A program made the translations under genes and the position numbers. A stretch of 30,248 bases of DNA. Source: Candidatus Thorarchaeota archaeon. Its GTDB lineage: Archaea; Asgardarchaeota; Thorarchaeia; Thorarchaeales; Thorarchaeaceae. The stretch spans positions 1 to 30,248 of the forward strand of contig JBHLQM010000042.1 of assembly GCA_048884785.1 (NCBI GenBank). Reading direction: 5' to 3'. Within the stretch, counting starts at the first letter, position 1, and every line of letters starts with the position of its first letter. A model generated the notes under the pieces. That model searched no databases, was not told the DNA's origin, and saw only the letters and a program-made list of their open reading frames with translations. This document shows, piece after piece, positions 1-30,248 of this stretch.

Positions 1-308
1 CCCACTCTTGTATAGCGGATACGTTCCCGCTCCAACCCGAATTCTGCGAGAACTGAGTTGCACATCTCTCTAATGAGTGGGCCTGACAGGAACTTGATGC
101 CGGATGCGGCAATCCTGTCCATGACTCTTGTGGCAACAAGATGGGCATCAGCTCGGGTGAGCTCGGCTTCGAGCACAAGACTATCAATAATCTTGTTTGC
201 CTCAAAGGGGACCATGGTTCCACTGGTAGTTCTAACCTTCGGTAGCTTCTTCTCTCTGGCACTGAGGTCGTCAGTCTCATCTGTGATTGAAGGTTTAATG
301 TCAGTCAA
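1..308 (-). CDS. nrdD: Anaerobic (class III) ribonucleoside-triphosphate reductase, N-terminal ATP-cone domain (partial, runs off the window edge)
   Basis: Not in the ORF track. Manual translation from TTG at 308 gives MTDIKP...LPKVRTTSGTMVPFEANKIIDSLVLEAELTRADAHLVATRVMDRIAASGIKFLSGPLIREMCNSVLAEFGLERERIRYTRVG, open to base 1. This matches the ATP cone plus 'PLIRE...RYTR(L/V)G' of archaeal NrdD. Starts 3 bp after a redoxin gene. Confidence 0.8.
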   Translation of the reverse strand, partial: MTDIKPSITDETDDLSAREKKLPKVRTTSGTMVPFEANKIIDSLVLEAELTRADAHLVATRVMDRIAASGIKFLSGPLIREMCNSVLAEFGLERERIRYTRV

Positions 309-311
309 AGC

Positions 312-596
312 CTAGTTCATCCCCAATTGCCTGCGTATCTCCTCAACGGAGGGAATCACTCCGCTGTATAGCATCTTGAGCCCGCCATTATTCTCTGCGA
401 CAATACTTGGCGTGGAGGCTATGAATACCTGATTCTCCAATAATCTAAACTCTAGGTCAGGGTCCATATGTTTAAGGTCAATCGTCTTCAGGGGAATTTG
501 GCTTCCCAAGAGTGCCTCTTCAACAACAGCCTTAGCTGCGGGACAATTCGCACAATTTTCCTGTGTTATAATATACACTGTAGTCGAGGTAATCAC
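312..596 (-). CDS. Glutaredoxin/thioredoxin-like redoxin (NrdH-like), likely RNR electron donor
   Basis: 94 aa with CANC-P active site and downstream STP cis-Pro motif; GGGAGG SD before the GTG start; directly upstream of nrdD. Confidence 0.8.
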   Translation of the reverse strand: MITSTTVYIITQENCANCPAAKAVVEEALLGSQIPLKTIDLKHMDPDLEFRLLENQVFIASTPSIVAENNGGLKMLYSGVIPSVEEIRRQLGMN

Positions 597-757
597 AATT
601 CCTCCCGGCGGCTAATCAACACAACACCCCACATCCCCTTGGGGCCAGATACCATTCCCATACCTGTAATAAAAGACTTGCCATGGCTAGAAACGGTGTC
701 TAGCTTGAGAATTTCAAGCTCTCTCGGGCACTCAGATTGAAGCATCGGGCTCATCAT
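593..757 (-). CDS. Possible 54-aa upstream ORF
   Basis: ATG at 757 open to TGA at 595-593, which overlaps the redoxin GTG start (GTGA). Peptide MMSPMLQSECPRELEILKLDTVSSHGKSFITGMGMVSGPKGMWGVVLISRREEL has no recognisable motif. Confidence 0.25.
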   Translation of the reverse strand: MMSPMLQSECPRELEILKLDTVSSHGKSFITGMGMVSGPKGMWGVVLISRREEL

Positions 758-1055
758 TTAGTACATTACGCGACTTATTATACTACTACAAATTCCAGTC
801 GGAATCGGACCAATTTGCCACTGTTTTTTTTCAAATAAACAATGTGAAGATGTTTTTTTTCTAGTAAGAGATACCAACAAATGAAACAGGGGGTGCCGCT
901 GGCAATTGGCGCGATTCCTTGTCAATAAAACGACAGACCTCTCGAAAACCAATAAGGTGCACTTTAAAGTCGATGGCCTGTCAGTAGACTTAGAAGCGAG
1001 TATATGTTGCTTAGACTTCATATTGTAATCATCATAGATTTGAGATGTACCCACA

Positions 1056-1679
1056 ATGCCGACATACATTCGAGCGCAGGATCCAGTTGATGGATGGACA
1101 CGTGTTGTGCGAAAGATCATGCAGAGCGGCATGAGTAGAGTTGATGAGAGAGGGATAGAAACTCGGTGGTGCGATAATGTGATGATCAATGTTGCTCAGC
1201 CCCTCGAGAACAGAGTCACTTCGCTCTATCCATTTAGCGAGAAGGTGCTCAAAGAAAAATACGCCACACAACTTCTCAATCCAGACCGGATGGATTTTGA
1301 TTATACATATGGGGAACGGCTCAATGCATGGGGTGATGGCGAGATCAATCAGATCAATTATGTCATACAGAAACTTCAGGAGAACCCAAAGAGCCGAAGA
1401 ATAGTTGCCACCACATGGGATCCGAGAAAAGATACTGTATCAGACGAGGTTCCATGTCTCAATCACTTTGTTTTCATGACGAGAGAGAATAGCCTTGACT
1501 TGTCTGTGATGATACGATCAAATGATATGTTCGGGGCATGGCTTGCTAATGTCTACGCTCTTGGTGAGCTTTTGCTTCATGTAGCAGAGAAGACCAAATT
1601 ACAGGTTGGAACTATCACGACACTGTCAGTAAATGCGCACATCTACATCCATGATTGGGAAAAAGCATCATCTATCTAG
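1056..1679 (+). CDS. thyA: Thymidylate synthase, short archaeal type
   Basis: 207 aa; FDYTYGERL, SRR, catalytic PC(LNH), RSNDMFGAW.AN and AHIY motifs. Confidence 0.9.
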   Translation: MPTYIRAQDPVDGWTRVVRKIMQSGMSRVDERGIETRWCDNVMINVAQPLENRVTSLYPFSEKVLKEKYATQLLNPDRMDFDYTYGERLNAWGDGEINQINYVIQKLQENPKSRRIVATTWDPRKDTVSDEVPCLNHFVFMTRENSLDLSVMIRSNDMFGAWLANVYALGELLLHVAEKTKLQVGTITTLSVNAHIYIHDWEKASSI

Positions 1680-1729
1680 TAAGAAAAAGCGTGACATTCA
1701 TATAGTACTTTAACTAGAATTACATACAT

Positions 1730-1781
1730 CAGTTACTCGGTGTAACCCTGAGAGTACAGCAGTTACTGGCTGTAACCCTGA
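1730..1781. promoter_or_regulatory. Tandem 15-bp palindromic operators GTTAC-N5-GTAAC at a 30-bp period
   Basis: cagttactcggtgtaaccctga (1730-1751) and cagttactggctgtaaccctga (1760-1781), immediately upstream of an Lrp/AsnC gene. Confidence 0.75.
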
Positions 1782-1808
1782 TTATTCCGAACCGGGAGTG
1801 ATTATGAA

Positions 1809-2438
1809 TTGGATAATACCGATAAAATGTTGGTTTCAATTCTCAAACAAGATGGAAGAACTAGCTTGTCAGACCTAGGCAAGAAACTTGGCATGTCACA
1901 TGTAGCAGTTAGTAAGAGACTGGAAAAACTTGTGACTCCAGGAGAAGATGGCAGTCCACCAATGGTCCAAGTCAGCGCAGGCGTTCATGCAGATGAAATG
2001 GAAATGAAGATGCTGTTTATGGGTCTAGAAACTGAAAACTTGGAAGTCACTGACAAAATTATGAAGAAATATGGTGGCTGTCCCAGACTGGTTATGTTGG
2101 CTCCAGTCACAGGAAGATACAATCTATTTGCAGTCATGGTGGCAGAGGATACATTCTCACTTGAATCAATTCTTGGAACATGCTCAATAAGAACAGAAAC
2201 AGGAGTTCGAAGATCCGAAACATGGTTTGGTAATTCACCTGCGCATCCAAGCTATATACCTCTTGATCTGAATCCTGAAAATGGAGCAGGAAAAGCAGTC
2301 TGCGGAAGAGACTGTGCTTCATGCAAGAGGTTTGCAATAGAGAAGTGTGTTGGATGTCCATCTTCAAACAACTATAGAGGTACAGTGTTTGCCTCTTCTC
2401 TGACAGAAGCCAAACGTAGGGGCAAGAGTAACAGTTAA
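1809..2438 (+). CDS. Lrp/AsnC-family transcriptional regulator with C-terminal Cys-rich metal-binding domain
   Basis: N-terminal HTH (D..L...L..DGR.SL.DLGKKLGMSHVAV.KRL), RAM-domain VTGRYNL, and C-terminal CGRDCASC-x7-CVGC. GGGAGTGA SD before TTG. Confidence 0.88.
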   Translation: MDNTDKMLVSILKQDGRTSLSDLGKKLGMSHVAVSKRLEKLVTPGEDGSPPMVQVSAGVHADEMEMKMLFMGLETENLEVTDKIMKKYGGCPRLVMLAPVTGRYNLFAVMVAEDTFSLESILGTCSIRTETGVRRSETWFGNSPAHPSYIPLDLNPENGAGKAVCGRDCASCKRFAIEKCVGCPSSNNYRGTVFASSLTEAKRRGKSNS

Positions 2439-2472
2439 CTCTCGATTGCACGTTGCTTGTTCTGTGGAAGAA

Positions 2473-3063
2473 ATGAGCGACGTATTCATTCATGAGAAAG
2501 CTGTAGTAGACGAAGGTGCCAAGATAGGAAGAGGAACTCGCGTATGGCATTTCGCACATGTTAGAGGAACAGCCAAGATAGGTGAAAACTGCATCATTGG
2601 CAAGGGGGTCTACATTGATGCAGATGTTGAGATAGGCAACAGAGTGAAGATTCAGAATGGCGTATCAGTCTATCATGGGGTAAAGATTGAGGATGAAGTC
2701 TTTTGTGGTCCCCATATGACGTTCACAAATGATATGTATCCTAGGGCATTCGGTGAGTCATGGGAGGTCTCAAAGACCCTAGTCAAGAGAGGAGCATCTA
2801 TCGGTGCACATGCCGTGATTATTTGTGACACCACACTTGGGGAGTATTGTATGGTTGGAAGTGGTGCGATCGTTACAAAAGATGTTCCATCTCATGGACT
2901 GGTAGTAGGGAACCCAGCTAGGCTAATTGGGTTCGTCTGCACATGCGGAAAACCCGCAAAGAAGGTTATATCAAGGAATAAAGATTTCGTCGTCCTACGT
3001 TGTGAATCATGCGAAGAACAAGTAATGATTCCAACTGAGATTTATCAGCAAAAGGTTGGGTAG
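2473..3063 (+). CDS. Hexapeptide-repeat (left-handed beta-helix) N-acetyltransferase, WbpD/WlbB-like, with C-terminal Zn ribbon
   Basis: IHEKAVVDEGAKIG..TRVWHFAHV, VKIQNGVSVY, FTND.YPR, VVGNPAR.IG.VC.CG and later CESC. ATG at 2473 preferred over the track's 2446 start. Confidence 0.88.
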   Translation: MSDVFIHEKAVVDEGAKIGRGTRVWHFAHVRGTAKIGENCIIGKGVYIDADVEIGNRVKIQNGVSVYHGVKIEDEVFCGPHMTFTNDMYPRAFGESWEVSKTLVKRGASIGAHAVIICDTTLGEYCMVGSGAIVTKDVPSHGLVVGNPARLIGFVCTCGKPAKKVISRNKDFVVLRCESCEEQVMIPTEIYQQKVG

Positions 3064-5170
3064 CAGAAGAGTGTCTCATCTATACAAGAAATTCGTCAAT
3101 GAACGCGTATTGAATTTAATCTCAAATACTGAAAGAATCCGCAACTGTACTGTTATCGCTCATATTGACCATGGCAAGACAACTCTAACTGATTCCCTTA
3201 TTGCAGCTTCTGGACTTCTTTCAGCTGACGTTGCAGCTAAGGCTAGATTGCTAGATTATGATCAGATAGAGCAGCAGCGAGGCATCACGATAAAGGCTTC
3301 AGGAATTTCCCTGATTCATAAATATCAGAACCAAGAATTTCTAATTCACTTGATAGACACCCCGGGGCACATTGACTTTTCTAGTCATGTGACTCGAGGA
3401 CTCAGATTGACCGATGGCGCAGTCATTTTGGTGGACGTCATAGAGGGAATAATGGTTCAGACAGAAACTGTCACTCGACAAGCTATGCAGGAATTAGTTC
3501 AGCCGGTCCTCTTTCTGAATAAGGTAGACCGCCTGATAACAGAGAAGAGAATGGATGCAAAGAGGGTTGCTGAGGAAATATCAAAGGTTGTTCGGGAATT
3601 CAATGCGATGCTTGGCAAATATCTGGATGATGAGCGCCTGGAGAAGTGGGAGGTCTCTTTTAAGCGAGGTTCTCTATGTGTGGGTTCTGCGCTTGATAAA
3701 TGGGCAATAGGAATTGAGGTCATTCAGGAAAAGGCCGGAGATAAAACAAAATCCACAAACCTATCAATAGCATTTCAGAAGCTTATCGAGGAAATCGTAG
3801 AGGCCTATAGACATGAGGGAGAAAAGGAGCTCGCAGTAAAATACCCTATAGCTATTAGCATCCTAAATTCAATGGTTAGGACACTTCCAAATCCCAAAGT
3901 TGCACAGAAATATCGAATACCGATATTCTGGGATGGAGATTTGGATTCCGAAGCCGGGAAGGGTCTGGTTTCCTGTGATGAGAAAGGACCAACTGTGCTG
4001 CTCATTGGAGATGTTCAGACTGACCGACATGCAGGACTGGTTGCCGCCGGGCGTGTCTTCTCGGGGACGCTAAGACGAGCTAAATCACTCAGAAACTTGA
4101 GAACACTTGCTGAAGGCAAGAGTTTGCAAATTGGTCTATTTATGTCCAAGACCAGAGTCCCTCACGATGAAATCCCCGCGGGAAATCTGGTTTTTCTATC
4201 AGGAATCCGTGACATCACAACAGGTGACACACTTGTTGATTCTGATGCAAAAGATATAGCTCCAATGAAGATGCTTCAATATCCAACTGAGCCTGTGGTA
4301 ACGTACACCATCGAACCCAAGAAACTTTCGGAGTTGGATGCTGTACAAGCGGCTATCTTGGAATACGTTAATACAGATCCTGCCTTAGAGTTTGAGATAA
4401 ATCCAGAAACTGGAGAAATGTTGCTCTCAGGAGCGGGAGAACTCCATGTGGAGATTACTATTGAGAAGTTAGCCAGAACTGGAGTTAATGTGATTCTAGG
4501 AACTCCCATGGTTCTTTTGAAGGAGCAAATTACTCATGATGGCGAAATCTTTGCCAATGAAGATTCTTCAAGAAGCCAATTCACGGTTCAGGCTAGAACT
4601 CTGTCAAATGATAGCGAACCCAGCAGTTTAGGTACAATTATCGATTCAAATATTCAGTCCAATTGCTATCTTGTTGACGCAGGTGGCAAGATCAATACAG
4701 TGAGTGAAGAAATGCAGTGGATATTGGAGGCTTTTAGAACGGTCACAAGAAGTGGTCCTCTCCAAGGCGAGAAGCTGCGTAATCTTGTGATTGTAATAGA
4801 GAAAGCCAAGATTGAATGTGAATCCATGGAGACCTCGTGGCGGGATATTACACAGCCGCTTGTTTCCGTGATGCGTGATAGTATTCTCTCCGGAGAGCCG
4901 GTCTTGCTGGAACCATGGATTAGACTTGAAATCATGTCACCCGAGGACCATGTCGGAATCATATCATCCATTTTAGCCCGAAGAAGAGGAGATATCTCAG
5001 AAATTGACAGCGAGAGAGCATTATACAAGATAATCGCAGAAATCCCAGTAAGGGAGTCATTTGGCTTGGCAAATGAAATCAGAACAGAAACATCAGGATG
5101 GGCAACTTGGGGAGCGAAAGCCGGAGAATACCGTGAGATAAGACCTGATGAGGAAGAAGAAGTATATTAG
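3056..5170 (+). CDS. Translation elongation factor 2 paralogue (aEF-2p-like translational GTPase)
   Basis: G1 AHIDHGKTT, G2 RGITI, G3 DTPGH, G4 NKVD; GRVFSGTL (domain II), GAGELHVEI (III), LLEPW and IPVRESFG (V). The domain IV diphthamide H-R-G loop is absent. Confidence 0.88.
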   Translation: MGSRRVSHLYKKFVNERVLNLISNTERIRNCTVIAHIDHGKTTLTDSLIAASGLLSADVAAKARLLDYDQIEQQRGITIKASGISLIHKYQNQEFLIHLIDTPGHIDFSSHVTRGLRLTDGAVILVDVIEGIMVQTETVTRQAMQELVQPVLFLNKVDRLITEKRMDAKRVAEEISKVVREFNAMLGKYLDDERLEKWEVSFKRGSLCVGSALDKWAIGIEVIQEKAGDKTKSTNLSIAFQKLIEEIVEAYRHEGEKELAVKYPIAISILNSMVRTLPNPKVAQKYRIPIFWDGDLDSEAGKGLVSCDEKGPTVLLIGDVQTDRHAGLVAAGRVFSGTLRRAKSLRNLRTLAEGKSLQIGLFMSKTRVPHDEIPAGNLVFLSGIRDITTGDTLVDSDAKDIAPMKMLQYPTEPVVTYTIEPKKLSELDAVQAAILEYVNTDPALEFEINPETGEMLLSGAGELHVEITIEKLARTGVNVILGTPMVLLKEQITHDGEIFANEDSSRSQFTVQARTLSNDSEPSSLGTIIDSNIQSNCYLVDAGGKINTVSEEMQWILEAFRTVTRSGPLQGEKLRNLVIVIEKAKIECESMETSWRDITQPLVSVMRDSILSGEPVLLEPWIRLEIMSPEDHVGIISSILARRRGDISEIDSERALYKIIAEIPVRESFGLANEIRTETSGWATWGAKAGEYREIRPDEEEEVY

Positions 5171-5174
5171 ATAT

Positions 5175-7517
5175 TCACTTACGAAGGTAGTAGCGCCTAT
5201 TCATCTCATCGCCGAGTTTTGTAAATACCCTTCTATCGATTAGGGCGATACTATCCATCATCTTCAGCGCTCTAGCTATATTGGAAAACACTGCATTCAG
5301 ATAGGGCTGAGCCTGAATTAGCTCAGAGTCTTCTACCATTCGGAGGTAGGAATCTGTAATTTTCATCAATCCTAGCCAATCCTCAGCGAGCAAGAAATCA
5401 TATTGATCATTATCCAGAAGGGGTACCTTTTGCCTGTAATCAGACCTATCGATGTAAGCGGCATACTGATTTTCAAGTGATAGTGCAAATGTCATTAGTG
5501 CCTCTGATAGCGAGCTAGACGTTGCTCTAATGAATTCAGCGGATTCTTGGAAGTCGGTTTCTATATTTTCGACCAATGACATCTCAATAGATGCATTATA
5601 TAGTCCTGATGCCAATTCAGAATAGTCCTTGTTATTATAGTACGCCTTTATTGTCTTGGCTAGCTGAAGCTGACCTATCCAGTATTGTGACAGGAGTGGG
5701 TCGTCAATTCGAAGCTGATCATCTACAAATTCACTGATTTCAGATATTGTATCAATGCTCACGGCTTCGAGATTCTTTCTTGATGTTGCTAGTCCCTGTA
5801 CAAGTTTAGCGGCTGTTTCAATTTCAGTCCCCTCACGTAATAGATTGCTGGCTCTTCTTTGGAGTTGATTCCAAGAGCTGTTGAGATAGGGAACTAAAAG
5901 AGATACTCCCTGAATGAATACTGAATCACCGTGTGATCTTACATCAGATAACATTCGAACAATATCCTCCAAAAGTCGAATCAATCTTGGAGGTATGTCC
6001 ATATTATGTCGTATGGAGAGCCAGACCAAATTATAGGCTGCTATGGCTATTTCATTGAAGGCACGCGTATCTGTCGGAAATGAAGGCACATAATGAACTA
6101 ATATCTCCTGAATCTCATCAAAAGCGCTTTCACGTTGCTGCCCAGGTTTTCTTAGTTGCAACAACGCTTTGCCTATCTGACTTGCAAGAAGCTCAAGGTC
6201 GCTAGCTTGTCCCATTTTGCATAGTTTCTCACGTCTTTCTACAGCTTCCTCAAATGCCTTCCTTCCAATAGGCCAAAACTCATCAGATTCAGAAGATAGG
6301 CATATCCATCCAATTGCATTATCCAGTCTTGCTAAGTCTCCTTCAGTATCAACACACGAGGGGTCGATTTGTAGCAGTAAAACACGTGCCTTATCGAGAT
6401 AATCTAGGCTTGCAGAGATATTCTGATGATCCCTCATGAGACCATGGGCAAAACCCAATCCAGTTAGGCACTTATAGTGTAAAATAAGTTGAGTTGAATC
6501 CGGTTGTTCGATTTCCTCCACTATCTCTAATGCTTCTTCAAGTCGCTCTATCCCTTGTGGAACGGCCTCACGCCAGCCATTTGTAAGAATATTTGTCCCG
6601 ATAACAAGATGGGCAAGTCCAAGTCCATCTTTAGGTGATCCTTCTGAGTCAAGCAGATTGCGGAACCATTTTGCGGCTTCATCAGCCACCTCACGAGCAG
6701 TTTCGTGTGGTACTTCATCATCTCGTGTTTCGTTTATAGCCAATTGAAGTGCGATGGCTGCCCCTTTAACATCATCACCGCCGGTTTCTGCTTCTTGCTT
6801 GAGGGAAATCAGAATCTCTCTGGCCTCAGGATATAGTCCGATTTCAGTTAGAATCGATGCTTCATCCAGAGACACCTCAAAGGCAAGGTCGTGTAAACCT
6901 GATGATTTAGCGATTGTCATAAGACGGTTCAGAATTGCCTCTGAGCAATCGAATGCTCCTGCTTCTGACAAAATAGATGTCAGATAATGAGCTTCAAAGA
7001 CTGCTAGTCTTATTGATGCTCTATGGCCACGAGTATATATCTCCTCCAATGTTGCGAGTATTTCATCAGTGAGAAATGGAAGTAAGGGTCTCAAGTTCAA
7101 ATCAATTGCAGATTCCATTTCTTGAATAAGCTCACTAAGGAGATCCAATAGTCTTGGGAGAGCTTCAATATCTGGGATGAGATCACACTCTGCTCTTGCA
7201 TTGGCGCTGTTATATCTTGAATCCAAGAGCATCAGTAGCTCACGTAGCACGTGATCCTCTGAGAAAGCAAGACGCACAGTTAGCTCCGTTAGCTTTGCGC
7301 TCGCTAGGCCAGGACGTCGAAGAATTATCTCTTCAATTGCGCGAGCAACATCATAGTACAACTGAGGATTCTCTGTATTTCCAATGGAGAGATTTTGAAT
7401 TGTAGAGAGACCATCATCCAGCGACATGGATGCACAGAGGATCTCTCTTAATGCTGCTTTTAGCGACGATTCCAAAATTACTCTCCTCGACGGATAAACT
7501 GACTCTAGAAAACCCAA
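5175..7517 (-). CDS. Large alpha-helical TPR-like solenoid protein, function unknown
   Basis: 780-aa Leu/Ala/Glu-rich ORF with TPR-like segments (GLYPEAREIL, LGLAHLVIG, LTGLGFAHG, LDNAIGWI); begins 28 bp after the second KaiC-like gene. Confidence 0.6.
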   Translation of the reverse strand: MGFLESVYPSRRVILESSLKAALREILCASMSLDDGLSTIQNLSIGNTENPQLYYDVARAIEEIILRRPGLASAKLTELTVRLAFSEDHVLRELLMLLDSRYNSANARAECDLIPDIEALPRLLDLLSELIQEMESAIDLNLRPLLPFLTDEILATLEEIYTRGHRASIRLAVFEAHYLTSILSEAGAFDCSEAILNRLMTIAKSSGLHDLAFEVSLDEASILTEIGLYPEAREILISLKQEAETGGDDVKGAAIALQLAINETRDDEVPHETAREVADEAAKWFRNLLDSEGSPKDGLGLAHLVIGTNILTNGWREAVPQGIERLEEALEIVEEIEQPDSTQLILHYKCLTGLGFAHGLMRDHQNISASLDYLDKARVLLLQIDPSCVDTEGDLARLDNAIGWICLSSESDEFWPIGRKAFEEAVERREKLCKMGQASDLELLASQIGKALLQLRKPGQQRESAFDEIQEILVHYVPSFPTDTRAFNEIAIAAYNLVWLSIRHNMDIPPRLIRLLEDIVRMLSDVRSHGDSVFIQGVSLLVPYLNSSWNQLQRRASNLLREGTEIETAAKLVQGLATSRKNLEAVSIDTISEISEFVDDQLRIDDPLLSQYWIGQLQLAKTIKAYYNNKDYSELASGLYNASIEMSLVENIETDFQESAEFIRATSSSLSEALMTFALSLENQYAAYIDRSDYRQKVPLLDNDQYDFLLAEDWLGLMKITDSYLRMVEDSELIQAQPYLNAVFSNIARALKMMDSIALIDRRVFTKLGDEMNRRYYLRK

Positions 7518-7545
7518 TTTAAGCTTTCACTGAAACCAAAGCAGC

Positions 7546-8241
7546 TCACAAAATAGTGAATGTGTGCCAATCCCTTGAGGCGTCACTACCTCTCATTCGT
7601 TCCATCCGGATATTATGGACCTGACTAGGACCTGCATCCTGAATTTTGAAACGCAATACAGCATCGGCGATGTACGAAAAGGTCGCGTAGGTCTTCTCGT
7701 CATGCACACCGTCTTCCAGTATGAACATAATGCTGTGAGAGCCCTCTTTTATTCTCCCACTCAGACGTTGAACTGCGCGAGGCATAGTATCTGGATTAGA
7801 ATGGAGAATTAGAGTTGATAGGCTGTCGATCACGATTCGTGCGACAACCAGTTTTTCAAGTGCATCTGTGAGAACAATTCCAAGTTCTGTGATATCTTCA
7901 ACTTTTGACAATGAATATGCGCTGCCTGATTTCGGAGCTCCCATTCTCTCAGAGTATCCATCGATGAAGACAAACTGACCTTTCTTCTCGTATTCCTCAA
8001 CATTCCATCCATAGCGACTCATATCATTTCTGATTACTCGAGGGGATACATCAGTTGTAACAAACACTGCTGGAAATCCAAGAGAAAGCCCCTCAGCAAG
8101 AAAAGCCTCGGCATAAGTTGTCTTCCCAGAACCAAGTGGACCAAGAAGCATGTATGATAGTTGAGTGAGTTGACCAAATTGAACCAAATCGCCAATCATA
8201 GGTGTAACCTTTGCCGGGCGTTTGTCTTCATTTGTGTTCAT
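7546..8241 (-). CDS. Single-domain KaiC/RAD55-like RecA-superfamily ATPase (divergent)
   Basis: Walker A GPLGSGKT, Walker B RIVIDSLS, C-terminal (E)RMRG; FVTTDV in place of the usual (L/F)EE. Confidence 0.85.
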   Translation of the reverse strand: MNTNEDKRPAKVTPMIGDLVQFGQLTQLSYMLLGPLGSGKTTYAEAFLAEGLSLGFPAVFVTTDVSPRVIRNDMSRYGWNVEEYEKKGQFVFIDGYSERMGAPKSGSAYSLSKVEDITELGIVLTDALEKLVVARIVIDSLSTLILHSNPDTMPRAVQRLSGRIKEGSHSIMFILEDGVHDEKTYATFSYIADAVLRFKIQDAGPSQVHNIRMERMRGSDASRDWHTFTIL

Positions 8242-8276
8242 CTTTTTTCATCACCCAACTTTGATGCTTTTTTCAT

Positions 8277-9023
8277 CTAATGCCCTGGACTAATCTCGCC
8301 TGGCCAGACTCTGATTCCTTCATCTGTAATTCTCATTGAATGAATTCTTGAACTGTGTTTTGAACCTCTTAGCTTGAGTATCTCAATCGAACGTGTTCTA
8401 GATGTATCGCTTATTTTGTCGTTATACAAGACTACTACACCTGATGCAAGGAACGCCTCGATGTCAAATACTCCTAAGCCGCCCTCCTGAGCAGGTATTT
8501 CACTGGTCAACAGTAATGTTGCACCCGTACTTGTAAGACTTGCGGCGAGCTTGAAAAACTCTTCTCGTAATATATCACGGCTTCGGAATTTATATGCCAT
8601 GATGGATAGCGTGTCTATGACGACTCGTTTTGCATTGACTTTTTTCATATGAGAAAGAATAATCGCTTCGAGCCCCGATAGATCGAAACTAGGGTATTCT
8701 CCAATCTTGACTCTCGCGATTTCTCGAGATGGCGAAAGATCTGCTATCGAGAGCATTTTCTTTTTCTCTATTGCTTCTAGGTCCATACCAAATCTCAGCA
8801 TATTTCGCTTGATGGCCATTGGAGATTCTTCCAGTGTTACTAAAACGCCAGGTTCGTTGTACATGACAGCGCCATTGTACAGGAATTGGTTTGCCAGAAT
8901 AGTCTTCCCTGTTCCGGCCTTTCCTGCAACAAGGATAGTATCCCCTCTCGGAAATCCACCCTCAATCAATTCATCTAGACCAGGTATCCCAGTCTTTACT
9001 CTTTCAATCTCGTAATCACTCAT
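8277..9023 (-). CDS. Single-domain KaiC-like ATPase resembling the KaiC CI domain
   Basis: TGIPGLDELIEGGFP, GKAGTGKT, VTLEES, FDLS, RVVIDTL, EILKLRGSKH, ITDEGI.V.P. Confidence 0.9.
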   Translation of the reverse strand: MSDYEIERVKTGIPGLDELIEGGFPRGDTILVAGKAGTGKTILANQFLYNGAVMYNEPGVLVTLEESPMAIKRNMLRFGMDLEAIEKKKMLSIADLSPSREIARVKIGEYPSFDLSGLEAIILSHMKKVNAKRVVIDTLSIMAYKFRSRDILREEFFKLAASLTSTGATLLLTSEIPAQEGGLGVFDIEAFLASGVVVLYNDKISDTSRTRSIEILKLRGSKHSSRIHSMRITDEGIRVWPGEISPGH

Positions 9024-9026
9024 AAG

Positions 9027-9350
9027 CTACGCCCCTTTCTTTTTGGCAACACTGTAGCCGAGAATCATTTTCATAATCATCTCGGGTTCAGGTATTCCTG
9101 TTACTGAAACGCCTCCAATCATAATAGTCGGTAACGCGAAAACGCCATATTTCTCTGCGGCCTCAGGATTCTCAGAAACGTTGACCACATTTATCACAAA
9201 CGCTTCAGAACCAAAGTCCTCAACAGTTTCACGAAGTACTTCTTCTGCTCGAGGACAGAAAGCGCACGTATCTGATTTGAAGAAGACGATTTCAACTACT
9301 GACGAGTCGCCGCCTTCTTGGCCCGTGCTCACTTCTGCCTCTTTCTCCAA
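9027..9350 (-). CDS. Thioredoxin-like protein (archaeal small Trx type)
   Basis: CAFCP active site and VNVSENPEAAEKYGVFALPTI motif; ends 3 bp before the KaiC-like ATPase start. Confidence 0.85.
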   Translation of the reverse strand: MEKEAEVSTGQEGGDSSVVEIVFFKSDTCAFCPRAEEVLRETVEDFGSEAFVINVVNVSENPEAAEKYGVFALPTIMIGGVSVTGIPEPEMIMKMILGYSVAKKKGA

Positions 9351-9438
9351 TCCAATGATCTCCTAGACCGAGGTTGGCGTATTCACTAAAGCAAGATATC
9401 TCACTTGAATGTTTTGAAAGTTGTTGAAATCGAGCGAG

Positions 9439-9834
9439 TCATTTCCTGTAGCCAAGTATCTTCCTGATTAGAGTCGTTGCCTTTCCAACAGGACGGGCAT
9501 GGTATCTAATTTTACGGGGCATTATTGCCGCTAGGATAAGACCCTGCTTTCTTTGTGAGGCAATCTTCCGAAAGACTGCTTTACCTTCACTACAGCGAAC
9601 CGAGATGTCTTTCAGGTTGCCTAGACCCAGCTCATTTCTCATTCGTTCAACCGTATCAGCAACATAGCCTGACATAGCCGCAACAACATCGGGATGGGTC
9701 GTTGCCGACACTGCTGATGCTATGAGAAAACCATCATCGCGGGCCAACACAGAGGCAGTGAAGGCACCCTCTTTATTCATCTCTTCTAAAATTCTGACCA
9801 ATGAACTATAATCAGGCCGCTCCATGAGCTGCAT
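9439..9834 (-). CDS. Roadblock/LC7 (MglB-like) domain protein
   Basis: L..IL.......ASVLARDDGFLIAS, VAAMS, ELGLGNL..ISV...EG pattern. True start probably ATG 9834 or 9825 rather than 9891, since a TATA-like tatttaata lies inside the longer ORF's 5' end. Confidence 0.85.
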   Translation of the reverse strand: MQLMERPDYSSLVRILEEMNKEGAFTASVLARDDGFLIASAVSATTHPDVVAAMSGYVADTVERMRNELGLGNLKDISVRCSEGKAVFRKIASQRKQGLILAAIMPRKIRYHARPVGKATTLIRKILGYRK

Positions 9835-9972
9835 CACACCCAATGTTGCTGTATCATCCAAATCTGAGTTCCCTATTAAATAATAGCCCATTGTATTGGT
9901 TCAATCCGGGACATTCAATTACAGTAGGTTTTTAGGGTATTCTAGCAATCAGAATTTATTGGAGATGTCACG

Positions 9973-10515
9973 ATGCCGGGCGAATACCGATTTAAAGTTG
10001 TCATGCTCGGAGATGGCGCTGTTGGAAAGACTGCGCTAACAACTCGCTTCACCCAGGAGTTCTTCGACGCTGACTACAAACGCACCATCGGTTCAGATTT
10101 CGCCATTAAGAAACTCGAAATTCCAGAGCTTGATTCTAATGTGACGCTACAAGTGTGGGACCTAGCAGGTCAGCCACGTTTCGAGGTCGTTCGGCAGGGC
10201 TTTTACAGAGGCGCCCGTGGTGGTCTCTTGGTCTATGATGTTACCAGACGTAGAACATTCCTCAACATACAGAACTGGAAGGATGAGTGCTACAAGAATC
10301 TAGATAGAGAAGTCCCATTAGTAGTTGTAGCAAACAAGGTGGATCTCGAGGATAGCAGGGTCGTGTCCAGAGAAGAGGGCGAAGCATGGGCCAAGAAATC
10401 CAAACACATCTATGTGGAATCAAGTGCCTTGACTGGAGTGAATGTTGAGGAGGCCTATCTCACTCTCTGCAAAACAATGATTGAAGAGTCAAAGGCACGT
10501 CGCGAAACTAAGTAG
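9973..10515 (+). CDS. Rab-like small GTPase
   Basis: GDGAVGKT, TIGSDF, LQVWDLAGQPRF, FYRGA, NKVD, ESSA; no C-terminal Cys motif. Confidence 0.93.
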   Translation: MPGEYRFKVVMLGDGAVGKTALTTRFTQEFFDADYKRTIGSDFAIKKLEIPELDSNVTLQVWDLAGQPRFEVVRQGFYRGARGGLLVYDVTRRRTFLNIQNWKDECYKNLDREVPLVVVANKVDLEDSRVVSREEGEAWAKKSKHIYVESSALTGVNVEEAYLTLCKTMIEESKARRETK

Positions 10516-11644
10516 TCCCTCTCGTTTTTCCTTTTAGAAGATCCAGAGCCTTCTTGCATTGCCAATTGACATAGAAGAGTCGCTTGTCTCGGAGGCTTTC
10601 TTCATCATATTGCGACACGAGGTCTTCATACTTTAGAATTAATTCGTCCTTTCTAGCCAGAGTCGGATCACTCTCAATCTCTCGCAATAGCTCATTGAAT
10701 GGTTCCAGCATAGCATTCAATTTTTGAACTTCCCATCGTACAATAGAGCCGGTTCCGTCGGAACTCAGAAAGGCAAGGGTATCAGGATACCATTCTATGC
10801 CATCTACCTCGCTGGGTGTGGTTCCCTCCCCCTCAATTGAGTAGGTGTCAACTGACCAGACGAATAGATCCTTGTCAGCAGAACCAGATGCAAGGTACCG
10901 TCCATCATAACTAAATGATGCAGCACGAACCTCTTCTTCATGTCCAAGCAGTTTCTTCTCTACTTTTAGCGAATCAGTTGAATCCCATAATATAACTGAG
11001 TGATCAGATGATGCAGAGGCGAGTCTGGAACCATCCCGAGAGAAGCGCACAGACTGAACTGCTGTTCTGTGTTCTTCATGTCTATGCTGGAGGGCCCCTG
11101 TGTTTGGGTCCCATTCACATATTGCCGAATCGACTGAAGAAGACACTATTCTGTTCCCCTGAGGGTCCCAATCACAACTAACAACATAGAGAGAGTGCCC
11201 TTTTAGTTGATGGGCCTGTTTTAGACTATTCATGTCCCAAATGATTAGTGTTGTATCGCCGCTTGCAGATACCAGATGGTCTCCGTCAGGCGAGAAGGAA
11301 AGACCTAGAACCGGGTAGGTATGTCCCTCCAATGTAGTGATAGGTGTGCCTTGTCTGATATCCCAGAGCTTGATTACCCGTCCAACACTTCCTGTCGCAA
11401 GAATATCACCCTTGGGGCTAAAAGCGATAGAGGTACAGAGAACATCATCCTGAATGCGCTGCATCTCTTCGCAATTTCTTGCATCATATAGACGGATTGA
11501 CCTGTCCTGCTGTGCGGCGGCAATCATTCGGCCGACATGGTTCATGGCAAATCGACGTGTTACATCCCCGCCAACGTCAGCTTCAGGTTTGAGAGTGTGT
11601 CGTTTGAGAAATAGTGAAAGTTCTCTAGATTCCATTAGCACCAC
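10508..11644 (-). CDS. WD40-repeat beta-propeller protein with short helical C-terminal domain
   Basis: About seven repeats of GH...V....FSPDG..L.S.S.D.....WD (for example LEGHTYPVLGLSFSPDGDHLVSASGDTTLIIWD), followed by a helical tail of about 70 aa. Confidence 0.93.
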   Translation of the reverse strand: MVLMESRELSLFLKRHTLKPEADVGGDVTRRFAMNHVGRMIAAAQQDRSIRLYDARNCEEMQRIQDDVLCTSIAFSPKGDILATGSVGRVIKLWDIRQGTPITTLEGHTYPVLGLSFSPDGDHLVSASGDTTLIIWDMNSLKQAHQLKGHSLYVVSCDWDPQGNRIVSSSVDSAICEWDPNTGALQHRHEEHRTAVQSVRFSRDGSRLASASSDHSVILWDSTDSLKVEKKLLGHEEEVRAASFSYDGRYLASGSADKDLFVWSVDTYSIEGEGTTPSEVDGIEWYPDTLAFLSSDGTGSIVRWEVQKLNAMLEPFNELLREIESDPTLARKDELILKYEDLVSQYDEESLRDKRLFYVNWQCKKALDLLKGKTRGTT

Positions 11645-11715
11645 CGCACGGAAGTCTATGGTTGCCTCCTGAGAGGGGTCTAAAAAGATTGTGTAGATGT
11701 AAACGGTGAACTATA

Positions 11716-12036
11716 CTACTCCCATGCCCACTCATTTTCCTCAGCAAACTCAATTAGAGTCTGGCGAAGATGTGCCTCTGCTGCTTCTGCAACCTCAGTT
11801 TGGTCCAGGACTCGCGATCCATGAATGGTTAGCTTGCATGTGGCATCAGGCACTTTGTGTTCAACAACAGTTGTAATGCTGACACCTAGATCCTTTACCT
11901 TCGGTTCCTCCAAGATAAAGACACCAGACACAAGATCATCATTCCGCCATACCTTTGACAGAATATCCGAACATTGATTGCTGAGCAAGTCGATTAACAA
12001 ATCAATCTCAAGATTCTTCATCACAAGTGTATTCAC
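11716..12036 (-). CDS. Hypothetical protein (106 aa, alpha/beta)
   Basis: GTG start with GTGAGGGT SD-like sequence; fills the gap between co-oriented Rab and WD40 genes; no motif recognised. Confidence 0.65.
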   Translation of the reverse strand: MNTLVMKNLEIDLLIDLLSNQCSDILSKVWRNDDLVSGVFILEEPKVKDLGVSITTVVEHKVPDATCKLTIHGSRVLDQTEVAEAAEAHLRQTLIEFAEENEWAWE

Positions 12037-12089
12037 GTTATACCCTCACTAGCACGCCAGTACTTGTCATTACCTCACATTCAGCGTCT

Positions 12090-12656
12090 TTATGCTAAGC
12101 CTCCAGCCTCCAGTATCTTAATGGCAAGCTCTAAGAAGGCCGCCTCAACGTTGAGTCCGGTCTTGGCAGAGGTTTCAATGAATGAGGCGTGTGTCCCCAT
12201 CTTTGCTATATCGTTTGCTAGCTTCTGACCTTCCTCAGTGGTAACAATTGTTTGTTGCATCACTGGGTTGTCTTTGAACTGGTCGCGTAAATCGGTCTTG
12301 TTTCCTATAAGTACTATCGGGATCTTCTTTGCGGCATTCGTCCAGCATTCGTCCAACCATTCCTTGATGTTCTCAAATGAAGAACGCTCGACTGTTGAAT
12401 AGACTGCAAGTGCACCCTGGGCCCCTTTGTAGAAGGTAGAACGGACATTCTTGAAGTGTTCCTGCCCTGCAAGGTCCCAAATTTGGATGCTCACTTCATG
12501 GCCGCCAGCAAGTGTCATTTTCTTCACTGCAAAATCAGCACCGATTGTAATCATGTATTGTGCTTTGAAGCCTTCACCCATGTAGGTTCGTCTCAGACTG
12601 GTCTTTCCAACTGAACCATCACCCATGAGCACAACTTTGAAGAGCGCAGTGACCAT
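12090..12656 (-). CDS. Rab-like small GTPase
   Basis: GDGSVGKT, TIGADF, IQIWDLAGQEHF, FYKGA, GNKTD, ETSAK; insertion after G4; no prenylation Cys. Confidence 0.93.
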   Translation of the reverse strand: MVTALFKVVLMGDGSVGKTSLRRTYMGEGFKAQYMITIGADFAVKKMTLAGGHEVSIQIWDLAGQEHFKNVRSTFYKGAQGALAVYSTVERSSFENIKEWLDECWTNAAKKIPIVLIGNKTDLRDQFKDNPVMQQTIVTTEEGQKLANDIAKMGTHASFIETSAKTGLNVEAAFLELAIKILEAGGLA

Positions 12657-12892
12657 TAATTGCTACCCACCTGAATGTAGCGCGACCGCTGACGATTGAC
12701 AGGTTTTCTAGGTTATTAAAGTTCTTTGTCACTATTAGGTTCTTACTTTCGGGGACCACTCCGCCTCGGCAGTGTCCGTTAGGAGGGAAAAAGAGCATGA
12801 GAAAAGGTAACAATACACTGTGTCCATACTCATACTGATTGAGACACGACCCCCGTCAATCCAACCCATGACCTGAATGTGATGTGAGACAG

Positions 12893-13159
12893 TTGGGACG
12901 AACCGCCAGAACATTTCGTAATGCAGTTGACGTCGAAGAGGCGAAATGGAAACCCTTCAGGCGGACCCTGAAGCCTCCCCAGAGAGAGAACCTCGACCGT
13001 ATCTTTGACTATGCACGATCCTGTGCAGATGCTGGAACCATGATGACAACACCTAGAGTGACAGAGGTGGTTCTGATATCCACCATGATTGAGATGCTCC
13101 AAGAGCTTCACTCCCTTCGTGAGAAGGTTGTAGAGCTCGAAGAGAAGGGACATGCATGA
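12893..13159 (+). CDS. Small helical PolB2-associated protein (arCOG07300-like)
   Basis: MGRT..TFR.......KWKPFRRTL....RE..DRIFD.AR..A.AG pattern of the small protein that accompanies archaeal polB2; ATGA overlap with the polymerase. TTG 12893 start preferred. Confidence 0.75.
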   Translation: MGRTARTFRNAVDVEEAKWKPFRRTLKPPQRENLDRIFDYARSCADAGTMMTTPRVTEVVLISTMIEMLQELHSLREKVVELEEKGHA

Positions 13160-15429
13160 CCTACAACGGCTGGCTACTTGACGCCAGTGTAGACAAAGAG
13201 CGGAAGGCACTGACTCTGTGGATAAAGGTCGACGGGAAGACACGAGGGTATACCTATCACAAATTCCATCCGGAACTCTTCGTCAGTACGAGCGCACTTG
13301 ATAGTGGAACATGGAGAGAGAGAGACCTTGTCAGATCGGTCAAACAGCATGAGAATGTCGTCGATGTGGACATTGTAAACAGATACACAAGTGTCTATGA
13401 GGACAATCAAAGGCGTGTGCTTAGAGTGCTCACTGAGGTGGGGGTGCAGAGGGAGGTTGCAGAAGATCTTGAGAAACTCCCTGATGCCACTGTATTCCAT
13501 GCGGACATAGATCCAATTCAACAGTTTTTCATTGGCAGTGGCATTTTTCCGTTTGGTCGAGTGATATTTGAACTGAAAGACCATACTGTGACCAGCATCA
13601 CCTGCATTGACAAACGAGAGGATGCAGAATATGACACACCTGAGCTTGAGGAAATGGGAATAGAGGTCCTGATAGAGTCGGAGGGAATTTTCCCACAGCT
13701 CAGTGATCCAATCCATCACATAGAACTATACCATCAAGGGCAATCCATTCGTATCGAACATGATGATGAGCGGGAGATGTTGCTCGACCTGCAGCGAGAG
13801 ATTGATAGAATGGACCCAGATGTGATAGTGACCAAGGGAGGAGATGACCACCTCTTTCAATATTTGACACTGCGGGCCAAGATAAACGATGTCCAGCTAG
13901 TCTTCTCTCGAAATGGTGATACATTGAACATCAGCCATAAGGAACCAAATTCATTCTGGCAATACAATCAGATTGTGTTCAAATCGGGTAATCAAGTAAT
14001 GTTCGATGGTCGCCTCCACATTGATAGGAAAGAGAGTCTCTATTACTCCCCATCAGGTATGGAAGGAGTCATCGAGGGCTGCAGATTGGCCTTCGCCAGA
14101 CCGCAGAAAGTGGCAAGAATGTCAATAGGCACCGTGAATGCCTCAGTTCAGTTTTATACAGCACATAAGATGGGGATATTGATTCCACCGGTCAAACGCA
14201 ATCCTGAGTTCCTGAAGACCGTAAATGATCTGGCCACAATTGATAGAGGAGGATTAATCTTCCAACCACGTCCAGACATCTACGAGAATGTTGCAGAGTT
14301 GGACTTTGCGTCAATGTATCCCACATTGATGGTCACAAGAAACATCAGCCCGGAAACCATCTGCACACGAAATCAATGTCCCTACAACTACAAGCATTGT
14401 GTTGAAGTCCCGGGTCTGAACTTCCACATCTGTAATCGTAGAAGGGGAATAATCTCAGAGTCATTGGAGATTGTGGTTCGCAAGAGAAATGCGTTCAAAG
14501 AACTAATTCAAAGGGGCAGTGATACAAAGAAGTACGCACTCAAGCAAAACACTCTCAAGGGGGTACTTGTGTCCTGTTTTGGATATTTGGGTTTCAAGAA
14601 CGCAAAGTTCGGAAGAGTGGAAGCACATACCGCTGTATGTGCCTTTGCAAGAGAGATACTCCTCAAGACCCAAGAGATAGGAGAAAAGATGGGACTCGAA
14701 ACGGTGCATGGGATTGTAGATTCCCTCTGGGTTAGCTCAAAAGAGAAACTGGACTACGAAAAACTTCAGGAGTTTTGCACCCGCGTGAGCGAAGCAGTTG
14801 ACATCGATATGTCACTAAAGGGCATCTACAAATGGATGGTCATTCCATCGTCGAGATTGCATCCTTCAGTCGCTCCTCTGAATCGGTATTTTGGCGTCTA
14901 TCAGAATGGAGGAATCAAGACCAGAGGCATAGAGACCCGTCGGCGTGATACCTGTCTCTATGTAGGAGACTGCCAAAAAGAGATGCTCAAAGTGCTTGCC
15001 CGTGCTAATAATAGGCAAGAGTTCGTCGACCTGATTCCTGAAACATATTCTGTCTGTCAGGACTTTGTGGACAGACTTAGAGGGGGAGATGTCGACCTAA
15101 GAGACCTGGTCCTACATTCTCGCCTCACACGAGAGCCCCATGAATATCGAGCAACATCTAGAGCTGCTGTAGTTGCAAAGCAGCTTGTAAAGGCAGGAAA
15201 GGAACTGCACGCAGGTCAGAAAGTGAAGTATGTTATGGTAAACTCCGATTCTCCAAATCCATTCAGAAGGGTAAAGGCACTAGAGCTATTGAATGAATCA
15301 ACAAAATACGATCAGCAAGCATATGCAGACCTATGTGTTAGGGCATTTGAGAATCTCATACCAGCACAATATCTGGACCCAGCACTTCTCAAGAGCGAGA
15401 GGGGTTTCCTAACCTGTGAGTTGTCATGA
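13156..15429 (+). CDS. polB2: Family B DNA polymerase, PolB2 (Dpo2-like) group
   Basis: Motif A ELDFASMYP...NISPET, motif B Q..LK..L.S.FGY.G, motif C altered to HGIVDS (PolB2 signature versus YGDTDS), RGIE.RRRD; exonuclease motifs degenerate. Confidence 0.9.
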   Translation: MTYNGWLLDASVDKERKALTLWIKVDGKTRGYTYHKFHPELFVSTSALDSGTWRERDLVRSVKQHENVVDVDIVNRYTSVYEDNQRRVLRVLTEVGVQREVAEDLEKLPDATVFHADIDPIQQFFIGSGIFPFGRVIFELKDHTVTSITCIDKREDAEYDTPELEEMGIEVLIESEGIFPQLSDPIHHIELYHQGQSIRIEHDDEREMLLDLQREIDRMDPDVIVTKGGDDHLFQYLTLRAKINDVQLVFSRNGDTLNISHKEPNSFWQYNQIVFKSGNQVMFDGRLHIDRKESLYYSPSGMEGVIEGCRLAFARPQKVARMSIGTVNASVQFYTAHKMGILIPPVKRNPEFLKTVNDLATIDRGGLIFQPRPDIYENVAELDFASMYPTLMVTRNISPETICTRNQCPYNYKHCVEVPGLNFHICNRRRGIISESLEIVVRKRNAFKELIQRGSDTKKYALKQNTLKGVLVSCFGYLGFKNAKFGRVEAHTAVCAFAREILLKTQEIGEKMGLETVHGIVDSLWVSSKEKLDYEKLQEFCTRVSEAVDIDMSLKGIYKWMVIPSSRLHPSVAPLNRYFGVYQNGGIKTRGIETRRRDTCLYVGDCQKEMLKVLARANNRQEFVDLIPETYSVCQDFVDRLRGGDVDLRDLVLHSRLTREPHEYRATSRAAVVAKQLVKAGKELHAGQKVKYVMVNSDSPNPFRRVKALELLNESTKYDQQAYADLCVRAFENLIPAQYLDPALLKSERGFLTCELS

Positions 15430-15434
15430 GCCAT

Positions 15435-16793
15435 CTATTCAGTAACTGCACGAGCCTGAAGTGCAATTCGTGGCTTTAGTTCACGAATAGGAATACCTGT
15501 TTCTTGAGCGACCTTTACTATGTCATCCGCCTCTGGTTTAATATTAACAACACTCCCGTCAGCCCCCCGAGAGACCTTAACACGAACCATATACTGCTTG
15601 TCATCGATTTCCAAGCTGCAAACAATTGTCTCACGCTGAGCTTTCAGTCGGCTCCATTCGGAATAACGGATACCCAGAGTTCCAAGATGACGAATCATTA
15701 GCTCTGCGATGCTCTTGAGCCCAGCTTTCGCAGCAATTACTTTTACCAGGAAGCAGGGTCTGTTTTTCTTCCCGTAAGCCGGAATCATAATTACATCATA
15801 GGCAAGGCCCTCAGAAAGGAGTACATCAAACAGATTGCCCATGACTTCACCGTCGGCATCATCTACATTAGCTTCAATAACAATAACCTCGTCTGCGTTC
15901 CACTCGTCCAGCATCTCCGCTCGCTCCTCAACTGTAACTTTCTTCTTTGTAGAAACCACTGGAGCCTGTTTCTCAGGTTTTTTAGAGGGTTCAGGTTTCT
16001 TCTCGGTTGCTGAAGGCTTCTTCTTATCTTCAGGCACCTCTAGTACGCCAATCGATATCTTTAGGATATTTGGAGTTTCGCCCAGATCTCGCAATCCAAA
16101 TCCAAAGCATTGCTTTTCAGGTATGAATCCGTCAGTAGATTCTACAAACCTGTTAACCATTGTTGCCAAGATTGCGGCTCCTGTAGGTGTGAGAACCTCA
16201 GTCTGTGCCTCGCCCGTGTGAAACGGGATATCATGCTTTACAATTATCTCAGATACAGCTGGAACAGGCACTTCTAGCTCGCCATGTTCTGTAGTAATTG
16301 TGCCGCCGCCCACAGCAACTTTGGTGCAGAGAATCTCCGTATCCTCAAAGTAGCCCCCTTTTTCAAGCAGATAGGCGGCGCCAACAACATCAAGAACTGT
16401 ATCAACAGATCCAGTTTCATGCAGGCGCAATTCTTTTTCAGGGATATTATGAGCTCTTGCTTCTGCCTGTATCATCTCATTGAGCGCATCTTTGGCAAAT
16501 TTAGATGCAGTCTTTGAAAGCTCTAGCTCCTCAGAGATAGTATCGATGATACCTCGCAGAGAATCAGGAGTAAACCTGACGTTTTTATCCATTGTCACCT
16601 GCAGTCTCTTGCCCGAAGTGTTACCAACTGACTCCTGAACAACTTTCACTCTGAGCGCAGGATCATAAATGAGTAGACTAGCAGCCACTGGCACAATTGC
16701 TTCATCATCACCTATCAGGTCTAGGAGCGCTGATAGTATCATGTCACCTGAAGCGCCTGCTACTGTGGCATCAATCAGAATAGTCCTACTCAA
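15435..16793 (-). CDS. larC: LarC-family nickel insertion protein (nickel-pincer cofactor biosynthesis)
   Basis: GASGDMILSALLDL, HETGSVDTVLD, EHG.L.VPVPA, E.LTPTGAA, IEANVDD, KKNRP, TLGIR, KPEADD. Confidence 0.88.
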   Translation of the reverse strand: MSRTILIDATVAGASGDMILSALLDLIGDDEAIVPVAASLLIYDPALRVKVVQESVGNTSGKRLQVTMDKNVRFTPDSLRGIIDTISEELELSKTASKFAKDALNEMIQAEARAHNIPEKELRLHETGSVDTVLDVVGAAYLLEKGGYFEDTEILCTKVAVGGGTITTEHGELEVPVPAVSEIIVKHDIPFHTGEAQTEVLTPTGAAILATMVNRFVESTDGFIPEKQCFGFGLRDLGETPNILKISIGVLEVPEDKKKPSATEKKPEPSKKPEKQAPVVSTKKKVTVEERAEMLDEWNADEVIVIEANVDDADGEVMGNLFDVLLSEGLAYDVIMIPAYGKKNRPCFLVKVIAAKAGLKSIAELMIRHLGTLGIRYSEWSRLKAQRETIVCSLEIDDKQYMVRVKVSRGADGSVVNIKPEADDIVKVAQETGIPIRELKPRIALQARAVTE

Positions 16794-16872
16794 TCAAAGC
16801 AAACTCCGAATTCCTAATCCTTTAACTTCGCTTCGGTGAAACTCCTTTTCTTTCTTTCGAGCATGAATGCCT

Positions 16873-17703
16873 CTATTTCTTCGCCCGCCGCCACTCCTCA
16901 AAAATGGCCATGTACATACACTCTTGCGGTGGAATCCACATAACTGATGAATCAAATGAATCGTCAACCATCTTCACAGGCGCATCTCGTATCAGGGCAG
17001 CAGGAATTGACTCATTAGACTCACCCATAACTGCAGTACAGGCTGATGCAAGATTATCAGCTATGGCGCGTCTAGTTATTCTCAGCTCATTTCCAAAAAG
17101 GTCCTTTCGACCTCTATCATCTGCAACAGGAATGAACCCAGCAACACCCAAAGCCATTCCAATATTACCAAGGCGAAGTGGTTGCGTCCGACTATCGATT
17201 ACCAATACTCCAATATTCTTGCTAATTCGTTCTCTTGCCTGAGTCCTTAATCTTTCTGCGCTACGCTTCGGATTCTTCGGTAGCAACGACGCGTATCCAG
17301 GAGGAACATTTGACTTGTCTACTCCGGCATTTGCCATCAAAGTATTGTTTTTGATTGTGAGAAGTACATGCGGAATGCCTCCGAGGATTTCATCTGCTTC
17401 ATCCATCACGAGTTGAGTCACTTCAGGTATCATTGAATACTTCTCTGCAAGTCTTATTGCTTCTCTAGATGCTCTTATTGAGGAGAGACTGACAACCTGA
17501 CCTTCAGTTGTACCCAAGGGAGTTTCTGCTACTCCAAGAATGTCACCATCTTTGAGTTCATAGCCAGTCCTGCTCAAACCATCTAAAACAACATCAAGAA
17601 AATCATCTTCCTCTATTATGAGCCGTGTCTTTATTGGAACGACGAGCATTGCCTGCACCAGGAATATTTCATCACTATTGGCAACATAAACACTTCTTAC
17701 CAA
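16873..17703 (-). CDS. cofE: CofE-family gamma-glutamyl ligase (coenzyme F420-0:L-glutamate ligase-like)
   Basis: L.DGDIL.VAE, ANAGVDKSN, LLP.NP..SA..LR, IDS...PLR.G, D.RG..DLFG..L.IT..A.AD.LAS, MGE..E..P. Start may be 17658 or 17649. Confidence 0.85.
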   Translation of the reverse strand: MVRSVYVANSDEIFLVQAMLVVPIKTRLIIEEDDFLDVVLDGLSRTGYELKDGDILGVAETPLGTTEGQVVSLSSIRASREAIRLAEKYSMIPEVTQLVMDEADEILGGIPHVLLTIKNNTLMANAGVDKSNVPPGYASLLPKNPKRSAERLRTQARERISKNIGVLVIDSRTQPLRLGNIGMALGVAGFIPVADDRGRKDLFGNELRITRRAIADNLASACTAVMGESNESIPAALIRDAPVKMVDDSFDSSVMWIPPQECMYMAIFEEWRRAKK

Positions 17704-19113
17704 TCACCTATCTTTTGCCTGGAGTTTAATTCTGGCACCCATGATGCATTTGTCTCCTTTTCTTCCACCCATGGGATTATCCCGAGTTCCAAGTGAATTC
17801 ATACATCTTGCAGCAACCGCTGCACCCATTGCGAGACCGTCTTCTACAAAGACCAGTTGATGGGTTTTGCTCCAAAGATCTTCCTTGACTCTTAGATTAG
17901 ATGCTATTATGGTTGGCTTGTTTCCGCTTGTGATTGCCCGTCCAGTCAAACCAAGGGAGGTTTCCTCCAAGATTAGACCATTCTCGGCGGAGAGAGATAC
18001 CAGCCTGTTCACCAGCGTAGCCTGTGTGAGATCAAGAACTGTGTAAAGACCGTCAAGACCTTGATCTGAAAACAAATCTTTTCCAATCTTTTCTAGCTGA
18101 CTGAGCTTTGATCCATTTGTTCCAACATCCACGCCAATCAATGTGACTCCAGACTCTTCAGCTGCCTTGATATTGACAGGAACAGTTCCATAACGAGTGG
18201 TTCCTGGAGTAATGACTTCTACGCGAATCACACCCTGAATTTCATCTAGGAAATCTGGATGAACAAGAGAATGTGATTTGGCTGTGGCGGATGGCAAATC
18301 GAGAGCTGTTCCGTTAGTGATATCCAAGAATCCAGAACCCCTCACTATTGCATCAGGAATTGCGCCGGCTAAACCAGCAAATGAGCCAATTGTCTTTGCA
18401 TAGGGATGCGAATTGTCTGTAACCCTACCGGCTAATGTAGTGCCGAAGTCAAGTGTCATAACAGGATTTCTGAAGTCGATCTCAGTTCCTTTGACGGCTC
18501 CCTTTATCCCAGCCGTAACTAATTCACCTTCCATTTCATTCGCAACAACACTTGCATTAGCTGGAGGAAGAGAACTGGCAACAGCCCCATCAAAGTAGAC
18601 TTTCTTCAGCCAAGTATATTCTCTCAGATTTGGAGGAAGTGAATCAACAGTTAGGGCTGCAGTCATCTTTCGGGGAGGGACCCCTGCTTTGAGACACCCA
18701 TCTGCTAGAGCCTTCACCATTTCTCCAACATCTTCGGGATTGGAGAATCCAGCAGTCACTCCTGTTGAGCGAACAACAAAATGTAGGTCTTCTTCCACCC
18801 TCATGCCTGCTAATGAAAGAGCTTCCTGTAGTATCCCTGCAATCAGCTCAGCCACTGATTCTCTAGTTAGTTTGACTCCGACAATGGTTTCTCCAAAGAC
18901 TTCTTCATTTCTTAATGGTCTTCTCACATCCCGAGTGAATTTCACAACTTTTGCGAGTTGAAATATCTCGGCTGTTTTCAGATTCGTGGTTGAGAGAATG
19001 CATTTTGTAGTTGTATTGCCGAGCTCCACAGAAGCAACCGTGAAATAGGGACCTAGTCTTGTGGTTGTGATTCCAACAGAACGAGGTTTAATGACCCTGA
19101 CTCGCTTGACCAC
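17704..19113 (-). CDS. Methanogenesis marker protein 14-like (DUF2114), ASKHA/actin-fold ATPase
   Basis: VASVELGNTTTKCIL, TRDVR.P...EEVFG, FVVRSTGVTAGF, NEMEGELVTAGIK, DFRNP...LDFGTTLAGR, FVEDGLA.GAAV.ARCMNSLGT..NP.GG; directly downstream of mtrH as in methanogens. Confidence 0.85.
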   Translation of the reverse strand: MVKRVRVIKPRSVGITTTRLGPYFTVASVELGNTTTKCILSTTNLKTAEIFQLAKVVKFTRDVRRPLRNEEVFGETIVGVKLTRESVAELIAGILQEALSLAGMRVEEDLHFVVRSTGVTAGFSNPEDVGEMVKALADGCLKAGVPPRKMTAALTVDSLPPNLREYTWLKKVYFDGAVASSLPPANASVVANEMEGELVTAGIKGAVKGTEIDFRNPVMTLDFGTTLAGRVTDNSHPYAKTIGSFAGLAGAIPDAIVRGSGFLDITNGTALDLPSATAKSHSLVHPDFLDEIQGVIRVEVITPGTTRYGTVPVNIKAAEESGVTLIGVDVGTNGSKLSQLEKIGKDLFSDQGLDGLYTVLDLTQATLVNRLVSLSAENGLILEETSLGLTGRAITSGNKPTIIASNLRVKEDLWSKTHQLVFVEDGLAMGAAVAARCMNSLGTRDNPMGGRKGDKCIMGARIKLQAKDR

Positions 19114-19124
19114 TACATCAACTC

Positions 19125-20060
19125 CTACAGAAGGCGCCTGTATGGATGATCTTTCACTGGGTCAATACCTAGCTCAAGATTGGAGTATTCAGCGGCAAAG
19201 ATGTCAGCCATAGCAATGACAGGGAATACAGTTTCTGAATTCTTTATCGGACCGTATAGAATGAAATCCGCACCCAAGAGATGAACGGATAGATTTGATG
19301 AGATATCACACGCTTTGAATGCCTCTTTATTCTTCTTTTTGTAGTCATTGAGCCATGTCCACGATGATGGAGCATTATGTATCCCAGATCCGGTTGGCAG
19401 TCCATAGACCGATTTTGAAACAAATGTGAATGCAACTGAAGACCCGGCTCCAGCACCCATAGCTGTTGTAGCAGTGTCAATGAGTGGCTTGGTGATACCA
19501 AGCTCTTTGCTGAGAGGGAGCAATCCTTTTTCTATATTCAATACTCCTTCATCAAGCACTTTGCGCCTTCCTGCTATTGAGGGGTCCTGAGGATTAAAAG
19601 CAAGGATTATCGCACATTCATGCTGAATCTCCTCAAGTGAGTCATATTCAGCTTTTGTAATGGAGATGTTTATTGAGTTGTAAACTGCTCGATCCAGGAG
19701 ACCAATCTCCTCTGCATACTTCAGCCCATGAATACGCACCTGCGGATCTGTTGAATCAATAATGAATGGTGCTTGAGTCAGTGACGTTACGAAGTCAATG
19801 TAGCGCGTCAATGCTTCAGCGGACTCAGAAAAGATTTGAATCAGGCATGGATTGCCTGTTATGCCGGACATATCATCTTGCTGAGATATCAAGGATTCAG
19901 CCGCTTTCGTGTCAAATACTCCTTTTACAGGATCTTCAACAATTTTGTGACCGCCATAGAATATGGTTCCTGCAAGCACAGTAGGAAGCTCACCCGGATT
20001 TCCACCGACACGCACGCCGCCGATATTGTGAATTATTTGTTCTTTTTCAAATATGAACAA
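19125..20060 (-). CDS. mtrH: MtrH-family methyl-pterin:corrinoid methyltransferase (canonical-type)
   Basis: F.F.KEQ, GGNPGELPTVLAGTIFY..HKIVED, PF.IDST, YNSIN, LAFNP, GLPTGSGIHN..S.W.WL, GADF.LYGPI. Start reassigned to TTG 20060 (GGGAGGGA SD, 1 bp after the mtrA stop). Confidence 0.92.
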   Translation of the reverse strand: MFIFEKEQIIHNIGGVRVGGNPGELPTVLAGTIFYGGHKIVEDPVKGVFDTKAAESLISQQDDMSGITGNPCLIQIFSESAEALTRYIDFVTSLTQAPFIIDSTDPQVRIHGLKYAEEIGLLDRAVYNSINISITKAEYDSLEEIQHECAIILAFNPQDPSIAGRRKVLDEGVLNIEKGLLPLSKELGITKPLIDTATTAMGAGAGSSVAFTFVSKSVYGLPTGSGIHNAPSSWTWLNDYKKKNKEAFKACDISSNLSVHLLGADFILYGPIKNSETVFPVIAMADIFAAEYSNLELGIDPVKDHPYRRLL

Positions 20061-20061
20061 G

Positions 20062-20760
20062 TTAGGTTCCCTCCCTGCCAAACAATATTGTGCCTTTTCC
20101 TTCGGCTCGAATTTCGATTCCAATCGGCACAGGGTGAGTCGAAATGATTGCATCTATTAATTGCGAAAATATCATTGATGTTTCAGGATTGTAGAAGACA
20201 CCAAATTCAGGAAGAATCGATACATCTGCGGTTAGGGCTGCTGGAGTCCTTTTTCTATCGTCACCTTTGAAATCTATCCAAATCGCATCTTCGGGGTATC
20301 TTCCAGGATTGCGCTCATTCAATGCATCCACTCTTGCTGCAATGGCTTGTGGGTCTGAGTTGTTCATCATATTGATAAACTCAACCTGTTTTCTGAACCT
20401 TTCAACAGCATCAGCAGGGACGTTTTCTATGTAGGGGATAGCTCCTGAAGCATCTATGATACGTCGCGTTTCAGTATCGACTCCATTGGAATAGAGACTG
20501 GTGAGAGATGCCCCCGTATGATGTCCGGGTACTTCAGGACCTGAAAGAATCAAGAAACGAATGTTGGGATTAGAAACTATATTCACAATGATTCGTTCAA
20601 TTCCAATATTCTCTGTCTTGCAGGTGCCAATGATTCCATATTCAGCAGGAACATCGAACTTCTTGCCAAGCGTGCAAACTGCCACGGGCAAGTCGGGATT
20701 ACCTACCTCGAAATCTCCAGATACCGGAGGCCATTTTCTGCTTTCTCTGTTTTGTCCCAT
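20062..20760 (-). CDS. mtrA: MtrA-family corrinoid protein, soluble, with MtrB-like C-terminal extension
   Basis: WPPVSGDF.VG.P..PVAVCTL, G.CKTENIGIE....N.VSNPNIRFLIL.G.EV.GH (Co-ligand His80), GAIPYIEN, RF..QVE. No hydrophobic C-terminal anchor. Confidence 0.92.
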   Translation of the reverse strand: MGQNRESRKWPPVSGDFEVGNPDLPVAVCTLGKKFDVPAEYGIIGTCKTENIGIERIIVNIVSNPNIRFLILSGPEVPGHHTGASLTSLYSNGVDTETRRIIDASGAIPYIENVPADAVERFRKQVEFINMMNNSDPQAIAARVDALNERNPGRYPEDAIWIDFKGDDRKRTPAALTADVSILPEFGVFYNPETSMIFSQLIDAIISTHPVPIGIEIRAEGKGTILFGREGT

Positions 20761-20771
20761 TTTCCATCAAC

Positions 20772-21698
20772 CTACTCAAAATTTGGGGGATCGAAAAGTT
20801 CTGTTGACAGCCCCAGAGATCTGAGGGATTCCGCAGCAGATGTAGCCATGGCATTTGCCATAAGTGAAACTGCAGTGAACACTTCCTTCGTTCGAATCAT
20901 TGAACCATACATAACGCAATCTGCTGCAAAAAGCTGAGCGGCAATCACCGAAGCAACCAAAGATGACATGTAAGTGGACTCATCATCAAACCCTGGTTGC
21001 TTGAGAAAGCTCCACGCTGATGGAGCGTTATGTGGACTTATGCTGGTTGGTAATCCCAGTTCTGATTTAATGGCAAGAAGCGTGCGGTAGTCCAAACCAA
21101 ACCCAGCTCCTACCGGCATAGTTGCAGGGTCGACAAGAATCCTATCAACGCCTAATTCGGAAGTTTTGGCAATCATCTCTTGAATAATCTTCATTCGTTC
21201 TGGGAGAGATGTTGCCCGTGGGGACCAGCCTAATACGACCGCCATTTTGATGGAACTGGATTTCAGTTTCTCCATCTCATCCTCAGTGGTAGAGAGATTA
21301 ATGCTGTTGTAAATCAGTCGATCTGCCAGTCCGAGCTCGTCACATAATTCAATTCCTCTCAACCGGGCCTGCATGTTTGCTGATTCGAACATAAATGGAC
21401 CATCAATATTCTCTGCTAACCATGAAACATGCATCTCCATTGCGGTGGGAGTGCGTGCGTAGGCCTGGAGAATAAGTGGATGGCCAGTCTTTTGTGTTAG
21501 TGAATTACCTAGAGTGATCCATTGAAGAGCAGTTTGTTTATCAAAAAGACCTTCTTTTGTGTTTTCCACGATAGGCTGTCCTTTAAAGAAAAGTCCACCG
21601 ACTAACACAGTGGGGTTCTCCCCAGGGGATCCACCTATTCGGATCCCGCCAAAATCGAATGTCTGTTGAGGCTTTTTGAACACAAACATCATCATCAT
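20772..21698 (-). CDS. mtrH: Second, divergent MtrH-family methyltransferase
   Basis: F.FKKPQ, GGSPGENPTVL.G.LF, YNSIN, K...GLPT...HNAPSAW, D..MYG; ATGA overlap with metF. Confidence 0.85.
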   Translation of the reverse strand: MMMMFVFKKPQQTFDFGGIRIGGSPGENPTVLVGGLFFKGQPIVENTKEGLFDKQTALQWITLGNSLTQKTGHPLILQAYARTPTAMEMHVSWLAENIDGPFMFESANMQARLRGIELCDELGLADRLIYNSINLSTTEDEMEKLKSSSIKMAVVLGWSPRATSLPERMKIIQEMIAKTSELGVDRILVDPATMPVGAGFGLDYRTLLAIKSELGLPTSISPHNAPSAWSFLKQPGFDDESTYMSSLVASVIAAQLFAADCVMYGSMIRTKEVFTAVSLMANAMATSAAESLRSLGLSTELFDPPNFE

Positions 21699-22627
21699 CC
21701 TCTTTTTAAACGAGGGTGCAAACCTGTAGCTTTTACTAATTCTGGAACACTCTCAGGCCATCCAACACCCATTATATGAATCCCATTCAAACCCTCAATT
21801 CTCTTAACAGCTTCGATGGTTTCAATAGCTATCTCGAGCCCGACTTTCCGAGCTGCACTCTCCCTATCATCCCCGAATAGTCCTTCTTCCGCATCTTGCA
21901 AACGCCTGATGAATTCTTTTGGAACCTTGATTCCAGGGACTCTGAGATTCATCAACTCAGCCATTTCCGAATTCCTCAGCGGCACTATTCCAGCAAGAAC
22001 CCTGAGATTCAATCCTTCAATTTCAGTCATTACGGTTTCAAATGGAGTCATATCATATATTGCCTGCGTTTGAAAAAACTGGGCACCGGCATTTCGCTTC
22101 TCAATGATTCTCTTGACTTGTGAGTCATGGGGTTCGGAGTAGGGATTGAATGTCGCTCCTGCGAAGAAGTCCGGAGCTCCAGTGAGCTCCTCTCCTGAGA
22201 TATCAAAACCCTCCCTCATCACCTCAAGTAAGTCTAGCGCCAATACAGAATCAACATCAAAAACCATTTTTGTCAGGGGGTGTGTTCCGAGAAGAACATG
22301 GTCTCCAGATACAAGGAGGATGTTTCGAATTCCAAGAGCATAGGCCCCATACAAATCACTCTGAATCGCAATTCTATTCCGGTCCCGACCCGTCATCTGC
22401 ATTATTGGTTCTAGACCTTGTTGCAAAAGGAAATGAGAGCAAACAATGCTGCTCATCGATGGAATTCCTCTAGGATTATCGGGTACATTGACCGCATCGC
22501 AATAGCCCCTAATGATACTGATTTGCTCTTGAAGAGCCCCTAAATCTGAACCTCGCGGCGAGCCAATTTCAGCTGTGACAACAAACTCTCCTTTTTGAAA
22601 TAACCACTCAAGATGTGACCGATACAG
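21695..22627 (-). CDS. metF: Methylenetetrahydrofolate reductase (MetF, flavin TIM barrel)
   Basis: EPIMQMTGRDRNRIAIQSDL.GA.ALGIRNIL..SGD, K..AGAQFFQTQ, LAGIVPL, GIHIM. The frame stays open 57 codons upstream of the track's ATG (FVVTAEIGSPRGSD...DAVNVPDNP) to a CTG at 22627. Confidence 0.88.
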   Translation of the reverse strand: MYRSHLEWLFQKGEFVVTAEIGSPRGSDLGALQEQISIIRGYCDAVNVPDNPRGIPSMSSIVCSHFLLQQGLEPIMQMTGRDRNRIAIQSDLYGAYALGIRNILLVSGDHVLLGTHPLTKMVFDVDSVLALDLLEVMREGFDISGEELTGAPDFFAGATFNPYSEPHDSQVKRIIEKRNAGAQFFQTQAIYDMTPFETVMTEIEGLNLRVLAGIVPLRNSEMAELMNLRVPGIKVPKEFIRRLQDAEEGLFGDDRESAARKVGLEIAIETIEAVKRIEGLNGIHIMGVGWPESVPELVKATGLHPRLKRG

Positions 22628-22696
22628 CTCATCTCACTTCCAGATAGCTGTTGCTTGATAATGACCAACATATCATCTTTGCTGCATGACTCTCAA

Positions 22697-23986
22697 TCAC
22701 GCAATGACTCTCGCTACCACAACTTCTGGACTCTTTCTTACCAGTTTTTGGGCAATTTCAATACTTAGACTTGCCATGATCTCCATATAATCCGTCCTGA
22801 ACTCCTTGGATTTAACCTCGCCCACTTCATGTAGCCAAGAAAGAATAGACATACCTTGATCCCCGTAGGGTAGCTGAATAGAATATGTGTACACCTCTGG
22901 AAGTTGGTGTTCAACTTCTTCCAAGAGCCGCTTTATACCAATATGCTCCTTTGCCGAGATCGAAACGAGTGAGTTGGAGTGTTCAGCAAAATGGAGCTCC
23001 TTCTTTTTTAGATCATCCTCATCAATGAGGTCTATCTTATTCAGGACCATTACAACAGGGATACCATTTGCACCAATATCTGCAAAGGTATCAAGACATG
23101 TGGCTATTTTCCTCTCCATCTCCTCGATGGCATCAGAGGCATCGACCACCAAGAGAATGGCATCTGCATCGGATATCTCCATTAGAGTTGTGTTGAAGGC
23201 GCGCATGAGAGATTCAGGAATATCACTTATGAATCCAACCGAATCCGAAATCACAACTTGTCGATTCAGAGATTCCAAGCGTGCTGTCTTAGTTGAGAGG
23301 GTGGTAAAAAGCTGATCCGCAATTTCCACTCCTGAACTCGTTAGCGTGTTGTGTAGTGTGCTTTTCCCGGCGTTGGTATAGCCGGCAAGAGCAACTTCCA
23401 CAAATCCAATACTGCTGCGTTTCTTCTTCTTTAGACTCTGAGAGTCAGCAATCTTTTGCAGCTTGCTATCAATGTCTGCGATTCTACGTCGTATCTCCAT
23501 CATATGTTTGGATAATATATCCTCGCCAGCTCCGACTTGGTCTGTAATGGGTCGGTCACCGGTGTGCTCTTTCTGAAGCCTTACTCGAATCTGATGTCTT
23601 TCGAAAGGCAGTTCATATCGAAGTCGAGCCTGTTCTATTTGCAATTTCGCTTGTGGTGTACTGGCATGACGATCAAATATCTCTAGGATGACTTGTGTCC
23701 TGTCTCGAACCTCAAGGTCCCATTTCTCCATGAGCCTAAACAATTGTCCTGATTTTAATGATGGGGAGAAAAGAACTACATCAGCTTTCTCAACTTCAAG
23801 CCATGTTGCGATTTCATCAACCTTGCCTGACCGTAGCCCGTATTTGGCAGACGGTGGGCTAACTATGTCAAAGCATCCAATGACAGAGTAACCAGCTGTG
23901 GTGGCAAGCGCTTTGAACTCTGAAATAAGGTTGGGCTCGCTTCTGCTTCTTCGCTGAACGAGTAGAGCTTTTGTTAGTTCCATCAC
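22697..23986 (-). CDS. hflX: Ribosome-associated GTPase HflX
   Basis: DRTQVILEIF..HA....AKLQIE.ARLRY, GYTNAGKST, LFTTL, SDSVGFI, NKID, ISAK. Confidence 0.95.
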   Translation of the reverse strand: MMELTKALLVQRRSRSEPNLISEFKALATTAGYSVIGCFDIVSPPSAKYGLRSGKVDEIATWLEVEKADVVLFSPSLKSGQLFRLMEKWDLEVRDRTQVILEIFDRHASTPQAKLQIEQARLRYELPFERHQIRVRLQKEHTGDRPITDQVGAGEDILSKHMMEIRRRIADIDSKLQKIADSQSLKKKKRSSIGFVEVALAGYTNAGKSTLHNTLTSSGVEIADQLFTTLSTKTARLESLNRQVVISDSVGFISDIPESLMRAFNTTLMEISDADAILLVVDASDAIEEMERKIATCLDTFADIGANGIPVVMVLNKIDLIDEDDLKKKELHFAEHSNSLVSISAKEHIGIKRLLEEVEHQLPEVYTYSIQLPYGDQGMSILSWLHEVGEVKSKEFRTDYMEIMASLSIEIAQKLVRKSPEVVVARVIA

Positions 23987-24076
23987 TATGCCGCATTATC
24001 ATTTGGTCTTAAAGAGTATGATGTGTCAAGAGCAAAAGATTCTTGGGCAAAGGGCAGAGGATGTGTGCTGTTTCAA

Positions 24077-26113
24077 ATGAGTCGCTTCGAAATCAAGGCA
24101 AAGGATGGAATGGCACGTCTTGGTAAATTCACAACCGAGCACGGGGTAGTAAAAACGCCGCTCTTGATGCCAGTGGTGCATCCTGGTAAGTCTGAGATCC
24201 CAACCTCGGAGCTCGTATCAAGATTTGGATTTCAAATGGTCATTACCAATTCGTATATTATCAAATCAAGAGACAAATTCAGAAACGTAGCTCTTGATCA
24301 TGGAGTGCATCATCTGCTCAATTTCAACGGACCTATTATGACAGACTCAGGAACATTTCAGATGTATTTCCATGATCTTCCTAAGGAGGAAATCGATCCG
24401 CTCGAGATTGTCAGGTTTCAGAATAGAATCGGCTCAGATATTGGAACGATTTTGGATGTGTTCTCAGATCCTGATGTTGGAAGAAAAAATGTTGAGGAAG
24501 ATGTTCACCTTTCACTTGAGAGGGCTCGGGTCTCAGTAGCAGAGAAGGGTAACCTATTACTTGCAGGAACAGTGCAAGGAGGGGTATACTCAGACCTTCG
24601 TGAAGAATCTGCAAGAGCAATGGCAGAGCTTGACTTTGATGTTTTTCCAATTGGAGGTGTCGTGCCCCTTATGGAGAGGTATCGCTATTCAGACATTGTT
24701 CGGATTGTTCTTGCGGTAAAGAAACACTTGCCATTAGATCGGCCTGTGCATCTATTTGGATGTGGACACCCGATGCTATTCTCTCAAGCAGCTCTTCTTG
24801 GTTGCGATTTTTTCGATTCGGCTTCCTACGCAAAATTCGCCGCAGCAGGTCGGATGATGTTATCGTCAGGGACAGTGCATCTTGAAAATCTAAGCGAGTT
24901 GCCTTGTGAATGTCCAATATGCAGTGGAACAACAGCTGATGATTTGAAGCAAGAAAGCAAAGAAGAACGAGAACTAAACCTGATGCGGCACAATCTGTTT
25001 GTTAGTGCAGGTGAAATACGTAGAGTCCATCAAGCGATTTCAGAGGGAAGATTGATGGAACTCGCTGCCACACGCGCAAGAGGGCATCCCGAATTGTACG
25101 AGGCTTTTCAGACCATGCTTGATTCATCGGAGCAGTTGATGGAATCAGATCCGATTGGAAACGCCAGCTCTATTTTCTACACCGGAACAGAAACATCAAG
25201 ACTCCCTGTATTTCAGCGATTTCACAAGCGCCTAATCATGTCATATCCATATAGAAAGACAAAGACACTCGTCCTGATTCCAGACCGAGCCGGCCATCCA
25301 TTTTCTGAGAGCCTTCCCGAGATAACAAGGATCGTGAAAGAAAACCGCTTTGAAGATGTGATACTTGCTTTTGCCACTCCTCAAGGGATTATCCCCCTTG
25401 AACTCGAGCATGTGTATCCATGCCAGCAGGCAATATTCCCGATGAGCCTTGATCCTACTACCCTCTCGAACGCAATAGCACGAACCATTGATTTCCTGCA
25501 AATGATTGATGCAGATAGAGTAATTTGGGCAAGGAGAAATACACCTGTAGATTCCATTTATGAAGAAATCAGCGAAGTATTTGCACTCGATCTGGTGGCC
25601 GGAGTAGAAAACACAATTTCAGATCTTCAACTGGATTCTTCGCCGCAAGCCAATTGGGTAAAAAGGAAACTTATGGCACTGTTTTCATTTGAATGGGGAT
25701 TATCCGGTGAAGGGATTCTAAGCTCCCCTGGTTTCAAGGCAACAGTATCACGTAAAACAGGAAAAATCAGATACATTCAGATAGATGATGAAATACTCTT
25801 TACTCTACTGCCATCAACGGGTCTTCTTATTCCAACATATGAAGGAGGATTGGCTTTGCTCAGAGAGGGGATTAATAGCCGATATATTGTAATTGTTGAT
25901 GACGATGCTGCAGAGTTTGTCGTAAAAGGGAAGTCAGCTCTTGCCAAGTTTGTTACACGAGCAGACTCCTGCCTTTTGGCAGGAGAAGAGGTGCTCATTG
26001 TTGATCAGAAAGATAAACTACTTGCAACCGGACGTGCACATCTCACAGGGAAAGAGATGATTGCATTTAGCAGAGGAGTGGCAATCACACCTAGACATTC
26101 GATGCCTCAGTAG
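24077..26113 (+). CDS. tgtA: Archaeosine tRNA-guanine(15) transglycosylase with C-terminal PUA domain
   Basis: FEIKAKDG.ARLG, TP.LMPV, MTDSG.FQ, PIGGVVPLME.YRY, HLFG.GHP, D.FDSASY, Zn site CECPIC..H, PUA domain (GKS..AKFV, GEEVL.VD). ATG 24077 preferred. Confidence 0.95.
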   Translation: MSRFEIKAKDGMARLGKFTTEHGVVKTPLLMPVVHPGKSEIPTSELVSRFGFQMVITNSYIIKSRDKFRNVALDHGVHHLLNFNGPIMTDSGTFQMYFHDLPKEEIDPLEIVRFQNRIGSDIGTILDVFSDPDVGRKNVEEDVHLSLERARVSVAEKGNLLLAGTVQGGVYSDLREESARAMAELDFDVFPIGGVVPLMERYRYSDIVRIVLAVKKHLPLDRPVHLFGCGHPMLFSQAALLGCDFFDSASYAKFAAAGRMMLSSGTVHLENLSELPCECPICSGTTADDLKQESKEERELNLMRHNLFVSAGEIRRVHQAISEGRLMELAATRARGHPELYEAFQTMLDSSEQLMESDPIGNASSIFYTGTETSRLPVFQRFHKRLIMSYPYRKTKTLVLIPDRAGHPFSESLPEITRIVKENRFEDVILAFATPQGIIPLELEHVYPCQQAIFPMSLDPTTLSNAIARTIDFLQMIDADRVIWARRNTPVDSIYEEISEVFALDLVAGVENTISDLQLDSSPQANWVKRKLMALFSFEWGLSGEGILSSPGFKATVSRKTGKIRYIQIDDEILFTLLPSTGLLIPTYEGGLALLREGINSRYIVIVDDDAAEFVVKGKSALAKFVTRADSCLLAGEEVLIVDQKDKLLATGRAHLTGKEMIAFSRGVAITPRHSMPQ

Positions 26114-27254
26114 GAGCCTCGTGAGTTTCAAAAAGGGGATGCCCAGGAACAAGACGCAACGCATCAACTCCTCCAAGGGGAAGCACCATTACATTAGATT
26201 GCGGAGCGAACAAAGAGATCGAGTCACCTGTGCTAATGCTAGTGTTAGGATCAAGAAGAGCCTGAGCTGAAATCTGACCCACCTTGAAATACACTTCAAG
26301 GGCATTTCCTACATAGATAGTCCTAGTTACCATGCCTGTAATCTGATTGTCTTTAGAATTCATTCTTGTCAGATTAAGGTCCTCTGGACGTATTGCACAC
26401 TTAACATCTTCACCAAGCTGAAAAGGATACCCTGCAATTGTCGAGTTGCCATTGATTATCTGATGGTTGGGGATTTCGACTGTGATAGAACCCTCATCAA
26501 CTGCGGTAATCTTTCCATCAATGAAAGTGCACTGACCAATGAAATCTGCCACAAAGACTGTTTGAGGATTTGCATAAATTGCCCTTGGAGTATCAAACTG
26601 CTGAACATACCCTTTGTCCATTACTGCAACTCTGTCAGAGATACTGAGTGCTTCGTGCTGGTCATGAGTAACATATACGGTTGTGATTGAGAGTTCTTTT
26701 TGGATTCTGATGATTTCTTCCCTCATCTCTATCCGAAGCTTTGCGTCAAGATTTGATAGAGGCTCGTCCAAAAGCAACACATCGGGCTCTATAACCAATG
26801 CTCTTGCAAGAGCAACACGCTGCTGTTGACCTCCAGATAGCTGATGAACACGACGTTCTCCAAGACCCTCGAGGTACACGAGATTGAGCGCATCATTCAC
26901 ACGTTTCGCTATGGCAGTCTTTGTGTATTTCTGGCCCCGAACTCGTTTGAGCTTGAGACCATATGCAATGTTATCGTTGACAGACATATGTGGCCAAAGG
27001 GCATAGTTCTGGAAGCACATACCAGTATTTCGTCGGTGAGGTGGAAGTTTTGTAACATCCTTTTCGTCAAAGAATATCTTACCCCTATCAGGAGTATAGA
27101 ACCCTGCAATCAGCCTTAGCAGCGTTGTCTTTCCACATCCAGAGGGACCAAGAAGAGTGGATAACTCAGCCTCCTTTAGCACCATTGTAACTTCATCAGT
27201 AGCTATAACATCTCCAAAGGTTTTGCGTAGATTTTCTAATCTGATCTCTACCAT
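26091..27254 (-). CDS. ABC transporter ATP-binding subunit (FbpC/PotA class, TOBE domain)
   Basis: GPSGCGKTT, FQNYALWPHM, LSGGQQQRVALARAL, LLLDEPLSNLD, YVTHDQ. Confidence 0.95.
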   Translation of the reverse strand: MVEIRLENLRKTFGDVIATDEVTMVLKEAELSTLLGPSGCGKTTLLRLIAGFYTPDRGKIFFDEKDVTKLPPHRRNTGMCFQNYALWPHMSVNDNIAYGLKLKRVRGQKYTKTAIAKRVNDALNLVYLEGLGERRVHQLSGGQQQRVALARALVIEPDVLLLDEPLSNLDAKLRIEMREEIIRIQKELSITTVYVTHDQHEALSISDRVAVMDKGYVQQFDTPRAIYANPQTVFVADFIGQCTFIDGKITAVDEGSITVEIPNHQIINGNSTIAGYPFQLGEDVKCAIRPEDLNLTRMNSKDNQITGMVTRTIYVGNALEVYFKVGQISAQALLDPNTSISTGDSISLFAPQSNVMVLPLGGVDALRLVPGHPLFETHEAPTEASNV

Positions 27255-27265
27255 CTTCTATCACC

Positions 27266-29599
27266 TCAAATTCCTGTCATTGCTGAAGAACGAGTACCTA
27301 GTATCTTGTTCGTGATTGTTATAACAGCCATTTGCATTGCCATCATTAGGACTCCCAATGACGCGGCAGATTCTGCACCCCCATAGACACCGGTTCCTTC
27401 AAGGACCTCCTTCGTCCAAAAGGTCATCGGAGCCTGTTGTCGGCCCACACTACCCAATACCAAGCTTGTGCTGACTTCACTTACTGAGTACACAAACGAA
27501 AGCAGAGAGCCTGCAAGCACACTGACTCCAATAAGAGGCAGTGTGATCTTCGTAAAGGTTTGATTCCTATTTGCACCCATGTTCAGTGACGCTTCTTCCA
27601 GCACAACTGGAGTTGATTGCAATCCTGCATAGGCAGCTCGAACTGTAAATGGAAACTTGCGTATCATATATGAAATGGTTATCAAAAACCAAGGCCCTTC
27701 TTGCGGAAAAATCGGGGTGTTGTAGAATAGTGTGAAGTACCCTGTTGCAATTACTATACCCGGCAAAGCAATTGGAGAAGTCACAAGAAGATCAAAGGCG
27801 GTCTTGCCGGGTATATCTCTTCTAGCAACTATATAGGCAGCACTTGTGCCTAACAAAACAATGAAGACAGTGGCAATCAGTCCATAAAGCAGAGTGAATT
27901 GGATAGATCTGGCCACATCTTCAAAAGCCCAAAGGACATCGAAATTGCTAAGGGTCCATACATCAGGGAGAATTGAGTTCGTAGACCACTGGTCTGATAA
28001 CGAAAGTATAATGACACTGATTTGTGGAATTAGTGCAAGGAAGAGCAATGGAATCAGGATTGCATAAAGCAATATGACTGTTCTAACCTTCAGTTTTCTG
28101 ACTCGCGGATTCCATTGACCTCCTTTCGTTCCTGATTCATAGGAACGGAGAGATGCATATTTTCGTATCGTCAGAAATCCTATAACGGCAAAAATAAGCA
28201 GAAAGATGCCAATGGCGGGGCCAGCTGGATCGATTTCTCCCGATTGCGATGCAATGCTATCAAAGACCTGAAATGCCAGTGTCTTTCGAGCCTGCGGGTG
28301 GTCATAGAAGACTATGGGGGTTCCGAGGTCTTCTATACTGAGGATGAATGTCAGAATTGCACCAGCCTGAATTCCAGGCATTGCCAATGGTAGTGTAACT
28401 GATCTAAATAGCTTAAAACCTGTGGCGCCAAGATTCTCGGCTTGTTCTTCTAACGAAGGGTCGATGCCCATAAATGAAGAATATGCATTCAAATACACCA
28501 ATGAAAACAGGGAAAGCGATTGCACAAAGATAATCGCCGCAAGTCCCTGCAACTCAATTCTGAAGGGAATAATTCCCAGAGTTGTGTAGAAGAGGTTGTT
28601 GAAGAAGCCTGCACGTCCCATGAAGGTCTTGATGCCGATTGCTCCAACAAAAGGCGTTGCAAGGATTGGGAAGATAAGTACAGTTCGTACAATCTTCTTT
28701 CCGGGGAAGTCATATCTTGCAACAACGAATGCAAGAAAGACTCCGAGTAGAACTGAAAAAATCGTCACAATGATAGCGGAGTAAATGGAATTGAGAACAG
28801 CTCCAAAATCCCAGCCCTGAATGATCATCAAATCACTTGCACCGGTTGGGGGGATTATTGTTCGAAAGTTAGCATAGGAAATCCATTCCCCTGTGACATC
28901 ATTGTACTGCCATGGCCAAAAGTTCGAGTCAGTGAATAGATTCACAAAGTGATAAAGAGAGGGAAGTCCTGTATTGGGATCAACAAAAGATACAGCAACA
29001 ACGCTTAGAAGAGGAGCAATCAGGAACAAACTGAAGGCAAAAAGAACAGCCAGCAATTGAACCCATGATAATGAGTCCATTTCTCGCCTTAGCTGCGAAA
29101 TACCAGCGCCAATTTTCGCAGATATAGACTCGTCTCTGTCATGACGATTTCTAACGAAGGAAATGATTCCGGTGCCAAAGGCCCAGATTTGATTTCGGAA
29201 TAAAATAACAGAACTTCCAACAATCAAAAATATGATAGCCATATTGATTCCGTACAGCGCAAAAACAACGACTACTAACGGAATCAGGATGGTGGTCATT
29301 ACCCAAGAGGGAACAAGATGACGTTTTTCTCCATGAATAAACCTGTATGGATATAGGAACCACCATGTCCCTAAAATAATAAGGAGTAGTCCAGTGATTC
29401 CAAAGAAAGCAAATACAGCAATATAAGAAATAGCAGCAATTGAAATTCCTATCTTGTTTTCTAGGATTCTCTCCTTTAGTAGGGTTCCTGACTCTTCCCT
29501 TTTTAACACTGCAGCAACTTGATTGAATATCGAGGTCGGTTCAAGCTCCGACCTCATTTCAATCGAGTCAGGATAGCTCTTTCCTTCTTCTCCTGACAA
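27266..29599 (-). CDS. ABC transporter permease, duplicated Fe3+/thiamine (FbpB/ThiP) type with N-terminal extension
   Basis: Two EAA loops (LEEQAENLGA...FRSVTLPL and LEEASLNMGA...F.KITLPL) and many hydrophobic segments. Confidence 0.92.
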   Translation of the reverse strand: MSGEEGKSYPDSIEMRSELEPTSIFNQVAAVLKREESGTLLKERILENKIGISIAAISYIAVFAFFGITGLLLIILGTWWFLYPYRFIHGEKRHLVPSWVMTTILIPLVVVVFALYGINMAIIFLIVGSSVILFRNQIWAFGTGIISFVRNRHDRDESISAKIGAGISQLRREMDSLSWVQLLAVLFAFSLFLIAPLLSVVAVSFVDPNTGLPSLYHFVNLFTDSNFWPWQYNDVTGEWISYANFRTIIPPTGASDLMIIQGWDFGAVLNSIYSAIIVTIFSVLLGVFLAFVVARYDFPGKKIVRTVLIFPILATPFVGAIGIKTFMGRAGFFNNLFYTTLGIIPFRIELQGLAAIIFVQSLSLFSLVYLNAYSSFMGIDPSLEEQAENLGATGFKLFRSVTLPLAMPGIQAGAILTFILSIEDLGTPIVFYDHPQARKTLAFQVFDSIASQSGEIDPAGPAIGIFLLIFAVIGFLTIRKYASLRSYESGTKGGQWNPRVRKLKVRTVILLYAILIPLLFLALIPQISVIILSLSDQWSTNSILPDVWTLSNFDVLWAFEDVARSIQFTLLYGLIATVFIVLLGTSAAYIVARRDIPGKTAFDLLVTSPIALPGIVIATGYFTLFYNTPIFPQEGPWFLITISYMIRKFPFTVRAAYAGLQSTPVVLEEASLNMGANRNQTFTKITLPLIGVSVLAGSLLSFVYSVSEVSTSLVLGSVGRQQAPMTFWTKEVLEGTGVYGGAESAASLGVLMMAMQMAVITITNKILGTRSSAMTGI

Positions 29600-29612
29600 A
29601 CTCTTCTATCTC

Positions 29613-30248
29613 CTAGGGGAGGGCTACAATTTGGTTGTATACGCTAATATACTGTGCCTTTGCTGCGGCAGTCCATCGAGATGTTATGGTCGATGCAAAG
29701 TCGCTGTTATAGATCATAGCGTCATTTATCTGGATTGCATACGCAAGTGTGAACTTCTGATTTGTGCTAGTCGATGGATCCTGAACTGTGACCGGCGTAC
29801 CCATTAGTCCGGCATAGTAGTCCAGTTCCGACGCGTCTATTTTTCCATCATAAAATGCTTCCACAATTGCACCCCAAGCCTGACGCAATTCAGTGTGAGC
29901 GTCCGTGAAGACCGCTTCAAAATACTGAATGAAAGCAGAGCTTGTCATAAGGGATAAGGTATCATTAAAGTCGATACCAGAGGTTGCAACGGTCTGATTG
30001 AAGACTGTATAGAGATCTTGTGCCCCTGCAGCTTCAGGTTCCCAAAATGCAGACTCCATAACTGGCATCCTTCGAATGGAGTCATCAAGCCAAAGCGCCT
30101 GACCCTCAGGAGATAGCACGAAGTCGAGGAAGACTTCCGATGCTTGAGTGTGAGTAGTTGTGGCGGCGATTGCAATAGGGTCGCCATTCACAATTGACTG
30201 GCCTTCAGGGAGGATATACTCGCAGTCTGGATTCCTGAACTGAGTAAG
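29613..30248 (-). CDS. ABC transporter substrate-binding protein (C-terminal part; runs off the window edge)
   Basis: Frame open to base 30248 (…EYILPEGQSIVNGDPIAI…A..FLDFVLSPEGQALW…RMPV), typical of Fe3+/thiamine-class binding proteins; directly upstream of the permease. Confidence 0.88.
   Translation of the reverse strand, partial: LTQFRNPDCEYILPEGQSIVNGDPIAIAATTTHTQASEVFLDFVLSPEGQALWLDDSIRRMPVMESAFWEPEAAGAQDLYTVFNQTVATSGIDFNDTLSLMTSSAFIQYFEAVFTDAHTELRQAWGAIVEAFYDGKIDASELDYYAGLMGTPVTVQDPSTSTNQKFTLAYAIQINDAMIYNSDFASTITSRWTAAAKAQYISVYNQIVALP

Follow-up and report, generated by a model that had tools for sequence, protein, structure and literature searches.

Methanogenesis marker 14 in a membrane-free MtrA-MtrH module of Thorarchaeota, a candidate maintenance factor for the MtrA cobamide

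Methanogenesis marker 14 is a conserved third member of a membrane-free MtrA-MtrH module in a non-methanogenic Thorarchaeota genome. The gene, mmp14, occupies positions 17704..19113 on the minus strand of the window, the whole stretch of 30,248 nucleotides of Thorarchaeota DNA that was analysed. We propose, with somewhat less than even confidence, that marker 14 uses ATP to maintain the cobamide of MtrA, which would make it a candidate for the missing ATP-driven helper of this protein.

The mmp14 gene starts with GTG and encodes a putative ASKHA-fold ATPase of 469 residues. Its product matched PF09887 (DUF2114) with 613.9 bits (cut-off 25) over profile positions 1-449 of 449, the full length of the family, and TIGR03285 (methan_mark_14) with 599.2 bits (cut-off 274). 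The open reading frame is an ordinary, bona fide full-length marker 14 protein, as a preliminary description of this DNA had named it. Three nucleotide-binding motifs are encoded on the minus strand: a phosphate-1 loop, ELGNTTTK (residues 30-37; 19003..19026), in which E30 and K37 are at least 90% conserved; a phosphate-2 loop, DFGTT (residues 222-226; 18436..18450), with D222 and T225 at least 90% conserved; and an adenosine-type motif, GLTGRA (residues 388-393; 17935..17952), with G391 and R392 at least 90% conserved. In the family alignment, the phosphate-1, phosphate-2 and GxTGR(A/S) motifs were kept in all canonical DUF2114 members, and the ATP motifs were strictly retained in every MtrA-linked member. 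A lenient Pfam scan of 29 members returned only chance-level matches besides DUF2114, and neither the 546-residue representative P0129 nor other longer representatives had an additional Pfam domain. No fused, longer form (at least 822 aa) was found, which is weak evidence.

An AlphaFold2 model of marker 14 (pLDDT 93.4, pTM 0.93) aligned with dozens of ASKHA structures at Z 13-17.6 over residues ~21-445 in VIA-align, with a Foldseek probability of 1.0. The model confirmed an ASKHA fold, with two RNase-H-like domains and an interdomain nucleotide cleft. The preliminary description had read the ELGNTTTK and DFGTT loops as ASKHA motifs, and in this it was right: both are present and family-conserved. 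It had further likened them to the loops of the DdrA, EutA and GlmL/MutL reactivases, and a specific likeness was not supported: the loops are generic ASKHA phosphate loops, DdrA ranked only 36th among the structural matches and there was no Pfam or profile match. The top matches include a type III pantothenate kinase (Z 17.6), an AnmK-like protein (17.4) and MurK; pantothenate kinase, AnmK-like, BcrAD-type, FtsA and Kae1 proteins tied at Z 16-17.6, and the non-enzymatic ASKHA proteins FtsA, PilM and EutJ were among the nearest folds. DdrA (2d0o_A) had Z 13.2 with an rmsd of 4.3 over 276 aligned residues, no better than other ASKHA families; EutA and GlmL were absent among the structural matches listed, and for RACo the only match came from Foldseek, at TM 0.3-0.36. 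Neither Foldseek nor VIA-align made the B12 reactivases or RACo stand out from the other ASKHA matches, and the DUF2114 family profile found no match among PDB sequences at E <= 10, DdrA included. The structural neighbours of the marker 14 model are not specifically reactivases or activases, which counts against reading it as an activase.

mmp14 lies in a conserved gene run, metF-mtrH'-mtrA-mtrH-mmp14-cofE-larC, found in about 45 Thorarchaeota genomes and encoded in the window on the minus strand. The first gene encodes a MetF-like methylene-tetrahydropterin reductase (21695..22456; PF02219, 104.5 bits; NF006396 for its C-terminal half), followed by mtrH', a divergent MtrH paralogue (20772..21698; PF02007, 224.9 bits; TIGR01114, 220 bits, below the cut-off). 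Next is mtrA (20062..20760; PF04208, 194.5 bits), which encodes the corrinoid carrier of 232 aa, and then mtrH (19125..20060), which encodes the canonical methyl-H4MPT:corrinoid methyltransferase subunit (TIGR01114, 391.3 bits against a cut-off of 271.4) and lies directly upstream of mmp14. The mtrA-mtrH-mmp14 junctions are tightly coupled; judged from the junction sequence, mtrH likely starts at a TTG at 20060, 1 nt past the mtrA stop. Downstream, a CofE-like gamma-glutamyl ligase gene (16873..17703; PF01996, 230.2 bits) has a TTG start that abuts the mmp14 stop, and it follows mmp14 wherever a Thorarchaeota contig reaches that far. The run ends with a LarC-like nickel insertion protein (15435..16793; PF01969, 311.6 bits), whose place is supported by synteny across loci. 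In the 45 Thorarchaeota loci, mtrA-mtrH-mmp14 was kept wherever the contig allows, although the proteins are only 50-73% identical. MtrA has a conserved soluble C-terminal extension and keeps its His ligand (GHHTG; H80 is invariant in the MtrA alignment), and its hydropathy maximum is 1.24, against 2.76 for Methanobrevibacter MtrA, so that no membrane helix is present. We rejected the idea that MtrA and MtrH supply methyl groups to a short MetE methionine synthase in this genome, in which no Meth_synt_2 gene was found.

The source genome is a Thorarchaeota MAG that is 91.3% complete. It has neither McrA nor MtrE, and tblastn with Methanobrevibacter McrA and MtrB-G gave no match. Across the taxonomic family, none of 86 genomes has MtrE, and none of the 58 genomes with at least 85% completeness has McrA. 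The preliminary description had supposed a probable non-methanogen with mmp14 beside only the soluble MtrA and MtrH, and both points agree with these searches; the MCR and complete Mtr that it had named as the case against its proposal were sought, and neither was found. Thus, marker 14 is not a strict methanogenesis marker, because it is retained with only MtrA and MtrH and without Mcr or the membrane Mtr; it goes with the soluble corrinoid module and not with Mcr or the pump, as had been suggested. The same genome encodes three RACo-type activases (PF14574, 220-272 bits), which could in principle serve MtrA; this counts against the activase reading of marker 14.

Among 400 Asgard genomes, DUF2114 occurred in 79 of the 85 genomes of the source's family and in one other genome, always accompanied by a canonical-type MtrA (170-221 bits). 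DUF2114 was missing from all 24 Asgard genomes outside this family whose only MtrA-like genes are weaker and mostly longer (~500-aa frames). Profiling of DUF2114 against mtrA, mtrE and mcrA, which the preliminary description had suggested, bears out the link to MtrA in a family without MtrE and McrA. Among relatives, however, the co-occurrence of DUF2114 and MtrA reflects only a small number of independent events, and this too counts against the activase reading. Outside the Asgard archaea, 24 contigs of the DPANN order Undinarchaeales carry an MtrA-MtrH-DUF2114 operon in which MtrA has no membrane helix, and another DPANN lineage has a fused MtrA-MtrH gene divergent to DUF2114. In Methanobrevibacter, DUF2114 lies 2.4 kb after mtrH. 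Adjacency to mtr is not universal in methanogens, another point against the activase reading: L064 is one exception, and in M. maripaludis MMP1223 is far from MMP1560-1564 by locus-tag numbering (PMC9635834). The only neighbours common to DUF2114 across lineages are MtrA and MtrH. The DUF2114 homologues of Hodarchaeaceae-like contigs have degenerate phosphate loops and are encoded beside short methyltransferases of the MetE type, and MtrA is absent from their vicinity. Neither MtrA nor ATP therefore has to be a requirement of the wider family, which likewise counts against the activase reading. Pterin-biosynthesis genes (MptE-like, DHNA) are near these copies, and one set of the contigs has a CofE-like gene beside a Pterin_bind gene.

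Of 151 Methanobacteriota genomes, 143 have DUF2114 and only 46 have a RACo/RamA-type activase (PF14574); M. jannaschii, for example, has DUF2114 and no PF14574 match. About two thirds of the DUF2114-positive genomes (99 of 143) have no RACo/RamA-type activase at all, which leaves a gap that marker 14 may fill. The eight genomes without DUF2114, viewed as natural knock-outs, were uninformative: two have neither MtrA nor McrA, in four the only MtrA is a short paralogue that stands alone, and McrA is missing, and in the remaining two the mcr-mtr region is either close to where a contig begins or on one of uncertain extent, so that downstream genes may be off the assembly.

Part of this picture is already published. 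Borrel et al. 2014 inferred an involvement of marker 14 in Mtr function and reported that the gene is found close to mtr in several orders and is missing from the Methanomassiliicoccales, which use cobamides and lack Mtr (PMC4153887). Adam et al. 2022, whose m26 includes Thorarchaeia copies, described it as 'tied to Mtr' and termed it a methanogenesis 'remnant' (PMC9635834). That marker 14 tracks Mtr rather than Mcr and occurs in Thorarchaeia is therefore already known (Borrel 2014; Adam 2022). The activase of Mtr was called "as-yet uncharacterised" in a 2025 paper (PMC12774963), and in the literature searched marker 14 is nowhere called an ATPase or activase. New here are the soluble MtrA-MtrH-DUF2114 module in two DPANN lineages, the 99 of 143 DUF2114-positive Methanobacteriota genomes without a RACo/RamA-type activase, and four near-invariant cysteines that are the sole cysteines of the protein.

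These four cysteines are all family-conserved and are dispersed in the sequence. Cys38 directly follows the phosphate-1 loop (nt 19000-19002) and is retained in 47 of 51 canonical members; Cys140 (18694..18696, minus strand), among the most conserved cysteines of the family, is kept in 50 of the 51, Cys437 (17803-17805, minus strand) in all 51 and Cys456 (17746-17748, minus strand) in 49. Some DUF2114 variants without Cys456 or Cys38 have additional CxxC cysteines beside Cys437. From this pattern of conservation, the four cysteines are a possible metal site. On the other hand, no ferredoxin, flavodoxin, Fer2 or Fer4 Pfam domain was found in this protein or in 29 members of the family, which counts against the activase reading.

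In CO2-reducing methanogenesis, energy is conserved only at Mtr, whose cobamide has to remain Co(I). To our knowledge, all other corrinoid methyltransferase systems have an ATP-dependent activase of their own. In the mechanism that we propose, the super-reduced Co(I) of MtrA would at times be oxidised accidentally to inactive Co(II). Marker 14 would then bind MtrA, and the binding or hydrolysis of ATP would make re-reduction to Co(I) feasible, with electrons arriving either through a metal site formed by the four conserved cysteines or from an external ferredoxin. Marker 14 would be a functional analogue of the RACo/RamA activases on an unrelated ASKHA scaffold, and in methanogens it would do the same job for the full Mtr pump. 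Co-folding of full-length MtrA with marker 14 gave ipSAE values of 0.00 and 0.01, which carry no weight for or against binding.

The same association with MtrA and MtrH would also be expected of a cobamide loading or exchange chaperone, in which ATP would open MtrA for the insertion of cobamide or the release of a damaged one, as with DdrA/PduG and EutA, and no electrons would be transferred. Such a protein would share the ASKHA fold of DdrA (2d0o, Z 13.2) and show no obvious redox domain, as is the case for marker 14, and it would suit the DPANN hosts, which probably scavenge cobamide and keep DUF2114 beside mtrA-mtrH. We consider this unlikely, given that marker 14 has no profile similarity to DdrA in the PDB or to the DDR, EutA and MutL Pfam families, that DdrA is outside its closest structures and that no DdrB-like small subunit is nearby; methyl-transfer corrinoid proteins lose their activity through oxidation and not through cofactor damage, and a chaperone leaves the four conserved cysteines without explanation. 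Marker 14 might instead be a partner of MtrA and MtrH that serves their structure, assembly or regulation and has no role in cobalt redox chemistry, for example an Hsp70-like clamp that gates MtrA between methyltransferase partners or a stabiliser of the complex. Such a partner would fit the strict co-occurrence of marker 14 with MtrA and MtrH and their coupling in operons, the non-enzymatic FtsA, PilM and EutJ among the nearest folds, and the persistence beside methyltransferases of Hodarchaeaceae-like homologues with degenerate ATP loops. Native cryo-EM structures of Mtr, however, are described without a marker 14-like subunit, and the ATP motifs are strictly retained in all MtrA-linked members; we consider this reading improbable as well.

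A small-molecule kinase or ligase that modifies a pathway cofactor, a pterin or the cobamide tail, together with the downstream CofE-like and LarC-like genes, would be in keeping with the pantothenate kinase, AnmK-like protein and MurK at the top of the structural matches, with cofE abutting mmp14 in Thorarchaeota loci and with the pterin-related genes around the Hodarchaeaceae-like copies. We regard it as quite unlikely. CofE and LarC are not neighbours of DUF2114 in DPANN or Methanobrevibacter, and a biosynthetic step would be surprising in DPANN, whose genomes are typically reduced and where the gene sits in a bare three-gene operon in the contigs examined. The gene is also absent from the cobamide-using methanogens that lack Mtr (PMC4153887). 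As for a decaying, functionless leftover of methanogenesis in present Thorarchaeota, which the 'remnant' wording of Adam et al. 2022 (PMC9635834) might suggest, it is hardly credible for a gene that 79 of the 85 family genomes keep as one intact copy with all motifs, although the proteins of different species are only 58-73% identical, with most matches full length and without internal stop, translationally coupled junctions and independent retention in two DPANN lineages.

The preferred reading remains an ATP-dependent maintenance factor for MtrA. Its bolder form, which we regard as more doubtful, is that marker 14 is the long-sought Mtr activase and represents a new, non-RACE class in which the cysteines hold an Fe-S cluster or other metal; that MtrA, MtrH and marker 14 form an ancient, self-sufficient soluble methyl-H4MPT:corrinoid unit that survived the loss of methanogenesis in Asgard archaea and DPANN; and that short methionine synthases of the MetE type may be the clients of the derived Hodarchaeaceae-like form. 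As a candidate for the activase, marker 14 is small, soluble and encoded by a single gene, and in Thorarchaeota and DPANN the soluble modules of three genes would allow work with purified proteins in the absence of a membrane. If the proposal is true, an orphan methanogenesis marker gains a function and a new class of activase is defined, and 'marker 14' can no longer be used as evidence of methanogenesis in metagenomes.

Compared with known members of its own family (marker 14 or DUF2114, also arCOG04866 or 'm26', with MMP1223 in M. maripaludis), the Thorarchaeota protein shows no essential difference: it is 47-49% identical to the methanogen copies (Methanobrevibacter, Methanoliparum-cluster), with the same motifs, cysteines and link to Mtr genes. 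Its partner here is the soluble MtrA and MtrH without MtrB-G or Mcr, exactly the situation already described for Thorarchaeia (Adam et al. 2022; Borrel et al. 2014). As in the membrane-bound MtrA-H complex of methanogens, MtrA and MtrH are of canonical type and the histidine ligand of MtrA is kept, whereas MtrB-G are absent from the genome and MtrE from the family, MtrA is without its membrane helix, and the second MtrH paralogue and the MetF-like gene are extra in the Thorarchaeota locus.

The RACE activases (RACo of CoFeSP, RamA, COG3894) share with marker 14 an ASKHA core, a gene position beside a corrinoid methyl-transfer system and, in our proposal, the job of ATP-dependent reactivation of Co(II) to Co(I). 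Unlike them, marker 14 did not match PF14574 at E <= 10 in any of 29 members and has no ferredoxin-like Fe-S domain, and the likeness is generic. With DdrA/PduG, EutA and GlmL/MutL, it has in common the ASKHA fold and a connection to a B12 protein, and a phosphate-1 loop in the style 'GN-T/S-T/S-T' may be shared as well. DdrA-type reactivases act on radical enzymes, in which they exchange damaged adenosylcobalamin, and they require a small subunit, whereas MtrA is a corrinoid protein that carries methyl groups. Unlike these reactivases, marker 14 matched none of PF08841, PF06277 and PF13941 at E <= 10 (29 members), and its neighbours are MtrA, MtrH and MetF-like, CofE-like and LarC-like proteins, with no adenosylcobalamin radical enzyme or small reactivase subunit. 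The BcrAD/HgdC 'archerase' ATPases, by comparison, are among the best structural matches of marker 14 (9gai_C, Z 17.4; 4eht, Z 15.6). Marker 14 differs from them in being ~200 aa longer, with large insertions, and in its PF01869 score, a weak match in one of 29 members (E 0.051) far below the cut-off. BcrAD/HgdC, the activators of benzoyl-CoA reductase and 2-hydroxyacyl-CoA dehydratase, are ATP-driven donors of low-potential electrons with an ASKHA fold and a cysteine-bound Fe-S centre, a dimer-bridging [4Fe-4S] cluster held by two cysteines per monomer. This is the chemistry that a reactivase model for marker 14 would need.

The open reading frame at 17704-19113 (minus strand) has a GTG start and encodes a 469-residue protein that matched the entire Pfam DUF2114 model (613.9 bits) and the NCBIfam model TIGR03285 'methanogenesis marker 14' (599.2 bits; cut-off 274). 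It lies in a co-oriented run of minus-strand genes encoding a MetF-like protein (21695-22456), a divergent MtrH paralogue (20772-21698), MtrA (20062-20760), canonical MtrH (19125-20060; TIGR01114, 391 bits), marker 14, a CofE-like protein (16873-17703) and a LarC-like protein (15435-16793). The TAA stop of mtrA is followed after 1 nt by the TTG start of mtrH, the TAG stop of mtrH is 11 nt from the GTG of mmp14 (with GGAG 8 nt upstream of this GTG), and the TGA stop of mmp14 abuts the TTG of cofE. Among species-level Thorarchaeota genomes, 45 loci repeated the order metF-mtrH'-mtrA-mtrH-mmp14-cofE-larC wherever the contig was long enough, with proteins only 50-75% identical to those of the window. 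The MtrA of these loci retains the invariant histidine of the cobamide-ligand motif GH(x)TG and lacks a membrane helix (its hydropathy peaks at 1.24, versus 2.76 in Methanobrevibacter MtrA); in the MtrA alignment, the helix is replaced by a soluble tail, ~55 residues long and conserved (20062-20223 in the window), with the pattern ...LPE.G....HP....IEV....GTIL.GKE.

In all Thorarchaeota loci the CofE-like ligase gene abuts mmp14 and the LarC-like nickel-insertion gene ends the conserved run. Because the CofE-like gene adjoins mmp14 here and another CofE-like gene adjoins a Pterin_bind (DHPS-type) gene on a Hodarchaeaceae-like contig (L059, 13612-15250), there is a hint that these CofE homologues glutamylate pterin rather than F420. 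The divergent second MtrH paralogue and the MetF-like reductase (20772-22456) stand before mtrA; with a pair of methyltransferases surrounding a single corrinoid carrier, methyl groups may be shuttled between an H4MPT and a folate-like pterin pool.

The window corresponds to contig 42 in an assembly of 3.6 Mb (completeness 91.3%, contamination 5.4%), and the close homologues of its marker 14 (58-73% identity) are all annotated as Candidatus Thorarchaeota. The host had been taken for a probable non-methanogen, which the genome bears out: McrA and MtrE were not found in it, and tblastn with Methanobrevibacter queries gave zero matches for McrA and MtrB-G while recovering MtrA (one copy), MtrH (three paralogues) and marker 14 (one copy). 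The same genome encodes three RACo/RamA-type corrinoid activases (contig 11, 45559-46302; contig 108, 3144-3884; contig 115, 600-1343), one of which carries an internal TAA, implying that it has several other corrinoid methyltransferase systems.

Among 400 sampled Asgard genomes, DUF2114 was present in 79 of the 85 members of the window's family and in a single genome from outside that family (G310), which also lacks MtrE and McrA; it was absent from the remaining ~314. Canonical-type MtrA (170-221 bits, ~230-270 residues) had the same distribution and shared its contig with DUF2114, at a distance of about 1.2 kb. In 24 genomes of other Asgard families, all without DUF2114, the only MtrA-like matches were weaker ones (84-162 bits), for the most part within ~500-residue open frames; ten such families are represented (genomes G002-G004, G080, G097, G112-G122, G242, G306-G309 and G397). 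Since these ten families have MtrA-like domains and no DUF2114, marker 14 tracks only canonical MtrA. In the window's family MtrE was found in 0/86 genomes and McrA in 0/58 genomes at least 85% complete, a set with single-contig assemblies among its members. The combination of MCR and a complete Mtr, which would have counted against the preliminary reading, is therefore not what the genome shows.

Cluster look-ups returned further members annotated as Undinarchaeales, 'DPANN group' and Hodarchaeaceae. In Undinarchaeales, a bare MtrA-MtrH-DUF2114 operon occurs on 24 contigs of up to 158 kb (among them L056, 8429-11197, and L057), encoding MtrA of 215 residues without a membrane helix, MtrH (TIGR01114, 348 bits) and DUF2114 of 398 residues (336 bits). 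Another DPANN contig (L058, 8189-11341) has a fused MtrA-MtrH gene (544 residues) divergent to DUF2114. We found no mention of this minimal set of two DPANN lineages in the literature searched. In Methanobrevibacter, mcrA...mtrEDCBAFGH is followed 2.4 kb downstream by the marker 14 gene. Four very distantly related lineages thus share no neighbours of DUF2114 other than MtrA and MtrH, CofE and LarC being specific to Thorarchaeota. Six Methanobacteriota genomes (G430, G450, G524, G530, G457 and G532; loci L066-L071) also have a stand-alone short MtrA paralogue (187-195 residues, no membrane helix), 63-74% identical to the corrinoid domain of Methanobrevibacter MtrA; the 10 kb around it hold no further mtr gene.

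The Hodarchaeaceae-like contigs (L050-L055, L059 and L060) differ in that the DUF2114 homologue is divergent to two tandem short MetE-type methionine synthase genes, an adjacency kept over at least six clusters of less than 50% mutual identity. Pterin-biosynthesis genes lie nearby, and most contigs have MptE-like, DHNA, transglutaminase-core and JAB genes further along. No MtrA was found within 8-10 kb, nor in the one reachable genome (1.1 Mb, clearly partial). The arrangement is common to a canonical copy, which scores 424 bits but has His in place of the phosphate-2 Asp, and to a divergent subfamily (~390-410 residues) that lacks the Cys tail and whose phosphate-1 loop is degenerate. The context is still one of corrinoid-type methyl transfer, since methylcobalamin-type donors serve short MetE enzymes. 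Even with that, these copies show that the wider DUF2114 family need not be tied to MtrA or to an intact ATP site.

The core inference, that marker 14 goes with Mtr rather than with Mcr, is already published, and nothing of that core is new. Borrel et al. (2014, PMC4153887) observed that Methanomassiliicoccales, which have no Mtr, also have no marker 14 (arCOG04866) and that in several orders its gene is close to the mtr operon; their conclusion was that the protein takes part in Mtr function. Adam et al. (2022, PMC9635834) list it as m26 (DUF2114, arCOG04866, MMP1223). The protein here is typical of its family, which is known but uncharacterised, and comes from a lineage for which it was already described. 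The observation in the preliminary description is confirmed, and its interpretation is supported in part, namely in the tie to MtrA/MtrH; the claimed kinship to B12 reactivases is not supported. We found no paper assigning a fold or mechanism to marker 14 in the literature searched.

The confident AlphaFold2 model (61-sequence alignment; pLDDT 93.4, pTM 0.93), compared by Foldseek and VIA-align, gives a solid assignment to the ASKHA superfamily, in which 147 representative chains reach Z >= 8. The phosphate motifs reported earlier are both present (ELGNTTTK, residues 30-37; DFGTT, 222-226). E30/K37 of phosphate-1, D222/T225 of phosphate-2, N192/E193 and GxTGR are kept in all canonical members, evidence that the nucleotide site is functional. 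In the window protein the cysteines number exactly four, and they are the four that the family conserves (C38 in 47, C140 in 50, C437 in 51 and C456 in 49 of 51 canonical sequences). Some members without C456 or C38 have extra CxxC cysteines directly after C437. Taken together, this pattern suggests a probable metal or Fe-S site.

The cobalt of corrinoid methyltransferases alternates between Co(I) and methyl-Co(III); occasional oxidation leaves it as inactive Co(II), and these enzymes then depend on activases that use ATP (RACo, RamA and MAP are examples). For the Mtr corrinoid, a 2025 paper (PMC12774963) still describes the activase as uncharacterised. Of 151 Methanobacteriota genomes with a completeness of at least 90%, 46 had RACo-type PF14574 and 143 had DUF2114, and 99 DUF2114-positive genomes were without any known activase; the control genome, M. 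jannaschii, has DUF2114 and Mtr and no PF14574 match. As a predicted ATP-binding protein that travels with the corrinoid carrier and methyltransferase, independently of the pump and Mcr, marker 14 fits the vacant role, and we tentatively propose, at somewhat short of even confidence, that it is the ATP-dependent activase of Mtr: it would bind MtrA, hydrolyse ATP and enable Co(II) reduction. Independent circumstantial support for this idea comes from the modules in DPANN, from the four conserved cysteines and from the activase-gap count.

Against an activase, marker 14 lacks any redox domain that can be recognised, three RACo-type genes are already present in the window's genome, and the Hodarchaeaceae-like homologues sit beside MetE-type genes, away from MtrA and with the ATP site not intact. 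A chaperone for cobamide loading or exchange seems unlikely, and a structural or regulatory partner of the MtrA-MtrH pair equally so. Still less probable is a cofactor kinase or ligase acting with CofE/LarC, neighbours confined to Thorarchaeota, and we give very little credence to a functionless remnant.

The activase proposal is specific, has no prior publication that we found and is directly testable with soluble proteins, and is thus of moderate interest. The structural neighbours of marker 14 do not favour activases. The DUF2114 profile had no match to PDB sequences at E <= 10, no DUF2114 member gave a meaningful match to other ASKHA Pfam families, the diol dehydratase reactivase DdrA ranked only 36 (Z 13.2), and RACo was seen by Foldseek only (TM 0.3-0.36). 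The top matches were type III pantothenate kinase (Z 17.6), an AnmK-like protein (17.4), a methylbenzoyl-CoA reductase BcrAD-type subunit (17.4), FtsA (17.4), Kae1 (16.8), EutJ (15.7) and an HgdC-type activator (15.6), scores within about 2 Z units, so that among known ASKHA systems no single family is singled out for marker 14.

Follow-up and report, generated by a model that had tools for sequence, protein, structure and literature searches.

MtrA of the mtrH'-mtrA-mtrH cluster of Thorarchaeia is a soluble protein that ends in a tail, the start of which resembles the N-terminal arm of the methanogen subunit MtrB, and on balance we favor the interpretation that this MtrB-type arm docks MtrA on the MtrH dimer. 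Since the start of the tail resembles the arm by which MtrB holds MtrH, the tail probably clips MtrA onto the neighboring MtrH proteins in a pump-free enzyme. If this is true, an arm on MtrA gives a concrete explanation for the cohesion of a membrane-free MtrA-MtrH enzyme, and the divergent MtrH paralog of the cluster, termed H1, is pointed to as the anchoring partner. The MtrH-docking peptide would then be a portable module, with consequences for ideas on how the Mtr pump was put together or taken apart.

Archaea that are not methanogens commonly have soluble MtrAH clusters, and their role and assembly are open (Adam et al., 2022; Valentin-Alvarado et al., 2024). The gene cluster analyzed here is itself already known. 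It was described for the same lineage and interpreted as a soluble methyltransferase that remains from Mtr (Adam et al., 2022; PMC9635834). The word MtrB does not occur in that paper, which holds nothing on the MtrA tail, on subunit association or on a split of the two MtrH roles. In the literature searched we found no mention of an arm on MtrA, of a Shine-Dalgarno explanation of the terminal motif of MtrA, or of the H1/H2 split described below.

The mtrA Gene and Its Operon

The window, i.e., the whole stretch of 30,248 nucleotides that was analyzed, contains the Candidatus Thorarchaeota mtrA gene as an open reading frame of 232 amino acids (positions 20062-20760, minus strand). The encoded protein consists of a corrinoid domain, a basic linker and a tail of about 55 amino acids. 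The corrinoid-binding domain (residues 7-169; 20254..20742, minus strand) matched Pfam PF04208 at 1.5e-57 with 194.5 bits (cut-off 25) and was modeled by AF2 with a pLDDT above 90. The best Foldseek matches for the MtrA model were 5laa, 5l8x, and 9qtr, with E-values of 1e-17 to 1e-18 and TM(target) scores of 0.87-0.91. The residues P78, G79, and H80 of the PGH motif were invariant in 120 homologs, and H80 is presumably the cobalt ligand, as the counterpart of His84 (Harms and Thauer, 1997; Wagner, 2016). The basic linker (residues 170-179; 20224..20253, minus strand) is variable and disordered; its alignment contains no consensus residue, and the AF2 model had a pLDDT below 50 for residues 167-178. 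Positions 20062-20223 on the minus strand code for residues 180-232 and the stop codon.

With respect to the two equivalog families of MtrA proteins, the Thorarchaeota protein fell below the cut-off in both cases. For TIGR01111, which represents MtrA of the Na+-pumping complex, it reached 181.7 bits (cut-off 249.15), and the match stopped at residue 169. For NF010654, the MtxA equivalog, the score was 160 bits compared to a cut-off of 279. No transmembrane stretch was found in the tail, where the highest mean Kyte-Doolittle hydropathy over 19 residues was 1.24. In the same measure, the membrane anchors of MtrA and MtrB from methanogens have median values of 2.3-2.4. This agrees with the preliminary description of the sequence, in which MtrA was said to end without a membrane anchor. 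A decayed MtrA anchor was also considered as the source of the tail and was rejected, as the comparison with the C-terminus of methanogen MtrA (linker, stalk helix and transmembrane helix) gave a P-value of 0.19.

The mtrA gene lies in a run of co-oriented genes in the order metF-like, divergent mtrH (H1), mtrA, canonical mtrH (H2), methanogenesis marker 14 (DUF2114), and cofE. The H1 gene (20772..21698, minus strand) matched the Pfam MtrH family with 225 bits. The H2 gene (19125..20060, minus strand) matched the same family with 382 bits and TIGR01114 with 391 bits (cut-off 271). As listed, the H2 open reading frame begins with an ATG at 20153 and overlaps mtrA by 92 nucleotides. The true start of H2 is, however, likely to be the TTG at 20060, since TIGR01114 and the family profiles reach the listed frame only from residue 33 on, since AGGGAGGG precedes the TTG, and since the relatives point to the same start.

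A short MTHFR/MetF-like gene (21695-22456, minus strand) precedes H1 with an overlap of 4 nucleotides. Methanogenesis marker 14 (16873-19113, minus strand; DUF2114, 614 bits) and a gene for a CofE-type F420-glutamyl ligase are located 3' of mtrH. The genes from metF-like to cofE look like a single operon, here in an organism that is not a methanogen.

Conservation of the Tail and the Gene Cluster

The lineage sample consisted of 301 genomes of the phylum, of which 76 belong to the same family as the window. A full-length MtrA carrying the tail was found in 71 of the 76 family genomes. The best 120 database homologs were 225-250 amino acids long (all but one 225-236) and had the same tail end throughout; most of those that were named are labeled Thorarchaeota. 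Of 30 loci that were read, 27 have the gene order H1-A-H2 and the remaining three end at a contig edge. For about two thirds of the loci, the gene following mtrA starts a few nucleotides after the mtrA stop codon, and for the rest it starts within about 30 nucleotides. The same H1-A-H2 cluster is present in G094, a genome of another Asgard family, where the tail is more divergent.

We searched the genome, which is 91% complete, for MtrB, MtrE, and MtrG and found none of them above the family cut-off. The position of mtrA between two mtrH genes, in a genome lacking these three subunits, fits the soluble MtrAH cluster of Thorarchaeia, and the absence of the three agrees with the previous description of this lineage (Adam et al., 2022; PMC9635834).

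The Start of the Tail Resembles the MtrB Arm

The arm-like segment comprises residues 180-203 of MtrA (VSILPEFGVFYNPETSMIFSQLID; 20152..20223, minus strand). For comparison, an MtrB profile was made from a diverse set of 37 MtrB sequences of methanogens, which were obtained from the genomes by an mcrA primer scan and by family searches. Using hhalign, the tail profile was aligned to the MtrB profile over 24 columns with Prob 93.5 and a P-value of 2.3e-7. In this alignment tail residues 180-203 are placed on MtrB residues 7-31 in M. marburgensis-type numbering, corresponding to residues 4-28 or thereabouts in M. mazei. The alignment had a score of 38.5. When the columns of the tail alignment were shuffled 150 times, the median score was 10 and the highest 22.6. 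A resemblance between the start of the tail and the MtrB N-terminus, as proposed in the preliminary description, was thus confirmed with a score well above any shuffle. The N-terminal V.I.PE..L.LDP..G.V arm, which corresponds to an MtrB landmark named in the preliminary description, was present in the 37 MtrB sequences.

In unbiased scans of Pfam and of the PDB, MtrB came out first. The single tail matched positions 2-32 of 94 of the Pfam MtrB profile (PF05440) with an E-value of 0.15-0.18 and 12.7-12.9 bits, where the cut-off is 27. When the 120 tails were scanned singly, 33 matched PF05440 (best E-value 0.0045) and any other Pfam family was matched by two tails at the most. Similarity to the MtrB family was seen by hhalign for the N-terminal part of the tail; in sequence-to-profile searches it stays below the PF05440 cut-off. 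When the tail profile was compared to all PDB sequences the top match was 8q3v_B, MtrB of M. marburgensis, with an E-value of 0.83 that alone is not significant. A word-indexed homolog search with the tail alone returned the query only. An exhaustive search of 1.84 billion representatives with the tail profile gave 12 matches, all of them Thorarchaeota MtrA fragments or low-complexity repeats, and no MtrB at E <= 1e-3. The apparent link between the tail and MtrB is visible only by profile-profile comparison.

The only other PF05440 match in the genome (contig C59, E-value 0.3) was located in a repeat protein of 420 amino acids and was rejected as noise. This protein (C59:5856-9023, open reading frame 559-1821, minus strand) has GGS(V/I)-type repeats and is beta-helix or bactofilin-like.

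AF2 predicted six short beta strands for tail residues 180-232 with a pLDDT of 58-68. Three of the predicted strands, 180-183, 188-191, and 196-199, are located in the arm-like segment. Pro184 and Glu185 of the tail were invariant in the 120 homologs. The tail start and the MtrB arm as seen in M. mazei (9qtp, 9qtq, and 9qts) have in common a conserved Glu, a fold of about three short strands and the motif h-h-P-E-(Y/F)-x-h-x-h-D-P-x-x-G/S-h-V; in the M. marburgensis structure 8q3v the MtrB arm is disordered. The two arms differ in their location: in Thorarchaeota the arm is C-terminal in MtrA, whereas in methanogens it is N-terminal in MtrB, a membrane subunit of its own. They also differ in what follows, since the Thorarchaeota arm is not continued by the stalk helix, PGREG or transmembrane helix of MtrB but by an unrelated beta extension of about 30 amino acids.

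The C-terminal Half of the Tail and the Terminal Motif

Residues 204-232 (20065..20151, minus strand) make up this lineage-specific beta extension, for which no relative was found outside this MtrA family. Comparison of the C-terminal half of the tail to MtrB by hhalign resulted in a score of 9.8 and a P-value of 0.16. The N-termini of MtrF and MtrG were also compared, as the half might correspond to extra strands of the MtrBFG sheet, and gave P-values of 0.055-0.3. A likeness to LAMTOR5/roadblock (E-value about 1.2) was judged to be due to chance.

The downstream mtrH gene has its Shine-Dalgarno site, AGGGAGGG (20069-20076, minus strand), within the codons for R-E-G in the MtrA tail, 8 nucleotides before the TTG. 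In the family the terminal G-(K/R)-E is coded by GGA-AAG-GAG or GGN-AGG-GAG-G, which contain AAGGAG and AGGGAGG, respectively. Either of these sequences was found 8-13 nucleotides before the H2 start in almost all of 26 family loci, at the distance expected of a Shine-Dalgarno site, and one locus has AGGGATG. The distant homolog from G094 ends in ...LLCKSIP without G(K/R)E, and its purine-rich site extends over the stop codon and beyond it. In the family, the codons for the terminal G(K/R)E double as the mtrH ribosome-binding site, and the motif is not a relic of MtrB. The C-terminal "motif" of this MtrA is a clear case of a protein end shaped by a ribosome-binding site.

The Two MtrH Paralogs

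In the cryo-EM structure from M. mazei, residues 1-23 of MtrB form a three-stranded sheet that docks the MtrH dimer at the dimerization interface, and salt bridges are formed between Arg5 of MtrB and Asp5 of MtrH and between Glu9 of MtrB and Arg211 of MtrH (PMC12774963). Glu185 of the tail is the counterpart of MtrB Glu9. For Arg5, which forms the other of these bridges, no conserved counterpart was found in the Thorarchaeota tail.

The H1 and H2 families, represented by 28 sequences each, were aligned with methanogen MtrH. The residue equivalent to Arg211 was an Arg in all 28 H1 sequences. Of the 28 H2 sequences, 26 have Ala or Ser at this position, one has Gly and one has Leu. At the position equivalent to Asp5, H2 has Glu, Gln or Asp, while all H1 sequences have Lys. 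H1 further lacks the basic patch Lys242/Lys243, which is proposed to bind the H4MPT tail, and carries the changes Asp103 to Glu and Thr32 to Gly; H2 is canonical at these positions. This division of features between H1 and H2 suggests different substrates, a heterodimer, or both.

Covariation of the Glu and its partner was checked in 27 methanogen-type genomes, in each of which MtrB was paired with MtrH. In 22 genomes, MtrB is acidic at the Glu9 position and MtrH has Arg or Lys at position 211. The remaining five genomes, all from one clade, have a Lys in MtrB and an Ala at MtrH position 211. The MtrB arms of that clade read ..IS(D/E)K(Y/H).. (loci L246-L249 and L254, compared to L207-L210 and L252-L270), an apparent coupled change of the salt bridge. 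The Glu/Arg covariation fits a coupled pair and amounts to about one evolutionary event.

From these comparisons we infer that the arm may dock on a dimer containing H1, possibly an H1/H2 heterodimer. As H2 is without the Arg, the assignment of the partner rests on one residue. Prediction of a complex of H1, H2, and the tail returned a score of 0.00, given as "no answer" by the tool, and speaks neither for nor against such docking.

Proposed Arrangement and Alternatives

In methanogens, MtrA is anchored in the stalk while MtrH is hung on the MtrB arm, so that the two are paired indirectly. Where the stalk is absent, an arm on MtrA itself would give equal proximity. We propose that strands 1-3 of the tail (residues 180-203 with the invariant Pro-Glu) correspond to the arm at the N-terminus of MtrB in methanogens, and that, with the stalk and pump subunits MtrB, MtrE, and MtrG absent, the arm would now be carried by MtrA. 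It would dock MtrA on an MtrH dimer in which the divergent H1 takes part, and the B12 domain could swing on the linker between the pterin-binding active sites without diffusing off.

The tail could instead be a lineage-specific beta domain with another job, such as oligomerization of MtrA or binding of the DUF2114 protein or another partner, in which case the likeness to the MtrB arm would be convergent or irrelevant. Such a job would suit the prediction of the tail as a single six-stranded unit, the lack of any detectable relative for more than half of it (residues 204-232), and the conservation of DUF2114 in the operon. However, the match to MtrB is specific and far above the shuffles, and it covers exactly the segment by which MtrB contacts MtrH, including the invariant Glu for which H1 holds the partner Arg. 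We therefore consider another job for the tail rather unlikely. The tail might also fold back in cis on the corrinoid domain and cover or regulate the B12 site there, which the flexible linker would permit, but it was not packed with confidence in the AF2 monomer (pLDDT about 60 for the tail and below 50 for the linker). Folding in cis would also leave both the likeness to the MtrB arm and the Arg of H1 unexplained, and we regard it as very unlikely. That a real C-terminal transmembrane helix was lost by a frameshift or an assembly error is practically out of the question. The constant length and end of the protein in 120 homologs and 71 of 76 family genomes, together with an mtrH start close behind the mtrA stop codon, argue against an error of this kind, and no hydrophobic stretch is present.

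The preliminary description went further and suggested an MtrA-MtrB fusion that would retain the cytoplasmic part of MtrB, with the arm, a shortened coiled coil and PGREG, and stop where the transmembrane helix would begin. The P-G/N-R-E directly before the transmembrane helix, on which this was based, was indeed seen among the 37 MtrB sequences, the tail end FGREGT is similar to it, and the G..E near the end is conserved in the family. Nevertheless, only the arm aligned with MtrB, and neither the coiled coil nor the GREG end held up: AF2 predicts beta strands and no helix, the C-terminal half is unlike MtrB (see the P-value of 0.16 above), and the G(K/R)E codons serve as mtrH Shine-Dalgarno sequence in almost all family loci, while G094 has a different end. 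Since the C-terminal half is unlike MtrB and G(K/R)E is explained by the ribosome-binding site, the protein is MtrA with an MtrB-type arm and a lineage-specific beta extension, and not MtrA with a truncated whole MtrB. In the methanogen loci read, mtrB is moreover located directly upstream of mtrA, whereas the arm is found at the C-terminus of MtrA, which makes a simple read-through fusion unlikely. A full fusion is for these reasons highly improbable. What is left of the proposed fusion is the segment related to the MtrH-docking N-terminal arm of MtrB.

Docking by an MtrB-type arm on MtrA is compatible with two histories. The arm may have been transferred from MtrB to MtrA once the pump was lost, as a relic in line with Adam et al. 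(2022), or the arm on MtrA may be the older one. In a more far-reaching version, an H1/H2 heterodimer and the arm-bearing MtrA would form a self-contained soluble methyl shuttle, in which the B12 domain would swing on the docked tail from one paralog to the other and the paralogs take different pterins or acceptors (e.g., H4MPT and H4folate, with a metF-like gene adjacent), as H2 keeps the patch for the H4MPT tail while H1 keeps the Arg without the patch. In its strongest form the arm on MtrA would be the ancestral means of joining MtrA with MtrH and older than the transfer of the arm to MtrB of the Na+ pump. We consider this version quite unlikely.

Other MtrA Proteins Without a Membrane Anchor

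MtxA, which is encoded in the mtxXAH operon of Methanosarcinales (NF010654), and the soluble MtrA homolog of M. fervidus (5laa) are also anchor-less MtrA paralogs found beside an MtrH paralog. The end of MtxA (...GDIIISEELVMDAASGTV...) was weakly similar to the MtrB arm (hhalign P-value 1.3e-3). Its similarity to the Thorarchaeota tail was weak (P-value 0.022), and MtxA stops after the arm-like segment, which lacks the Pro-Glu. In the MtxA sequences read (L213:2486-3076, minus strand, from Methanosarcina; L216-L232) a basic linker is followed by the end ...GD(I/V)(I/M)IS..(V/L).(L/M)D..SG(I/V).. The principle of an arm on MtrA may extend to these soluble paralogs of methanogens.

Other Asgard lineages have MtrA-MtrH fusions (Valentin-Alvarado et al., 2024; PMC11291895), which are likewise pump-free and keep the domains in proximity without a membrane stalk. 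These fusions are covalent and about 510-590 amino acids long, whereas MtrA and MtrH of Thorarchaeota are separate proteins for which we propose a docking arm. On inspection, no arm motif was found in the 35-45 amino acid linkers of the Asgard fusions (L271-L276). A covalent MtrA-MtrH fusion without an arm in other Asgard lineages fits with the arm of Thorarchaeota solving the same proximity problem. The linkers of the fusions contain a recurrent (Y/L)DW motif.
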